From Dehalococcoidia bacterium (GTDB lineage Bacteria > Chloroflexota > Dehalococcoidia > Lucifugimonadales > Australimonadaceae), in NCBI GenBank assembly GCA_965220205.1, contig OZ244812.1, forward strand, positions 2,089,678-2,153,677: a stretch of DNA of 64,000 nt, read 5' to 3'. This document shows, piece by piece, positions 1 to 64,000 of the stretch (its first letter is position 1; the number at the start of each line of letters is the position of its first letter). Under the pieces are notes generated by a model, which did no database searches, was not told where the DNA came from, and saw nothing but the letters and a program-made list of their open reading frames with translations. The position numbers and the translations under genes were made by a program.

Positions 1-410
1 CGAACGTGAAGAGCGCGTTCCTGTGCGCGAAGGCGGTCGTGCCCCTGATGCGGCAACAGGGGAAGGGCGTCATCATCAACACGGGCTCCTCCTCGGGCTT
101 CAACACGAGGCCGGACCGGACGGGCGACCTGTCGGCGTACGGCGCGGCAAAGGCGGCGTTGCACGCGCTCACCACACGCATGGCGCAGCAGTGGGGGCCC
201 GAGGTGCGGGTCGTGTGCATCGCGCCGGGGACGATAGACACGCCGCGTCCGGAGGGCACGGTGCGGCCCGAGATGGCGAACGCGGCCGACCGAATCCCGC
301 TGCGGCGGGTCGGGCAGGCCGACGACATCGGCGGCGTAGCGCTGTTCCTCGCGTCGGACGCCGCGTCGTTCGTCAACGGCATCACGCTCCTGGTGAACGG
401 CGGGGAGTAG
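1..410 (+). CDS. SDR-family oxidoreductase, C-terminal part (5' end outside window)
   Basis: ORF open to the window edge. YGAAKAAL (catalytic YxxxK), IAPGTIDTP and FLASDAASFVNG are typical short-chain dehydrogenase motifs. Confidence 0.8.
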   Translation, partial: NVKSAFLCAKAVVPLMRQQGKGVIINTGSSSGFNTRPDRTGDLSAYGAAKAALHALTTRMAQQWGPEVRVVCIAPGTIDTPRPEGTVRPEMANAADRIPLRRVGQADDIGGVALFLASDAASFVNGITLLVNGGE

Positions 411-417
411 GCCGGGC

Positions 418-1293
418 ATGGAGGGAGCGCGTCAAGGGCCTCCCGCCTCGGCCGCGCGCCGGCCGGGCCCCGGGTCGCGCCCGCGCAGCTTCAAGACCGA
501 GTGCGTCGTCCTGCGCAGCCGCGACATGCGCGAGGCCGACCGGCTCGTGACGCTCCTGACGCCGTCCATGGGCAAGCTCACCGTCACCGTACGGGGCGCG
601 CGAAAGACCGCCAGCCGGCTGGGAGGGCACCTCGACGTCCTGAACCGCGCCAACCTCACGCTTGCGCTCGGGCACCGCATCGATGTCGTGACGGGGGCCG
701 AATCGCTCGAAACGTTCGGCGGCGTCAAGGCGGACCTGGAGCGTCTCGCGCTGGGCCTCTACTTCATGGAGTTGGGGGACGCGCTGCTGCCCTTGGAGTC
801 GCCGCACCCCGCCGCCTACGCGGTGCTGCTCGGCGCGCTTCGCGCGCTCGAGGGCGGCGTGGCGTCCGAGGCAGTCCCGCGCTACGTCGAGCTGCGGCTG
901 CTTGACGACGCCGGCTACCTGCCCGAGCTGCGGCGCTGCCTCGAGTGCGGCAAGGCGGTCGAGCCGGGGGGCCACCGCTTCGCGCCAGGACTCGGGGGGG
1001 TCGTGTGCGACACATGCGTCGTCCACACCGGCCCGGTGATGCCGCTCTCGGTCTCGGCGCTCAAGGTGCTCAGGCACTACGCCGGGCATGGGTTCGAGGA
1101 CGCGGTCCGCGTCAGGCTCGATGGGGCGCTGGCGTACGAGCTCGAATCGGTGCTCGGCGCGGCGCTGCAACACGTGCTGGAGCGCGAGATGGAGACGGCC
1201 GGTTTCGTGGAGCACCTGCGGCGCCTGCGCCGCCGGGAGCGTACGGCAGGCCCGCTTGCATCGGTCCCGCCGTCAGTCCAGGAGGACGCATGA
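418..1293 (+). CDS. recO: DNA repair protein RecO
   Basis: N-terminal OB-fold signature ECVVLRSRDMREADRLVTLLTPSMGKL and a CLECG...CDTC zinc motif. Start codon uncertain. Confidence 0.8.
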   Translation: MEGARQGPPASAARRPGPGSRPRSFKTECVVLRSRDMREADRLVTLLTPSMGKLTVTVRGARKTASRLGGHLDVLNRANLTLALGHRIDVVTGAESLETFGGVKADLERLALGLYFMELGDALLPLESPHPAAYAVLLGALRALEGGVASEAVPRYVELRLLDDAGYLPELRRCLECGKAVEPGGHRFAPGLGGVVCDTCVVHTGPVMPLSVSALKVLRHYAGHGFEDAVRVRLDGALAYELESVLGAALQHVLEREMETAGFVEHLRRLRRRERTAGPLASVPPSVQEDA

Positions 1294-1311
1294 TGGGCAG
1301 CCGACCGCCGC

Positions 1312-1734
1312 TCACGTGATGACGATCGGCTCTTCGGCGACCTGGCCGTCAACGATGCGGAACACGCGCGTCGCGGGCTCGCCGCGCACGAGCGCGCCGG
1401 CCTGGTCGAACTCGCGCAACGAGACGAGCAGGTAGTGCGGATCGGGCCAGTTCTCAGCAAGCCGCACATCGGTGTTGGATGGGTAGGCTGGGCTGTGCGT
1501 GTGCGAGTGATAGATCACCTGCATCTCCCATCCGTTGTCGTCTATCTCTCGGGTAGCAAGAAGGAGCTCCTTGCCGTCCATGTTGTAGCGGTAGGGGCTG
1601 CTCTCTGTGTTCGTCATCCGGTAGTGCTTGAGGACTTGACCGTCCTTGCCCGCTAGGAGGCCGCAACATTCGTTGGGGTCCTCCTCGATCGCGTGCTGGA
1701 CCATCGCATCGGCGAACTCTCTCGGAATCTCCAC
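1312..1734 (-). CDS. JAMM/MPN+ family metalloprotease (Mov34)
   Basis: EECCGLL plus HSHTHSPAYPSNTD (HxHx7Sx2D JAMM motif), 140 aa. Confidence 0.85.
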   Translation of the reverse strand: MEIPREFADAMVQHAIEEDPNECCGLLAGKDGQVLKHYRMTNTESSPYRYNMDGKELLLATREIDDNGWEMQVIYHSHTHSPAYPSNTDVRLAENWPDPHYLLVSLREFDQAGALVRGEPATRVFRIVDGQVAEEPIVIT

Positions 1735-1860
1735 GGCGTCTCCTGAGGCGCGAAGCTGGGATGCGAGTATAGCCGGTCGCCGGCCCAGCTCAGAAGGAGG
1801 GCGGAGCGAGCGCGGGAGCCCGGCCCGCTATAATCCGGCTCGCGGCAGAGGAGGACTCCC

Positions 1861-2133
1861 ATGGAGTACGGCATCACGGTGAAGCAGGACACGGGCGGCA
1901 CGCGGGTCGAGCTGCGGTCGCGCAATCAGGCGGGCGTCCTCTATGCCGTGCCGTCGGAGGGGAGCTGGGTGGCGACGGCCGACCAGCTGCACGCGCACGC
2001 GATCGCGGGGTTCTTCAGCGAACTGACCGGCCTGGGGGACGCGCGAGTGATGGGCCTGATGCAGAAGTGGGGGCTCTACTTCCGTCCGCTGGCGCTCGAA
2101 GACGGCGCGGAGGAAGAGTCGACCAACGCGTAG
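1861..2133 (+). CDS. hypothetical protein (90 aa)
   Basis: ATG preceded by GAGGAGGA. Non-repetitive composition; no recognisable motif. Confidence 0.45.
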   Translation: MEYGITVKQDTGGTRVELRSRNQAGVLYAVPSEGSWVATADQLHAHAIAGFFSELTGLGDARVMGLMQKWGLYFRPLALEDGAEEESTNA

Positions 2134-2155
2134 GAGGGCGCAGCGCCGCGAGCCG

Positions 2156-4039
2156 TTACGCGGACTGGGGGACGACGGCGTCGTCGAGGGGAGGTGCGGC
2201 CGACTCGAACAGCTTGGCGAGGTCTTCGCCCTCGACGGTCTCGTTGAGCATCAGGTAGCGCGCGATCTGGACCAGCTTGTCGTAGTGCTCGACGATGACG
2301 TGCTTACAGTGTGAGTAGGCCTCGAGGATGATGTTCTGCACCTCGTCGTCGATCTCCTGGGCCACCTTCTCGCTGTAGTCGCGCTGCTCGGCGATCTCCC
2401 GGCCTAGGAAGATCATGTCCTCCCGCTTGCCGAACGTCCGTGGGAGCAGCTTGTCGCTCATGCCGTAGCGGGTGACCATAGCGCGCGCCAAGCCGGTGAC
2501 CTGCTCGAGGTCGTTGCTGGCGCCCGTCGTGACCTCGCCGAAGGTGACTTCCTCAGCGACCCGACCGCCTAGGGCCATCGCAATCCGGTCCATCAGTTGA
2601 GGCCGCGAGTAGAACATGCGGTCCTCTTCGGGGAGGGACTTGGTGTAGCCGGCGGCCATGCCACGGGAGACGATCGAGATCTTCGCGACAGGGTCGGCGT
2701 GCTCGAGGATGTGTCCTACGAGCGCGTGGCCGCCCTCGTGGTAGGCGACGATCTCCTTCTCGTGCTGACTGATGACGCGCGAGCGGCGTTCGGGGCCCAT
2801 CGTCACGCGGTCGACCGACTCGTGCAGCTCGGCGGTCGTGACCTCGGTCTTTCCGCGCCGGGCCGCGAGGATGGCGGCCTCGTTGACGAGGTTCGAGAGG
2901 TCCGCGCCGCTGAACCCTGGCGTCTGACGGGCGATGTACTCGAGCTTGACGTCGTCGGAGAGCGGCTTGCCCTTGCTGTGCACCTCGAGGATCGCGACAC
3001 GACCGTTGATGTCGGGCAGGTCGAGCATGACCCGCCGGTCGAAGCGGCCGGGCCTCAGCAGGGCGGGGTCGAGGATGTCGGGCCGATTCGTGGCGGCGAT
3101 GACGATCACGTTGGTCGATGTATCGAACCCGTCCATCTCCACCAGGATCTGGTTCAGCGTCTGCTCCCGCTCGTCGTGACCTCCGCCCAAGCCGGCGCCA
3201 CGGTGCCGCCCGACCGCGTCGATCTCGTCGACGAACACGATGGCCGGGGAGTTGCGTTTCGCCTGGTCGAACAGGTCGCGGACGCGCGAGGCTCCGACGC
3301 CGACGAACATCTCGACGAACTCGGAGCCGCTGATGGAGAAGAACGGCACGCCTGCTTCGCCGGCGACGGCGCGGCTCAGCAGCGTCTTGCCGGTGCCTGG
3401 CGGGCCGACCATCAACACGCCCTTGGGGATGTGCGCGCCCAGGGAAAGGAACCGCTCGGGGTACTTGAGGAACTCGACGACCTCTTGCAGTTCCGTCTTC
3501 GATTCCTCGACGCCGGCCACATCGGAGAAGGTGACGGTGGGCCGGTTGCCTGAGAACATGCGCGCGCGGCTGCGGCCAAACCCCAGGGTCTGATTGTTGC
3601 TGCCCTGCGCCTGCCGCATCATAAACAGCAGAATCGCTCCGAAGAAGAGCAGCGGCAGGAACTGGATAAGGACGCCGAAGATGGACCCGAAGCTGCCCGA
3701 GCGCTTCACTTCGATCTGGATGCTCTTCTCCGTCGGGTTGATGTTGGCGGTCTGGAGGATCTCGAACACGCTCGTGCCCGGCTCCTTTTCGGTCATGAGC
3801 AATTGGTTCGGGGTCTGGCGCGGCGTCACGATCAGCCGGTCGCCGTCGACGACGATCTTCTCAATCTCCTCGTTGTTTGCCATGTCGAGGATGGTGGTGA
3901 GGCCAATGCGCTCGGCGCTGTTTCCGGACGAGAACAGCGTGAAGAAAATGGCTATGACAGCCACGAAGATAATCAGGTAGATGAACGCGTTACCGACCCA
4001 TCGTTTGCCCATGGCTCTATTCCCTGGCGCCCGCGCCAA
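2156..4039 (-). CDS. ftsH: ATP-dependent zinc metalloprotease FtsH
   Basis: N-terminal TM helices, Walker A GPPGTGKT, Walker B IVFVDEID, zinc site HEGGHAL, 627 aa. Confidence 0.97.
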
Positions 4040-4236
4040 CGGGGGAACGTCGCCGATAAGCTTACCCTACCCTGCGTGTGGGAAGCAAAGCGGGCCCCAC
4101 GGGCGGCGTCATCGTGCTCACGGCAATCGTCTTGCTCCTCTCCGTGCAAGGGTATACGGTCTGGCTGAGCGCTGGCGCGCCCAGCGCTGACGATGATGAC
4201 CGCCGTCCGAACAGTCAACGGCGAGGAGGCCGCGCG

Positions 4237-5193
4237 ATGCCCGAGGGGATCATTGGCGTGACGGCGATGAGCGGGGACGCCGCCGGGGCGCTCGCTACGA
4301 TTCAGGACCTCGACCGGCGGGGAGTCCCCGCCGCGTGGCTGACCAGCGGGGGCGGGGGCGGCGATAGCCTCACGCTGTTCGCGGCTGCCGCGGCCACTAC
4401 CGAACGGGTCCTGCTCGGCAGTTGCATCGTGACCACATGGCCGCGTCATCCGGTCATCGTGGCCCAGCAGGCGCAAGTCATCGCCAACCTATCGGGCGGA
4501 CGGTTCCGGTTGGGCGTCGGTCCCGGTCACGCACAGGGGATGAGCAACACGTACGGGGCGGACTACCGCACGCCCCTGACGAACCTGCGCGAGTACATCA
4601 CCATCGCCAAAACGCTGCTGACTACAGGCGCGGTGGAGTTCGAGGGGTCGATGTACAGGGCGAACGCCAAGATTGCCGCGCCGTCGCAGGGCGTGCCCGT
4701 GATGGCTTCGGCGTTGCGGCCGCGCTCGTTCGAGCTGTGCGGGGAAGTGGCCGACGGCGCCATCAGTTGGGTGTGCCCCGGCGTGTATCTGCGGGACACC
4801 GCCCTCCCGGCGATGCAGCGCGGCGCGGCAAAGGCAGGCCGTCCGGCGCCGCCGTTGATCGCCCACACCCCTGTGTGCGTCCACGAAGACGGGGAAGAGG
4901 TCCTCGCCGCCGTACGGGAGCAGCTCTCGAACTACCCGCGTTCGCCGTTCTATCAGCTCATGTTCGCCGAGTCCGGTTTCCCGGAGGCGGCCGAGCTCGG
5001 GACGTGGAGCGCGGAGATGCTCGACGCCGTGGCGATCTGGGGCAACGAGGAGCAGGTGGCCGCGCGCATCGCGGAGCGGTTCGACTGGGGCATGGGGGAG
5101 CTGATCGCGCACGTCGTCGCGGCCGGGAGCGACCGGGACGGCTCGCGGGAGCGGTCGCTGCGACTGCTGGCGTCGCTCGCCGCTGCGCGTTGA
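4237..5193 (+). CDS. LLM-class (luciferase-like) F420-dependent oxidoreductase
   Basis: Luciferase-like monooxygenase fold sequence (FRLGVGPGH..., ANLSGGR). Start moved to the ATG at 4237 behind GAGGAGG; the upstream part of ORF 4078.. looks non-coding. Confidence 0.75.
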   Translation: MPEGIIGVTAMSGDAAGALATIQDLDRRGVPAAWLTSGGGGGDSLTLFAAAAATTERVLLGSCIVTTWPRHPVIVAQQAQVIANLSGGRFRLGVGPGHAQGMSNTYGADYRTPLTNLREYITIAKTLLTTGAVEFEGSMYRANAKIAAPSQGVPVMASALRPRSFELCGEVADGAISWVCPGVYLRDTALPAMQRGAAKAGRPAPPLIAHTPVCVHEDGEEVLAAVREQLSNYPRSPFYQLMFAESGFPEAAELGTWSAEMLDAVAIWGNEEQVAARIAERFDWGMGELIAHVVAAGSDRDGSRERSLRLLASLAAAR

Positions 5194-5268
5194 ATCCGGC
5201 CTCGCTCACACATATCATCGGTTAGCTGCGGGCGGCTACTCTCAGGCCCGCGGCACGAGGAGGAAACC

Positions 5269-5514
5269 ATGGCTACCACGCGAGCGTTCGTCTTGATGGA
5301 GACGGCGGTCGGCAAGACAAAGGACGTTGTAGAGGAACTGCGCAGCGTCGAGGCGGTGGCGTCGGTCGATGTGGTCACCGGGCCCTACGACATCATCGCG
5401 ATCATTGAAGCTCCCGACCTGAGCTCTGTCGGCGAGACGGTCACGGGCAGCGTTCACACGATAAGCGGCATCGTGCGGACGGTCACCTGCCTGGCGGTGG
5501 GCGGCAAAGCCTAG
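5269..5514 (+). CDS. Lrp/AsnC ligand-binding-domain protein (stand-alone RAM domain)
   Basis: 81 aa; AFVLMETAVGK...VDVVTGPYDIIAIIEA pattern of the AsnC-type domain. RBS GAGGAGGA. Confidence 0.7.
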   Translation: MATTRAFVLMETAVGKTKDVVEELRSVEAVASVDVVTGPYDIIAIIEAPDLSSVGETVTGSVHTISGIVRTVTCLAVGGKA

Positions 5515-5559
5515 GGCCGCGCGGCGGGAACCGTCTCCGGCCCAACACGAGGACACACG

Positions 5560-5907
5560 GTGAGCGACCAGGACTGCGTTTTCTGCAAGATAGGCCGTGG
5601 CGAGATACCGTCCGAGAAGCTGTTCGACGACGGCGTCGTGTTCGCGATTCGCGACATCAAACCCAAGGCCCCGGTCCACCTGCTGGTTATTCCGTACGCG
5701 CACGTCGAAGCGCTGACCGCCGCAAGCGAGGAGCAGATCGAGGCGGCGAGCCACTGCCTCTCCGTCGCGCCGGCGGTGGCAAGCAGCGCCGGCGGGCGCC
5801 TCGAGGGATATCGTCTGGTCGTGAATCAGGGCCCGCACTCGGGACAAGAGGTCCCGCACTTCCACTTGCACATCCTCGGCGGCCGGCCGATGGGGAGTAT
5901 GGCGTAG
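5560..5907 (+). CDS. HIT-family (histidine triad) protein
   Basis: CVFCKI... and HFHLHILGG triad motif. Confidence 0.9.
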   Translation: MSDQDCVFCKIGRGEIPSEKLFDDGVVFAIRDIKPKAPVHLLVIPYAHVEALTAASEEQIEAASHCLSVAPAVASSAGGRLEGYRLVVNQGPHSGQEVPHFHLHILGGRPMGSMA

Positions 5908-5914
5908 GCCGCCG

Positions 5915-6499
5915 GTGACGACACTGGCGCTCCCTTCGATGCTGCAAGCCCGGTTGGACGGACTGCCGGCAGGGCTCCAAGCGCACATCGAACGCGTGCG
6001 GGGCATCGCGCGGGAGCTTGCGGCGGCGCACGGCGTCGACCAGGACCTCGCCGAGCTGACGGCGGCAGCCCACGATGTGGCGCGTCACCTGCCCGGCGCA
6101 GCGCTCATCGAGGAGGCGGAACGGCTGGGCATCGCGGCCAACGCGGTGGAGCGCAGCGCGCCGATTCTGCTGCACGGGCCCGTGGGCGCTGCCTGGCTCG
6201 CCCGAGAGCGGTCGATCACCGATCCCGGCGTGCTCGAAGGCGTGCGATGGCACACCACCGCCCACCCCAGCCTCGCGCCATTGGGGCAGGTCGTGTTCAT
6301 CGCGGACAAGCTCGACCCCGCCAAGGCGAAGAGCTACCCATTCCAGGGGGAGGTGCGGGAGGCGTCGTGGCGCAGCCTGCACGACGGCATGCTGGCCTTT
6401 CTCGACGGCACGCTGCGGGCGCACCTCGACCGCGGCGGCTTGGTCCACCCCCTATGCACGGATACGCGCAACGCGCTCCTGCTGGGCGCCGCCTGCTGA
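5915..6499 (+). CDS. HD-domain phosphohydrolase, YqeK-like
   Basis: AAHDVARH (HD), WHTTAHP and IADKLDP motifs, 194 aa. Confidence 0.7.
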   Translation: MTTLALPSMLQARLDGLPAGLQAHIERVRGIARELAAAHGVDQDLAELTAAAHDVARHLPGAALIEEAERLGIAANAVERSAPILLHGPVGAAWLARERSITDPGVLEGVRWHTTAHPSLAPLGQVVFIADKLDPAKAKSYPFQGEVREASWRSLHDGMLAFLDGTLRAHLDRGGLVHPLCTDTRNALLLGAAC

Positions 6500-6511
6500 G
6501 ACAGCAGGAAA

Positions 6512-6592
6512 TCAGCACAAATGTTCGTGAGACGGGCTTGACAGTGTAGAACGCGCGTTCTAGTATGCCCGCAACACGAACATTTGTGCTGA
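6512..6592 (+). promoter_or_regulatory. sigma-70-type promoter with embedded GAAC-N4-GTTC (LexA/SOS-type) operator, bracketed by an 18-bp perfect inverted repeat
   Basis: TTGACA 6538-6543, 17-bp spacer, TAGTAT 6561-6566. Palindrome TAGAACGCGCGTTCTA 6547-6562. Inverted-repeat arms TCAGCACAAATGTTCGTG 6512-6529 and CACGAACATTTGTGCTGA 6575-6592. Confidence 0.7.
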
Positions 6593-6596
6593 TGCA

Positions 6597-7964
6597 ATGC
6601 ATAACCTCACGGCATACCAATCGGAGATCGCTCGCGCTGTCGTAGACAGCGTGCTGCACGAACGCGGACTGACCTTCACGGTCGAGATCGCCCGTGGCGG
6701 CGGCGTCCGGGAGTTGTCGTCGCAGCTCGCGCTCCTGTTGCTCAGTCTCCACGTCAACGATGGGGTGCGTCTCCTCAAGATCGGTCCCGCCGCCCGCCCG
6801 CTCAACAAGGAGCGTCTCGTCTCCCATCTGTCGAAGGGGGCGCTCTCCGGACTCTGGTCCGTGGCGGGCCGCAGCGTTACGCTGGGCCGTTCGACGCTCC
6901 AGACTCTCACGACGGACGAGCTGGGCCCCACCGTCGTTGAGCACAGCGCCAGCGCGGCAGTGCTCATCGAAGTCGTCGACGCCGAACTTATCGGGCCCGC
7001 AGTCTATGATCGCTGGATCGACCCGGTTATCGAGGCCTCGGGCGCGACGACGGTCCTCTACGGCAGGCCGCTCAACGGCGAGACCCGGTTCGAATGCCTC
7101 AAGCAGCGCAACCGCGAGCAGGAGGCGGCCGACCACGTCCGGCGTCACTTCCGCGCGCCATGGCAGGACGTTGCGGACGCGTTGCCGGCGTACGCGGCGA
7201 AGGTCGACGACGCTCGCGCCCGCCTCGGCGAAGAGCACCCCGAGTTCCAGGCGGCCTACTGCCTCAGGCCCGCGTCCGCGTGGGGCCCTCTGCTGAGCGA
7301 GGCGCAGCGCAGGCGCCTCCAGGACGGGCCGCCGCGAGCAAACGTCCCAGGCGGCGGCGAGCATGTGGCGTCGGTCGTCGTGACGCGCGCAGCGGACGCC
7401 GGCGCAACCGAGGCGCCCGCTCTGCTCGCGAGCCCCGGCGCGACGGCGGTGGTCACGGTCGCGCGCCGCCGCGAACGCGACGCGGGTCTCGACGTCGTCG
7501 CGCACCGCTGGGCGCAGGGGGTGGACGCCCCGGCCCTGGCCAAGCGGGTGGGCAAGCTCCTCTCCGACACGTGGCGCTGCAACCGCGTTGTGGTTCTGGA
7601 CCGGGCGGGGGCGGGCGCCGGGGCTACGCGCCGCCGCCATCTGCTGCAGTCCGCCCTTGGCCGAATCCCCATGCAGTGGGCGGCGGACGACGACAGGACG
7701 GAGTCCCGCATGGCCTCCGACCTGCTCGCCGCGGTCAATACCCGCCGCCTCAGCCTCTATCCGGCCGACTGTTCGCCCGAGTCCCGGGCCATCGGCCACG
7801 AGCTCCGCACAGCCGTTGCGGTCCGCGCCGGCGATGGCCGCACGCACGTCGTCGTCCCGTCGGGGGACGAAGGGTTCCTCCGTGGCGTCCTGCTCCTTTC
7901 GGGCTTTGCAGGCCCGGCCGGACAGGCAACCGCGGACGAGCCGGAGACAGCACTCGCGTCGTAG
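6597..7964 (+). CDS. hypothetical protein, terminase-large-subunit-like architecture (by-eye similarity only)
   Basis: 455 aa. N-terminal LTAYQSEIARAV..., degenerate P-loop position ARGGGVRE, Walker-B-like VLIEVVDAE, C-terminal RVVVLDRAGAGAG and VVPSGDEGFLRGVLLL resembling the TerL nuclease-domain layout. Sits directly behind the SOS-type promoter. Confidence 0.55.
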   Translation: MHNLTAYQSEIARAVVDSVLHERGLTFTVEIARGGGVRELSSQLALLLLSLHVNDGVRLLKIGPAARPLNKERLVSHLSKGALSGLWSVAGRSVTLGRSTLQTLTTDELGPTVVEHSASAAVLIEVVDAELIGPAVYDRWIDPVIEASGATTVLYGRPLNGETRFECLKQRNREQEAADHVRRHFRAPWQDVADALPAYAAKVDDARARLGEEHPEFQAAYCLRPASAWGPLLSEAQRRRLQDGPPRANVPGGGEHVASVVVTRAADAGATEAPALLASPGATAVVTVARRRERDAGLDVVAHRWAQGVDAPALAKRVGKLLSDTWRCNRVVVLDRAGAGAGATRRRHLLQSALGRIPMQWAADDDRTESRMASDLLAAVNTRRLSLYPADCSPESRAIGHELRTAVAVRAGDGRTHVVVPSGDEGFLRGVLLLSGFAGPAGQATADEPETALAS

Positions 7965-8066
7965 TTCGCAAGGGTTACGTTCGAGTCGGAAGTCGAAAAC
8001 GACAGGTTAGATGTTGAGATGAATGGATTGCCGACCACTAAGAGAGACAAGAGGAGGGAGACTGCT

Positions 8067-8381
8067 ATGGCCAACGACACCAGGTCCCACCGGCGCCGTC
8101 GCCAACCCACGTTGGACGGCTTACCCGAGCAGACGCACTATGCAGACACCGGCTGCGAGGTGGCTATCTCCTGCTTGGGCTGCCCGCTTCCGCAGTGCAA
8201 GTTCGACGACATCGCCTGGTACCGCGACTACATGATGCGGAACCGGGACGAGCTGATGCTGGCGGAGTATCACGAGCAGAGGCTGAGCGTCTTCACCGTC
8301 GCGCAGCGCTTCAACGTGAGCCCGCGCACGGTGCATCGCGCACTCCGCCGGGCTCAGACGCCCGTGGCGGTCGCCGGGTAG
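8067..8381 (+). CDS. Cys-cluster plus helix-turn-helix DNA-binding protein
   Basis: RBS GGAGGGAG before the ATG at 8067. CEVAISCLGCPLPQC cysteine cluster, then TVAQRFNVSPRTVHRALRRA HTH. Confidence 0.6.
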   Translation: MANDTRSHRRRRQPTLDGLPEQTHYADTGCEVAISCLGCPLPQCKFDDIAWYRDYMMRNRDELMLAEYHEQRLSVFTVAQRFNVSPRTVHRALRRAQTPVAVAG

Positions 8382-8429
8382 GCCTCTTCAGCGCCAGCCC
8401 GCGAGTGCTCGTTTCCCCGACTTCGAGAG

Positions 8430-8466
8430 GGCCGCCCTGCCGCCCGTGGCAGGGCGGCCTCTTTGT
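8430..8466 (+). terminator. intrinsic terminator
   Basis: GGCCGCCCTGCC (8430-8441), loop GCCCGT, GGCAGGGCGGCC (8448-8459), followed by TCTTTGT. Confidence 0.7.
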
Positions 8467-8494
8467 GCGAGCTTGGCCGCGAGGAGAGCTGGTC

Positions 8495-8571
8495 TGGTCG
8501 GGGTGATTGGATTCGAACCAACGGCCCCTTGCACCCCATGCAAGTGCGCTTCCGGACTGCGCCACACCCCG
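8495..8571 (-). tRNA. tRNA-Pro (anticodon GGG), CCA encoded
   Basis: Reverse complement reads CGGGGTGTGGCGCAGTCCGGAAGCGCACTTGCATGGGGTGCAAGGGGCCGTTGGTTCGAATCCAATCACCCCGACCA. Acceptor CGGGGTG/CACCCCG, T-arm GGTTCGAATCC, anticodon loop AUGGGGU. Confidence 0.92.
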
Positions 8572-8727
8572 ACCGGGAGTCCACTGTAGCATAGGCTCCC
8601 AGGCCCGTTCAATTTTGGCGACGAGTCCGGCGGAGGGGGCCGCCGCCTGATAGGGACGGCTCGCGATGGTATGATGACGAAGGACGGTCGGACGCCGTTC
8701 ACCCCACCTCAGCAGCGGGAGACACGC

Positions 8728-9832
8728 GTGGAAGAGCTCCGAGAACGCCTCAGGACCCTGATCGAACGCCTCGACGGGATTGCGGTGCGTCTTTGACCTC
8801 GTCGGCAAGGACGCGGAGATCTCTCGCCTCGAAACCGTAGCCGGCGAACCTGGCTTCTGGAACGACCCCGAACACGCCCAATCGTCCATGCGGTCGCTCG
8901 CCCGGCTCAGGGAGACGGTGCGGACGTGGCGCGAGCTTCGGGAACGTCTCGCCACGAACCTCGAGCTGATGGACCTTGCCGCCGAGTCGTCGGACCAAGC
9001 GATGCTCGACGAGCTGGCCGTCGAGGCCCAGGACCTCAGCGCGCAGGCCGAGGACCTCGAGTTCGAGCTCACGCTCTCGGGGGAGTACGACGACCGCTCG
9101 GCGATTCTGACGGTCCACGCGGGGGCGGGCGGCACCGATGCGCAGGACTGGGCCGAGATGCTGCTGCGCATGTACACGCGCTGGGCCGAGACGAGGCGCT
9201 ACCAGGCCCGCATCCTCGACCTCTCGCCGGGGGAGGAGGCGGGGGTCAAGAGCGCGACGCTGGAGCTGGCCGGCCCGCACGCCTACGGCTATACGCGGTC
9301 CGAGCGGGGGGTGCACCGGCTGGTGCGCCTGTCGCCCTACGACGCAGCGCACGCGCGCCACACGTCGTTCGCGCTCGTCGAGGTGCTTCCGGAGGCCGAG
9401 GGCGACGTCGATGTCCAGATCGACATGGACGACGTCCACGTCGAGACGTTCAAGGCCAGCGGCGCGGGCGGCCAGCACGTCCAGAAGAACTCGACCGCCG
9501 TGCGTATGACCCACCAGCCGAGCGGGCTGGTCGTGTCGTGTCAGAATGAGCGCTCCCAGCTGCAGAACAAGGAGGCCGCGCTCAAGATACTGCGGTCCCG
9601 GCTGATGCAGATCGAGATCCAGCGCCGCGCCGAGGAGCGGGCCAGGATCAGGGGCGACCACGTTACGGCCGAATGGGGCAACCAGATACGCAGCTACGTG
9701 CTGCACCCCTACAAGATGGTCAAGGACCACCGCAGCGGCTACGAGTCGACGAACCCGGACCTGATCCTCGACGGGGAGCTCGACCCGCTCATGCGCGCCT
9801 ATCTGCTGTCAGGGGTCGGCGCGGCGGAGTAG
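8728..9832 (+). CDS. prfB: peptide chain release factor 2, with programmed +1 frameshift (join 8728..8793, 8795..9832)
   Basis: Frame-0 GTG at 8728 (RBS GGGAG) runs to CTT TGA C at 8791-8797. The +1 frame continues DLVGKDAEISRLE...; SPYD and GGQ motifs present. Confidence 0.93.
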
Positions 9833-9877
9833 CGGGAGCCCTTCCGTCCCGTAGAGAGGCGCGAGGGGAAGGCGTTC

Positions 9878-10621
9878 CTACTGCGCTTCGCCCTCTTCCA
9901 AGGCCGCCTCGCTCTCCCAGTCGACCGCCGGTTTGCCCAGCGATTCCAGGATGGCGTTCACGAAGATCTCGTCTGGGACGGCGCCAACGAACTCGGCGCG
10001 GTCGTTGATGACCGTCTTGGGGACGCCCATCACCTGGTACTCGCGGGCGAGCTCCGGGAACTCCTGACACTCGACGACGTCGGCCTTGATGTGGGGGTTG
10101 GCGAGGGCGAGGGCGTGGGCCGCACGGGCCACACGAGGGCAGTGCGGTCAGGTAGGTGTGACGAACACGCGCAGGTGCACTTCCTCGTCGATGAGGTCGC
10201 GCGCGGCTGCCGCCACCGGCCCCCGCAGCATCGGAGCCTCCTGCGAGACCGACTCGATGTCCGCCAGGACGGTGGGGAACTCGTTGCCGAGGGGCGCGCC
10301 GTAGAAGCGGACGCGGCCTTCGCCGTCGTTTCCGAGGACGACGGCCGGCAGCTGCTCGATCTCCAGGCGCTTGGCCTCGCTCGCGCCGTCGCCGTACGCG
10401 TCGTAGACCTCCAGCGTCAGCTTCGGCGAGATGCTGGTCAGCTCTTGGAGCAGGTCCTGCGTGACCTTCATCAACTCGCCGCCGCCCGATTGCTGACCGG
10501 GCAACACGAGCAGGCTCCGCGCCACGGACTGCGTGAAGAGCCGTACGGTCACGTCGCGGTCGAGAGAGCTCTCGAACCGGGCCGCGAGCATCGCCCGGTC
10601 TTGGTCGCTAAGCATTGCCAT
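9878..10621 (-). CDS. glutaredoxin-like protein disulfide oxidoreductase (two thioredoxin folds) with in-frame TGA at the CxxC position; candidate selenoprotein (UPHC)
   Basis: ORFs 10148..10645 and 9878..10132 share one frame. Read-through gives RVFVTPT-[TGA 10150..10148]-PHCPRVARAAHALALANPHIKADVVECQEFPELAREYQVMGVPKTVIND. Start ATG at 10621 behind GAGGAGGGG. Confidence 0.65.
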
Positions 10622-10790
10622 GTCCCCTCCTCGGGTCCGGACCATTCATTCCGTCATAGCTGTTCAGACTTGGGGAGAGGAACACCCCACCCCCTGTGGA
10701 TACCCGCTTTCGCGGGTATGACGGTGGCTGTCATGCGGTTTCGATCATTGCGTTGCGACGACATAGTACACGCCCCGCGCCGGGACTGCG

Positions 10791-11384
10791 CTAGGCGTCG
10801 TGCGTTCTGCGCCAGACGTAGACCATGCGCTGGGCAACGGTGAGTCCGCCCAACGCGACAATGACGCCGAGCGCGTAGAGCGGGACGCCCGCCAACAGCC
10901 CGACGCCGAGCACGACGATGCGCTCGGGGCGCCCCAGGAAGCCGACGTCGCCCTCGACGCCGAGGCCCTCGGCCCGGGCCCGGGAGTAGCTGACCATCAG
11001 CGACATCGCAAGGGCGCCAAAGCTGAGGTACGCGCCCAACTCGTGTCCGTCGCGGACGAAGAACACGAGGAGGCCGAAGAGCGCGGCGGCCTCGCCGAGC
11101 CGGTCGATGACGGAGTCGAGGAACGCGCCGAACCGGGATGCGGTGTTGGTGAGCCGGGCGACGGCGCCGTCGAGCATGTCCATGGACGCGCCGCCGAGCA
11201 GCACGGCGCCGCCGGCTAGGAGGTTGCCCTCGGCGATGAGGTACGCGGAGAGCCCCGAGACGCCGAGGCCCGCGACGGTGACGGCGTTGGCGGATACATG
11301 GAGCGCGATGAGGACGCGGGCTATGGGCTCGCTGCCATAGCGGACCGCCCATCGCTTGGCGCGGAGGCGCGGCGCGCTCAGCAT
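10791..11384 (-). CDS. CDP-alcohol phosphatidyltransferase (probable phosphatidylinositol-phosphate synthase)
   Basis: DMLDGAVARLTNTASRFGAFLDSVIDRLGE matches DGx2ARx8Gx3Dx3D. Multiple TM helices. Sits in an operon with ino1. Confidence 0.85.
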   Translation of the reverse strand: MLSAPRLRAKRWAVRYGSEPIARVLIALHVSANAVTVAGLGVSGLSAYLIAEGNLLAGGAVLLGGASMDMLDGAVARLTNTASRFGAFLDSVIDRLGEAAALFGLLVFFVRDGHELGAYLSFGALAMSLMVSYSRARAEGLGVEGDVGFLGRPERIVVLGVGLLAGVPLYALGVIVALGGLTVAQRMVYVWRRTHDA

Positions 11385-11407
11385 CGCTCCAGCCCTGCGT
11401 GGGAGGC

Positions 11408-12598
11408 TCACGAGGCGGCCTTGGTTTCGCGGCGGCGGCGCAGCAGCGTCTCGTAGTAGTCGAGCACGCGCTCCGCAACGGTCTCCCACCGGTACTGCTC
11501 GACCGTCACGCGGCCGCGAGCGCCCATCTCCCGCCGCAACTGCTTGTCGTCGAGCAGGCGCCGGATGGCGGCTGCGAGCTCCGCTTCGTTCTTGGGAGGC
11601 ACGAGGAAGCCCTCGACGCCGTTCGAGATCACGCTGCTGAAGCCGTCGATGCGCGTCGCCACGATCGGTTTGCCGGCGGCCATGGCCTCGGTCAGGATGA
11701 GCCCGAAACTCTCCCGGCCCGTGTTCGGCGCGCAGAAGATGTCGGCGGCCTGGTAGTAGCGGGGCTTCTCCTCCTCAGGCACGGGCCCGACGAACTCCAC
11801 GTCCTGCAGGTTGCGCTCGCTGACGAGGCCGAGCACGTCCTCGCCGGGGTTGCCGCCGCCGACGATGATGAGGCGGGTGTCAGGGTAGTCCCACTTGAGC
11901 CGTCCGTAGGCCATCACCAGGTACTTCAGGCCTTTCCGCCGCTCCAATCTGCTCAGAAACAGCAGGTTGGTCTTGCCGTCGTTGTACTGCGCAAGCGGCT
12001 CGAGCGGCGTGGCGAAGCGGTCGACGTCTACGCCGTTCGGGATCACTTCGTACTTGCCGGGGTAGAACTTGCTCACGAAGTCCCGGGCGGGACCGGACAC
12101 GGCGATGCGCCCGTCGAGCCTGCGGAACCACCTGCGCGACATGTAGCGCCAGATGCGGTAGAAGCGGGTGCCCCGGAACGTGTGGAACGTGCCGACGTTC
12201 ACCGCCCGCGAGGAATGGAGGACCGTCAGGGGCAGGGCCGGCGCCATCGGTTCGTGGAGGTGAACGATGTCGAACTTCTCCTCCTCGAGGAGCTGCTTGA
12301 CACGGGGCTCGAGCCATACGGAGAAGGTGACGCGCGCCACGGCGCCGCCGCTCGGGATGGGGACGGGCCGTCCCATGGGGATGAAGTCCGGTTCGGGCGG
12401 GCGGTCCCTCGAGTTCGCCAGGGGCGCAATGATCTTGACTGTATGTCCCCGGCCCCGGAGCTGGCGGGCCAGGCTCGTGATGTGGTCGTTGACGCCCCCG
12501 GGCGACCCGTAGTCATAGGGCGAGACCAGAGCGACCTTCAATGGGCCCTGGCCACGCCGGGGCTCCCCCGAGAGCAACACGTCCGCCGAATCGGTCAC
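11408..12598 (-). CDS. GT4-family glycosyltransferase (PimA-like)
   Basis: 396 aa. [14 protein letters not shown] at the N-terminus and [16 protein letters not shown] (EX7E) at the C-terminus. Confidence 0.85.
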
Positions 12599-12602
12599 TC
12601 GG

Positions 12603-13718
<1,116 letters not shown>

Positions 13719-13867
13719 AAAACTCCTCCACGGGTACTACTGGCGGCAGAGAATACGCTGCCGCGGTCGCCCGCGCATGGGCCCTTGGGCCCAACTCTGT
13801 GAAGCGCGGGGCGTCAATTCGCCGATTTTCGGCGCCAACTCCGGCGCAGGGGCGCCAGTCCCTACGG

Positions 13868-14815
13868 CTACGGAGCATACCGCGATGGCTCGTTGAGGGT
13901 GAAGACCTTCTCCGGCTGCCACTGCCCCTCGGGGCGGTTGAACCGCGCCAAGCCGAGGAAGCGCCCGTCGGCCGAGTAGGCCCGGCGCAGCTCGAGGTGG
14001 CGCGCGTACGCTCCGGCCGTGGGCACGGTGACGGCTTGGCCGTTCCGCAGGTGGCGCTCCGCCGCGCCGGCCAGCGCGATCGGCTCGAGCCCCCGCACCG
14101 CGGCGTCGGGCGGCAGCACCAGATCTCGCCAGGCTTCCTCCTCTCCTGCCTGCTCCAGTTCGTCGACCGCTATCGTGTCCTCGAGCGCGAACGCGCCCGC
14201 CTTGACCCGGCTCAGCTGGCTCAGGTACGCGCAGCAGCCGAGCGCGGAGCCGAGGTCGTGAGCGAAAGTGCGCATGTAGAAACCGCGGCCGCACTCGACT
14301 TGCACCGTCATGGTGGGCGGCGACCATTCGAGCAGCGCCAGGCTGTGGACGACGACCTCCCGGGCGGCCCGCTCGACCTCGACGCCGGCGCGAGCGAGGT
14401 CGTAGAGCCGTTGGCCCTCGTGTTTGAGCGCGCTGTACATCGGCGGCTGCTGCATGACGACGCCCGTGAACACGGGGAACTGGGCCTCGACCTGGGCGCG
14501 CGTGACCGACGACCAATCGCCGGTGGCGGTCTCGCGGCCCATCGCGTCGTAGGTGTCGGTGGCCACGCCCAACGTGAACTCGGCGCGGTACACCTTGCGC
14601 CCGTCCACGAGGTACTCCATGAGCCGTGTCGCCTGACCGAAGCATAGGGGCAGCACGCCCGTGGCTATGGGATCGAGCGTGCCCGCATGGCCGACTCGCT
14701 TCACGCGGGTGACGCGCTTGGCTATGCGGACCATCTCCATGGACGTGGCGTCCCGGGGCTTGTCCAGCACGATAATCCCGTCAACGATCGGACGGGGTTT
14801 CGCCTGCTGCTGCAT
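13868..14815 (-). CDS. truB: tRNA pseudouridine(55) synthase
   Basis: GHAGTLDP catalytic motif. Lies in the conserved nusA-infB-rbfA-truB block. Confidence 0.93.
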   Translation of the reverse strand: MQQQAKPRPIVDGIIVLDKPRDATSMEMVRIAKRVTRVKRVGHAGTLDPIATGVLPLCFGQATRLMEYLVDGRKVYRAEFTLGVATDTYDAMGRETATGDWSSVTRAQVEAQFPVFTGVVMQQPPMYSALKHEGQRLYDLARAGVEVERAAREVVVHSLALLEWSPPTMTVQVECGRGFYMRTFAHDLGSALGCCAYLSQLSRVKAGAFALEDTIAVDELEQAGEEEAWRDLVLPPDAAVRGLEPIALAGAAERHLRNGQAVTVPTAGAYARHLELRRAYSADGRFLGLARFNRPEGQWQPEKVFTLNEPSRYAP

Positions 14816-14835
14816 GCTCTTCGCTCTCCCGTTCT

Positions 14836-15195
14836 TTACGTCTGTTCGTTCTCTTGCTCACGGAGCCGGTCGAGGAGTGCGAGGACTTGGTCGCCCTCCC
14901 GGATGGAGGAGTCCAAGACGAATCGTATCTCCGGCGCGCGCTTGAGGGGCAGCCGTTGCCCAAGGGCCTTGCGGAGGAACCCCGCAGCCGCGCCGAGGAC
15001 GCCGAGCACATCGCGCTGGACGTCGTCGTCGCCGAGGACCGTCACGGCGACAGTCGCGTGCTGGAGGTCTGCCGACATCTCCACGCGAGACACGGTGACG
15101 AGACGGTCTAGGCGAGGGTCGCTCAATTCGCCGCTGACGAGGCGGCTGATCTCCCGTTGGATCAGGCCGCCGACGCGATCGGTCCGGCGGTTCAC
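14836..15195 (-). CDS. rbfA: ribosome-binding factor A
   Basis: 119 aa, RVGGLIQREISRLV... KH-like fold sequence. Position between infB and truB. Confidence 0.9.
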   Translation of the reverse strand: MNRRTDRVGGLIQREISRLVSGELSDPRLDRLVTVSRVEMSADLQHATVAVTVLGDDDVQRDVLGVLGAAAGFLRKALGQRLPLKRAPEIRFVLDSSIREGDQVLALLDRLREQENEQT

Positions 15196-15222
15196 GGCGC
15201 TCCTCGGCGGCCTGCCAGCCTC

Positions 15223-17007
15223 CTAGCGGGGCGCCTTCTGCAGGCGGTGCACCTCGATAGTGTCGCCGATTTCGTACGCGTTGAATCCTTCGATTGTCAT
15301 TCCGCACTCGTAGCCGGTCGCCACCTCGCGCACGTCGTCCTTGAAGCGGCGCAAGCTGCCCACCGGGCCGTCGAACAGCAGTTGACCGTCGCGGACGACT
15401 CTCGCCATCGCGCCCCGGCTGACCTTTCCGTCGGTGACGTAGCAGCCTGCCGTCTTGCGCGTGCGCCCGATCGCGAAGATCGCACGTACTTCGAGGGAGC
15501 CTTCCTTAACGTCCTGCATGGATGGTTCGAGCATTCCGGCAAGCGCCGCTTGGATGTCCTCGGTGAGCCGGTAGATGATGTTGTAGTGCCTGATGTCGAC
15601 GTGGTCCTGGGCGGCGAGGCGCATCGCGCCCTGGTCCGAGCCCACGTTGAATCCGACGATGATGGCCTCCGACGCGACGGCCAGCAGGACGTCGGTCTCC
15701 GTGACAGCGCCCGTGGCGGCGTGGATGATGCGCACCTGCGTCACGTTGTTGTTCAGCTGCTCGAGTCCCTGCCGGACGGCCTCCAAGCTGCCATGGACGT
15801 CTGTCTTCACAACGACGGCGAGCTCCTTCACCTGGCCGGTGGAGATGCGTGCGCCCACTTCCTCCAGCGTCGCGCCGCGGGCGGTGTGCAGGTCCAGGCG
15901 GCGCCGAATCTCAGCCACGGCCTCGCGGGCTCTGCGCTCGTCGGGGACGACGGCGAGCCGGTCGCCGGCGGCCGGCAACTCGCTGAGTCCGAGTATCTCC
16001 ACGGGCGCCGACGGCCCGGCGTGCGTCACGCGGTGTCCCCGGTCGTCGTGCAGCGCCTTCACGCGCCCGCGCACCGAGCCGACCACGATGTAGTCGCCGA
16101 CCGCGAGCCGGCCTGTCTGGACCAGCACGGTCGCCAGGGGCCCCCGGCTCTTGTCGAGGCGGGCCTCCACGACGACGCCGACGGCGGGACGTGTCGGGTG
16201 GGCCTTGAACTCGCCCACCTCCGCGACGACCAGCAGGTTCTCCAGGAGGTCGTCGAGTCCGAGGCCAGTCTTGGCCGACACTTCGACGTCGATGACGTCG
16301 CCGCCCCACTTCTCGACGACGAGCTCGTGCTCGGAGAGCTGACGGCGCACGCGCTCGGGGTCGGCGTTGGGCGAGTCCATCTTGTTGACGGCGACGACAA
16401 TCGGCACTTTGGCCGCCTTGATGTGGTCGATGGCCTCCACGGTCTGCGGCATGACGCCGTCGTCCGCCGCGACGACGAGGACGGCGATGTCGGTGACCTG
16501 AGCGCCGCGAGCGCGCATGGCCGTGAACGCCTGGTGGCCCGGTGTGTCAATGAAGGTGAGGGGGCGCCCGTCGTGGTCGACCTGGTATGCGCCGATGTGC
16601 TGGGTGATGCCGCCTGCCTCGCGCGAGACGACGTTGGTGTTCCGGATCGCGTCGAGCAGCGTCGTCTTGCCATGGTCAACGTGCCCGAGGATGGTCACGA
16701 CGGGCGGGCGCTCGACGAGGTCTGCCTGGTTGTGCTCGGCCACCGACCCCGCGGCAGTGCTGACGGCGTCCTCCGCCCGTCGCGCGGCGTACCCGAAGGG
16801 CCGCGCGACCATCGCCGCTGTGTCGAAATCGATGATCTGGTTGATGTTGGCGAACACGCCCGCCCGCATCAGCTGCTTGATGACCTGGACGGGCTCCACT
16901 TGCATGCGCTGCGCGAGGGCGCCGACGCTCACCGCGTCGGCGATGGGCAGCCCTCGAAGCGTCACTCGCCGCGTTCCGGCCCCTGCCTCAGTTTGTTGTT
17001 CGACCAT
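15223..17007 (-). CDS. infB: translation initiation factor IF-2 (short form)
   Basis: [17 protein letters not shown] and NKMD GTPase motifs, 594 aa. Confidence 0.96.
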
Positions 17008-17064
17008 CCACTGTCCCCCTCGTCATCGCTTCGCCGCCCTGCCCGGCGTCATCGCCACTCGTCA

Positions 17065-17358
17065 TCATGCCCGACGCCGTTCGGAGGGCAGGGCTGCGCC
17101 ATACTCCTGCAATCTCGCTCTGCTCGCGTCGCTCACCGTTTCCCGGAGCGCTCGGGCGAGCCGCCCGCCCTTGGCGACGGCCTGCCAGCACGCCTCCTGA
17201 CGGCACACATAGGCGCCGCGCCCAGCGTGCTTCCCCGTCTCGTCGACGATGCAGTCGCCCCCCGGCGTGATGACAACGCGGACGAGGTCGCGCTTCGGCA
17301 GCTTCGTCCGGCACACTACGCAACTGCGTAGGGGGACATGCCGTGGTTGCGCCGCCAC
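17065..17358 (-). CDS. YlxR/DUF448 RNA-binding protein
   Basis: [21 protein letters not shown]...GRGAYVC motif. Position between nusA and infB. Confidence 0.88.
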
Positions 17359-17366
17359 CGCTGCCC

Positions 17367-19010
17367 CTACGGCTCCTGGTTGGAGCTGCTCTCGACGCTG
17401 GGCTCCGGCTGTTGCGGCCGCCCCCCGGCGGCGCCAGGCCTGCCGCCCCTCGCCGGGGGCGCCGGGGGCCGACGGTTCGCCTGGCGGTTGCCTCTGCGGC
17501 GCCCCGTGGCGCGGCGCGGCTGGGGCGCTCCGAGAATGTCCTCCGCGAACCGGATCTGCGGTCCGCCTCCGACAGGCTCGAGCACCTTCCAGACGTCCTC
17601 TGAGTCGATCTGGACCTCCTCGACGACGATTTCGTCGTCGATTTCCTCCCCGATGCCCAGCGACTCGCGCGCCAGCATCTCCTCGGCGGTCATCGTCGGC
17701 CCTGCGTGGGCGGCGGCCTCCGCCCTGGCGGCCTCCGCTGCCTCGGCAGCCTCCGCGGCCGCCCGCTCGGCGGCCTCCTGCTCGGCTTCGAGCTCGGCCA
17801 GAATCGCGGCCTCGTCCTCGGCGACCGGGGCCTCGGCGACCTCCGCCACGGCGCGAAGGTCCTCGACCTCGGGGACTTCGACGGACTCCGGGACCTCCGG
17901 CGCCGCGGCCCGCTCGGCCACCTCGCCTTCGATCTGCTGCTTCATCCGCTCGATCTCGATCTCAGTCGAGCTCTTGATGTCCACCTTCCAGCCCGTCAAC
18001 TTCGCGGCGAGCCGAGCGTTCTGGCCCTCTCGGCCGATGGCCAACGAGAGGAGCCGGTCGGGCACGACGACGATCGCCGTTTCCTCCTGGGCGTCGAGCT
18101 CGACGCGCAACGGCTGGGCCGGGCTCAACGCATGAGAGATGAAGACGGCCGGGTCCCGCGACCACTGGATGACGTCGATCTTCTCGCCCTGGAGTTCGTT
18201 GACGATGTTCTGGATGCGGATGCCCCGCAGCCCGACGCATGCGCCGACTGGGTCGACGCCGTCCTGCCTTGCGAAGACGGCGACCTTGCTGCGCGACCCC
18301 GGCTCGCGCGCGATGCCGCGAATCTCGACGATGCCGTTGTAGATCTCCGGCACTTCCATCTCGAACAGCCGCCGGAGGAGGTTGGGGTGGGTTCTCGTGA
18401 CGACGATCTCGGGCCCTCGCGGCGTCCTGGCCACCTCGAGGATCATTGCTTTCATCTTCATGCCGGGGCGGTAGCGTTCGGGCGGAGGCTGCTCCGACGG
18501 CGGCAACACCGCGGTCGCCCGGCCGTTGAGGTCGAGTGTCACCACGCCGCCATAGCGGGAGTCGCCCCGCTGGACGGTTGCCGTGAACACCTCGCCCTCG
18601 CGGTCGGTGAACTCGGCGAAGATGAGCTCGCGCTCGGCCTCGCGCAGACGCTGGATGACGACTTGCTTCGCGGTCTGCGCGGCGATGCGCCCCGCCACCT
18701 GCGGCTCCATCTCGAACTCGAGCACGTCGCCGACTTCGTGCTTCGCGCCCTTGCGGATCTGGTTGGCCTCGTCCACCGTCAGTTCGGCGAGGTCGTTCGC
18801 GACCTCCTCGACGACCGTCTTGACCTGGAAGGCCTCGACGTCGCCGGTGCCCGGGTCCAGATGCACGCGGATGTTGCTCTGGCCTCCCGAGGCGCTGTCT
18901 CTGCGATAGGCTGACGCGAGCGCGGCCTCCACTGCCGAGATGACCATGTCCTGAGGCAGGTTGCGCTCCGCGGCCAGCTGCGTCACCGCAATCAGAAAGT
19001 CGCTCTTCAT
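17367..19010 (-). CDS. nusA: transcription termination/antitermination factor NusA (with acidic/basic C-terminal extension)
   Basis: N-terminal domain, S1 and two KH regions ([24 protein letters not shown]), 547 aa. Confidence 0.95.
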
Positions 19011-19306
19011 GGAGTCCCGTACCTCCCTCTACCCCGGCGGCAGGTCATCGCGCTCTTACCAGCCAATCTCCCTGAACGCGAGAGAGTGGGCCAAGCCCAC
19101 TCTCTCCAGCCCCAATCCTACGCCCCGCCCGCTCCGTTGTCCACCGACCCATACGCGTCGGCGTGGGGCGTTCCGCGGTCTGCGTGGCCGCGCCGCCGCG
19201 CCGGGAACATGCTCTATACTCGGCGGCGGACACTCGGGGATGGACAGAGCAAGTCCGGCTACGAGCGACGCGCGCGCTCATGCGGCGCGCCGGAAGGAGG
19301 AGCGCT

Positions 19307-20503
19307 ATGAAGTGGGCATCGAGCCTGTCGGAGAAACCGGCGCCCGCCGCGGCGCTGGCGGAGTGCGCGGACGATGTGCTGGCGCAGCTAGGGCCCGACG
19401 CGGAGGCCGACTTGGTGGTCGTGTTCGCCTCCCCCGGCTACGACCAACAGACCGAGCCGCTGGGCCTGCTCGTGCGCGAGCGTTTCCCCTCGGCGGCAAT
19501 CGTGGGCTGCATGGGCGCCGGCGTCATCGGCGGCGGACGGGAAGTCGAGCACTCGCCGGCCCTCTCCGTCACTGCCGCGCACCTGCCCGGGGTTAGGGTC
19601 AACGGCTTCCACATCGGGAGCGACGATCTGCCGTCCCCGGACGCGGCGCCAGACGCCTGGCACCGGTTGGTGGGCGTGACGCCGGACTTGGACCCGCACT
19701 TCATCCTGCTGGCCGACCCGTTTTCGGTGCGCGGCGAGGACCTGCTGGAGGGGCTCGATTTCGCGTTTCCCGCTGCGGCGAAGATCGGCGGCCTCGCCAG
19801 CGGCGGACAGCGGCCGCAGTCGCACGTCCTCTACTGCAACGGCGACGCGTTCCGGGACGGAGTCGTGGGAGTCGGGCTCGCGGGCAACATCACTGTCGAC
19901 ACGGTGGTGGCGCAAGGGTGCCGGCCTGTGGGCGAGCCGATGCACGTGACCGAGGCCGAGCACAACCTAGTGATCAGCGTCGACGGCACGCCGACGATGG
20001 AGCGCCTGCAAGCGATGTTCGAGCGCATGCCGCCGAGCGAGCAACAACTCGTTCAGCACAATCTGTTCGTCGGGCTTGCCATGGACCCACTCCAGGACCG
20101 GGTGGAGGCGGGGGAATTCCTGATCAGGAACATCGTTGGCGTGGACCCGCAGCGGGGCGCGGTGGCCGTCGGCGCCGAGGTGCGCGAGGGCCAGATCATC
20201 CAGTTCCACGTCCGCGACGCCGGGACATCGGCCGAGGACCTGCGGGCGACGCTGGGCGCGTACTTGCGGAGCGCGGGCGACCGCCGGGGCTCCGCGGCGC
20301 TTATGTTCCAATGCACCGGGCGCGGCGAGTACCTCTACGGCGCCTCGGGACACGACTCCGCCCTGTTCGCTGAGATGGTCGGCAGCGTGCCGCTGGCCGG
20401 CTTCTTCTGCAACGGCGAGATCGGGCGCGTATCCGGCTCGACGTACGTCCATAGCTACACCAGCTCGCTGGCGATTTTCCGCGAGCACACCGGCGCGGGT
20501 TAG
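19307..20503 (+). CDS. FIST-domain signal-transduction protein
   Basis: DLVVVFASPGY (FIST_N) and FFCNGEIG (FIST_C). ATG behind GGAAGGAGGAG. The stop TAG lies in the MITE target site. Confidence 0.8.
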   Translation: MKWASSLSEKPAPAAALAECADDVLAQLGPDAEADLVVVFASPGYDQQTEPLGLLVRERFPSAAIVGCMGAGVIGGGREVEHSPALSVTAAHLPGVRVNGFHIGSDDLPSPDAAPDAWHRLVGVTPDLDPHFILLADPFSVRGEDLLEGLDFAFPAAAKIGGLASGGQRPQSHVLYCNGDAFRDGVVGVGLAGNITVDTVVAQGCRPVGEPMHVTEAEHNLVISVDGTPTMERLQAMFERMPPSEQQLVQHNLFVGLAMDPLQDRVEAGEFLIRNIVGVDPQRGAVAVGAEVREGQIIQFHVRDAGTSAEDLRATLGAYLRSAGDRRGSAALMFQCTGRGEYLYGASGHDSALFAEMVGSVPLAGFFCNGEIGRVSGSTYVHSYTSSLAIFREHTGAG

Positions 20504-20659
20504 GGAACCTCTGAACCAATCGCTGAGGCCCTCAGCAGTAGCGGAAGGGAGAGACTGGGAGCCCCCTCGATCCGTTCGTGGAACCCCCTTCGACAGGCTC
20601 AGGACAGGCTTCGACGAGCTCAGGGCGAACGGATTGGGGCGGAGTTATTCAGAGGTTCC
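20504..20659. mobile_element. MITE (156 bp) derived from the IS5-family element at 42804..43996
   Basis: Terminal inverted repeats GGAACCTCTGAAC / TTCAGAGGTTCC. Flanked by TTAG at 20500-20503 and 20660-20663. Near-identical copy at 40104..40254. Confidence 0.85.
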
Positions 20660-20697
20660 TTAGGCTTCGGCCCCAAGACAACGATGGAGGACGTTTG

Positions 20698-21435
20698 ATG
20701 CGAGGACTCACGGGCCGGACAGCGGCTGTCACCGGCGGCGCCAGGGGACTGGGACGGGCGACCGCAACCCGGCTTGCCGAGGAGGGGGTCAACGTCGCGG
20801 TCCTCGACCTGCGCGGCGACGAGGCCGCCGCCGTCGCCGAGAGCCTCGGCGGCGCCGCCTTCACGTGCGATACGACGGACGAATCGACGCTGGCCACTGC
20901 GTTCGCGGGCGTCGAGGAGCGCTACGGCGGACTCGACATCTTGGTCAACAACGCGGGCATCATCGCTCCGCGCAAGGACTGGACCGACTGGACGAAGGCG
21001 GACCTCGAGCGTTTCGCCGAGATCAACTACGTCGGCTACTTCCTCACCATCAAGGCGGCGCACGCGATGTTGAAACGCGGCGGCAACGGGCGGATCATCA
21101 ACGTTGCTTCACGCACGTTCTTCATGGGCAACCCCGGGCAGACGCCGTATGTTGCCGCGAAGGGCGCCGTCATCGGCCTCACGTGGAACATGTGCAAGGA
21201 GCTGGGCCAGGACGGGATCACCGTGAACGCGGTCATGCCGGGCCAGGTGGCGACCGAGGGCACGCGCGAGTACAACGCGGACGAGGTGTTCGACCGCACG
21301 ATGCAGAATCAGTCGATCAAGCGCCGGGTGGAGCCCGAGGACCTCGCCGGACTGATCGCGTTCCTAGCCAGCGACGACGCCTCGCTCATCTCAGGGCAGT
21401 CGATCGTCTGCGACGGGGGCTTCCTGCTGCACTAG
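20698..21435 (+). CDS. SDR-family oxidoreductase
   Basis: TGGARGLG cofactor motif, NNAG, YVAAK catalytic motif. RBS GGAGG. Confidence 0.9.
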   Translation: MRGLTGRTAAVTGGARGLGRATATRLAEEGVNVAVLDLRGDEAAAVAESLGGAAFTCDTTDESTLATAFAGVEERYGGLDILVNNAGIIAPRKDWTDWTKADLERFAEINYVGYFLTIKAAHAMLKRGGNGRIINVASRTFFMGNPGQTPYVAAKGAVIGLTWNMCKELGQDGITVNAVMPGQVATEGTREYNADEVFDRTMQNQSIKRRVEPEDLAGLIAFLASDDASLISGQSIVCDGGFLLH

Positions 21436-22409
21436 GGGCGGACCGCGGCCAACCGCTCGGCCGCGTACTCGACGAAGAGGTCCACGTATGCGTCGGGGAA
21501 GTCGTCGTAGGCGTCGTTGTGCCCGCAGCCGGGGAAGAGGGTCGCCTTGGAGTCCGGGCTCGCCTCGCGGATCGGCCCGAAGTTGCCGGCGTGGGGGATG
21601 CGGTCGTCGTCGCCGCAGTGGACGAGCCGGAGCGGGTAGTCGTATTGCGCCGCCGCCGCGGCCGGCTTGACCTTGTCTATCTCGACGCCTCTGGTCCAGT
21701 CGGCGACGAGCACGAGACCGGGACGCAGCAGCCTCGCGGCCCACGCGGAGATCGGCGTCCGCGCCGCGACCTCGGCGACGATCATGTCGGAGAGGCCCGC
21801 GAATGAGGAGTCGGCGAACACGCCGAGGACGGCAGGTTCGCCAACCCCGCCCATGATGGCGACGGCGGCCCCGAAGCTCTGGCCCAGCAACAGAATCGTG
21901 CCGGGCTCGACGCCGCGCCGCTCGACGAGGTAGTCGATGGCCCCGCGGACGTCGTTTACCTCGAAGAAGCCGGCGCCGATGGGCACGTTGTCGGACTCGC
22001 CGTGGCCGCGCAGGTCAAACGCCAACGCGGCGAATCCGCGCTCGGAGAGGTCACGGAGCAGCGGCAGACCGTTGGCGCGATTCGAGTCGATTCCGTGCAC
22101 CCATACGACCGTGGCGGTCGCGTCGTCCTTCGGGAACCACCATCCCCGCAGCGTGATGTCCTCCTCGCCGCGCGGGGAGAACTGGACCTCCTCGAACGCC
22201 ATGCCGAAGTCGTCCGGGTGGTGCTCGAACTCGCTCGCCTTGGCTTGTAGCGCTTGGCCGACGATGTACCAGGACACCCCCAGATAGGCGATCACTGCCC
22301 CCGCGACGACGAGCGCGAGTCCGGTTAACACGCGCCGTCTCGTGGCCACAATCACCTCCGTGAACGCGCCGGTGTTATCACGACTCGGGACGCCGGCCCG
22401 GTCGTGCAT
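21432..22409 (-). CDS. alpha/beta hydrolase (membrane-anchored)
   Basis: N-terminal TM helix, nucleophile elbow GQSFGA, C-terminal GCGHND. Start codon uncertain. Confidence 0.75.
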   Translation of the reverse strand: MHDRAGVPSRDNTGAFTEVIVATRRRVLTGLALVVAGAVIAYLGVSWYIVGQALQAKASEFEHHPDDFGMAFEEVQFSPRGEEDITLRGWWFPKDDATATVVWVHGIDSNRANGLPLLRDLSERGFAALAFDLRGHGESDNVPIGAGFFEVNDVRGAIDYLVERRGVEPGTILLLGQSFGAAVAIMGGVGEPAVLGVFADSSFAGLSDMIVAEVAARTPISAWAARLLRPGLVLVADWTRGVEIDKVKPAAAAAQYDYPLRLVHCGDDDRIPHAGNFGPIREASPDSKATLFPGCGHNDAYDDFPDAYVDLFVEYAAERLAAVRP

Positions 22410-22422
22410 AATGGACGCCGCT

Positions 22423-23487
22423 ATGCAGCGATTCGCGATTCTGCTCATACTCGCGGCGGCGCTGGCGGCGTCAGCCTGCGGCGAGGAGGAGCCCACGCCC
22501 ACCCCGACGCCTCCCTACGGACTGCCGCCGCTGTCGCTGCCCGCCGACGAGTCCCCCCACGATTTCCAGACGGAATGGTGGTACTTCAGCGTACACCTCA
22601 GCTCGGAGCACGGGGAGCGTTTCGCCCTGCACGACGTCGTGTTCCAGGTGCAGGAGGTCGCGAGCAGCCGCACGCTCTATATCCGGCACGCGGGGCTGGC
22701 GGACGCGGCGACCGGCGCGCATGAGACCTCGGAGCGGGTGCGCTTGGCCCCGGAGCCCCTTGAGAGCGACGCGGGAGCGTTCCGCATCGAATTCGGCGAC
22801 TCCGTTGTCGCCGGCAACGACGGCGAGTCGTACCGCCTCGTCGGTCGCGTGGGCGGGACCGCGTACGACCTCACGCTGCAGTCCGAGGCCGACCCGCTGG
22901 CGCATCACGATGACGGGCTGGTCGATTTCCGCGAGGCGGGCGTCACGTATTACTACAGCAGGCCGCGGCTGGCGGCGGCGGGGACCGTCACGCCGGCGGG
23001 AGGGGCGGCGATCGCGGTCGCGGGCCTCGGGTGGTTCGACAAGCAGTGGGGCAACTTCCAGCCGGTGGCGGTTGGTTGGGACTGGGCGAGCGCGCAGCTC
23101 GACAGCGGCGCCGACCTGATGCTCACGCGGCTCTTCGACGGCGATCAGCGCGTCATCGACGCGTACGCGACGCTGCGCCAGCCGGGCGCGGCGGCAACGC
23201 GCTTGGGGGCGGACGACTTCGTATTCACGCCCTTGTCGGGGAGCTGGACGAGCCCGCGCACGGGAACCGCCTACCCTACCCGGTGGCGCGTCGCCGTCCC
23301 AGGCGAGGGGATCGCGTTCGACCTCGAGCCGCTCTCCGAGGAGTCGGAGTTCGTCAGCTCGGTCGTGGGGGTGACATATTGGGAGACGGGTATGGACGCA
23401 GTCGACGCCGCTGGCGCGCGTATCGGGCAGGGCTTCGTCGAGCTGAATTGGCCACCAGGGAGCGGGATCGCGGACGCCGCCCGCTGA
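22423..23487 (+). CDS. AttH/CrtC-like (lipocalin-type) lipoprotein
   Basis: Signal peptide with lipobox LAASAC. TEWWYFSVHL and GLGWFDKQWGNF motifs of the hydroxyneurosporene-synthase/AttH family. Confidence 0.75.
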   Translation: MQRFAILLILAAALAASACGEEEPTPTPTPPYGLPPLSLPADESPHDFQTEWWYFSVHLSSEHGERFALHDVVFQVQEVASSRTLYIRHAGLADAATGAHETSERVRLAPEPLESDAGAFRIEFGDSVVAGNDGESYRLVGRVGGTAYDLTLQSEADPLAHHDDGLVDFREAGVTYYYSRPRLAAAGTVTPAGGAAIAVAGLGWFDKQWGNFQPVAVGWDWASAQLDSGADLMLTRLFDGDQRVIDAYATLRQPGAAATRLGADDFVFTPLSGSWTSPRTGTAYPTRWRVAVPGEGIAFDLEPLSEESEFVSSVVGVTYWETGMDAVDAAGARIGQGFVELNWPPGSGIADAAR

Positions 23488-23855
23488 GCTAGCTGTAGTT
23501 CCATAGGGGTTGTTGACAGGCGGGGACCTGACCCTCGTGTCCTGTGTTTGCGCATCGCAATGACGAGAATGGACGGGAAGCGGACGGGAATGGACCGCAA
23601 TGGCGTGGACTGCTCACTCGTAGATTGCATGGGTTTACGAGTGGGGCGGACGACGATTTCTTCTCAAGTGAGCCATTTTGCGCCATTCTGGGCCATTTGC
23701 TCGTAACCGGGTCGGCGGTAGGCGGGGTTGCCGGGGGGCCATTCGACGGGCCTAGGACGAGCCAGGGATCCAGACATAGATGTTAGGGGGTGGGGGCCGT
23801 TGGGGGAATGGGCGGATGTCGCGGTGGGGGGCGCGAGAATCTCTCGCGTGGGGCT

Positions 23856-23971
23856 GACGCCCACACGACAACCGACGAAAGTTGACAGAGCGGGGCGCGC
23901 GCCCTTTGCCGGGCTCGGGGGCGTGGATCCCCGTGTCAAGCACGAGGATGACGGAGGGGGGCGCGGAGGGG
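23856..23971. repeat. about 116-bp direct repeat, copy 1 (flanks the GIY-YIG gene)
   Basis: GACGCCCACACGACAACCGACGAAAGTTG...GGATCCCCGTGTCAAGCACGAGGATGACGGAGGGG. Repeated at 24391..24506, with a partial copy at 24507..24580. Confidence 0.85.
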
Positions 23972-24034
23972 ACTTTCGAGGCAAAGGACGGAGGGGGTAT
24001 CCGAGAAGAACGGAGGGCGGGATGTAGGGCGTCG

Positions 24035-24349
24035 TCAGCCAATTTCATCGTAGAGGTCTCGCCAACCGGGGTTTGACTCCTCGACCAGCGCAACCTTCCA
24101 TGCGCGGGCCCACTTCTTCAGTGCCTTCTCCCGACCGATGGCGCTCGCCATCGTCTCATGCTGCTCGTACCACACAAGGGAGTGAACGCCGTAGGTCCTC
24201 GTAAACCCCTCTACGAGACCCTGCTTGTGCTGCCAGGCGCGCTGGGGGAGATTCGAGGCGACGCCGATGTAGACCGTGCCGTTGTGACGACTCGCAAGGA
24301 TGTAGACGCAAGGACGTCGAGGCTCTCTTCGCCGTTGGCCGTAGATCAT
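24035..24349 (-). CDS. GIY-YIG nuclease family protein
   Basis: CVYILASRHNGTVYIGVASNLPQRAWQH (GIY...YIG) and the downstream REKALKKW motif, 104 aa. Confidence 0.88.
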   Translation of the reverse strand: MIYGQRRREPRRPCVYILASRHNGTVYIGVASNLPQRAWQHKQGLVEGFTRTYGVHSLVWYEQHETMASAIGREKALKKWARAWKVALVEESNPGWRDLYDEIG

Positions 24350-24390
24350 TGAGCGAGCCTACCGTACGCATTGAGCACGGGTAAGGGCCG

Positions 24391-24580
24391 GACGCCCCAC
24401 ACGACAATCGACGAGAGTTGGCGGGCGGGGCGCGCCCTCCTTCGCCGGGCTCGGGGGCGTGGATCCCCGTGTCAAGCACGAGGATGACGGAGGGGGCGCG
24501 GAGGGGCGCAGCGCCCCCTTCGGCGGGCTCGGGGGCGTGGGTCCCTGTGTCAAGCACGAGGATGACGGAGGGGGGGAGGG
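24391..24580. repeat. direct repeat copy 2 plus partial copy 3
   Basis: Same unit as 23856..23971, including the CCGTGTCAAGCACGAG hairpin core. Confidence 0.85.
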
Positions 24581-24583
24581 GTC

Positions 24584-24937
24584 CTAGCGGCGCTTGGGCC
24601 GGGGGGTTGCGCGTTTGGGCGCTGCGGAGGCGCGGTTGACGGCGTCGCGTCCGGTGGCCGTCGGGATGTAAGCCTGAATGGCGTACGACGCTTCGTCCGT
24701 GCGCTTCACGTACCCGCCGGCCACGAGCGCGCGCAGGGCCGTTTCTCCAAGGTAGGGCAGCAACCGCAGGGCGTGGTCCGGCACGGCGCCGCCACGCCGG
24801 TCGTACTCGTTGCAGATCAACGTGAGCAGGCGCACGGGATAGACGCGCAATTCGCGGGCCAACTCGCTGAGCGGCCCAAGCGCCGCAAGCTCGTCCGCGA
24901 CCTGCTCGGCGGCCTGGCTGAGGTCCCCTGTCGTCAT
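24584..24937 (-). CDS. hypothetical protein (117 aa, basic tail), translationally coupled to pyrD
   Basis: ATGA start/stop overlap with pyrD at 24934-24937. RBS GGAGAG. Plausible winged-helix-like composition. Confidence 0.5.
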   Translation of the reverse strand: MTTGDLSQAAEQVADELAALGPLSELARELRVYPVRLLTLICNEYDRRGGAVPDHALRLLPYLGETALRALVAGGYVKRTDEASYAIQAYIPTATGRDAVNRASAAPKRATPRPKRR

Positions 24938-25923
24938 CTGCTTCTCTCCGCCAATCCGGATACGATTTCGCGCACGACCCCCGGCCCGCGAAACACTAAC
25001 GCGGTGTAGAGCTGCACCGTGTCGGCGCCGGCTGCGAGCGCTCGGGCTGCGTCGTCGGGCGTAGCGATGCCGCCGCAGGCGTTGACGACCATCCCGGGGC
25101 CGGCCTCCGCGCGCACCTCGGGCACGACGCGCAGCATATCGTCCAGGATCGCCGCTCCGCTCAGCCCGCCCCTGCCCATGGCCAGACGCGAGTCGTCGAC
25201 GGGGACCGTGTTGATGGCGGTGAGCCCCGTCGCGCCCGCGCTCCGGCAGACGCCGACGAGCCGCAGCACCATCTCGCGGCCCGCTTCGTCGTTGTACGGC
25301 GGGATCTTGACGAACAGAGGCTTTCGCCGCTCGCTGTTCAGCAGATCGAGCAGACCGCTGAGAGCGTCCGGCGCCTGGAACCGGCGTAGCCCTGCCGTGT
25401 TCGGCGAGCTGATGTTCAGCTCCAGCGCATCGACGTGCGGTTCGAGCTCGCGCAGGCAGGTCAGCGTCTCCTCCTCCTCGAGCGCGGCGATGCTCACCAT
25501 GACCCGCGCCGGCCGGTCGGAGAGCCGCCGGAGCATCCGCACCGCTGGTCCGAGCCCCTCGCTGGGAAAGCCGAGGGCGTTGATGAGAGAGGAGCTGCGC
25601 GTGAGCCGGAGGACGCGCGGCTTCGGGTTGCCGGGGCGCGCCGAGTAGGTCACGGTCCCGCCGACGACGTACCCGAACCCGAGGCCCCCCAGGCTGTCGA
25701 GGTACGCGCAACGTTTGTCGAGGCCGGCAGCGAGGCCTACGGGATTGCGCAGAGCGAGGCCCCCGACGTTCACCGGCGAGTCCGGGGTTGCGGAGAGCTT
25801 CTCAGCCAGACGCCATAGGGGCTTCACGGCGAGCGCGCGGTCGGCGACGCGCTGCGCGGGCTCCGGCGGCAGCCGGAACAGCAGGGGACGCGCGAGGGAG
25901 CGGTACCAGGGGATGGAGGGCAA
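24934..25923 (-). CDS. pyrD: dihydroorotate dehydrogenase (class 2-like)
   Basis: NPVGLAAGLDK, GFGYVVGGTVT, NALGFPSEG and GGIATPDDA motifs. Confidence 0.9.
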   Translation of the reverse strand: MPSIPWYRSLARPLLFRLPPEPAQRVADRALAVKPLWRLAEKLSATPDSPVNVGGLALRNPVGLAAGLDKRCAYLDSLGGLGFGYVVGGTVTYSARPGNPKPRVLRLTRSSSLINALGFPSEGLGPAVRMLRRLSDRPARVMVSIAALEEEETLTCLRELEPHVDALELNISSPNTAGLRRFQAPDALSGLLDLLNSERRKPLFVKIPPYNDEAGREMVLRLVGVCRSAGATGLTAINTVPVDDSRLAMGRGGLSGAAILDDMLRVVPEVRAEAGPGMVVNACGGIATPDDAARALAAGADTVQLYTALVFRGPGVVREIVSGLAERSR

Positions 25924-25964
25924 GGGTTGGCGCTGCCTCCGAAGGGGGGATTCGCGCCGGGGCG

Positions 25965-26741
25965 CTACTTGATGGCGTTGAGCTTGTAGCGTCGCTCGCC
26001 CTTGGGCGTCTGCACGGCGACTTCCTGGCCGATGGTCGTGCCGATGACGGCCTTGCCCACGGGCGAGTCAATCGACACCTTGCCAGCCGCGGGGTCGGCG
26101 TCGGCTGAGTCGGTCAGCTTGTAGGTGACGGGCTTGCCGGAGGAAAGGTCGAGGAGCACTACGGTCGCTCCGACCCTGGCGGCGTTGCCGCCGGTGGTCG
26201 TCGAGACGACCACCGCTCGCCGGAGAGTCTCCTCCAACTCGCGGATGCGGCCCTCGGTCTTGCCCTGCGTCTCTCGCGCCGCATCGAGCGGGGCGTTCTC
26301 GCGGAAGTCCTTGTCGGCAGCGGCGAGCCGAATCGCTTCGACGATCTCGACGCGCTGCCCTTTGAGCTCCTTGAGCTCGTCGTTCAGGAGCCGTATGCCG
26401 GCGTCCGTCATCTGGATGGCGCGTTGCGCCTCGCGGGAGGCCGCGGCCGCGCGGACGGTGGCCCGCGGAATCTTGACGTGCGGGTGCAGGCTGTAGGCCG
26501 ACATCTCCTTCTTCTTGAGGAAGGCGAGGAACTCTTTCAGCGGGGCGAGGCGTCCCTGGATGTCGCCGCCGGCTGCGACGACCTCCTCGGCGTAGTGGGC
26601 GACCTCCGGCGGGGCCAGCGTCAGGACGTCCTTGTCGAGACCGATGGCCCGGCCGAACCGGTGAAGCTCTTGATGGGCATAGGGTTCGACGGCGGGGGTT
26701 GCCGAACCGAGGTACTGAGTAAGGGCGTCCGCGAGATTCAT
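25965..26741 (-). CDS. GreA/GreB-family protein with an N-terminal extension of about 105 aa
   Basis: Coiled-coil LKELKGQRVEIVEAIRLAAADKDFRENAPLDAARE and C-terminal FKBP-like domain ...VSIDSPVGKAVIGTTIGQEVAVQTPKG. Confidence 0.75.
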   Translation of the reverse strand: MNLADALTQYLGSATPAVEPYAHQELHRFGRAIGLDKDVLTLAPPEVAHYAEEVVAAGGDIQGRLAPLKEFLAFLKKKEMSAYSLHPHVKIPRATVRAAAASREAQRAIQMTDAGIRLLNDELKELKGQRVEIVEAIRLAAADKDFRENAPLDAARETQGKTEGRIRELEETLRRAVVVSTTTGGNAARVGATVVLLDLSSGKPVTYKLTDSADADPAAGKVSIDSPVGKAVIGTTIGQEVAVQTPKGERRYKLNAIK

Positions 26742-26962
26742 GAGTGGCCTCCCCGTGGCCGTGAAGCCGTGCGCAAGCCACGAATATACACACAGCGATT
26801 GTAGATTGGGCCGAACGGCACTGTCAACGAGCGGCGCTCGTCGCGGGCGCTGCTCGCCCCTCGGCGCGGTTGGGGTAGAATCGTAGTACGCCAGTCGAAG
26901 CTCTCTTCCGGATTCGCACGGGAGAGCGGGCGCCGTGTTTCGTGACGGGCGTGGCCGAATTC

Positions 26963-28123
26963 ATGACGCTGAAAGCACCGCACCCTCAGCAACCGGGCAG
27001 CGCGCCCCTCGCCTACCGCAAGATTGTGGTCAAGGCGGGGACGAACGTGCTGACGAGCAAGACGCCCCGGCTCGACGAGGGGGTGATGGCGTCGCTCGTC
27101 GCGCAGCTGGCGGAGCTCCGCGGACGCGGCGCCGAGGTTGTGCTCGTGACCTCGGGCGCTGTCGCGGCGGGCCGCGAGGCGATCGGCAGCCGGGTGTCCG
27201 GAAAGGCGGTCGCGGTGAGTCAGATGCTCGCCGCCGTCGGGCAGATACGCCTGATGCACACCTACCAGGAGCTGTTCTCCCGCCACAATGTCGTCATCGG
27301 GCAGGCGTTGCTCACGCGGCAGGACGTCGAGAACCGCGTCGGCTACCTCAACGTGCGCAACACGCTGGCGGGGCTGCTGGCGCAGGAGGTCGTCCCCATC
27401 GTCAACGAGAACGACGTCGTCGACACCGCTGAGATCAGCCATGAGCGGTTCGGGGACAACGACACGCTGTCGGCGCTCGTGGCGAATCTGATCGACGCCG
27501 ACCTGCTCCTGATGCTGACGGACACGGGCGGCCTCTACACGGCGGACCCGAACCGGGACCCGGAGGCGAAGCTGATGCCCCTCGTGGAGCGGGTGGACGC
27601 CGATGTCCTGGCGCTGGCCGAGGAACACCGGAGCACGACGACGCGCGGCGGGATGACGTCGAAGCTCCTCGCGGCCCAGCGTGCAACCGCGGTCGGCGTG
27701 GCCGTCGTCGTGGCCCCCGGGGGCGAGCCGGACGTCGTGCTGAGAGTTGCCGGCGGCGAGGCGATCGGCACGTTGTTCCCGCCGACGACGAGCACGCGGG
27801 CGAGCCGGCAACGCTGGCTGCTCAGCGGGGCCGCCGAGAGCGGCGGCGCGCTGGTGATTGACGCGGGCGCCGCGAAGGCGGTCGTCACGGACGCTCGCAG
27901 CCTCCTGCCTGCCGGCGTCCGGGAGGTGAAGGGCGCGTTCGAGCGCGGGGACGTCGTGACGGTCGTGGACGCGGGAGGCGCGGCGGTCGCGTATGGCATC
28001 GTCAACTACTGCGCGGACGAGCTCCGGGCGATTCAAGGGACCCGCTCGCCGGAGATCGCGGGGCTGCTCGGTCACCACTACGGCGACGAGGCGGTCCACC
28101 GCAACAACATGGTGGTGCTGTAG
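26963..28123 (+). CDS. proB: glutamate 5-kinase (with PUA domain)
   Basis: IVVKAGTNVLT, VTSGAVAAG, NENDVV and a C-terminal PUA region. Stop TAG abuts a MITE end. Confidence 0.93.
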   Translation: MTLKAPHPQQPGSAPLAYRKIVVKAGTNVLTSKTPRLDEGVMASLVAQLAELRGRGAEVVLVTSGAVAAGREAIGSRVSGKAVAVSQMLAAVGQIRLMHTYQELFSRHNVVIGQALLTRQDVENRVGYLNVRNTLAGLLAQEVVPIVNENDVVDTAEISHERFGDNDTLSALVANLIDADLLLMLTDTGGLYTADPNRDPEAKLMPLVERVDADVLALAEEHRSTTTRGGMTSKLLAAQRATAVGVAVVVAPGGEPDVVLRVAGGEAIGTLFPPTTSTRASRQRWLLSGAAESGGALVIDAGAAKAVVTDARSLLPAGVREVKGAFERGDVVTVVDAGGAAVAYGIVNYCADELRAIQGTRSPEIAGLLGHHYGDEAVHRNNMVVL

Positions 28124-28236
28124 GGAACATCTGAACAACGCGCGTTGCTCTCGGCAGGCTCCGTCATTCCCGTGTCAAGCACGAGAATGACGGAAGGGGG
28201 CGCGAGAATGACGGAGGGGGCCGCTGGCCCCCCTAG
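28124..28236. repeat. solo MITE end plus REP hairpin
   Basis: GGAACATCTGAACAAC (IS5-type terminus), then hairpin TCCGTCATTC (28160-28169) / GAATGACGGA (28185-28194) around CCGTGTCAAGCACGA. Confidence 0.75.
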
Positions 28237-28247
28237 CGGAGGGTGCG

Positions 28248-29519
28248 ATGGCGACGACGACGACGGAGCTGATCGCCAAGGCTGAGGCGGCGCGAGGGGC
28301 CGCCAAGGAGTTGCGGAAGCTCTCTACGGGGCAGAAGAACGCCGCGCTGCGGGCCATCGCCGACGCGCTCGACGCGAACCACGATTCGATCATCGAGGCG
28401 AACGCGCTGGACATGGAGGCGGGCCGCGAGTCCGGGCTGAGCGAGGCCGTCCTAGGACGGCTGCTCCTCGACGAATCTCGGCTGACGGGCATGGCGAACG
28501 ACCTGCGGGCCATCGCCTTGCTGCCCGACCCGGTCGGCGAAAGCTTCGACTCCCGTACTCTGGGGAACGGGATGAGGATAGAGCGCCGCCGCGTGCCGCT
28601 GGGCGTGATCGGCTGCGTGTACGAGAGCCGACCCAACGTGACGACGGACATCGCGGCGCTCTGCTTGAAGTCGGGAAACGCGGTGGTGCTGCGCGGCGGC
28701 AAGGAAGCCGTCCACTCCAACGCCGCGCTGGCGGGGCTGGTGAAGGAGGGGTTGGAATCAGCCGGGGCGCCGCCCGAGGCGGTGCAGTTCGTCACGGATA
28801 CGGACCGAGCGGTCGTCGAACAGATGATCAAGATGAACGAGCACCTGGACCTCTTCATCCCGCGAGGGGGCGAGGGGCTCATCAAGTACGTTCGGGACAA
28901 CGCGACGGTGCCGGCTATCACCGGCGGCATCGGCGTCGTCCATGCGTACGTCGACGCGTCGGCGGACGTGGAGAAGGCCCAGGACATCGTGTTCAACTCC
29001 AAGACGCAGCGGCCCGACGTGTGCAACGCGCTCGATACGCTGCTCGTACACTCCTCCGTCGCCGCGTCGCTTCTGCCGTCGGCGGCCTCGAAGCTGACGT
29101 CGGCCGGGGTCGAGCTCCGGTGCGACCGGCGGGCGCTGTCGCTGATTGGCCCCATGGGGGAGGCGGTCCAGGCGGCGGCGCCGGAGGACTTCGGCCAGGA
29201 GTTTCTCTCGCTGACGATGTCGGTCCGGGTTGTGGACTCGCTCGACGAGGCGCTCGGTCACATCGAGGCCTACGGCTCGGGGCACACGGAGACGATTCTC
29301 ACGGAGGACTACTCGGCGGCGACCCGGTTCGTTGACGAGGTGGACGCCGCTGTGGTGCTGGTGAACGCGAGCACCCGTTTCAACGACGGGGGCGAGCTCG
29401 GGCTCGGAGCGGAGGTGGCCGTCAGCACGAACAAGCTCCACGCGCGCGGTCCTATGGGGCTGCGCGAGCTCACGAGCTACAAGTGGGTTGCTCTTGGAAA
29501 CGGTCAGATCCGGCCATAG
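28248..29519 (+). CDS. proA: glutamate-5-semialdehyde dehydrogenase
   Basis: 423 aa, aldehyde dehydrogenase fold with VCNALDTLLVH active-site Cys region. Adjacent to proB. Confidence 0.93.
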   Translation: MATTTTELIAKAEAARGAAKELRKLSTGQKNAALRAIADALDANHDSIIEANALDMEAGRESGLSEAVLGRLLLDESRLTGMANDLRAIALLPDPVGESFDSRTLGNGMRIERRRVPLGVIGCVYESRPNVTTDIAALCLKSGNAVVLRGGKEAVHSNAALAGLVKEGLESAGAPPEAVQFVTDTDRAVVEQMIKMNEHLDLFIPRGGEGLIKYVRDNATVPAITGGIGVVHAYVDASADVEKAQDIVFNSKTQRPDVCNALDTLLVHSSVAASLLPSAASKLTSAGVELRCDRRALSLIGPMGEAVQAAAPEDFGQEFLSLTMSVRVVDSLDEALGHIEAYGSGHTETILTEDYSAATRFVDEVDAAVVLVNASTRFNDGGELGLGAEVAVSTNKLHARGPMGLRELTSYKWVALGNGQIRP

Positions 29520-29541
29520 ACGCCGGCGGAAGGTGGGCGCG

Positions 29542-29862
29542 ATGCTTCGATTCGAACGGGAATGTCGTACGCCGTACTCCGAGGTGTACACGATCCTCGA
29601 CGACGACCAGCCCCAAGGCCGGTTCGACGTCCACTACGCGGGCGCGATCATTCACGGGACGCTGTGCGTCTCGGAGCGGTACACACAGGACGAGATACAA
29701 GACCTGATCGAGGACCTCGACGACGAGCTGCTCGACGCGGTCGGTCTAGCGCGGGAGGACTTCATCGTCCACGTTCACCAGGGCCGCGAGGTCGGCGTGT
29801 TCTCGAACAGCGAGTACAGCGAAGACGAGCAGGACGAAGAGAACCCGATTACGGAGAACTAG
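29542..29862 (+). CDS. hypothetical acidic protein (106 aa)
   Basis: ATG behind GGAAGGTGG. Acidic C-terminal tail. Stop lies in CTAG at the MITE border. Confidence 0.45.
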   Translation: MLRFERECRTPYSEVYTILDDDQPQGRFDVHYAGAIIHGTLCVSERYTQDEIQDLIEDLDDELLDAVGLAREDFIVHVHQGREVGVFSNSEYSEDEQDEENPITEN

Positions 29863-30051
29863 GGAACCTCTGAACAATCGCTGATGCCCTCAGCAGGCCC
29901 CTCCTCCGTCATTCCCGCGCAGGCAGGAATCCAGGGCGGGGGGCGTGGGTTCCCGTGTCGGGGCACGAGAACGACGAGGGGGGCGTCCGTTCGTGGGACC
30001 CTTCGACGAGCTCAGGGCGAACGGATGGGGACGGAGCTATTCAGAGGTTCG
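29863..30051. mobile_element. composite MITE (IS5-type termini, internal REP units)
   Basis: Left GGAACCTCTGAACAA after CTAG. Internal GTCATTCCCGCGCAGGCAGGAATCC and TTCGACGAGCTCAGGGCGAACGG units. Right TTCAGAGGTTC is degenerate. Confidence 0.75.
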
Positions 30052-30065
30052 CCGGGACGACGCGG

Positions 30066-30911
30066 ATGATTGTCGACTTCCACACGCACATCCTGCCCCC
30101 GGCGTTCCGCGGCCGGAGGGCCGCCGTCGCCGAGCGGGACGCGACGTTCCGGGCGCTGTTCCCGACGGACGGCGCAGGGATGGCGACTGCCCCCGAGCTG
30201 ATCAAGGCCATGGACGAGGACGGCGTGGACGTGTCGGTCGTGCTCGGCTACGGCTGGAGCGACCGCGACGTCGCGCGGGAGGCGAACGACTACCTGTTGG
30301 AGTCGGCGGCGCGCTACCCCGGGCGGATCGTCCCGTTCTGCAGCCTGCACCCGGCGTGGGGCGGCGAGGCGATGCGGGAGTTGGAGCGCTGCGCCGACGG
30401 AGGCGCGCGGGGCATCGGCGAGCTGCACCCGACGTCGCAACAGCTGCGGCTGGCGAGCGACGAGAGCCTGGACCCGGTGATGGCGTTCGCCAAGCAGCGC
30501 GACATGCCGGTGGTCGTCCACGGCTCGGAGCCGGTCGGCCACGGGTACGCAGGCAAGGGCGCCACCCACCCGGAAGAGCTGCTGGCGTTCGCGGAGCGCT
30601 ACCCGGAAGCGCGGATCGTCGCGGCGCACTGGGGCGGTGGCCTGCCGTTCTACGCGCTGATGCCGGAGGTGCGCCGCTCGCTCGCTAACGTCCTGTTCGA
30701 CTCGGCGGCGTCGCCGTTCCTGTACGACGCGGCGGTGTTCCCCACCGTGGCGCTCGCGGTCGGCGCCGACCACGTGCTGTTCGGTTCGGACTACCCGCTG
30801 CTGCGCGCCCGGCGAGTCGCCGAGCAGGCGTCCGCGAATCTCACGGAGTGTGAGGCTTCGGCGGTGCTGGGCGGGAACGCCGCGCGGCTGTTGGGGCTGG
30901 CCGGTAACTGA
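30066..30911 (+). CDS. amidohydrolase-family (TIM-barrel metal-dependent) hydrolase
   Basis: MIVDFHTHILPP metal-binding start, HWGGG and GSDYPL motifs. Confidence 0.82.
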   Translation: MIVDFHTHILPPAFRGRRAAVAERDATFRALFPTDGAGMATAPELIKAMDEDGVDVSVVLGYGWSDRDVAREANDYLLESAARYPGRIVPFCSLHPAWGGEAMRELERCADGGARGIGELHPTSQQLRLASDESLDPVMAFAKQRDMPVVVHGSEPVGHGYAGKGATHPEELLAFAERYPEARIVAAHWGGGLPFYALMPEVRRSLANVLFDSAASPFLYDAAVFPTVALAVGADHVLFGSDYPLLRARRVAEQASANLTECEASAVLGGNAARLLGLAGN

Positions 30912-30933
30912 CGAGCCGACAGTCAACCGCTAC

Positions 30934-31971
30934 TTATTTCCGCAGCGCTCTCTCCAGCTCTGCTAAGAAGATCGTCGTGTCTGCCATATAATTCGGGTAT
31001 ATTTTTCGTAAGTCTTTCAGTGATTGAGTAGATGCCAACAGCACATCCTTGTTCAGGTCTGTCCTGTAGGTAGACTCCAACTCAGCCAACCGCGACGAAG
31101 CTAATTCGGATTCGCGCTTGGGGAAGGAGTGGATAGTCATCAAATGCGTAGAGCTGTCCAATTCGATCAGGTAGTGATACGCATTCTTTGTTCGTTGTCC
31201 TTGGTGGTAGTGAGCCGCCGCGCGGATTGCGCGTAACCGATCTCTTACGTTGAGGTCGCGCTCCAACTCCCTAATCTCATTGACTATCTCGTCTTGCCTC
31301 TCTGGAGTTCCTGGGACTAGTGGTGTATGTTCGCGTATAGCTAGCATACTCCCCATAAGTGCAAAGAATCGCTCCCAGTTATCTGACCCCTGATGTATCT
31401 TCAGCAGCTGTTTCGCGAATGTATCCACCGTTTCTACTGCAGTGGCCCAACAGTGCTGGTAACGTGACCGTATTTGTATTTCTATCCGCTGTCCATCGTA
31501 TTGCGACGAGTGATCGCTGCGATAGTGATAGACCAGGTGGATACTTCGATAGCCGAACTTGTTGGGAAGCTCAATATGGTTCGTAACATGGTCTAATTCA
31601 TGCCTGATTCGACCTGTTTGGTATTTGGCAGCCAAGGCATTGGCTGCACGTGTAGATGCTACGACCGCTCGACATCCAGCGATATCCTGCATAGTTGATA
31701 GCGATACGTTCTTCAAGCGACGCAACTTCGATTCTATCGCAGGAAGTCGCTTGACGCGCTGTGCGATAGGTGGGCTTCTACGGTCAACCTCTCTGGCTTT
31801 GTCCCGAAGGCGCATCTGCATAGTGTTGAGCGGGAAGGCGTGCGCTGCACGCCAGTTGTTCACCACCACTAGTGCCGCATCGATGTCTGACTGCGAGGAG
31901 CGTTTCGAAATTAGGCGACGCCCAGCGTCGTCAATCTGGTCATCATCGTATTCGCGAATGGCCCATGTCAT
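30934..31971 (-). CDS. stand-alone RelA/SpoT-domain protein (small alarmone synthetase / toxSAS-like) with a helical C-terminal domain of about 140 aa
   Basis: All synthetase motifs present: QRVKRLPAIESKLRR, MQDIAGCRAVV, GYRSIHLVY, IEIQIRSRYQHCWATAVE. Gene lies in a markedly AT-richer segment. Confidence 0.85.
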   Translation of the reverse strand: MTWAIREYDDDQIDDAGRRLISKRSSQSDIDAALVVVNNWRAAHAFPLNTMQMRLRDKAREVDRRSPPIAQRVKRLPAIESKLRRLKNVSLSTMQDIAGCRAVVASTRAANALAAKYQTGRIRHELDHVTNHIELPNKFGYRSIHLVYHYRSDHSSQYDGQRIEIQIRSRYQHCWATAVETVDTFAKQLLKIHQGSDNWERFFALMGSMLAIREHTPLVPGTPERQDEIVNEIRELERDLNVRDRLRAIRAAAHYHQGQRTKNAYHYLIELDSSTHLMTIHSFPKRESELASSRLAELESTYRTDLNKDVLLASTQSLKDLRKIYPNYMADTTIFLAELERALRK

Positions 31972-32070
31972 ACGACAAGAATAGCCGCGTTGCTGTACAG
32001 AGTCAAGTATGCTATGGTTACTGACTAGTAACCGGAGAGAGTTGAGGTGTGAGCAGGGGAGGCTGTACTG

Positions 32071-32352
32071 ATGGTGCGTTCGTGCAGCTTGAGTTTAGGG
32101 TGCGTCGTCCTTATCTGTGCTGCTTGGATGATAACCGCTTGTGGCGGCGACCCAACTCCAACTCCAATTCCAAGTCCGAGCATATTCGCAGGGGAAGCCG
32201 CTGGGGTAATTAAGTCGACTGTAGGGTCACGGCAGGAGTGGGTTTCGACTGGAGGGAACGCCTATGCTCTATATCGTTGTACAGACATCGTGGAGCTCTT
32301 AGATCGAGCAGTATGGGAACCCTCTACGAGCTCATGGTTAGTAAGTGACTGA
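32071..32352 (+). CDS. small putative lipoprotein (93 aa)
   Basis: Signal peptide with lipobox MITAC. Low GC, like the neighbouring RelA/SpoT gene. Confidence 0.5.
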   Translation: MVRSCSLSLGCVVLICAAWMITACGGDPTPTPIPSPSIFAGEAAGVIKSTVGSRQEWVSTGGNAYALYRCTDIVELLDRAVWEPSTSSWLVSD

Positions 32353-32441
32353 TGGGAGAAATATCAGTATTGTTTATACGAGAAAACTATGACAGTCAGC
32401 GGTATCTCAGAAGCAATACCGCCGGCATGTAGATAGAGTTG

Positions 32442-33014
32442 ATGGGACCTTGGCCTACGACCGAGGCTCCAACGCTCCCCGACTACCTTCGGCCGGGGCT
32501 CGACATCGTGTTCGTGGGCATCAACCCGGGCGCGTATTCGGCGCGGGTGGGGAAGTACTTCGCGACGCCGGCCAACCGGTTCTGGCGGGCGTTGAACCGT
32601 TCGGGACTGGTGGACGCGGACCGCGAGCTCGGCCCCGGCGACGAGACGTGGCTGATGGACGCGGGGATCGGGTTCACCGACGTTGTGAAGCGGGCGAGCG
32701 GCAGCGCGTCGGACCTGCGGGCCGCGGACTTCAGGCGCTGGGCTCCGCTCACCCGGGAGAAGCTGATGGACGCCGCACCGGCCGTCGTCTGCTTCAACGG
32801 GCTCATGGGGTACCGGTGGTTCATGCAGTACGCGGAGGACACGAGAGTCAAGCCGGAGCTCGGCGAGCAGCCGGCGCCGCTCGGTCGCAGCTGCGTGTTC
32901 GTCGCGCCCAACCCGAGTCCAGCTAACGCGGCGGTCTCGCTGGACGCCATCGTCGGCTGGCACCGCAAGCTCGGCGAGCTGCGCGACCGCCTGACGGGCG
33001 CGGCGCGTGGCTGA
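32442..33014 (+). CDS. mug: G/U mismatch-specific uracil-DNA glycosylase (Mug/TDG family)
   Basis: VFVGINPG active-site motif and NPSPANA near the C-terminus. Confidence 0.88.
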   Translation: MGPWPTTEAPTLPDYLRPGLDIVFVGINPGAYSARVGKYFATPANRFWRALNRSGLVDADRELGPGDETWLMDAGIGFTDVVKRASGSASDLRAADFRRWAPLTREKLMDAAPAVVCFNGLMGYRWFMQYAEDTRVKPELGEQPAPLGRSCVFVAPNPSPANAAVSLDAIVGWHRKLGELRDRLTGAARG

Positions 33015-33603
33015 GGACGACCTGCGCCTGTTCGTGGCGGTCGCGCTGCCGGACCACGCGTTGCGGGCGCTCGGCGGGGCCATCGACCGGCTGCGTGCGG
33101 AGCTGTCCGGGGCGTTCCGTTGGTCGGAGCCCGAGACGATGCATCTCACCGTGAGGTTCATCGGCGGAACGCCGCCGGAGCGCGTGCCCGAGATCACGGC
33201 TGCGTTGGAGGAGGCCGCGGCCCGATGCGGGCGGCTCGAACTGCGACTCGACGGAGCGGGGGCCTTCTATCGCCGACGTACGCCGACGGTTGTGTGGGTA
33301 GGGCTCGGGGGCAGCGTTGCTGGCCTGGCCGCGCTGCACGACGCGGTCAAGGCGGCGCTCGGCGGCGCTGGCCTCTCACCGGAGACGACGGCGTTCCGTC
33401 CGCATCTGACGTTGGCGCGGGTGCGCGGCGGGGTCACGCCTGTCGAGGCCGACCGGCTGCGGCTTCTGCTCGCAGCGGTCCGGTTCGACGATACGCCGCC
33501 GTTCGCCGTCGAGTCGGTCCGCCTGATGCGGAGCGAGCTGCTGCCCGGCGGGGCGCGCCACACGACGTTGGCGGAGGCGCCGCTCGGCGGCGTCCGCGAG
33601 TAG
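33007..33603 (+). CDS. thpR: RNA 2',3'-cyclic phosphodiesterase (2H phosphoesterase, LigT/ThpR)
   Basis: Two HxT motifs, HLTVRF and HLTLAR, 198 aa. Confidence 0.88.
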   Translation: MAEDDLRLFVAVALPDHALRALGGAIDRLRAELSGAFRWSEPETMHLTVRFIGGTPPERVPEITAALEEAAARCGRLELRLDGAGAFYRRRTPTVVWVGLGGSVAGLAALHDAVKAALGGAGLSPETTAFRPHLTLARVRGGVTPVEADRLRLLLAAVRFDDTPPFAVESVRLMRSELLPGGARHTTLAEAPLGGVRE

Positions 33604-33713
33604 TCTCTTGGTTTAGGCGACGAGTAGGGTTCGGAGATACGGCTCGGCTAACCTAGACTGGTCGTAAGCGACTGCTTTAGTTCTTGATAGCGTACCCGCT
33701 CTGGAGGAGCCCA

Positions 33714-33854
33714 ATGGGTGAAAGCACCGACGCCCACTCCGCCCGCGAGGAACGGCGCGTAGTTGGCCCGTCTGACGAACGACCGATGTCAACATGCCAG
33801 CTCTGGCGGCCCGTCTGCACCATCATCACAGGGTCGCAGCAGCACCGACCATGA
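33714..33854 (+). CDS. possible upstream micro-ORF (46 aa) coupled to the GNAT gene
   Basis: ATG behind GGAGGAG. Its TGA overlaps the GNAT ATG (ATGA at 33851-33854). No homology support. Confidence 0.25.
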   Translation: MGESTDAHSAREERRVVGPSDERPMSTCQLWRPVCTIITGSQQHRP

Positions 33855-34993
33855 CCAAGCCCACCGAGTTGAGGACAGAGCGACTTCTGCTCAGACCCTT
33901 CAGGCTGTCGGACATTGACGACGTGCTCGATTACGCCAGCGACCCTGACTGGGCAGCGTTCTACCCGCGACCGTACGACCGGGGAGCTACAGAGTACATG
34001 GTCGCACAGGCGGTGCTGTCGTCCTGGGACAAGAGGGCCGAGTTCGCCATCGTATTCGAGGGCCGTGTAATAGGCCTTGTTGAGTTGGCCGTCGACCCCA
34101 AGAACCAGACGGCCGAGCTCGGGTACGACATCGCCAGGAACGTGTGGGGACAGGGACTCGCCGTAGAGGCGTCAGTCGCCGTTTGCGACTGGGGGTTCCG
34201 CGAATATGGGCTCGCAAGAGTCTACGCCTGGGCCGACTCGCGGAACGGGCGCTCCTTGCGGGTGATGGAAAAGCTGGGCATGACGCGGGAGGGGATGCAC
34301 CGGAGCCACGAAGTCGGGCGCGGAGAGCGGGTCGATGGAGTCACTTACGCCGTGCTGAGGGAGGAGTGGAGTGGGCCCCGCGGACCGCTGCCGTCCGTAC
34401 CCACGGCCCCCAGGGAATACGATACGACCCACCGTGGCGAGCGCCGCGAGCTGACTACCCCCCGGCTCGTCCTGCGGCCCTTCGGATCGGGAGACGTAGA
34501 CGACCTGTTCGAGTACGCCAAAGACCCTGAGTGGGCGGAGTACCTCCTGGACTCCGTACCTCAGCCATACACTCGGCGCAACGCGGAGGAGTTCATCGCG
34601 GACCGGATGCTGGCGCCGGAAACGCAGATCTCTTGGGCAATAGTGCTGGACGGCACCGGCATTGGGGGCATCATTCTGAGCGTCGATTCGCAGCACGAGA
34701 CCGGCGAGATTGACTACGCATTGGCGAAATCGCATTGGGGGCAAGGACTCATGACGGAGGCCGCCGGCGCGGTGGTCGATTGGGGGTTTGGCCAAAGGGG
34801 GCTGCACAGAATTTCGTCTCAAGCTGACATCCGCAACCGGCGGTCTTGCAGGGTTTTGGAGAAACTGGGCATGGTGCGAGAAGGGATGTCCCGGAGCCTC
34901 CGCAAGGACCCTAGACCCGGCTACCCGCGAATCGACATCGTCTCCTACAGCCTGCTACGGGAGGAGTGGGCTCAGGCAGTCGGCACCCGATAA
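33851..34993 (+). CDS. tandem-domain GNAT N-acetyltransferase (two RimJ/RimL-like modules)
   Basis: Two repeats of the pattern TERLLLRPF...NVWGQGLA and TPRLVLRPF...SHWGQGLM. Confidence 0.85.
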   Translation: MTKPTELRTERLLLRPFRLSDIDDVLDYASDPDWAAFYPRPYDRGATEYMVAQAVLSSWDKRAEFAIVFEGRVIGLVELAVDPKNQTAELGYDIARNVWGQGLAVEASVAVCDWGFREYGLARVYAWADSRNGRSLRVMEKLGMTREGMHRSHEVGRGERVDGVTYAVLREEWSGPRGPLPSVPTAPREYDTTHRGERRELTTPRLVLRPFGSGDVDDLFEYAKDPEWAEYLLDSVPQPYTRRNAEEFIADRMLAPETQISWAIVLDGTGIGGIILSVDSQHETGEIDYALAKSHWGQGLMTEAAGAVVDWGFGQRGLHRISSQADIRNRRSCRVLEKLGMVREGMSRSLRKDPRPGYPRIDIVSYSLLREEWAQAVGTR

Positions 34994-35384
34994 CCCGAAT
35001 CACCTCTTCCCAGTTGAACGCCTCTGACTCCTCTCCCTTCACCTCCTGAGCACGCCTTGGGGGTCTCGCTTTGACACCCTGCGGTCGAGGACCCCAAAGA
35101 CTTCAAGCACCAAACTCTTGCACGCAGCACGCTGCCGAGTTGGTCCACTTGAGTTGAGCGGCGAGGTCACTCAGACAACGCCGTTCTGCCACACAGCATT
35201 ATCTACACGTATCCGCGCTACAACGTTTCAGACCATAACCGCGCTGCCGGTATGCTGTTTTCGCCCGTGGCTCTCGCTTCGAGGGAGGTCGGTTGACCCA
35301 GGAAACTTCCTCCGAGTTCCTCCCAACTGAGTCGGGTATCCTATGCCGCGCCAAGTGACGAGTACGAACGACAGGAGTGGACGC

Positions 35385-35798
35385 ATGGAGTTCAACGACG
35401 CGCTGGCCTTTCTCGAACAGGAGCACTCGGCGGTGGTGACGACGATCGGCCGCTCCGGCTTGCCGCAGGCGACGATTGTGCGGGCCGGACCGTACGAGGG
35501 GACGATGGCGTTCGTCGTGCGCGGGGGCACGGTGAAGCTGGCGAACCTGAAGCGTGACGACCGTTGCACGGTGCTGGTGGCGAAGCCGGACTGGACGCGC
35601 TACGCGACGGTGGAGGGGCGGGCGGCGACGCACCGGCAGGACAACACCGATGGGGAGGAGCTGCGCCTGCTGCTGCGAAGGGTTTTCGCGGCAGCGGGCG
35701 GGACGCACTCCGACTGGGAGGAGTACGACCGGGTGATGCGCGAGGAGCAGCGCGCGGTCGTGCTGGTGACGCCCGAGCGGGTCTACGGCAGGGTCTAG
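35385..35798 (+). CDS. PPOX-class (pyridoxamine 5'-phosphate oxidase-like) probable F420-dependent enzyme
   Basis: LEQEHSAVVTTIGRSGLPQATIV split-barrel start. Stop TAG lies in CTAG at the MITE border. Confidence 0.75.
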   Translation: MEFNDALAFLEQEHSAVVTTIGRSGLPQATIVRAGPYEGTMAFVVRGGTVKLANLKRDDRCTVLVAKPDWTRYATVEGRAATHRQDNTDGEELRLLLRRVFAAAGGTHSDWEEYDRVMREEQRAVVLVTPERVYGRV

Positions 35799-36064
35799 GA
35801 ACCTCTGAACAAGGTTCGCCCCTCCTCAATCCTCCCCCGTAGGGGCCGTTGCGCAACTCTGCTTGACGACCGCTGTTCTTCCCGCCCACCCGCCCCAAAC
35901 GTTGGTGTGGGGGACACCCCCACGCCCCCGGCAGAGGGCTCAGCCCTCTGCACTCCCCATCGGGCGAGTACGAGAGCGGTCCCTACGAGTTATGCAAAGG
36001 TCTCCGTGGGGGAGGAGGCCGGACTGGAGCGACCGACTGACCGACGAACTTGTTCAGAGGTTCC
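35799..36064. mobile_element. MITE (266 bp) with IS5-type termini, carrying the double-hairpin repeat
   Basis: GAACCTCTGAACAAG ... CTTGTTCAGAGGTTCC. Flanked by CTAG at 35795-35798 and 36065-36068. Interior matches 38086..38343 and 38392..38617. Confidence 0.85.
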
Positions 36065-36520
36065 CTAGGCTGAGAGCCCGACCAGCGAGCGCACGAGCGC
36101 TTCCTTCGCTGTGGGGATGCCGCAGCGCGACGCCAGGCCGCCGAGGCCCGCGGTCCGCGAGGCCGGGCCTCCGGCGAGCAACCCCGCCGCGAATTCTTCG
36201 GCTTGCCGCTCGGCCTTGAGCCGCGCGACCCACTGCCACGACTCGACGTAGAGGCTCGTGCCCGTGTGGAGCAGATGGTGGCCGACGGAGTGCGCCGTGA
36301 GCCAGCGCACCCACGGCTCGGGCAGGCGGTCGTCGATTCCGATAGTGCGCTCGACGATGACCTCGCGCACGCGCCCGGCGAACCGCCACGGCTCGACCTC
36401 GAGGCCGAGGTGCTCGAGGACCGGCCTCAACTCCGCGCCCGGCCCGATCCCCAGCTCGTCGGCGAGCGCGCAGCCTCGTTCGAACGATCTCATCGCCGGT
36501 CCTCCGTGCTCGTCATTCAT
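36065..36520 (-). CDS. ImmA/IrrE (M78)-like protein with HSxxH in place of HExxH
   Basis: LTAHSVGHHLLH and downstream ERQAEEFAAGLL match the M78 layout, but the catalytic Glu position is Ser. Start ATG at 36520 lies in the IS481 target duplication. Confidence 0.7.
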   Translation of the reverse strand: MNDEHGGPAMRSFERGCALADELGIGPGAELRPVLEHLGLEVEPWRFAGRVREVIVERTIGIDDRLPEPWVRWLTAHSVGHHLLHTGTSLYVESWQWVARLKAERQAEEFAAGLLAGGPASRTAGLGGLASRCGIPTAKEALVRSLVGLSA

Positions 36521-37565
36521 GTAGATGTTAGGTAATTCGTTGACAGATTTGGCTGGAGAACGAGCCAGTCTGGAGGCGAAGATGCGCGACAACAGCACCG
36601 ACCGCACCATCGAGCGGAACTATGTTCAGAAGTGGCGGTTCCTCATCCGGGAGTACGAACAGGTCAAGGCCAAGAGCCACCCCAAGTTCCGCTTCGTCCA
36701 GGACTTCTACGCCTTCCATGGGACCAACCGCCAGACCTTCGCCAAGTACTACAACCGCTATCGGCAGTCCGGCAACGGCGACGCCCTGCTGCCTGGCAAG
36801 CGGGGACCCCGTTGGAAGAGCCGCCGCACCCTCCCCTTCATCGAGGAGAAGGTGCTCGAGCTCCGGCGCAAGGGCATCAACCGCTACGAGATCTATGCCA
36901 TACTCAGGCCGGTGCTGAAGTCCCACACGCCAGCGCCCTCGACCATCTACGCCATCGCCCAGCGCCACGGCCTGAACCGGTTGACCAAGCCCATGCGGGA
37001 GTCCAAGCGCCAGATCATCAAGACCCGTGCCGGGGAGCTGGGCCACCTGGACTGCCACCACCTGAGCAAGGACCTGCTCGTGGGCGCCAGGCGGCGCTCC
37101 TACCTGGTGTGCGTGATCGACGCCTGCACCCGTCTGGCCTGGGCGGAGGTGGTGGACGACCTGAAGAGCCTGAGCGTCATGTTCGCGGCGCTGAAGAGCA
37201 TCAACCTGCTGAACGCCGAGTATGGAGTCCGGTTCGAGGCCATTCTCACGGACAACGGGGCCGAGGTGGCTTCGCCGGCCAACAAGGCCAACCACCCGAT
37301 GGAGCGGATGTTCCAGGAGCTGGGCATCACGCACCGCTACACGCGGCCCTACCGGCCGCAGACCAACGGGAAGGTCGAGCGGTTCTGGCGGACGCTGAAC
37401 GAGGACCTGCTGGACGAGACGACGTTCGAGTCGGTGGAGGAGCTGAAGGAGGAGTTGATGCAGTACCTCGTCTACTACAACACCGCACGGCCCCACCAGG
37501 GCCTCGGGGGAAAGACCCCCCTCCAAACCCTGCAAAATCTGTCAACGAATTAGCTGACACATACA
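36521..37565 (+). mobile_element. IS481-family insertion sequence (1045 bp)
   Basis: About 33-bp imperfect terminal inverted repeats sharing TAATTCGTTGACAGATTT. 6-bp direct repeat ATTCAT at 36515-36520 and 37566-37571. Confidence 0.88.
36525..37553 (+). CDS. IS481-family transposase (DDE/rve integrase core)
   Basis: HLDCHHL..., VIDACTRLAW, TDNGAE and YRPQTNGKVERFWRTL motifs, 342 aa. Confidence 0.92.
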   Translation: MLGNSLTDLAGERASLEAKMRDNSTDRTIERNYVQKWRFLIREYEQVKAKSHPKFRFVQDFYAFHGTNRQTFAKYYNRYRQSGNGDALLPGKRGPRWKSRRTLPFIEEKVLELRRKGINRYEIYAILRPVLKSHTPAPSTIYAIAQRHGLNRLTKPMRESKRQIIKTRAGELGHLDCHHLSKDLLVGARRRSYLVCVIDACTRLAWAEVVDDLKSLSVMFAALKSINLLNAEYGVRFEAILTDNGAEVASPANKANHPMERMFQELGITHRYTRPYRPQTNGKVERFWRTLNEDLLDETTFESVEELKEELMQYLVYYNTARPHQGLGGKTPLQTLQNLSTN

Positions 37566-37650
37566 ATTCATCGTGGGGGGCAACGGCCATTGTCAGCGCC
37601 GCCGCGGCGCGCCGCCAGGGTCCGCTGTCACTGCAGGGCGGGGGGCTCGG

Positions 37651-38010
37651 TCAATCGGAGGAGCGCTTGAACCGCACGTAGCGGGCGAACTCCTTGACCT
37701 CGCCGAGCTCTTCTTCTGTGAGGTCGCCGAACTCGTAGAGGCGGGCAAGGTCGGTGGCGCGAACCGGGTTCTCGATCTCGTCCCGGGAGAGGTGGCCGGC
37801 CCGGAACAGGAGCTCGGACACCGGCAAGCCCATGGCCCCGGCGAGCTTCCTGAGGGTCGAGGGCCGCGGCACGTTCCCGTGGTTGAAGAGGGCGCTCAAT
37901 GTCGTGTGCGTAATGCCGGCGCGCTGGGCGAGCGCGAGCGCCGAGCTGTGGTGCTCGTCGATCCACTGACGAATGAACGACGCGAGCTGTAGGGAGTCTG
38001 ACGTTGCCAC
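37651..38010 (-). CDS. XRE-family HTH transcriptional regulator
   Basis: LALAQRAGITHTTLSALFNHGNVPRPSTLRKLAGAMG HTH. The N-terminal part of ORF 37651..38199 runs into repeat DNA, so the start is set at GTG 38010 (uncertain). Confidence 0.7.
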   Translation of the reverse strand: MATSDSLQLASFIRQWIDEHHSSALALAQRAGITHTTLSALFNHGNVPRPSTLRKLAGAMGLPVSELLFRAGHLSRDEIENPVRATDLARLYEFGDLTEEELGEVKEFARYVRFKRSSD

Positions 38011-38085
38011 GCGTCGGATTGTACACCATCGGTTGTCCGCGACACGCGGCTGTTCAGACTTGGAGAGAGGAACGTCTCTCGCCGA

Positions 38086-38617
38086 CAGACGAGACCTTGC
38101 ATGGCTGCTTGACGAGCGCTGTTCTTCCCACCCGCCCGCCCCAAACGTTGGTGTGGGGGACACCCCCACGCCCCTGGCAGAGGGCTCAGCCCTCTGCACT
38201 CCCCCCGCTGGGCGACTGCGAGAACCGCCCCCAACGAGTTATGCAAAGGTCTCGCAGACGGGGAGAGGACTTTTGAGGCAATGACGGGGACGTGGCGTCA
38301 GGGGTGGGTTCCCGTGTCAAGCACGAGAATGACGGAACGGGGCGCGGGTGTGTAGGCGGGCGGAGCGCGGCCCTCTCTCTAACTCCCCCCGCAGACGAGA
38401 TCTTGCATAGCTGCTTGACGGCGCTGTTCTTCCCGCCCGCCCACCCGCAACGCTTGGTGGGGGACACCCCCACGCCCCCGGCAGAGGGCTTTGCCCTCTG
38501 CACTCCCCCATTGGGCGACTACAAGAGCCGCCGCTACGAGTTAGGCAAAGGTCTCCCGCGCGGCCCGCCGGGGGCGCATGGGTTCCCGTGTCAAGCACGA
38601 GAACGACGGAACGGGGC
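38086..38617. repeat. two tandem copies (about 258 and 226 bp) of a structured repeat with two hairpins plus a REP hairpin
   Basis: Each unit has CTGCTTGACG..GCTGTTCTTCCC, GTGGGGG-ACA-CCCCCAC, GCAGAGGGCT..GCCCTCTGC, TTATGCAAAGGTCTC and CCCGTGTCAAGCACGAGAA. A third copy lies inside the MITE at 35859..36010. Confidence 0.85.
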
Positions 38618-38654
38618 GGCGACGCTGGTCGTCCGCGACACGCGGCGGTATCAG

Positions 38655-40103
38655 ATGCGAGGCCTTGGAGAATGTCAGATAACTGTCAGTGATAGTCGTG
38701 ATTATGCCAGAGCGCAACAGAGGAGGGTCACGCCATTGCCGGACGGCGATCGAGGGAGCGAGGGGCCGGACGCCTCAGTCCTGCTTCAGTACGAGAACGA
38801 CCCGCGGGGCTTTGTCGCGCAAGTGCTGGGCGGGACGGGCGAGCCGTACGCCAAGCAGGAGGAAATGCTCGACGCGGTTGCGACGCGCCGCAGGGTGACG
38901 GTGGTGGGCTGCAACGGCTCGGGGAAGGACTGGGCGGCGGCCCGCATTGTGCTCTGGTGGGTCGCGACGCGCCCGCGCGCGAAAACGATCGTCACGGGAC
39001 CGACGCAGCGTCAGGTGGAGGAGGTGGTGTGGCGGGAGATGCGCATCGCCTACGCGACGGCGGCCGGGGCGCTTCCGGGACAGATGCACGCGTCGCGCTA
39101 CGTGATCGACGATCAACGCTTCGCGCTCGGCTTCGCGACGGACCACCCGTACAACCTGCAGGGGTTCCACTCGCCGAGCCTGATGGTCGTGGTCACGGAA
39201 GCGCATGCGGTTGCTCAGGAGCATATGAACGCGCTCAAGCGCCTCAACCCGAAGCTGGTGTTGCTGACGGGCAACCCGCTGACCGTGAGCGGAGAGTTCT
39301 ATGACTCGCACCACGGCAACAGCACGCTCTACGCCCAGATCGGGATCAGCGCGTTCGATACGCCGAACGTAGCGTCGGGCAGAAACGACGCCGTCCCGGG
39401 GATGCTCACGATGGAGGACGTCGAGGAGCGCCGCGTCGAGTGGGGCGAAGACCACCCGATGTACGTCGCGTCGATACTGGGGCAGTTCCCCGAGTCGCTG
39501 GAAGACACGTTGGTCTCGCGGACGCAACTGAGCGACGCGGTGGAGCGGTGGCGCCTGACGGCGCCGGAATCGGGCAAGGAATGGGTGATGGGGGTGGACG
39601 TCGCCCGTTTCGGCGCGGACAAGTCGGTCCTGTGCCTGCGGCGCGGCGGACGGGTGGAGGAGATCGTGAGCCGTCGCGGGCTCAGCACGATGCAGCTGGC
39701 CGGACTCATCGTCGACCGACTGAAGCGCCACGACATCAGGGCGGTGTTCGTCGACGCGGCGGGCGTGGGCGGGGGCGTGGTCGACCGGCTGAAGGAGAAC
39801 AACCATCCGGTGATCGAGGTGCAGGTAGGGGCGTCGTCGAGCAACTCGGAGCGGTACGCGAACCTGCGCGCCGAGCTGTTCTGGGAGCTGCGCCGGCGGT
39901 TCAGGGAAGGCGCGATCGCGATTCCCGACGATCCGGAGCTGGCAGGCCAGCTGCTGGCGATTCGATACGAGTACACGTCGAGCGGACAGGTCCAGCTCGA
40001 GAGCAAGAAGAAGATGAAGGCCCAGGGCGGCGCGTCGCCCGACAAGGCGGACGCGCTGGCGCTCGCGTTCATGGGAACGCCGTCGCTGGACGTTTGGATA
40101 TAG
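38655..40103 (+). CDS. phage terminase large subunit
   Basis: Walker A VVGCNGSGKD, Walker B LMVVVTEAH, nuclease-domain motifs MGVDVARFGADKSV, VFVDAAGVGGGVVDRL and SPDKADALALAF. The upstream part of ORF 38292.. is repeat DNA. Confidence 0.88.
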   Translation: MRGLGECQITVSDSRDYARAQQRRVTPLPDGDRGSEGPDASVLLQYENDPRGFVAQVLGGTGEPYAKQEEMLDAVATRRRVTVVGCNGSGKDWAAARIVLWWVATRPRAKTIVTGPTQRQVEEVVWREMRIAYATAAGALPGQMHASRYVIDDQRFALGFATDHPYNLQGFHSPSLMVVVTEAHAVAQEHMNALKRLNPKLVLLTGNPLTVSGEFYDSHHGNSTLYAQIGISAFDTPNVASGRNDAVPGMLTMEDVEERRVEWGEDHPMYVASILGQFPESLEDTLVSRTQLSDAVERWRLTAPESGKEWVMGVDVARFGADKSVLCLRRGGRVEEIVSRRGLSTMQLAGLIVDRLKRHDIRAVFVDAAGVGGGVVDRLKENNHPVIEVQVGASSSNSERYANLRAELFWELRRRFREGAIAIPDDPELAGQLLAIRYEYTSSGQVQLESKKKMKAQGGASPDKADALALAFMGTPSLDVWI

Positions 40104-40254
40104 GGGAATCTCTGAACAGTCGCCGATGCCCTCAGCAGTGCGGAAGGGAGACTGGGCTCCCCCAATCCGTTCTGGAACCCCCCTTCGACAGGCTCGGGAC
40201 AGGCTTCGACAGGCTCAGGGCGAACGGATTGGGACGGAGTTATTCAGAGGTTCC
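40104..40254. mobile_element. MITE (151 bp), same family as 20504..20659
   Basis: GGGAATCTCTGAAC ... TTCAGAGGTTCC, flanked by TAG on both sides. The left TAG is the terminase stop codon. Confidence 0.85.
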
Positions 40255-40331
40255 TAGCCGCGAGGGCAGGCGCTAGCGGCGGAGAGGTCCGAGCAAAGAA
40301 GCCGGGAAGCTATGACAGGAGGTAACGAGAG

Positions 40332-41513
40332 ATGCTGAAGTCGATGCGGAGACTGTTCGAGACGCCGGCGCCGACGGAACGCGCGAACGCGCCGCTGGCG
40401 GTGGGCATGCGACTGTTGCAGCCCGACCGCGGCGTTGGCGGCGAGTGGCAGTCGCCGGTGTACGGCGAGTACTACGCCCGCAGCGCCGACGTGTACGCGG
40501 CGGTGAAGCTGCGGGGCGAGGCGGTGGCGCGGCCCCCGCTGGTCGTGCGGACGCGGGACGCGTCGGGAGTCTCGCGCGCCGCGCCGCCAAGCCACCCGGT
40601 GCAACATCTCCTCGATTCGGTCAACCCGTTCTGGAGCAAGTCGGGGTTGCTCATCGCGACGGAGACGTACCTGTGCCTATGGGGCTCGGCGTTCTGGTTC
40701 CTCGGCCATTCGGAGCGGGCCGGGAGCGTTCCGGACGAGATATGGCCGCTCCGGCCGGACCGCGTGCGGGTGGTGCGCGACGCGAGGCGGTACATATCGG
40801 GGTTCGTGTACACGGAGGCGGGCCAGGACCTGCCGATGCTGCCCGAGGAGGTGGTCTGGTTCCGCTACTTCAACCCGTTGGAGGAGTTCTCGGGCCTCTC
40901 GCCGATGGCGGCGGCGCGGCTGACGGCCGATATGGGCATGGACGCGCTCCGCTTCAATCGCGAGTTCTTCCGGAACGGGGCCCAGCCGCAGGACCTCGTC
41001 TTCCGGGCGCGAGGGCCGGTGACCGACGACCAGGTGGCGGACTTCTACGCGCGGTTGGAGCAGCGGTTCACGGGTCCATCGCGGGCGCACCGGCCCATCG
41101 TCACGGGCGACGGGTGGGAGGTGCAGCGACTCGGCGTCAACCAGCGGGACATGGAATGGCTGGCGGGCCTGCGGTGGAGCTTGGAGGGCGTGGCGCGGGT
41201 GTTCGGCGTGCCGCTGCCGCTACTCGAGGACTTCTCGCACGCGACGCTGAACAACGTGCGCGAGGCGCGTCGGATGTTCTGGGAGAAGACGATGGTCCCG
41301 GAGACGGTGTTCCTGACCGACGCGATCAACCAGGGGTTGCTGCCGCGCCTGGGCCCACAGGCGCAGGGCGCGGAGGTCGCGTTCGACCTGAGCGTCGTCG
41401 AAGCGCTCGGCGAGACGGAGTCAGAGCGAACGCGGCGGCACGTGGCGCTGGTCAACGCGGGGATCATGACGGTCGACGAGGCGCGCGCCGAGCGGGGTCT
41501 TGGCGCGGGCTGA
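40332..41513 (+). CDS. phage portal protein (HK97-type)
   Basis: 393 aa, RBS AGGAGG. Position between terminase and protease, and portal-like sequence pattern (by eye). Confidence 0.8.
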   Translation: MLKSMRRLFETPAPTERANAPLAVGMRLLQPDRGVGGEWQSPVYGEYYARSADVYAAVKLRGEAVARPPLVVRTRDASGVSRAAPPSHPVQHLLDSVNPFWSKSGLLIATETYLCLWGSAFWFLGHSERAGSVPDEIWPLRPDRVRVVRDARRYISGFVYTEAGQDLPMLPEEVVWFRYFNPLEEFSGLSPMAAARLTADMGMDALRFNREFFRNGAQPQDLVFRARGPVTDDQVADFYARLEQRFTGPSRAHRPIVTGDGWEVQRLGVNQRDMEWLAGLRWSLEGVARVFGVPLPLLEDFSHATLNNVREARRMFWEKTMVPETVFLTDAINQGLLPRLGPQAQGAEVAFDLSVVEALGETESERTRRHVALVNAGIMTVDEARAERGLGAG

Positions 41514-41602
41514 GGGGTACAGACCGGGAAGATGTGATAGAACCTCAGTGCTGGAAGTCCCCGCAAGGGGACGGTCAAGCGCGACCCGCGAGGGGAGGAA
41601 TC

Positions 41603-42643
41603 ATGCGATATCGGGAAGTAGGGAACACGGGGATCCGCATATCCGAGATCGGGTTTGGCGGCGGCGGCAACGCCGGGCTCATGGTGCGGGGCAGCGCCGA
41701 GCAACAGCTGGACGCCATCGAGCGGGCCATCGAGTTGGGGATCAACTACTTCGACCAGGCCCCCGACTACGGCGACGGCGTCTCCGAGACGAACCTCGGC
41801 CGCGCGCTCAAGGAGCTGGGCGTTCGTCCGTACATCGGCACCAAGGTCGAGGTGCGAGCCGACAACCTCTCCGATATCGCGGGACACGTCGTTCGCTCCG
41901 TGGATGAGAGCCTCGACCGGCTCGGCGTGGAGTACGTCGACTTTCTCCAGATACACAACGGCCCGGTGTCCGAGCGTTCAGAGCTCTCGGGCCGCAGCTA
42001 CACGCACCTGTGGATCGAGCACTACTTGGGCCCCGGCGGCGCACTCGAGGGCATGCAACGGGTCCAGCGCGCCGGGAAGACCCGGCACATCGGTTTCATC
42101 ACGCGGGGGAACGACGCCCCGGCGGCGCGGCGGCTCATCGACACGGGCGCGTTCAGCCTGATCAACGCGTCGGTGAACCTGTTCAACCCCTCCGCGTCGG
42201 TGCGGCCCTACGGGATGCGGCTGCGGGCGGACTACGGGGGAATCCTGGGCTACGCCGCGGACCACGGCGTGGGCGCCGCGATCTACAGTCCGCTCGCCGG
42301 GGGAGCCGTGACCGACAACGCGGCCGTCGGCGGTCCGCCGCACCCGTTGGGCCGCGGCGCCCGCGACCCCGAGAGCGGAGAGGTCGCGGCAGCGCAGTCG
42401 CGAGCGCTGCGGTTCCTCTCGCGGGCGCTGAGTCCCGACTCGCAGATGGACGACCATAGCCTCGCCGAGGCCGGCCTGCGATGGGTGCTGGCGCAGAAGG
42501 GCGTCACCGTGGCGCTCGGCGGATTCTCCGACCGCCAACAGGTCGAGGAGAACGCCTCCTACTCCGGAAAGGGGCCCCTTTCCGAGGAGAACATGGCGCG
42601 CCTCGAACAGGCGTGGCGCGGGAACTTCGGGTTGGACGGCTAG
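41603..42643 (+). CDS. aldo/keto reductase
   Basis: MRYREVGNTGIRISEIGFGGG..., INYFDQAPDYG, IGTKV and YSPLAGG motifs. RBS GGAGGAA. Confidence 0.9.
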   Translation: MRYREVGNTGIRISEIGFGGGGNAGLMVRGSAEQQLDAIERAIELGINYFDQAPDYGDGVSETNLGRALKELGVRPYIGTKVEVRADNLSDIAGHVVRSVDESLDRLGVEYVDFLQIHNGPVSERSELSGRSYTHLWIEHYLGPGGALEGMQRVQRAGKTRHIGFITRGNDAPAARRLIDTGAFSLINASVNLFNPSASVRPYGMRLRADYGGILGYAADHGVGAAIYSPLAGGAVTDNAAVGGPPHPLGRGARDPESGEVAAAQSRALRFLSRALSPDSQMDDHSLAEAGLRWVLAQKGVTVALGGFSDRQQVEENASYSGKGPLSEENMARLEQAWRGNFGLDG

Positions 42644-42803
42644 GGCGTCTATCGTCAGCGCTATTCAGTGATGGCTCGCACGTCGGCTGAGTACGCCACA
42701 CGCCAACGGAGGACGCCATGAGCCCCGGCCGCCTCGCAGCAATCGGCATGATCGCCGCACTCATGGGATTCGTGGCCTTCGGAATCGCCCGCGACTTGGC
42801 TAA

Positions 42804-43996
42804 GGAATCTCTGAACAAGTCTATAGGTTGAGGCAGTATCCTGGCAGTCACCCAGTGGCGCCAGGGAGTGAAGCGATGATGGACCAACCGACCTTTGCAG
42901 ACGTGGACTACGAGAGCAAGAAGCGCAAGACCCGCAGGGAGCGATTTCTCGAACGCATGGGCGGGCTGATCCCCTGGGAACGGCTGGAAGGGCGCATCCG
43001 TCCCTTCTACCCCACGGCGGGCCGGGGACGCCATCCGTATGCCCTGTCGGCGATGCTGCGGATTCACTGCGTGCAGCTGTTCTACAACCTCAGCGACCCC
43101 GGCATGGAGGACCTGCTGTACGACGTGGAGTCGGTGCGGCGGTTCGTGGGCTTGAAGCTGTCGGAGCCGCTGCCGGACGAGACCACCATCCTGAACTTCC
43201 GTCATCTGTTGGAGGAGCACGAACTGGGGGAGGGACTGTTCGCGGAGATCAAAGGGCATCTGGCGTCCCAGGGACTCCTGCTCCAGGAAGGGACAATCAT
43301 GGACGCGAGCATCATCGAGGCGCCGTCGTCGACGAAGAATCGAGCGGGTGCGCGAGACCCGGAGATGCACCAAGTGAAGAAGGGGAACAGGTGGCATTTC
43401 GGGATGAAGGTGCACATCGGGGTGGACGCGGAGACGGGGGTGGTGCACAGCGTCGCGACGACGCCGGCCAATGTGAACGACGTGACGGAAGCGCACCGGT
43501 TGCTGCACGGCGGCGAGTCGCAGGTGTGGGGCGATGCCGGGTATCAGGGAGTCCAGAAGCGGGCGGAGCATCGGGGGCTGGAGGTGGAGTGGCAGGTGGC
43601 GATGCGACCGGGCCAACGTCGGCAGTTGGAGCCGGGAAGCCCTGAGGCGTTGGCGGAGAAGGGCAAGGCGTCGGTCCGGGCGAAGGTGGAGCATCCGTTC
43701 CTGTACGTCAAACGGCACTTTGGCTACGCCAAGGTCCGCTACCGGGGGCTGGCCAAGAACACGCAACGGCTGATGGTGCTGCTGGGGCTGGCGAACCTGA
43801 TGAGAGCCCAGCGGTGCTTGGCGGCATGACGGAGGCGCAGTGGGTTCAGATCGGGGTTGGGAGCAGGGAATCCGCCCCAGCAGGGTCGGTAGAAGACCCC
43901 CAACAGCCCCGTTCACGGCACCAGCAGAGGGCTGCGAATCGCTGAAGAGCCCCCCACCAACACCACTCGGCCGACTGTGAGTTGTTCAGAGGTTCC
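42804..43996 (+). mobile_element. IS5-family insertion sequence (1193 bp)
   Basis: Inverted repeats GGAATCTCTGAACAAG / GTTGTTCAGAGGTTCC. 4-bp target duplication CTAA at 42800-42803 and 43997-44000. Confidence 0.9.
42876..43829 (+). CDS. IS5-family DDE transposase
   Basis: MMDQPTFADVDYESKKRKTRRERFL..., IMDASIIEAPSS, WHFGMKVHIGVD, GDAGYQG and the C-terminal YRGL..N motif typical of IS5. Confidence 0.92.
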   Translation: MMDQPTFADVDYESKKRKTRRERFLERMGGLIPWERLEGRIRPFYPTAGRGRHPYALSAMLRIHCVQLFYNLSDPGMEDLLYDVESVRRFVGLKLSEPLPDETTILNFRHLLEEHELGEGLFAEIKGHLASQGLLLQEGTIMDASIIEAPSSTKNRAGARDPEMHQVKKGNRWHFGMKVHIGVDAETGVVHSVATTPANVNDVTEAHRLLHGGESQVWGDAGYQGVQKRAEHRGLEVEWQVAMRPGQRRQLEPGSPEALAEKGKASVRAKVEHPFLYVKRHFGYAKVRYRGLAKNTQRLMVLLGLANLMRAQRCLAA

Positions 43997-44702
43997 CTAA
44001 CGATGAGTTGACCGAACCGCTTGTTAGACTCGCCTGGGTAATCATCGGCGGCCTCTTGGCGTACAAGGTCTACGCCAACCGGCCAACCGCAGAGCCGTAC
44101 GCAGACGGAAAGCGCACTTTGTCGACCAACCGGGCGGTCTCGCTCGCCCTCCTGCTCTTGCCAGCGAGCTCCTGGGCCGGTCGCGCCACCGTCGACATCA
44201 TCCTCTACAACGAGTTCGGAACGTCCGCGGTCAAGTTCGCACTCGCGGCCGTCCTAGTCGGAATCGCCGCCATCGTCTACGCAAGACGGCCTGTCCATTG
44301 GTTCGACGAGGAACGGCGTCGCCGTCGGCGTGAGAACAACCAAGGGCCGCCCCCTCCCCTTCCGAGAGACGCCGAAGCGATGCTTCGCCTCGACAATCCC
44401 CCGAACAGACGCATGCGCTGATCGCGGTGAAGTCCTGTTCCCACTCCTTGAGAGTGGGGGCGACACCCCCCACGGCCGTCCTTGTTATTGACGTCGTTAC
44501 TGTGACATCGTGTCGTTGTATCTATGACGCTTCGCGCCTAGACTGATACCTACAGCGCATAAGCGGGGGACGAGCCCCCGGCGCTCCTTCGAAGGAAGGA
44601 CGCTGGGGGCTTTGTCGTGAGGGCCCGCCGCAAGGGACGCCCCGGCGGTCGTCTCTTCTCATCCGAGGCGTTGTTCAAGGTGCTGTTCGAGGGGAGGCGT
44701 GC

Positions 44703-45398
44703 ATGAGCACAACGGAGACCGAGACCGGGACCGACGGCGCGCGGTGGAGTCGAGACGTTTGGGAACGTGAGCGACTGCTCGAGTCGCTCGAATCGTACCG
44801 GCGCGGCCTGGCGGACGCGCCGACGGTGCAGAAGCACGCAGTAGGCCAGGCGCTCGTCCCGAACACCGACCGTCCGCTGACGTTCGTCGCGTCCGACGAG
44901 GCGGAGGACCGCCTGGGCGACATCGTCCGGGCCGGCGGGTGGGACCTGGACGCGTACAAGCGCAACCCCGTCTTCCTGTGGGCCCACGACTACACGCGGA
45001 CGCCGATCGGGCGCAGCGACTGGGTCGGCGTCGAGGACGGGCGGCTGCTGGCGACGGTGGGATTCGCTCCCACGGCGTTCGCGCAGGAAGTGGAGACGTT
45101 GTACCGCCACCGTTTCCTGCGGGCCGTGAGCGTGGGGTTCCGCCCCCAGGCGTTCACGTTCCGCAAGGGGCGCAACGGGGGCCTCGACGGGGTGGAGTAC
45201 TCGAAGCAGGAGCTGTTGGAGGTCAGCGCCGTGCCGGTGCCGGCCAACCCGCGGACGCTGGCCAAGGCGCTCGAAGGGGGTCTGGCCGTGCCGCGACTGC
45301 GGCCGCTGTTCACGCCCGGCGGCGGCGAGGAGGTGTGCGAGGACGCCGCGGCGGAGGTGATCGCGGGGCTGCGCCAGCTGCGCGCGAGCCTGGCGTAG
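44703..45398 (+). CDS. HK97-family prohead protease
   Basis: FVASDEAEDRLGDIV...NPVFLWAHD...AVSVGF pattern of S78 prohead proteases. Confidence 0.85.
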   Translation: MSTTETETGTDGARWSRDVWERERLLESLESYRRGLADAPTVQKHAVGQALVPNTDRPLTFVASDEAEDRLGDIVRAGGWDLDAYKRNPVFLWAHDYTRTPIGRSDWVGVEDGRLLATVGFAPTAFAQEVETLYRHRFLRAVSVGFRPQAFTFRKGRNGGLDGVEYSKQELLEVSAVPVPANPRTLAKALEGGLAVPRLRPLFTPGGGEEVCEDAAAEVIAGLRQLRASLA

Positions 45399-45514
45399 GG
45401 AGCGGCTCTCGTTGGCGCCGACTCGGCGGGCAGGCGGACCGAGTGGACGAAGCGAAGAGAACGGAAGGAAGAGCACGGAAGAATGAAGAGGGAAGAAGGG
45501 AAGAAGGAGGCCCG

Positions 45515-46840
45515 ATGCCAGGCGTAGCGGAGATACAGCGAGAGATAGCGCAGACCCAATCCTTCGTGCAGGAGCGGCTCGACCCGATGCGGCGGGAGGT
45601 CGGTCTGTTGCGCGAGGAGCAGGAGCGGCTGGCGGGCGAGGTCCGCACGCTGCTTGCCCAGCAGCGGAGCGAGCGCCGCGACGCGGTGCTGAGCCGAGCG
45701 TCCAACGACCGTGTGCGCGTGCGCGGCGGACAGCTCGACGGCTTCGACATGGTCGACCTCGCGATCATGCGCAGCCTGTTGACCGCGCAGCAGGCCCGGC
45801 CGCAGGACTACGACTCGCGCGCGTTGCAGGCGTGGGAGCAGAGCGTGCAGCGCGCCATGGACTCGACGACCGCGGGCGCCGGCGACGAGCTGGTGGGCCG
45901 CGAGGAGGCGCGGCAGCTCTGGGCCGACGTCAACGTGGAGACGGCCGTCGCCTCGCTGTTCGAGACCGTGACGATGCCCAGCAACCCGTTCGACATCCCG
46001 CTCCAGTTGGGCGACGTCAACTGGTACCCGGGGACCGCCAATGTCGCGGTCTCCTCGACCAACCTCTCGACGGCGAAGCAGACGCTGACGGCCTACGAGC
46101 TCGTCGGCATGGTGCCCTGGGCCTACGAGCTGGACGAGGACGCGGTGATCGCGATGATGGCGGAGGTCCGGGCGACGCTGCTGCGCAACTCGGCCCAAGT
46201 GCTCGACGACATCGTCCTCAACGCGGACACGTCGCTCACCGGGAACATCAACTACGACGGGACCGCGCTCACCGCCACGACTGTGGGCCACGCCCACTAC
46301 CTCGTCGGGTTCGACGGTCTGGTCCACCTGCCGTTGGTCGACAACACGGCTATGCGCAACGACCACAACGCGGCCGTCTCCGCCGATATGTTCAACGAGC
46401 TCAGGCGCAAGCTGGGCAAGTACGGTCTACGCCCATCGGAGCTTGCGTTCGTGACGGACGTCAACACGTTCATCGCGGTCCAGAGCATCACCGAGTTCCA
46501 GACCGTGGACAAGCTCGGCACCAACGCCACGCTGCTGACGGGCCAGCTCGGCTCGGTCGAGGGCGTCCCCGTGGTCGTGTCGGAGCAGATGGCGCTCGCG
46601 GACGCCGACGGCAAGGTCACGGCGGCAGGGAACGTGGCCAGCACGGGCCGCCTGCTGCTGGTCAACCGGACGCAATGGCGCAAGGGCTTCAAGCGGGAGC
46701 TGCTCATCGAGACGGAACGCGACGTGCAGCGGCGGCAAAACGTGATGGTGGTGAGCATGCGCGTGGCGTTCGCCGAGCGCACCGGGTCGCGGACATCCGC
46801 CGCCCACACCGCGCTGCAGTTCAACATCACGGGCGTGTAG
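45515..46840 (+). CDS. HK97-fold major capsid protein
   Basis: 441 aa. N-terminal coiled-coil delta-like region, then capsid-like core. RBS GAAGGAGG. Position after the protease. Confidence 0.82.
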   Translation: MPGVAEIQREIAQTQSFVQERLDPMRREVGLLREEQERLAGEVRTLLAQQRSERRDAVLSRASNDRVRVRGGQLDGFDMVDLAIMRSLLTAQQARPQDYDSRALQAWEQSVQRAMDSTTAGAGDELVGREEARQLWADVNVETAVASLFETVTMPSNPFDIPLQLGDVNWYPGTANVAVSSTNLSTAKQTLTAYELVGMVPWAYELDEDAVIAMMAEVRATLLRNSAQVLDDIVLNADTSLTGNINYDGTALTATTVGHAHYLVGFDGLVHLPLVDNTAMRNDHNAAVSADMFNELRRKLGKYGLRPSELAFVTDVNTFIAVQSITEFQTVDKLGTNATLLTGQLGSVEGVPVVVSEQMALADADGKVTAAGNVASTGRLLLVNRTQWRKGFKRELLIETERDVQRRQNVMVVSMRVAFAERTGSRTSAAHTALQFNITGV

Positions 46841-46851
46841 GAGTGGCCGCA

Positions 46852-46875
46852 GGGGCGCCTCACGAGAGGCGCCCC
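46852..46875 (+). terminator. 10-bp GC hairpin after the capsid gene (no U-tract)
   Basis: GGGGCGCCTC-ACGA-GAGGCGCCCC. Confidence 0.4.
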
Positions 46876-46933
46876 GCGGCAACGGTGTGGCTCGTACGAA
46901 ACGACAACGAACGGACAAGAGGAGGCAACTCTC

Positions 46934-47377
46934 ATGGCAGACCCTCAGCGGGATGCTCCCATCGGCGAGATTCTGACGGCGTTGTTCCCGGCGTCCGGGA
47001 CGGCGGTGCTTCCCAAGGCGGCGAAGGCGCCGCTGGCCCAGACAGCGGGCAACGCGGGCGTGCTCTCGTGGCAGAACCCGGAGCCGGTCGCGGTGCTGGC
47101 GGCGGTGGTGATCGACGTCACCGCGGCCGCGGCAGGCCAGACAGCGGACGTCGGCGTCGACAAGGACGGCGCGGGCTCCAGCGACAACCTGCTCGACGGC
47201 GTGTCCCTGGCGAAGATTGGCGCTCTGTCGAGCTTCGCCAACTCCGGCACGCACGGCGCCGCCTTCCGCAAGGTCGACGCCCGTGGCGGCTCGCGCGACT
47301 ACATCACGGCGACGGCCAGCGCCGATCCGTCCGCGCTGGCCGGCAACGCCTACGTCATCTATGTCCCCGTCACCTGA
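46934..47377 (+). CDS. hypothetical head-module protein (147 aa)
   Basis: Good coding composition. Position directly after the capsid gene (decoration or scaffold-type slot). Confidence 0.55.
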   Translation: MADPQRDAPIGEILTALFPASGTAVLPKAAKAPLAQTAGNAGVLSWQNPEPVAVLAAVVIDVTAAAAGQTADVGVDKDGAGSSDNLLDGVSLAKIGALSSFANSGTHGAAFRKVDARGGSRDYITATASADPSALAGNAYVIYVPVT

Positions 47378-47424
47378 AGGGCCGGCAGCCCGAGAGCCGG
47401 TCGACCATAGAGAGAGGAGGGTCC

Positions 47425-47898
47425 ATGCCCACGACACCACCGTTCAGACGCGCCGCGCGGTCCGACTACGCGCCGAGCGTGCGCCCCCGGACCGCGGGGC
47501 CGGACGGTCAGCCGCAACTGACGCCGGGCTACCTGTCGGACCTGTCCGACACGAAGTTCCTGTATGTCTTCAGCGCTGGCCGGATAACCAGGCGCGCGAC
47601 GCTGGCGACGCCCTCCAGCGGCATGCGCCTGAGGGTCATACGCGTCGCGGTCCATCAACTAGTCTCGGACGGGGTGCACTACGCGGAGCTCTACTTTGGC
47701 GCCGGCGTAAACATCTCCATCCACCCCGACAAAGCCATCGACTTCATCCGGGTCCCCGACCAGGGCGAAGGGTCGTCCCGGTCGTGGGGCCGTGGCCGCG
47801 GACCCGTGGGGCAGCGGAACGAAGTGCTGAGCATGAGGTGGACGTTCGCGCCCGACGCCTCGCACCGCGTCATCGTCGAGTACACGGAGGAGAGATAG
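47425..47898 (+). CDS. hypothetical protein (157 aa)
   Basis: ATG behind GAGAGGAGGG. C-terminal part of long ORF 45832..47898; only this part looks coding. Confidence 0.55.
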   Translation: MPTTPPFRRAARSDYAPSVRPRTAGPDGQPQLTPGYLSDLSDTKFLYVFSAGRITRRATLATPSSGMRLRVIRVAVHQLVSDGVHYAELYFGAGVNISIHPDKAIDFIRVPDQGEGSSRSWGRGRGPVGQRNEVLSMRWTFAPDASHRVIVEYTEER

Positions 47899-47899
47899 C

Positions 47900-48718
47900 A
47901 TGGCGCGCGAAGCATACCGGTCCCTCTATGGCGACCTCGCCAAGCTCAAGGGCGCGTCGCTGCTCGACGGCCCCGCGGACGACTCGGCGAACGACGACGC
48001 GCTGTTCCAGCTGCTGCTGGCCGTGTCGGCGCATGTGGACAGCCTCTGCAACCGTCACTTCTACCCGCTGACGGAGACGCGCCGCTTCGACGGCACGGCC
48101 GAGGCGCAGCTCGCTGTCCCCGACCTCATCTCGGTCTCGAGCCTCAGGTCGGACGATGACGACGACGGGATATACGAGACGACGTGGGCCGACGCGGACT
48201 ACGAGCTCACGCCCCAGAACGCGGCCCCGACGGCGCACTGGGGCGCTCCGCACCAGGCGCTCCGGGTGCGCTCGCACGGGGCCAAGCAACAGTTCCAACG
48301 AGGCCATAGCCGCTACGAGATCGCGGCGGTCTGGGGCTACCGCTTCCACCGGGAGCCGTCGGGCTCCCTGCTCGCCGCTGCGGTCTCCGACGCGGCGACG
48401 TCCGTGCAGGTCGATTCAGGCGCGGACTTCGCGCCCGGCCAGACTATCGTGATCGAGTCGGAGCAACTCTTGGTTACGGCGATTTCGAGCAACGCCTTGC
48501 AGGCGACCCGCGGCCTCAACGGGACGACTGCCGCCGCCCATGCGAACGACAGGGCGGTGGACATCCTGCGATGGCCCGCTCCCGTGGAACGCGCGGCGCT
48601 GATCAACGCTGCCCGCATCTGGGCGAGGGCGCCCGCGTTCGAGCCGTTCTATGTGGACGTCGACCTCGACACGGATGTCCGCCTGCTGCTCGAACCCTAC
48701 CGCAGAATGCCCGGGTAG
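47900..48718 (+). CDS. putative head-tail connector (gp6-like N-terminus) protein
   Basis: DDALFQLLLAVSAHVDSLCNRHF resembles the gp6-type connector signature. 272 aa. Confidence 0.55.
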   Translation: MAREAYRSLYGDLAKLKGASLLDGPADDSANDDALFQLLLAVSAHVDSLCNRHFYPLTETRRFDGTAEAQLAVPDLISVSSLRSDDDDDGIYETTWADADYELTPQNAAPTAHWGAPHQALRVRSHGAKQQFQRGHSRYEIAAVWGYRFHREPSGSLLAAAVSDAATSVQVDSGADFAPGQTIVIESEQLLVTAISSNALQATRGLNGTTAAAHANDRAVDILRWPAPVERAALINAARIWARAPAFEPFYVDVDLDTDVRLLLEPYRRMPG

Positions 48719-48721
48719 GCT

Positions 48722-49030
48722 GTGACGACGCACACGCAACGAGAACGGCTCGCGTCGCTGGAAGCGCGACAGCTGGGCCACGACCGCGAACACGGGCTGG
48801 TGGACCGCGTGTGGTCGGCGAAGCTGGACGCCATCGACGCGCGGGTTCGGAGCATCGAGCGCATCCTGCTGGAGGTCCCCATCCACGGCCGGCCCAACGA
48901 ATCGCAGGCGGCGGGAAGGCTGCGTCTGTCGAAGCGGGACGTGGGGGTGATGAGCGGCAGCGCCGCCGCGGCGTCGGCGGGGTGGTGGTTGGTGGAGGCG
49001 GCGATGTGGCTGCTGGGGGGCGGCGGCTAA
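48722..49030 (+). CDS. hypothetical protein with C-terminal TM helix (102 aa)
   Basis: Coiled-coil N-terminus and hydrophobic tail AAAASAGWWLVEAAMWLLGGGG. GTG start. Confidence 0.45.
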   Translation: MTTHTQRERLASLEARQLGHDREHGLVDRVWSAKLDAIDARVRSIERILLEVPIHGRPNESQAAGRLRLSKRDVGVMSGSAAAASAGWWLVEAAMWLLGGGG

Positions 49031-49374
49031 CCCACCTCCGCGCCGGCCTCCAGCAGCAGGCACGGCTCGCCCCACTGGGCCGCGTCCGCCAGGTCCCACG
49101 GGGCGTCCGACTCCTCCGGCCTCAGCCGTATGCCTTCGTCCCCGCCATAGACGAGGAGCGCGACGCCGTCGCCGGAGTCCCACACCCTGGCCGCGTACGC
49201 CGGGCACGGGCCGCCGGCGCCCCAGCCCGTGACGGCGCACGGGCCGTCGGCGCCGTCGCGCCGGAACGTGACCAGGCGGCGCACCTCCCGGGGCTCCTCC
49301 CGCGCGTCAAAGACGCGCGTCAACGGCAGCTCCGTGTTCTCGCAGGGCTCGACGTCAACCTCGATGCGGGGCAT
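49027..49374 (-). CDS. hypothetical protein (115 aa)
   Basis: ORF convergent on the island end. Non-repetitive composition. Confidence 0.4.
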   Translation of the reverse strand: MPRIEVDVEPCENTELPLTRVFDAREEPREVRRLVTFRRDGADGPCAVTGWGAGGPCPAYAARVWDSGDGVALLVYGGDEGIRLRPEESDAPWDLADAAQWGEPCLLLEAGAEVG

Positions 49375-49452
49375 GGGCGGATTGTACTACGGGGGGTCAT
49401 TCCGAAGGCATGGCCGAGCGCTGCTTCCCACGGCGCGGTGTACCATAGCCCC

Positions 49453-50214
49453 ATGTCCAACCCAGTAACCCTATACGGCATCGACGGTCTGCCCGAGGTG
49501 CGCGCGGGCGACGACTTGCCGGGACTGCTGCTCGACGCGGCCGGACGCCAGGGCGTCGGGCTCGAAGACGACGACGTGCTGGTCGTCACGCAGAAGGTAG
49601 TCTCCAAGGCCGAGGGGCGGGTCGTCGACCTGCGCGGCGTCGCGCCGTCGGCGCTGGCGGTCGAGTTCGCCGCGCAGTGGGAGAAGGACGCGCGGGCAGT
49701 CGAGGCGGCGCTCCGGGAGGCGGTCCGCGTCGTCCGCATGGACCGCGGCGTGCTAATCACCGAAACGCGTCACGGGTTCGTCTGCGCGAACTCGGGCGTG
49801 GACGCCTCGAACGTCGGCACGGGCAGCCAGGACCACGTCGTCCTGCTGCCGGAGGACCCGGACGCCTCCGCCGGCCGCATCCGGGACGCCGTGCGCGAAC
49901 GTTCGGGAGCGGCTATCGCGGTCATCATCTCCGACACGTTCGGGAGGGCGTGGCGGGAGGGGGCGGGCAACGTCGCCATCGGGTGCGCCGGCATCGCGCC
50001 GCTGTGGGACTACCGGGGCCTGCGCGACAGCGACGGCCGTGAGCTGCAGTCGACGACGATCGCGGTGGCGGACGAGATCGCGGCGGCGGCGGAGCTCGTC
50101 ACGAACAAGCTCACGCGCGTCCCCGCGGCCATCGTTCGCGGGTACCCGTACGCCCCGAGCGAGGACGGCGTCGGCCCGCTCATCCGCGCACGCGACAAGG
50201 ACTTGTTTCGGTAA
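49453..50214 (+). CDS. cofE: coenzyme F420-0:L-glutamate ligase
   Basis: VVTQKVVSKAEGR, GFVCANSGVD, ISDTFGRAWREG and RGYPY motifs. 253 aa. Confidence 0.9.
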   Translation: MSNPVTLYGIDGLPEVRAGDDLPGLLLDAAGRQGVGLEDDDVLVVTQKVVSKAEGRVVDLRGVAPSALAVEFAAQWEKDARAVEAALREAVRVVRMDRGVLITETRHGFVCANSGVDASNVGTGSQDHVVLLPEDPDASAGRIRDAVRERSGAAIAVIISDTFGRAWREGAGNVAIGCAGIAPLWDYRGLRDSDGRELQSTTIAVADEIAAAAELVTNKLTRVPAAIVRGYPYAPSEDGVGPLIRARDKDLFR

Positions 50215-50354
50215 CCCGCCCGAATCGGACGACGGCGCGATGTCGTGCTTGCACCGTAGTGGTCAGTGGCCCGGGGCCTCACGCAGCCGGCGTGGCGGCT
50301 ACCCACCGACCCGCCGTCGACGCCAACCCTAACCGCGATTGACCGCCTGTTCGG

Positions 50355-50475
50355 CGGGGTGCTAGCCTGATTGGGTGCGCGAATACGCACCGGGAGCTGG
50401 GTGTGGCCTGGCTGAGAGGCCCCGCGAGTACGGGGCGACCGGCTACCTGATCTGGGTAATGCCAGCGGAGGGACG
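50355..50475 (+). promoter_or_regulatory. TPP (THI-box) riboswitch
   Basis: GGGGTGC..., CTGAGAG (50412-50418) and ACCTGATCTGGGTAATGCCAGCGGAGGGA. Upstream of thiG. Confidence 0.9.
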
Positions 50476-50481
50476 CGAGAC

Positions 50482-50512
50482 GGCCACCGTTCCTCCGGCG
50501 GTGGCCTTTTTT
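50482..50512 (+). terminator. riboswitch expression-platform terminator
   Basis: GGCCACCG (50482-50489) ... CGGTGGCC (50499-50506) followed by TTTTTT. Confidence 0.8.
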
Positions 50513-50532
50513 CGTCAGGCGGAAGGGGCGCG

Positions 50533-51318
50533 ATGAGCGACGATGTGCTGCGTATAGGAGAGTTCACGTTCCGCTCGCGACTGATCGCGGGCACCGGGCG
50601 GCACCGCAGCACGGCGGAGATGATGGCGTCGCTGGAGGCGTCGGGCGCTGAGGTGGTCACGGTGGCGATACGCCGGCTCAACCTCGACAACCCGAGCGAG
50701 CCGACGATCCTCGACGCGCTGGCCCCGTCGCGTTACACCGTGCTGCCGAACACCGCAGGGTGCGCCACCGTCGAGGATGCGCTCATGACGGCGCGCCTCG
50801 CGCGCTCGATGGGCCTGCCCAACTGGGTGAAGCTCGAGATTATCCCCGATTCCAAGTACCTCCTGCCCGACCCGATTGGGACGCTCGACGCGGCGCAGGC
50901 GCTCATCGCCGACGGGTTCACGGTGCTGCCGTACATCCACGCCGACCCGGTGCTCGCCAAGCGGCTGCAGGAGGCCGGATGCGCAACGGTCATGCCGCTC
51001 GGCTCCGCCATCGGCTCCGGACGCGGGATCCACACGGCCGATGAGATCGAGATCATCATCGAGCAGGCCACCGTCCCGGTCGTCGTCGACGCGGGCCTGG
51101 CGGTGCCGTCGGACGCCTCGCAGGCGATGGAGATGGGAGCGTCGGCGGTGCTGGTCAACACCGCGATCGCGCGCGCCGCGTCCCCGGTCCTCATGGCCGA
51201 GGCCTTCAGGCTTGGCGTGGAGGCGGGACGCAAAGCCTACCTGGCGGGACGCATCGAACGACAGCAGTACGCGCAGGCCAGCAGCCCGCTCGAGGGCGTC
51301 ATCCGAGCGTCGTCGTGA
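50533..51318 (+). CDS. thiG: thiazole synthase
   Basis: 261 aa; LPNTAGC, VKLEIIPD and VMPLGSAIGSGRGI motifs. Confidence 0.95.
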   Translation: MSDDVLRIGEFTFRSRLIAGTGRHRSTAEMMASLEASGAEVVTVAIRRLNLDNPSEPTILDALAPSRYTVLPNTAGCATVEDALMTARLARSMGLPNWVKLEIIPDSKYLLPDPIGTLDAAQALIADGFTVLPYIHADPVLAKRLQEAGCATVMPLGSAIGSGRGIHTADEIEIIIEQATVPVVVDAGLAVPSDASQAMEMGASAVLVNTAIARAASPVLMAEAFRLGVEAGRKAYLAGRIERQQYAQASSPLEGVIRASS

Positions 51319-51980
51319 CCTCGCCGCAACGCGAGCTCCCCTTGCCTATCGTCGCCGTCGTCACCGACCGGGGCCTGTTCTCCGGGTTGCCCGAGCTGTA
51401 CGAGGCGGTTGAGGCGGCGGTCGCGGGCGGAGCGAACCTCGTGCAGCTCCGCGAGAAGGACCTGCCGGACGCCCAACAGCTCACCATGGCCCGCCGGCTG
51501 CGGGAGATTACCGCTGGGCGCGCCCTGCTGCTGGTCAACGACAGCGTCAGCGTCGCTCAGGCGGCAGGAGCCGACGGCGTGCAGCTCGCAGAGGCGTCCC
51601 GCTCGGTGAGCGACGCCCGTAGCCGGGCCGGAGGCGCGCCGCTGATCATCGGCCGCTCGGTGCACAACGACGCGGGGGCCTGGGAGGCGTCGCGGGACGG
51701 GGCCGATGTGCTGGTCGCGGGCGCGGTGTTCGAGTCCGCGACGCACCCGGAGCAACAGCCCGCGGGCCCGGAGCTCATCAGCGAGCTTACGGAGCTGGTC
51801 TCGACGCCGGTACTGGGGATCGGCGGCGTCACGCATGAGAATGCGGAGCAGGTCATCAACGCGGGCGCCTCTGGCGTCGCGGTAATCCGCGGCGTCCTCG
51901 GGGCCGCCGACCCCGAATCAGCCGCGCGCGAGCTACGCGACGCGGTGTACGCCGCGTGGAGTCTCAGGCAGGCTCGATAG
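51315..51980 (+). CDS. thiE: thiamine-phosphate synthase
   Basis: VQLREKD, VNDSVSVA, GADGVQL and IGGV motifs. 4-nt overlap with thiG. Confidence 0.9.
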   Translation: MTSPQRELPLPIVAVVTDRGLFSGLPELYEAVEAAVAGGANLVQLREKDLPDAQQLTMARRLREITAGRALLLVNDSVSVAQAAGADGVQLAEASRSVSDARSRAGGAPLIIGRSVHNDAGAWEASRDGADVLVAGAVFESATHPEQQPAGPELISELTELVSTPVLGIGGVTHENAEQVINAGASGVAVIRGVLGAADPESAARELRDAVYAAWSLRQAR

Positions 51981-52183
51981 TGCTACGTCTGGTGGTCAAC
52001 GGAAAGCCGCAAGAGATCGAGGCCGCCATGAGCGTGACGGAGTACATCGCTACGCTCGGCTTCGAGGGGCCGTACGTCGCGGTTGCGCGGAACGGCGAGG
52101 TGCTCGACCGCGATGCGTTCTCCGCTGTTTGCCTGGAAGACGGCGACCGGCTGGAGATCGTCCGGCCCGTCGGCGGCGGGTAG
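51980..52183 (+). CDS. thiS: sulfur carrier protein ThiS
   Basis: 67 aa ending in GG (IVRPVGGG). GTG overlaps the thiE stop (TAGTG). Confidence 0.85.
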   Translation: MLRLVVNGKPQEIEAAMSVTEYIATLGFEGPYVAVARNGEVLDRDAFSAVCLEDGDRLEIVRPVGGG

Positions 52184-52188
52184 CCTCC

Positions 52189-53127
52189 CTACAGCAACGC
52201 CAGCGCGGCCACTCCGCCGACGATCAGCACCGTCGAGACGGCCTTCAAGCCCAGCGTTCCCCGGTCCAGCGGTTCGTCGAGCACGTTCCACACAGGCGTG
52301 CTCAGCAATGTTCCGACCGCGAGCACGGTAAGGGGCCGGGTCGCGGTGACTGCGCTCACCAGGGACACGGGACCGAGCGACAGCGCCACGACGAACATGA
52401 GCGCCGCCAGCGGCGCCAGCAGGCCCTCGCCTACGAGAATGGCGGCAACCGCGCGCGGAGTCCGCAGCGCGCGCCGCAGGTCGCGGTTCATCGCCGGCCG
52501 CCATGTGATTGCCAGCACACCGGCGCCCATCGCCAGCGCGCGGAACCCCTGGATGGCCCATACGTTCATTCGGTCGGTCGCCTCTTTGCTGACGACGAAG
52601 GCGACGGCAATCACGACGCTCGACGCCAGCAGGATGAAGAACGCTCGGCCGCGCGCCAGCCGGATGCGTCCCCGCACCGGGCGCAGCGACACCATCATGG
52701 CCCCGGCTGTCACGACGAGGACCGCCAGCCACTGCACCGCGCTGAGCCGTTCGCCCAGGAACGTCACCGCAATGAGCGCCGCGAACACGGGCGACAGGGA
52801 CTGCATGGGCACGGCACGCGACATCTCCTCCATGCGCAGCCCGTAGAAGAAGAGCGACAGTCCGGCAGCCCACAGCAGGCCGCTGGCGACGGCCCAGGGG
52901 ATCCCGCTCCCGCCGTCGAAACCGACCGTCGCGAGCGTGGCGACCAGGAATATGGGGCCGATGAGGAACTGCAGGAGGCCGAAGGCAACGTTGAAGCTGG
53001 CAAAGCTCGGGAACAGGCGAGACAGCGATCGCTTGTCGATCGCGGAGACGACGGAGAAGAGGGCTGTGCTGAGCAGCGCGGCGGTCAGCCAGGTCATTGG
53101 CGGCACTCCATGGACGAGGCTCCCCAT
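52189..53127 (-). CDS. EamA/DMT-family transporter
   Basis: About ten predicted TM helices in two EamA repeats, 312 aa. Confidence 0.85.
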   Translation of the reverse strand: MGSLVHGVPPMTWLTAALLSTALFSVVSAIDKRSLSRLFPSFASFNVAFGLLQFLIGPIFLVATLATVGFDGGSGIPWAVASGLLWAAGLSLFFYGLRMEEMSRAVPMQSLSPVFAALIAVTFLGERLSAVQWLAVLVVTAGAMMVSLRPVRGRIRLARGRAFFILLASSVVIAVAFVVSKEATDRMNVWAIQGFRALAMGAGVLAITWRPAMNRDLRRALRTPRAVAAILVGEGLLAPLAALMFVVALSLGPVSLVSAVTATRPLTVLAVGTLLSTPVWNVLDEPLDRGTLGLKAVSTVLIVGGVAALALL

Positions 53128-53271
53128 TGTGGCGCGCCGCGCCCGCCGGTGTCATCTTGCGGACCGTGGCTGCGGGGTCTCCGGTCGCAGGTTGGGGGGC
53201 GTTGCGATCCGAACCGGGGTGTGGAGTCTCCGCCGGCTTCCCCTACTTATTGAGGTTTGTCCACGCAAAGA

Positions 53272-53475
53272 CTAGGCGTGGGGCCAGTCGGATTCTTCCA
53301 GCGTTCGCCTAGCCTCCTCCAGGCTGTCAAAGACATAGCCTCTGCCATCTGTTTCGATGGGTACGCCTTGGATTTGGAACGCGATAGCGCGTCCTTCCTC
53401 GACCTCTGATATGCAGCAGAGGACAACAGTTGTGTCTCCGCGCTGGTGAGAACAAACTGCGTATCTGTTGCCCAT
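53272..53475 (-). CDS. small hypothetical protein (67 aa), weak HicB/DUF1902-like flavour
   Basis: Follows the ATPase gene after a 12-nt gap. Lower GC. SLEEARRTLEE resembles HicB-type antitoxin helices (weak). Confidence 0.4.
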   Translation of the reverse strand: MGNRYAVCSHQRGDTTVVLCCISEVEEGRAIAFQIQGVPIETDGRGYVFDSLEEARRTLEESDWPHA

Positions 53476-53487
53476 TGCTCCATCCTC

Positions 53488-54729
53488 TCACAGCACTCTC
53501 CACCAGGGAACAGCGAGAACGTCAGGCGCGAGCCACTGGATAGCGGTCCCAGCGTGAAGCAACAGGCCTGACCTGGCCCTATCCCCGTACTCAGCCCGAA
53601 AAGTGCGCAGATGTTTCGCGTCACGAAGGCGCGGCCGCTCGGTCGATTTCACCTCGATGGGCAAGAGGCTGTCCCCTGCCTCTACTACAAAGTCCACCTC
53701 CTCGCCGATTGTCGTGCGCCAGTAGAAGATTTCGGCGCGGTCGAGCCGCGTGTCGCGCCAGGCCACAAGGTCTTGGGCCACGAGATTCTCCAGGTGAGCT
53801 CCTCTGGGTTCAGCTTCCTGGGTGAGATACAGCGACACCCCAGTGTCGCCCCAGTAGAGCTTCGGCGACTTCATCAGCCGTTTGGTGCGGTTGACAGCAT
53901 AGGCGGGCAGCCGCAGGAGCAGATACGATGTTTCCAGCAGGTTGAGGTAGCGATGGACTGTCGGCTGGGGCAGCGCAACGTCACGGCCAAGCTCGGTCTG
54001 ATTTGCGAGTTGGCCAGTCCGGAGGCAGGCGGCCCGCATCAGTCGGCGGAAGTCCGGCAACGCCGAGATGGACGAGAGGTTCTGCAGGTCGCGCTCCAAG
54101 TACGTGCGTACGTAGCCGTCGAACCAGACCGCTCGCTCCCCGTCTGTCTTGAGGTGAAGGGCGGGTGTGGGAAACCCTCCCCGGAATGCCAGAGCACGCC
54201 AGTCCTCCGGCTCGTCGGGCTGCGCGGCCAAAAGGTCGAGCCAATCCCGATCGCTGTTTTTCAGCAGTTCCTCCCAGATGCCTCCTCTCCCCAGGCCGCG
54301 CTGCTCTCGACGAGTCATCGGCCAAAGAGTCAGGTAGCTGGCGCGTCCGGCGAGGGACTCGGAGACTCGACGCATCAGGAGTAGGTTCGCCGAACCGGTT
54401 AGCAGGAATCTTCCAGGCCTGCGCTCTTGGTCTATGGCGCGCTTAACAGCGTGCAGCAATGCAGGTTCACGCTGGACCTCATCAATGGTGACGGGTTGGC
54501 TGCCCTCCAAAAGTACTTCGGGGTCGTGGCGCGCCGCATACAAAACGTCAAGGTCGTCCAAGGAGAGAAAGCGCCTGTTCCCAGACGTGAGTTCCTGAGC
54601 CAGGGTGCTCTTCCCCGTCTGCCGAGCGCCGGTGACGACAACAGCGGGCATGACGCGGAGTCGGTCCTCAAGGCCTGGCGCAACCAAGCGGGGGAGTGTG
54701 CCTTCCAACACATCGATAATGTATATCAT
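53488..54729 (-). CDS. AAA-family ATPase with DUF4143-type C-terminal domain
   Basis: Walker A VVTGARQTGKSTL, Walker B-like LSLDDLD and the typical IFYWRT...EVDFV C-terminal (restriction-endonuclease-like) motif. Confidence 0.85.
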   Translation of the reverse strand: MIYIIDVLEGTLPRLVAPGLEDRLRVMPAVVVTGARQTGKSTLAQELTSGNRRFLSLDDLDVLYAARHDPEVLLEGSQPVTIDEVQREPALLHAVKRAIDQERRPGRFLLTGSANLLLMRRVSESLAGRASYLTLWPMTRREQRGLGRGGIWEELLKNSDRDWLDLLAAQPDEPEDWRALAFRGGFPTPALHLKTDGERAVWFDGYVRTYLERDLQNLSSISALPDFRRLMRAACLRTGQLANQTELGRDVALPQPTVHRYLNLLETSYLLLRLPAYAVNRTKRLMKSPKLYWGDTGVSLYLTQEAEPRGAHLENLVAQDLVAWRDTRLDRAEIFYWRTTIGEEVDFVVEAGDSLLPIEVKSTERPRLRDAKHLRTFRAEYGDRARSGLLLHAGTAIQWLAPDVLAVPWWRVL

Positions 54730-55044
54730 TCACGATACGCATTACAAGTCGGGTTTGGGAGAGCGAGCTGAACGTCCGTCTCGCGGGGTGAATGACGGAT
54801 GCCCAGACTACTCGTTCATGTTGAAGGTCAGGCGGCGGAGTCCCTATACGAATGTGAGAGCGCAGTTGTTGGGCACGCCAGGCAGCGGTCGAAACGCGAA
54901 AGGGTCCGAGGCTGGCCCCGAGGGCAATGGCCACGGCACTCGCCCCGGTCTCCCGCTGAGCCATCGAGCGGCGGGGAGGATTGAGGCGGGGGCGGCCCAC
55001 CCTGCTAGAATGGGCGGCGCACACCTACCAGCGAGAGGGAACCT

Positions 55045-56454
55045 GTGACCACTGCCAATGAGAGGCCAACGATGCTCGGCGCCCTGAAGCAGAGCGGATA
55101 CAAGAGTGTACCCGTACGGGATGAGATGCGCCGTAACCTCATCGGCCATATGGAGCGCGGCGAGCAGTTGTTCCCCGGCATCGTCGGATACGACGACTCG
55201 GTCCTGCCGCAGCTGGAGAACGCGATCCTGGCGGGGCAGGACATCATCCTTCTGGGCGAGCGTGGCCAGGCGAAGTCGCGCATCATCCGCGCCCTCGTCA
55301 ATCTGCTCGACGAGGCTATCCCCATCGTCGCGGGGAGCGAGATCAACGACGACCCGTTCAATCCGGCGTCCCGCTACGCCATCGAGCTCGTGGCCGATCA
55401 GGGCGACGACACCGCCATCGAGTGGGTGGGACGCGACCACCGGTACGGCGAGAAGCTGGCGACGCCGGACATTTCGATCGCCGACCTCATCGGCGACGTC
55501 GACCCTATCCGCATCGCCGAGGGCCGCTACCTCTCCGACGAGCTGGCAATCCACTACGGCCTGATCCCGCGGACCAACCGCGGCATCTTCTCGATCAACG
55601 AGCTCCCCGACCTCGCCGAGCGCATCCAGGTGGGGTTGTTCAACCTCATGGAGGAGCGCGATGTCCAGATCAAGGGCTACCGGGTGCGCCTGCCGCTCGA
55701 CGTGCTCGTCGTGGCGAGCGCGAACCCGGAAGACTACACGAACCGCGGCCGCATCATCACGCCGCTCAAGGACCGCTACGGCGCCCAGATTCGCACCCAC
55801 TACCCCCAGGAACTCGCCCAGGAAATCTCCATCATGGAGGCGGAACGCAGGCAGTTCCCGGTGACCGAGGACCGGGTCACCGTGCCAGCGTACGTGAAGG
55901 AGGTCATCGCGGAGTTCACGACGCTCGCCCGCAAGCACCCGGAGGTCAACCAGCGCTCCGGCGTGAGCGTGCGCGTCTCCATCGCCAACTACGAGACGGT
56001 AGTGGCGAACGCGCTCCGGAGGGCCATTCGGGCGGGCGAGCCGCAGGCCGTGCCCCGTCTGACCGACCTTCCCTTCATGATTGCGTCGACGCTGGGCAAG
56101 ATCGAGCTCGAGACGATGGAGAGCGGGCGCGAGGTGCGGGTGCAGGACGACCTGGTCAAGCGCGCCGTCCTCAACGTGTTCGGCCGCTATTTCTCGCCGG
56201 GCGATTTCGACGGGCTGGTGCTCGCGTTCGAGCAGGGCTCGACGCTGGACACCGGCGCCGACATGCCCTCCGGGGAGTACGTGGCCGCGCTCAATCAGTT
56301 CGAGGGGTTCGAGGACGGGCTCGCCCGCCTGCAGCCGGGCGAGGACGCAGCCGCTATCGCGTCCTCGATGGAGTTTGTGTTGGAGGGGCTGCATCTCAAC
56401 AGGCGGCTCAACCGCGACAAGGTGGAAGGCGGCGGCTACCGATACCGCGTGTAA
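55045..56454 (+). CDS. BchI/Mg-chelatase-like AAA+ ATPase
   Basis: Walker A LLGERGQAKS, GIFSINELPDL, ASANPED and sensor regions. 469 aa. The antisense ORF 54844..56502 is an artefact. Confidence 0.82.
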   Translation: MTTANERPTMLGALKQSGYKSVPVRDEMRRNLIGHMERGEQLFPGIVGYDDSVLPQLENAILAGQDIILLGERGQAKSRIIRALVNLLDEAIPIVAGSEINDDPFNPASRYAIELVADQGDDTAIEWVGRDHRYGEKLATPDISIADLIGDVDPIRIAEGRYLSDELAIHYGLIPRTNRGIFSINELPDLAERIQVGLFNLMEERDVQIKGYRVRLPLDVLVVASANPEDYTNRGRIITPLKDRYGAQIRTHYPQELAQEISIMEAERRQFPVTEDRVTVPAYVKEVIAEFTTLARKHPEVNQRSGVSVRVSIANYETVVANALRRAIRAGEPQAVPRLTDLPFMIASTLGKIELETMESGREVRVQDDLVKRAVLNVFGRYFSPGDFDGLVLAFEQGSTLDTGADMPSGEYVAALNQFEGFEDGLARLQPGEDAAAIASSMEFVLEGLHLNRRLNRDKVEGGGYRYRV

Positions 56455-56531
56455 GCGTCGTGCATCTGAAGGAAGGCAGCGGGCAGTGAGGCTCGCCAGC
56501 ATTCGGAGTTCGCAGGGAGGTCGCGAGGAAG

Positions 56532-57455
56532 ATGGCTAACGAGTCGCAGTACGACGTCGTGATCGTCGGCGGGGGCGCCGCGGGCTTGGCCGCCTCGATC
56601 TACTCCGTCCGCGCGATGCTGAAGACGCTGGTCATCGAGCGGCAGGCGGTTGGCGGCCAGATTCTCTACACGGGCGAGATCGAGAACTACCCCGGGTTCC
56701 CCGAGCCCATCTCCGGACCGGACCTCGCGACGCTCTACGAGAAGCAGGCGGCCCGCTTCGGCGTCGAGTTCGAGTACGACACCGTGACCGCCCTCGACGT
56801 AGCGGGGCCCGTCAAGCGGGCGATCGGCGAGCTCGGCGAGTACACCGCGAAGAGCGTCATCATCACCTCCGGCGGCGAGCACAACAAACTCGGCGTCCCC
56901 GGCGAGGAGGCGTACTCAGGCAGGGGCGTCTCCTACTGCGCGACGTGCGACGGCAACTTCTTCCGCGACATGGACGTCACCGTGGTCGGCGGCGGCGACG
57001 CCGCGCTCGACGAGGGGCTCTATCTCACCCGCATGACGAAGAACGTGACGGTGGTGCACCGCCGCGATGAGCTGCGGGCGAGCAAGATTCTCCAGCAGCG
57101 GGGGTTCGACAACCCCAAGATGCAGTTCGTCTGGGACACGGTCGTCGAGGAGATCCGGGGCAACGGCGCCGTGAACGGCGTGGTCCTCAAGAATCTGAAG
57201 ACAGGGAAAGTCTCCGAGCGCGAGACCGAGGGCGTGTTCATCTACATCGGGTTCCACCCGATCAACGACTTCATGCGCGGCGTCGTGGACCTCGACAACG
57301 CGGGGCACGTCGTCACGGACCTGCAGATGCAGACCAGCGTCCCCGGCGTATTCGCCGCGGGCGACGTCAGGACGTTCTCGGACCGCCAACTCGCCAACGC
57401 CGTCGGCGACGGCGTCAGCGCAGCCCTCTCCGCCTACCGCTACATCGAAGGCTAG
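56532..57455 (+). CDS. trxB: thioredoxin-disulfide reductase
   Basis: VIVGGGAAGLAAS FAD motif, redox-active CATCDG, GGGDAALDEG NADPH motif. Confidence 0.95.
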   Translation: MANESQYDVVIVGGGAAGLAASIYSVRAMLKTLVIERQAVGGQILYTGEIENYPGFPEPISGPDLATLYEKQAARFGVEFEYDTVTALDVAGPVKRAIGELGEYTAKSVIITSGGEHNKLGVPGEEAYSGRGVSYCATCDGNFFRDMDVTVVGGGDAALDEGLYLTRMTKNVTVVHRRDELRASKILQQRGFDNPKMQFVWDTVVEEIRGNGAVNGVVLKNLKTGKVSERETEGVFIYIGFHPINDFMRGVVDLDNAGHVVTDLQMQTSVPGVFAAGDVRTFSDRQLANAVGDGVSAALSAYRYIEG

Positions 57456-58498
57456 TGGACGGCGTCGAGCCAGCCCTTCTCGCGCAGCACGCGCAGCGCC
57501 AGGCCTATCTGGCGCTCCGAGAACTGCTGCTTCTGTGGGTCCCATGCGTACACGCGCTCGATAAGCTCATCCTCAGTCGCGGATGGATGCTCGGCGGCGG
57601 CCCAGTGGACCGTCGCCAGCAGCTCGAGGCCGAAGGTTGACTCGAACCCCGTCGCTAGGTCCGCCACCCTGTCCATACGCTTCTTGGTCGCGGTGTGACT
57701 TTCGAGGAACGCCGTTGCGTCCTCCACGGCGCCGGGGACCAGTTCGAGTTCCTTGCCGGGAGCGTCGCCCCCGTCGGCGTAGCCGGAGATGAGATGACCC
57801 TCGATGTCCTTCAGTACATGCCGCAGGTTCTCGGCGTATGGGCCGTGGGGCGCCTTTGTGTACTTCAATCGAAGAGGCTCGCCCGCCAGCTGCATGAAGT
57901 ACATGAGCTTGTGGACTTCCAGCAGCGTCACGAACGGATCGAGCAGCGCGCGAATGTAGCGGTCCATCAGGCAGACGAGCGCCGCCCGCCCGGCCGTCAT
58001 CTTCGGCACATCGGTGGAACGGTTGGGACGTCCGTCGCTAGCCGCGCTGCCGGGGCTGAAGATCACAGCCTCGACGTCCTCGATCTCGCTCAGCGCGGCT
58101 TCGATTCTCGGGGCCACTTCGCGCCACGACAGGCCGCCGAGATCGCTCGCCAAGGGCGGAATCGCGATCGAGCGGATGTGACGCGCCCTGATCTCCTGGG
58201 CAAGCGTGCGCAAGCCGGAGTCGATGTCTTCCATGCGGCTCTTGCCGCGCCAGTGGCGCTTGGTCGGGAAGTTGATGATGTAGCGCGGGTTGGTGAGCTT
58301 GCCGGTCTCGAACACGAACATCTTGCCGGGCTCGACCTCCTTCCGCTTGCAAGCCGCCGCGTAGGCCTCGAAGTTATCGGGGTAGACGTTCTTGAACTGT
58401 AGCGCGATGCCGCGCCCCATGACGCCCACGCAGTTGACGCTGTTGACCAGAGCTTCGACGTCCTCATGGAATATGTCGCCGGTCTTGTACTCGAACAT
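57452..58498 (-). CDS. darG: DarG antitoxin (N-terminal macrodomain plus C-terminal DarT-binding domain)
   Basis: Macrodomain NSVNCVGVMGRGIALQF...FPTKRHWRG. 348 aa. Immediately downstream of the DarT-like ORFs. Confidence 0.88.
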   Translation of the reverse strand: MFEYKTGDIFHEDVEALVNSVNCVGVMGRGIALQFKNVYPDNFEAYAAACKRKEVEPGKMFVFETGKLTNPRYIINFPTKRHWRGKSRMEDIDSGLRTLAQEIRARHIRSIAIPPLASDLGGLSWREVAPRIEAALSEIEDVEAVIFSPGSAASDGRPNRSTDVPKMTAGRAALVCLMDRYIRALLDPFVTLLEVHKLMYFMQLAGEPLRLKYTKAPHGPYAENLRHVLKDIEGHLISGYADGGDAPGKELELVPGAVEDATAFLESHTATKKRMDRVADLATGFESTFGLELLATVHWAAAEHPSATEDELIERVYAWDPQKQQFSERQIGLALRVLREKGWLDAVH

Positions 58499-58520
58499 AG
58501 CCTCTTTGTCCTTTCCCGCG

Positions 58521-59168
58521 TCAGTAGTACCAGCCGCGTATGATTTGGACAGGTGGACAGTGGGCGGCTCTCTGCATCGCCATCGCCGCCAGCGCTTGGT
58601 TGCCGATGTCAGGAGACAGGACGCCGATACGGGATACCAACTGCCAGGGGAACGACTGCTCCACGAGGAACTCCGCCTGCTTGCGTTCCTTCACAGACGA
58701 CCACTGATGAGCTTGGACCGCGTCCCAATCGATCTGGTCGAGTTGTCCAATATCCGAGTAGTCCTCAGCGTAGGCAGCGGCCGCATTGGAGGTGGTGAAG
58801 GCCCAGCGCCGCCCGTTGGCATCCGCCCAGGCGACCACCTAGCGCAGGTCTGCCTCCAGGTGAACGATCGGCCCCTGGCCTCCTCGATATGCTAGTTCGG
58901 AGTGGTTCTTCATGTAGATTACGTAGAGCATCACGGACCTAGGGCAGAAGTAGAAGGGCACGCACCCCCCGACGGCTAGGCCTGAGTGGCTGGTGAGGGC
59001 GTGTGTTTGCCTCCCCGCCTTGATGCCGGGTATCCCGATGGTAGTGACAGGCTTGTTGTGCCTAGCCATCGCTGCGTCGCACAAGAGCGCACTGTCCGAA
59101 ATGATCGATTGCAGATTGTCTACATGGACGATGTGGTACACCTTTGGGTGTTGTGGCGGTGGCGTCAT
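58521..59168 (-). pseudogene. darT: DarT (DUF4433) ssDNA thymidine ADP-ribosyltransferase toxin, interrupted by one in-frame TAG
   Basis: ORFs 58839..59168 and 58521..58838 share one frame: ...GPIVHLEADLR-[TAG 58841..58839]-VVAWADANGRRWAFT... DarT motifs YHIVHVDNL, VPFYFCPRS, KQAEFLV and RGWYY are all present across the two halves. Confidence 0.85.
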
Positions 59169-59255
59169 CGGAGCGTAGCATAGAACGGCATCGGCCCTCT
59201 GTCACCGGTCCCGCGCCGCCGAGCTGGCCCCGCGGCCGATGGCCGCGCAACAGAG

Positions 59256-59282
59256 AAGGCCCCTCTCGTCGAGAGGGGCCTT
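59256..59282. terminator. 12-bp perfect hairpin downstream of the iscA-like gene
   Basis: AAGGCCCCTCTC-GTC-GAGAGGGGCCTT. Weak T-tract on either strand. Confidence 0.5.
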
Positions 59283-59306
59283 CCGTTTCAGCCTATCGGA
59301 AGGAGG

Positions 59307-59645
59307 CTAGTGGCCGCCGCAGCCGCAGTCGCCGCCGCACGCGCACCCGCCGCCGCTCATGGCGATGTTCGGGTTCGTGATGACGAATCCGCTCCGCATG
59401 AGCCCCTCGGAGTAGTCGATCTCGGCGCCGTCCAGGAGCGGGGCGCTGTCCAGGTCGGTGATGACGCGGATGTTGGCGTCGTGGATGACCAAGTCGTCCT
59501 TGCTTGCCTCGTCTTCGAGCGCCAGCATGTACTGGGCCCCGTTGCCCTGTGGGACCACGATCACGCGCAGCGCGGCTTCCGGCTGCCCCTCCTCGTCCAG
59601 GATCTCCTTCAGCTTGCCAGCAGCGGTGTCAGTGACCGTGATCAT
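59307..59645 (-). CDS. HesB/IscA-family iron-sulfur cluster insertion protein
   Basis: MITVTDTAAGKLKEIL...GFVITNPN with Cys-rich tail GGGCACGGDCGCGGH. Confidence 0.8.
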   Translation of the reverse strand: MITVTDTAAGKLKEILDEEGQPEAALRVIVVPQGNGAQYMLALEDEASKDDLVIHDANIRVITDLDSAPLLDGAEIDYSEGLMRSGFVITNPNIAMSGGGCACGGDCGCGGH

Positions 59646-59891
59646 GGGGTCTCCTTTGCGACGCGGGTTCCAAGAGCCGCACGGAGGAGCGTACCGTACG
59701 GCGGGAGGCCAGTCAAGCAGAACCGGGCGCGCCGCCGGCTCCCTCGCGGGCGTCCGCGCCGTCACGGAATCGGGCGAAGCCCCGATTGCGGCGGTGGCTC
59801 CCGCATTCCCAAATCAAAATTTGTTCTGGTACACTGTGACTGTGCCGGCGCGTGCCGGTGCTGTGAACACTCGTGGGAGGTCTCTCTCGGA

Positions 59892-60131
59892 ATGACCTAT
59901 ATAATCGTTGAGCCCTGCGTCGACCTCAAGGATGCGTCATGCGTCGACGTATGCCCCGTGGACTGCATCTACGAGGGCGAGCGCATGTACTACATCAACC
60001 CGGAAGAGTGTATCGACTGCGCCGCGTGTGAGCCCGTGTGTCCGGTGGCCGCAATCTTCGCCGAGGACGCGGTGCCCGCGGACCAGCAGGAGTACATCGC
60101 GATAAACCGCGATTTCCCCTATCCGAGCTGA
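59892..60131 (+). CDS. 7Fe-type ferredoxin
   Basis: CVDVCPVDCI and CIDCAACEPVCP cluster motifs. 79 aa. Confidence 0.9.
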   Translation: MTYIIVEPCVDLKDASCVDVCPVDCIYEGERMYYINPEECIDCAACEPVCPVAAIFAEDAVPADQQEYIAINRDFPYPS

Positions 60132-60209
60132 CCGCCCACGCGGGCCGACGCAAGAACAGCCAGCCGGCCATCATGAGCCGGCTGGTTTTGCGTCGCCCGC
60201 CTCAGGCGG

Positions 60210-60905
60210 CTAGCCGCCCAGGCTGTCCAGCACTTCCTCGATGGAGCCGCGCAGGCAGGTGAAGATCGGCACGTCCCGCTCCGTGTACGGACGTTGCTCC
60301 GCGCCGCGCAGTTCGATGACCAGCTCGAGGAACCGCTCGGGACTGTCCGTCTCGAACCCCAGCACGAACTCTTGATCGTCCAGGCCGTACGAGTAACTGG
60401 TGTGAATCTTCACTTCCGGGTAGCGGTGACCGACCTTGAAGTGCTCGGTCATCATCCGCTGCCGTTCTTCCGCGGGGAGCTGATGCCAAGCGTGAGTCTT
60501 CACGAACGGGTAGACGAAGAGGTAGGGCTTGTCCATCGGCCGGATGCGAAGGCGGCTCTCCGGCTCTCCGTGCTCGTGCGCGCCGACGTACGTCGAATGG
60601 CGGGTCATCGCAAGGTAGGAGTACGGCGTAGCGAGGTACGTTCCCAGGCGTGTCTGCGCGATGGCGGTCGCGAGCGCGCGGACGCCCTCGAGGCCGGGGC
60701 TGACCAGCCAGATGAGCATATCGGCGTCGCCGCGCATGCCCATGGTCGTATAGGCGCGGACCATCAGGCCGGGGCTCGCATCCTCGAGCACCCCAGCGAG
60801 CTCGCGCTTGTCCTCCGCGCGGTCCTCGACCGGGCGCCGCCGCCATACGGGATCGAGCTTGTAAAAGGTGTACTTGACGATCTGAGGAGCTGGCGTTGTC
60901 GCCAC
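60210..60905 (-). CDS. hemQ: chlorite-dismutase-family protein, probable coproheme decarboxylase
   Basis: 231 aa. YTFYKLDP... and the C-terminal FETDSPERF pattern typical of HemQ/ChdC. Confidence 0.8.
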   Translation of the reverse strand: MATTPAPQIVKYTFYKLDPVWRRRPVEDRAEDKRELAGVLEDASPGLMVRAYTTMGMRGDADMLIWLVSPGLEGVRALATAIAQTRLGTYLATPYSYLAMTRHSTYVGAHEHGEPESRLRIRPMDKPYLFVYPFVKTHAWHQLPAEERQRMMTEHFKVGHRYPEVKIHTSYSYGLDDQEFVLGFETDSPERFLELVIELRGAEQRPYTERDVPIFTCLRGSIEEVLDSLGG

Positions 60906-60941
60906 GGGAGTGCCTCCGGTCGAGATCGGGGCGTCCTGATT

Positions 60942-61268
60942 CTACAGAGTGGACTGCGGCCGGCTGGGCCCGGGGCGCAACGCCAGCGCAGACGCAGCAA
61001 GAAACAGAATCGCGCCTCCTGCGTAGTACCAAGTGATGAGGACCAGCCCAAGAGCCGATGACGCCAGCATGACCGCCGCGCCGACAGCCAGCCGGGTCCG
61101 GGCCGTCAGCGCGCCCGCGAGCCCCGCGATGGAGGCAAAGACCGCGCCGACCCCTCGCATGGCGACCTCGCCCGCGTCGTCGCTGCCGGCGAGCGTCCCT
61201 GTTCCGGCCACCAGCATGGCGACGACCGACCCGGAGACCGCCATCACGGCCCCGAACACGCCGACCAT
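60942..61268 (-). CDS. small membrane protein
   Basis: Three or four hydrophobic helices. The upstream part of ORF 60942..61748 is Arg-rich artefact. Start uncertain. Confidence 0.4.
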   Translation of the reverse strand: MVGVFGAVMAVSGSVVAMLVAGTGTLAGSDDAGEVAMRGVGAVFASIAGLAGALTARTRLAVGAAVMLASSALGLVLITWYYAGGAILFLAASALALRPGPSRPQSTL

Positions 61269-61391
61269 CGCCACGAGCTTGCCCACGTCTCCCGCCCCTG
61301 CGACCGGGCGTAGTTTATCATGGGGTCGAGACGAGACGCCTCTACGACGACAAAAGGGGCCGGGGCCGGGACGTTTCGGCGCTGCGGAGGG

Positions 61392-61967
61392 ATGATGCCG
61401 AGACAGTTCGCGTTGCTGGGATTGCTCGTGTTCGGACTGCTCGCGCCGGCAGCGTGCGGCGGCGAGGTCGTCGAGCCTGCGCCCACTGACGAAGCCCCCA
61501 CGAGCGCCCCCGGGGTGAACCTCGAGGTGCCGGACCTGATGATCTCGGCGTATCAGGGCACGGCCGCGCTCGGCGGCGAGGAGGTCACCCTTTCGAGCGT
61601 TCTGGCGCAGGGCAAGCCCGTCGTGCTCAACTTCTGGGCGGCTCTCTGTCCGCCCTGCCGGGCCGAGATGCCCGACTTCCAGCGGGTCTACGACAGCCGC
61701 AGCCACGAGGTCACGATCATCGGCGTCGACATCGGCCCGCAGCAGCAACAGGGCACCCGCGACGGAGGGCGCGAACTGCTCGCGGACCTCGGCATCAGCT
61801 ACCCCGCCGGGACGACCTTCGACGAGCGCGTCGTGCGCGACTTCCGGATCGTCGGCATGCCGACGACCTTCTTCATCTTCCCGGACGGGCGGCTCCTCCG
61901 TTCGTGGGCCGGACTAATGAACGAGGAGAAGGTCAACGAGTTCATCGACGAGCTCGTCTTGGGTTAG
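61392..61967 (+). CDS. TlpA/ResA-family thiol:disulfide oxidoreductase lipoprotein
   Basis: Lipobox LAPAAC. Redox motif NFWAALCPPC. Confidence 0.85.
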   Translation: MMPRQFALLGLLVFGLLAPAACGGEVVEPAPTDEAPTSAPGVNLEVPDLMISAYQGTAALGGEEVTLSSVLAQGKPVVLNFWAALCPPCRAEMPDFQRVYDSRSHEVTIIGVDIGPQQQQGTRDGGRELLADLGISYPAGTTFDERVVRDFRIVGMPTTFFIFPDGRLLRSWAGLMNEEKVNEFIDELVLG

Positions 61968-62122
61968 CCGGGCTTCCGCGGCTCGCCCATCAGTCTCGCC
62001 AACTGGCGCGTTGACATCGCCTGCCCTTGCGTATAGAACGCGGGGCGCTGGCTGCCCCGCCGTGCGCGATGCGCAGGCGGACGCCGGTCCGGAGACCGGT
62101 CCGGAGAAGGGATGTAACTCGC

Positions 62123-63901
62123 ATGGCGCTATCCGAGGGCGTCGAAGGCCGCAGGCTCGTCTCCATGCCGGTGGAGGACGGCGCCGAGGCCTTCGTCGAG
62201 ATGCTCAACAGCAACGGCGTCGAGTACCTCTTCCTGAACTCAGGCACCGACACCTTTCCGGTCCTCGAGGCCCTGGAGCGCATGATGGCCCAGGAGCGGA
62301 CGGTCCCCCGGATCATCCTGTGCATCGACGAAACGACGGCGATGTTCGCTGCTCACGGGTACTACCAGCTGACGGGCAGAGCGCAGGCTGTGCTCGTCCA
62401 CGTGGACGCTGGCACCATCAACATCGGCGGGGCCTACCACGACGCTCAGCGCGACCACGCGGCTATCGTCGTGTGCGCAGGCCGTGCTCCCTCCACGTTT
62501 GGCGGCGTCGTCGCCGGCGCGAGGGACATGAACATCCACTGGACCCAGGAGCAGCGGGACCAGGCCGGGATCGTGCGCACGTTCACCAAGTGGGACTATG
62601 AGCTGCGCAACCTCGACAGCATCAACTGGGTCGTGCAGAAGGCGTTCCAAGTCGCCGCGGCCGAGCCCGCCGGCCCGGTCTACCTGACGCTGCCCCGCGA
62701 GCTCCTGCTCGAGCGGATGACCGAGCTGGGCGTGCCGCCGTCGCAGCGCCATGGACGCCCCGCCGGCCCCGCGGCGGACCGCGAAGCGCTCAGGACGCTC
62801 GCCGGCTGGCTTGCCGAGGCCGAGCGTCCGCTGATCGTTGCAGGCGCGTCGGGACGCTATACCGAGACAGTGTCCGTCCTGGCGGAGCTGGCCGAGCTCG
62901 CCGGAGCGCCCGTCGTGGGGGCCATCGGCTCTCGCCTCAATATGCCGACGCACAATGCGTTGAACGCGGCGACCTGCGGCGCGCCCTCCGTGGCCGAGGC
63001 CGACCTCATCGTCGTCGTCGACTGCGACGTTCCGTGGATACCGGACCAGGAGACGCTCGAGCCCAGCGCCCGCGTCGCATGGATCGACATCGACCCTACG
63101 AAGGACACAATCCCGCTGTGGGCGTACCCGGCAGACCTGTTGGTCCATGCGTCGTCGCGCACTGCGCTGCCCGAGCTGCGGGACGCGCTGCGCGAGCGGC
63201 TCACGCCGGAGGACCGGGGGCGCGTCGCCGTCCGCTGCGAGGAGTACGCAGCCAACAGCCGGCTCGAGCGCGAGCGGCTCGCTGCGCGAGCGCTAAGCGT
63301 CAAGAACGAGCGTCCCATCCATCCGTTGTGGGTCGCGTACTGCCTCGATCAGGTGCTCGAGCGCGACGCCATCGTGATGAACGAGGGCATGACGGGCAGT
63401 TGGCCCTGGATGAACATCACGGACCGGAGCGAGCCGGGGACCGTGTTCACGTCCGGCGGCTCGAGCCTCGGCTGGGCGCTGGGCGCCGCCGTCGGCGCGA
63501 AGCTCGCCAACCCCGGACGAGACGTCGTCGCATTGGAGGGCGACGGGTCGTTCGTGTTCGCGCGCCCGACCTCCGCGTTGTGGGCGGCGGAGAAGCACCG
63601 CACGCCGTTCCTGACGGTGATCTACAACAACTCGCGGCACCAAGCGACCGTCAACAGCTGGAACAAACACATCCCCGACAACATGGGCAAGCGGCTGAAC
63701 GAGTACGTAGGCGTCGATATCGACCCATCGCCGGACTACGCGGTGCTGGCGCAAGCGTGCCGCGCCTACGGCGAAACGGTGGAAGACCCGGCCGACGTGC
63801 TCCCCGCGCTCGAGAGAGGGCTGGCGCGCGTGCGCGCCGGCCAGGCCGCCGTGCTCGACGTGCGCATCGCACGCATGGACGGACGCGCCGCCGCTGGCTA
63901 G
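62123..63901 (+). CDS. thiamine-pyrophosphate-dependent enzyme (acetolactate synthase / benzoylformate decarboxylase superfamily)
   Basis: N-terminal TPP-Pyr domain GAEAFVEMLNSNGVEYLF and C-terminal LEGDGSFVF...NN Mg-TPP motif. Confidence 0.85.
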   Translation: MALSEGVEGRRLVSMPVEDGAEAFVEMLNSNGVEYLFLNSGTDTFPVLEALERMMAQERTVPRIILCIDETTAMFAAHGYYQLTGRAQAVLVHVDAGTINIGGAYHDAQRDHAAIVVCAGRAPSTFGGVVAGARDMNIHWTQEQRDQAGIVRTFTKWDYELRNLDSINWVVQKAFQVAAAEPAGPVYLTLPRELLLERMTELGVPPSQRHGRPAGPAADREALRTLAGWLAEAERPLIVAGASGRYTETVSVLAELAELAGAPVVGAIGSRLNMPTHNALNAATCGAPSVAEADLIVVVDCDVPWIPDQETLEPSARVAWIDIDPTKDTIPLWAYPADLLVHASSRTALPELRDALRERLTPEDRGRVAVRCEEYAANSRLERERLAARALSVKNERPIHPLWVAYCLDQVLERDAIVMNEGMTGSWPWMNITDRSEPGTVFTSGGSSLGWALGAAVGAKLANPGRDVVALEGDGSFVFARPTSALWAAEKHRTPFLTVIYNNSRHQATVNSWNKHIPDNMGKRLNEYVGVDIDPSPDYAVLAQACRAYGETVEDPADVLPALERGLARVRAGQAAVLDVRIARMDGRAAAG

Positions 63902-63942
63902 CGCCGGACGGCCCTCGATGCCCTGAACGTAGCCGCACTGTC

Positions 63943-63999
63943 CTGTTTCGGAAAACACACTGTTCCACTACATGTGGAACAGGCTATGTTCTGAAACAG
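63943..63999. repeat. nested palindrome at the window edge
   Basis: Inner CTGTTCCAC (63960-63968) / GTGGAACAG (63974-63982). Outer CTGTTTC (63943-63949) / GAAACAG (63993-63999). Confidence 0.6.
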
Positions 64000-64000
64000 C

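Follow-up and report, generated by a model that had tools for sequence, protein, structure and literature searches.

A chromosomal DarT-DarG (type 2) module with an amber codon in the toxin gene: a toxin probably inactivated recently beside an intact antitoxin

The locus described here is an ordinary DarT-DarG (type 2) toxin-antitoxin and phage-defence pair on the chromosome of a Chloroflexota-like genome, in which an intact darG follows a darT gene that is interrupted by one amber codon. In all likelihood the module has entered toxin-first decay, darT having been inactivated recently by a change of CAG to TAG at codon 110. The starting module would have consisted of the DarT2 toxin, an ADP-ribosyltransferase of thymidine in single-stranded DNA, and the macrodomain antitoxin DarG2. 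Both genes lie on the minus strand of the window, i.e. the whole stretch of 64 kb of DNA that was analysed, with darT at 59168..58521 and darG at 58498..57452, and the module is flanked by a HesB-type Fe-S gene on one side and a gene for thioredoxin reductase on the other.

The darT frame starts with ATG 59168, ends with TGA 58523..58521 and comprises 215 codons on the minus strand. It reads MTPPPQHPKVYHIVHVDNL...VPFYFCPRS...HLEADLR*VVAWADANG...KQAEFLV...RGWYY and contains exactly one in-frame stop, TAG 58841..58839, directly followed by GTG 58838..58836. Codons 1-109 (58842..59168, minus strand) encode an N-terminal fragment with the motifs YHIVHVDNL and VPFYFCPRS and with Arg53, which matches positions 1-94 of the PF14487 DarT profile (E=4e-28) and is annotated publicly as a separate gene of 109 aa (P0132). 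The C-terminal fragment, codons 111-215 with the TGA (58521..58838, minus strand), starts with the GTG, carries the motifs KQAEFLV and RGWYY, matches positions 99-201 of the same profile (E=8e-26) and is annotated as a separate gene of 105 aa (P0133). Since both halves match PF14487 in consecutive profile coordinates, they are, as judged from the sequence, one interrupted gene and not a chance arrangement. Read through the stop, the product covers the full-length domain (1-201 of 201; E=7e-59) and is further matched by the DarT model of PADLOC (E=6e-64) and by PDB 7OMV (E=4e-33). The original prediction of a DarT-DarG pair with a single in-frame amber at this very position was thus borne out by reading frame, Pfam and PADLOC.

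Apart from the stop, the toxin is well preserved. The putative catalytic ARTT glutamate, Glu166 (codon 58671..58673, minus strand), aligns with the Ala of the KQAAFLV motif in 7OMV and its column is invariant in homologues. In DarT2 of Thermus aquaticus, E160A is the catalytic-null substitution (PMC11543638); we read the Ala of 7OMV as E160A, and Glu166 would then be the equivalent of E160. For the conserved Arg (R51 in the DarTG2 definition), the putative equivalent is Arg53, which lines up with the second Arg of IQERR in 7OMV, again in a column invariant in homologues. None of the invariant DarT columns is altered in the window darT, and of 95 highly conserved columns 5 differ, compared to 8-9 in its intact relatives. 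It was also proposed that the gene has suffered no frameshift or further damage. The first part holds, but the second does not: a 6-bp tandem duplication (GCGATG twice, 58575..58586, minus strand) turns AM into AMAM in frame within the variable C-terminal helix. It is private to the window, being absent in 7/7 relatives and 20 aligned homologues. Comparison with orthologues did not reveal multiple additional disabling changes in the window allele.

The antitoxin gene is uninterrupted, encodes 348 aa (57452..58498, minus strand) and matches the PADLOC DarG model with 434 bits over 1-328 of 329 positions, so that the predicted intact DarG with macrodomain and C-terminal domain was indeed found. 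The gene starts 22 nt past the stop of darT, with AAGAGG as a Shine-Dalgarno-like sequence of its own. The macrodomain comprises residues 18-130 (58109..58447, minus strand; Pfam Macro, E=7e-25) and matches PDB 5M3I and 5M31 with E=1e-50 and 5e-48, respectively. Lys80 (codon 58261..58259, context FPTK80RHW) is invariant; K80 of DarG has been described as catalytic (PMC11543638). Residues 167-336 (57491..58000, minus strand) match chain B of PDB 7YK3 (E=5e-19), a 'DNA ADP-ribosyl glycohydrolase' of 189 aa whose entry also holds a DNA ADP-ribosyl transferase chain. [quoted passage not shown] The five deviations of the window DarG at conserved columns all occur in close relatives as well and none is private. 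In the DarG loop PPLASDLGGL, Ala117, found across close relatives, replaces a Gly that is invariant in 79/79 other species.

A promoter-like site, GTGACA-17 nt-TATGCT (59177..59205, minus strand), is the sole sigma-70-like match within 57300..59400. It is kept in the relatives L001, L083-L085, L087 and L088 and replaced in L086. Its end is separated from the ATG of darT by 8 nt, and this position suggests that, if the site does serve as promoter, the darT-darG transcript is leaderless or nearly so. DarG would probably still be made from the same promoter. Farther upstream, a terminator-like hairpin of the HesB/IscA-type gene (59260..59276, minus strand) marks the 5' boundary of the darTG insert; among the relatives the hairpin is kept, and the hypervariable spacer next to it is divergent. 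A synteny check found the HesB and thioredoxin reductase flanks at 0/80 species-representative DarG loci, and the insertion site is therefore clade-specific. The label of the genome as Dehalococcoidia-like is drawn from the similarity of DarG, which is 73-74%.

Comparison with orthologues, which had been recommended to infer the ancestral codon, shows that codon 110 is CAG (Gln) in 7/7 close syntenic relatives, and Gln is also found in the closest homologues. Because all seven relatives have CAG, the amber codon (58839..58841, minus strand) is, by this comparison, a single derived C to T transition at 58841 that is private to the window genome. A stop seen in one genome only, with CAG in all relatives, could also stem from an error in sequencing or assembly, or from a variant carried by a minority of the population, in which case the real gene would have CAG and the module would be fully functional. 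We regard this as improbable. An independent Logan assembly of run ERR13605531 has, in its contig L082, the TAG within 3259 nt of 100% identity; the contig is recorded in two samples. This supports the lesion at the level of assembly, and the Logan assembly may share reads with the deposited genome. Moreover, the change is a substitution and not a homopolymer indel, and independent darT lesions are common in the relatives, which makes a real lesion the expected outcome. Among JGI metagenome contigs, none matched the 29 nt around codon 110 when either C or T was allowed. As an aside, the C to T change affects the inner C of a CCAGG, which would fit a hot spot of 5-methylcytosine of the Dcm type, but with CCWGG not depleted (observed/expected 0.94) and CTAGG only mildly enriched (1.42) this stays a remark.

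Could the amber codon be read as sense? With a leaky stop, full-length DarT would still be made in traces, as an attenuated toxin that harms its own cell less, and it is true that there is a single stop with an intact frame behind it. However, TAG is a frequent and genuine stop that closes 35/77 long open frames in the window and that ends hesB and darG. Neither a suppressor tRNA in the 64-kb window nor a conserved read-through context was found, and the deletions and frameshifts of the relatives could not be rescued by read-through. Programmed recoding finds no sign either, with TAG terminating many genes and the stop missing from 7/7 relatives. Read-through is thus scarcely to be believed as an explanation.

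The private codon changes of darT speak for a recent knockout. With 21.5 synonymous and 24.5 non-synonymous changes, against a neutral ratio of about 1:3.3, they are biased to synonymous ones (pN/pS 0.35; binomial p=2e-4), and the bias persists downstream of the TAG (p=0.018). From this bias, the loss of darT appears to be recent. Compared to L001, darT has a dS raised about 3-4 fold (0.40 vs 0.08-0.16), and the relatives carry at least three mosaic haplotypes at darT. Long-standing decay as a pseudogene was considered as the source of this divergence and rejected, since dN/dS stays at 0.24; together, these values and the mosaic haplotypes suggest that it stems from recombination or from an old diversity of alleles. 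Of the readings offered originally, the one of a toxin lost only lately next to an antitoxin that is kept is favoured by the CAG in 7/7 relatives, the TAG in L082 and the purifying selection in the allele-specific changes.

What does the stop do to the toxin? In an AlphaFold model (P0001, 81% identical to the window DarT, pLDDT 84), codon 110 falls into the first turn of the helix 107-116, between the core strands 100-106 and 121-124. Translation would stop after a fragment of 109 residues that has the NAD-binding half and lacks the strand with the catalytic Glu166, and a product made from GTG 58838 would carry Glu166 without the N-terminal half. Because the TAG parts the two, by the logic of the fold neither fragment should be active or ADP-ribosylate DNA, and the locus would no longer act as a toxin or as an abortive-infection device. 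It could be argued that translation restarts at the GTG, as had been suggested, and that the fragments of 109 and 105 aa reassemble to an active, perhaps attenuated, DarT: the TAG adjoins the GTG, making termination-reinitiation possible, a GGAGG is found 14 nt upstream of the GTG, all conserved motifs are kept in the two fragments, and the synonymous bias is still seen downstream of the stop. However, the GTG and the GGAGG pre-exist as ordinary codons in intact alleles (V111 and HLEAD) and have not evolved for reinitiation, the break is predicted to fall inside a helix of the core, with a central strand on either side, and a recent lesion explains the synonymous bias equally well. In addition, no other genome is split at this position, the other lesions being scattered over codons 33-211. 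A functional split toxin is thus very improbable. In view of the in-frame TAG (58841..58839), which is reproduced in L082, the uninterrupted toxin of a DarTG2 module is missing and the locus is filed as a decayed DarTG2, not an active one.

The window lesion is not special: darT has been hit independently many times, both within the clade of the window and across the family. At the same chromosomal site, darT has a 5' deletion in L086 and a 16-bp deletion in L087, and frameshifts are seen in L083, L084, L088, L089 and L090 of the same syntenic clade; in L089 and L090 darG is broken, too, and the flanking genes are all full length. Altogether, darT is inactivated in 8/12 clade loci read as DNA, a count in which several of the relatives' lesions are 1-nt indels on long-read contigs of 3-8x coverage and some may be errors; another nine alleles of the clade are known only as proteins, of which six are full-length. 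Beyond the clade, 79 species-representative loci with full-length DarG have darT disrupted in 14 and absent in one, with lesions at differing positions; this figure of 19% comes from loci selected for full-length DarG, with no matched control gene. DarG beside a broken darT deviates slightly more at conserved columns (mean 3.6 vs 2.5; one-sided p=0.02). Literature searches on darT pseudogenes, premature stops and bacterial orphan DarG brought up no report of frequent darT inactivation; they yielded only phage orphan antitoxins and general surveys of orphan antitoxins.

A toxin that is dead beside an antitoxin that is alive would be the expected intermediate in the decay of a toxin-antitoxin module, because loss of the antitoxin first would be lethal. 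Alternatively, with the lesion taken as real, selection may keep DarG as a stand-alone enzyme, either for anti-addiction or immunity against incoming DarT2 or for the repair of ADP-ribosylated thymidine. The window DarG has no private damage, and full-length DarG adjoins a broken darT in the 14 species-representative loci, although the 80 loci surveyed were picked for an intact DarG, a choice that in part presupposes retention. Earlier observations of protection by non-cognate antitoxins are mentioned for DarTG2 (PMC11543638), phage orphan DarG-like antitoxins serve as counter-defence (PMC11825919, PMC13309987) and orphan antitoxins have been proposed to be anti-addiction modules (PMC7192599). 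On the other hand, L089 and L090, members of the window's own clade, apparently broke darG after darT, the greater deviation of DarG beside a broken darT hints at relaxation and not at maintenance, and the 64-kb window holds no second copy of DarT (or of DarG). Since the loss of darG in L089 and L090 matches simple toxin-first decay, the suggestion that DarG is retained as anti-DarT immunity finds no specific support, and selection on a stand-alone DarG is unlikely here.

The window locus itself is a routine case, a known defence and toxin-antitoxin system with a freshly broken toxin, but there are consequences beyond it. Programs that search for defence systems assign both proteins to DarTG, and as the PADLOC models match both halves, this genome would be counted as a carrier of active DarTG, very likely wrongly. 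The survey suggests that about one fifth of the DarG2-linked darT genes are disrupted in species-representative genomes; if this is upheld with proper controls, estimates of DarTG2 prevalence are too high and there is a measurable cost to having DarT2. With intact, toxin-dead and doubly dead alleles at one chromosomal site, the clade is also a natural series in which to study how fast and in which order toxin-antitoxin modules decay. It is tempting, if rather doubtful, to go one step further and to speculate that inactivation strikes DarT2 much more frequently than the average gene while DarG2 persists, which could mean that chromosomal DarT2 is usually a net cost and stand-alone DarG2 is selected. 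DarG2 would then be kept either because it confers immunity to incoming DarT toxins or because it repairs DNA by de-ADP-ribosylation, and the window would capture one instance of an adaptive conversion, occurring repeatedly, of a toxin module to an orphan antitoxin.

Compared to known systems, the locus resembles DarTG2 of Thermus aquaticus, Mycobacterium tuberculosis and E. coli (7OMV, 5M31, 5M3I, 7YK3) in the order of darT and darG, here 22 nt apart, in the full DarT domain with Arg53 and E166 (= E160), and in a DarG with macrodomain, Lys80 and C-terminal DarT-binding domain (PMC11543638); it differs by the amber at codon 110, the private AM duplication and the DarG loop PPLASDLGGL. With DarTG1, in which DarT1 ADP-ribosylates guanosine and DarG1 has a NADAR domain, it shares the PF14487 toxin fold family and the operon logic, but its antitoxin is a macrodomain protein (PMC11543638, PMC11825919): only Macro and the PADLOC DarG model matched the window antitoxin and NADAR did not. 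The locus is therefore of the thymidine-type DarTG2 and not DarTG1, and the thymidine specificity cited originally, which applies to macrodomain-linked DarT2 (PMC11543638), fits the type present here. Degraded toxin-antitoxin loci and orphan antitoxins from a population survey of Klebsiella (PMC7192599) likewise have an antitoxin beside a non-functional toxin in the original context, with related strains at different stages of decay, but the antitoxin of the window is an enzyme of 348 aa and not a small DNA-binding protein, and its lesion is a single, datable nonsense substitution. Phage orphan DarG-like proteins (the AdfN NADAR proteins, PMC11825919; a chimallivirus DarG2-like protein, PMC13309987) are also DarG-type hydrolases without a working cognate toxin; however, these phage genes are selected for anti-defence, whereas darG of the window is what remains on the chromosome of the original operon, where the toxin pseudogene still adjoins it.

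The locus lies on the minus strand. The darT frame runs from ATG 59168 to TGA 58523..58521, and darG (58498..57452, 348 aa) starts 22 nt past the darT stop. Codon 110 of darT is the amber codon TAG (58841..58839, between ...HLEADLR and VVAWADANG...), directly followed by GTG 58838. The two halves match the Pfam profile PF14487 (DarT) in series, over 1-94 (E=4e-28) and then 99-201 (E=8e-26); read through, the protein spans the entire profile (1-201/201, E=7e-59), and the PADLOC DarT model matches the toxin with E=6e-64. The antitoxin matches Pfam Macro (E=7e-25) and, end to end, the PADLOC DarG model (434 bits). These matches and the single TAG in frame bear out the original prediction of a DarT-DarG pair with one in-frame amber codon, and all motifs quoted there are found in the genes. 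It had also stated that there is no further damage. This holds for internal stops, of which there is exactly one, but the DNA alignment of relatives revealed a private in-frame 6-bp tandem duplication in darT (AM to AMAM, 58586..58575). A promoter-like GTGACA-17-TATGCT (59205..59177) ends 8 nt ahead of the darT ATG, a position that suggests an almost leaderless transcript of both genes.

In the protein collection, the nearest homologue of the toxin is P0001, the intact DarT (212 aa, 81% identity) encoded on L001, a relative's contig with the same chromosomal site; P0001 has Gln at the amber position. Synteny of L001 with the window is complete (chlorite-dismutase-like, ferredoxin, HesB-type Fe-S, darT, darG, thioredoxin reductase, 469-aa gene) and the flanking genes are 94-97.5% identical at the DNA level. 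The 469-aa gene (55045..56454, plus strand), which adjoins the thioredoxin reductase gene, is 96-98% identical across the clade and has no Pfam family on record, except for a faint AAA_5 match in one relative. Nine further same-site relatives (L083-L091) were identified by cluster look-ups and retrieval of contigs. Comparison of the syntenic orthologues identified CAG as the ancestral codon; since it is present in 7/7 aligned relatives, the lesion is a single C>T transition private to the window genome. A 2,932,672-bp contig is the recorded source of the two darT half-genes and DarG. An independently assembled Logan contig (L082, run ERR13605531, 3259 nt, recorded in 2 samples) matches the window at 100% identity and also has the TAG; this speaks against an assembler artefact, with the reservation that its reads are possibly the same as those of the window genome. 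TAG is an ordinary stop here: it terminates 35 of the 77 long open frames in the window and also hesB and darG. The sole tRNA within the window, tRNA-Pro(GGG) (8495..8571, minus strand), and a TPP riboswitch (50380..50490, plus strand; 55.3 bits, narrowly over the 54.3 gathering score) account for all Rfam and ARAGORN matches. In the ancestral sequence, the altered base was the inner C of a CCAGG (GCGCCAGGTG, 58838..58845), the classic context in which deamination of Dcm-type 5-methylcytosine gives CAG>TAG amber mutations. The observed/expected ratios in the window (CCWGG 0.94, CTAGG 1.42) give no sign of CCWGG methylation by the organism.

Codon changes in darT that differ from every relative comprise 21.5 synonymous and 24.5 non-synonymous ones, at a neutral expectation of about 1:3.3 (pN/pS 0.35, binomial p=2e-4), and the synonymous bias remains 3' of the amber codon (8.5 versus 7.5, p=0.018). 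All invariant family columns are kept, and at the 95 columns conserved to >=90% the window DarT deviates at 5 and intact relatives at 8-9. The synonymous bias and the retained columns indicate that purifying selection acted over most of the private history of this allele and that the knockout is recent, one of the possibilities raised originally. DarG, described as intact, indeed shows no damage specific to this genome: close relatives share all 5 of its departures from conserved columns.

In the AlphaFold model of P0001 (pLDDT 84, pTM 0.85) the amber position falls within helix 107-116, in its first turn; core strands 100-106 and 121-124 flank this helix. Truncation to 109 aa would leave the N-terminal half of the fold with Arg53 and remove the Glu166 strand; a product from GTG 58838 would contain this strand and lack the N-terminal half with Arg53. 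Judged from the model, either fragment alone should be inactive. It is conceivable that translation terminates and reinitiates at the adjacent TAG and GTG, 14 nt downstream of a GGAGG, and that the fragments reassemble non-covalently into a split toxin. However, GTG and GGAGG serve as ordinary codons in intact alleles, and no other genome surveyed has a break at this position of darT.

Among the same-site relatives, L001, L085 and L091 have an intact darT. The gene is frameshifted in L083, L084, L088 and L089, has a 16-bp deletion in L087, and contains a stop within a stretch scrambled from about codon 33 to 55 in L090; in L086, part of a 2.98-Mb contig, the promoter is missing together with about 30 codons of the 5' end. 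In L089 and L090 darG is frameshifted as well. Some single-base indels on contigs of 3-8x coverage are possibly errors, but the five flanking genes are full-length in these loci (the one exception is L088, where the chlorite-dismutase-like gene, next to an inserted gene, is called longer), so that the indels are concentrated in darTG. The series from intact via toxin-dead to both genes dead is as predicted by toxin-first decay. Apparently, the window harbours a chromosomal DarTG2 module, subject to decay throughout its clade, whose toxin was recently knocked out by a nonsense mutation. L091 (3x coverage, L091:3001-4045) has a darG frameshift near codon 262 that gives a 308-aa product; if real, the end of the DarT-binding domain would be missing beside an intact toxin, but a sequencing error is just as likely.

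The darT gene with its upstream spacer (58470..59300) is only 86% identical to L001 at the DNA level, versus 94-97.5% in the flanks; dS is 0.40 in darT and 0.08-0.16 in the flanks (dN/dS of darT 0.24), a 3-4x higher divergence that ends sharply where darG starts. The relatives include at least three mosaic haplotypes and have a hypervariable spacer (59185..59250), a pattern that resembles the outcome of recombination or of old allelic diversity at darT. Just upstream of darTG, at the equivalent of about 59650..60210, the relatives have an insertion hot spot with an IS66-family transposase (L083:1725-3059), a REase-ARP restriction-like gene (L088:2085-2786) or about 950 extra bases (L084:1697-2652); none of these inserts is present in the window.

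A survey with the window DarG as query, one genome per GTDB species, found an essentially full-length DarG at 80 loci (63-74% identity; highest in Dehalococcoidia and Chloroflexota MAGs), one of which is cut at a contig edge. In 15 of the remaining 79 loci (19%), which were chosen for intact DarG and without a matched control gene, darT is broken or missing: nonsense-interrupted in L004 (codon 50), L006 (184), L031 (33) and L043 (141), frameshifted in L016, L021, L026, L040 and L042, multiply damaged or split by an insertion in L013, L017 and L080, largely deleted in L012 and L058, and absent in L077. Because their positions differ, these lesions are independent events. In L013 (L013:4436-5635, a Dehalococcoidia MAG) about 1.2 kb of inserted DNA parts the darT halves, and there is an extra frameshift. 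DarG beside a broken darT has slightly more deviations at conserved columns (3.6 versus 2.5, p=0.02), a weak hint at relaxed constraint. Other toxin-antitoxin families offer well-documented cases of orphan or degraded antitoxins (PMC7192599), and phage counter-defences include orphan DarG-like enzymes (PMC11825919, PMC13309987). Within the searchable literature library we found no report of frequent darT inactivation. The amber finding is real, its earlier reading is correct and the case is ordinary; the side result of weight is that about one fifth of DarG-linked loci have a broken darT. Counts of defence systems would score the window locus as active.

Among PDB sequences, the toxin is matched by Thermus DarT of the 7OMV series (E=4e-33). 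Glu166 of the KQAEFLV motif pairs with the Ala of KQAAFLV in the 7OMV chain, which we read as the catalytic-null E160A, Glu166 then being the probable equivalent of T. aquaticus DarT2 E160 (PMC11543638). Arg53 pairs with the conserved Arg of an IQERR motif. DarG matches the macrodomains 5M3I (E=1e-50) and 5M31 (E=5e-48), and its residues 167-336 match chain B of 7YK3, a DNA ADP-ribosyl glycohydrolase by annotation, which shares its entry with a DNA ADP-ribosyl transferase chain. By this alignment, we take 167-336 as the putative DarT-binding domain described in PMC11543638. Lys80 (FPTKRHW), invariant across the DarG family, is kept. In the macrodomain loop (PPLASDLGGL, 58139..58156) codon 117 (58148..58150) encodes Ala, as in every close relative aligned (L001, L084-L088), including L001 and L085 with intact darT; Gly117 (PPLGSGLGGL) is invariant in 79/79 DarG proteins of other species. 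The hydrolase activity of DarG may be altered clade-wide. An antitoxin with a macrodomain instead of a NADAR domain marks the thymidine-modifying DarTG2 class (PMC11543638, PMC11825919). The window locus does not belong to the DarTG1 class; it agrees with DarTG2 in all sequence features tested and differs from it by the broken toxin frame.
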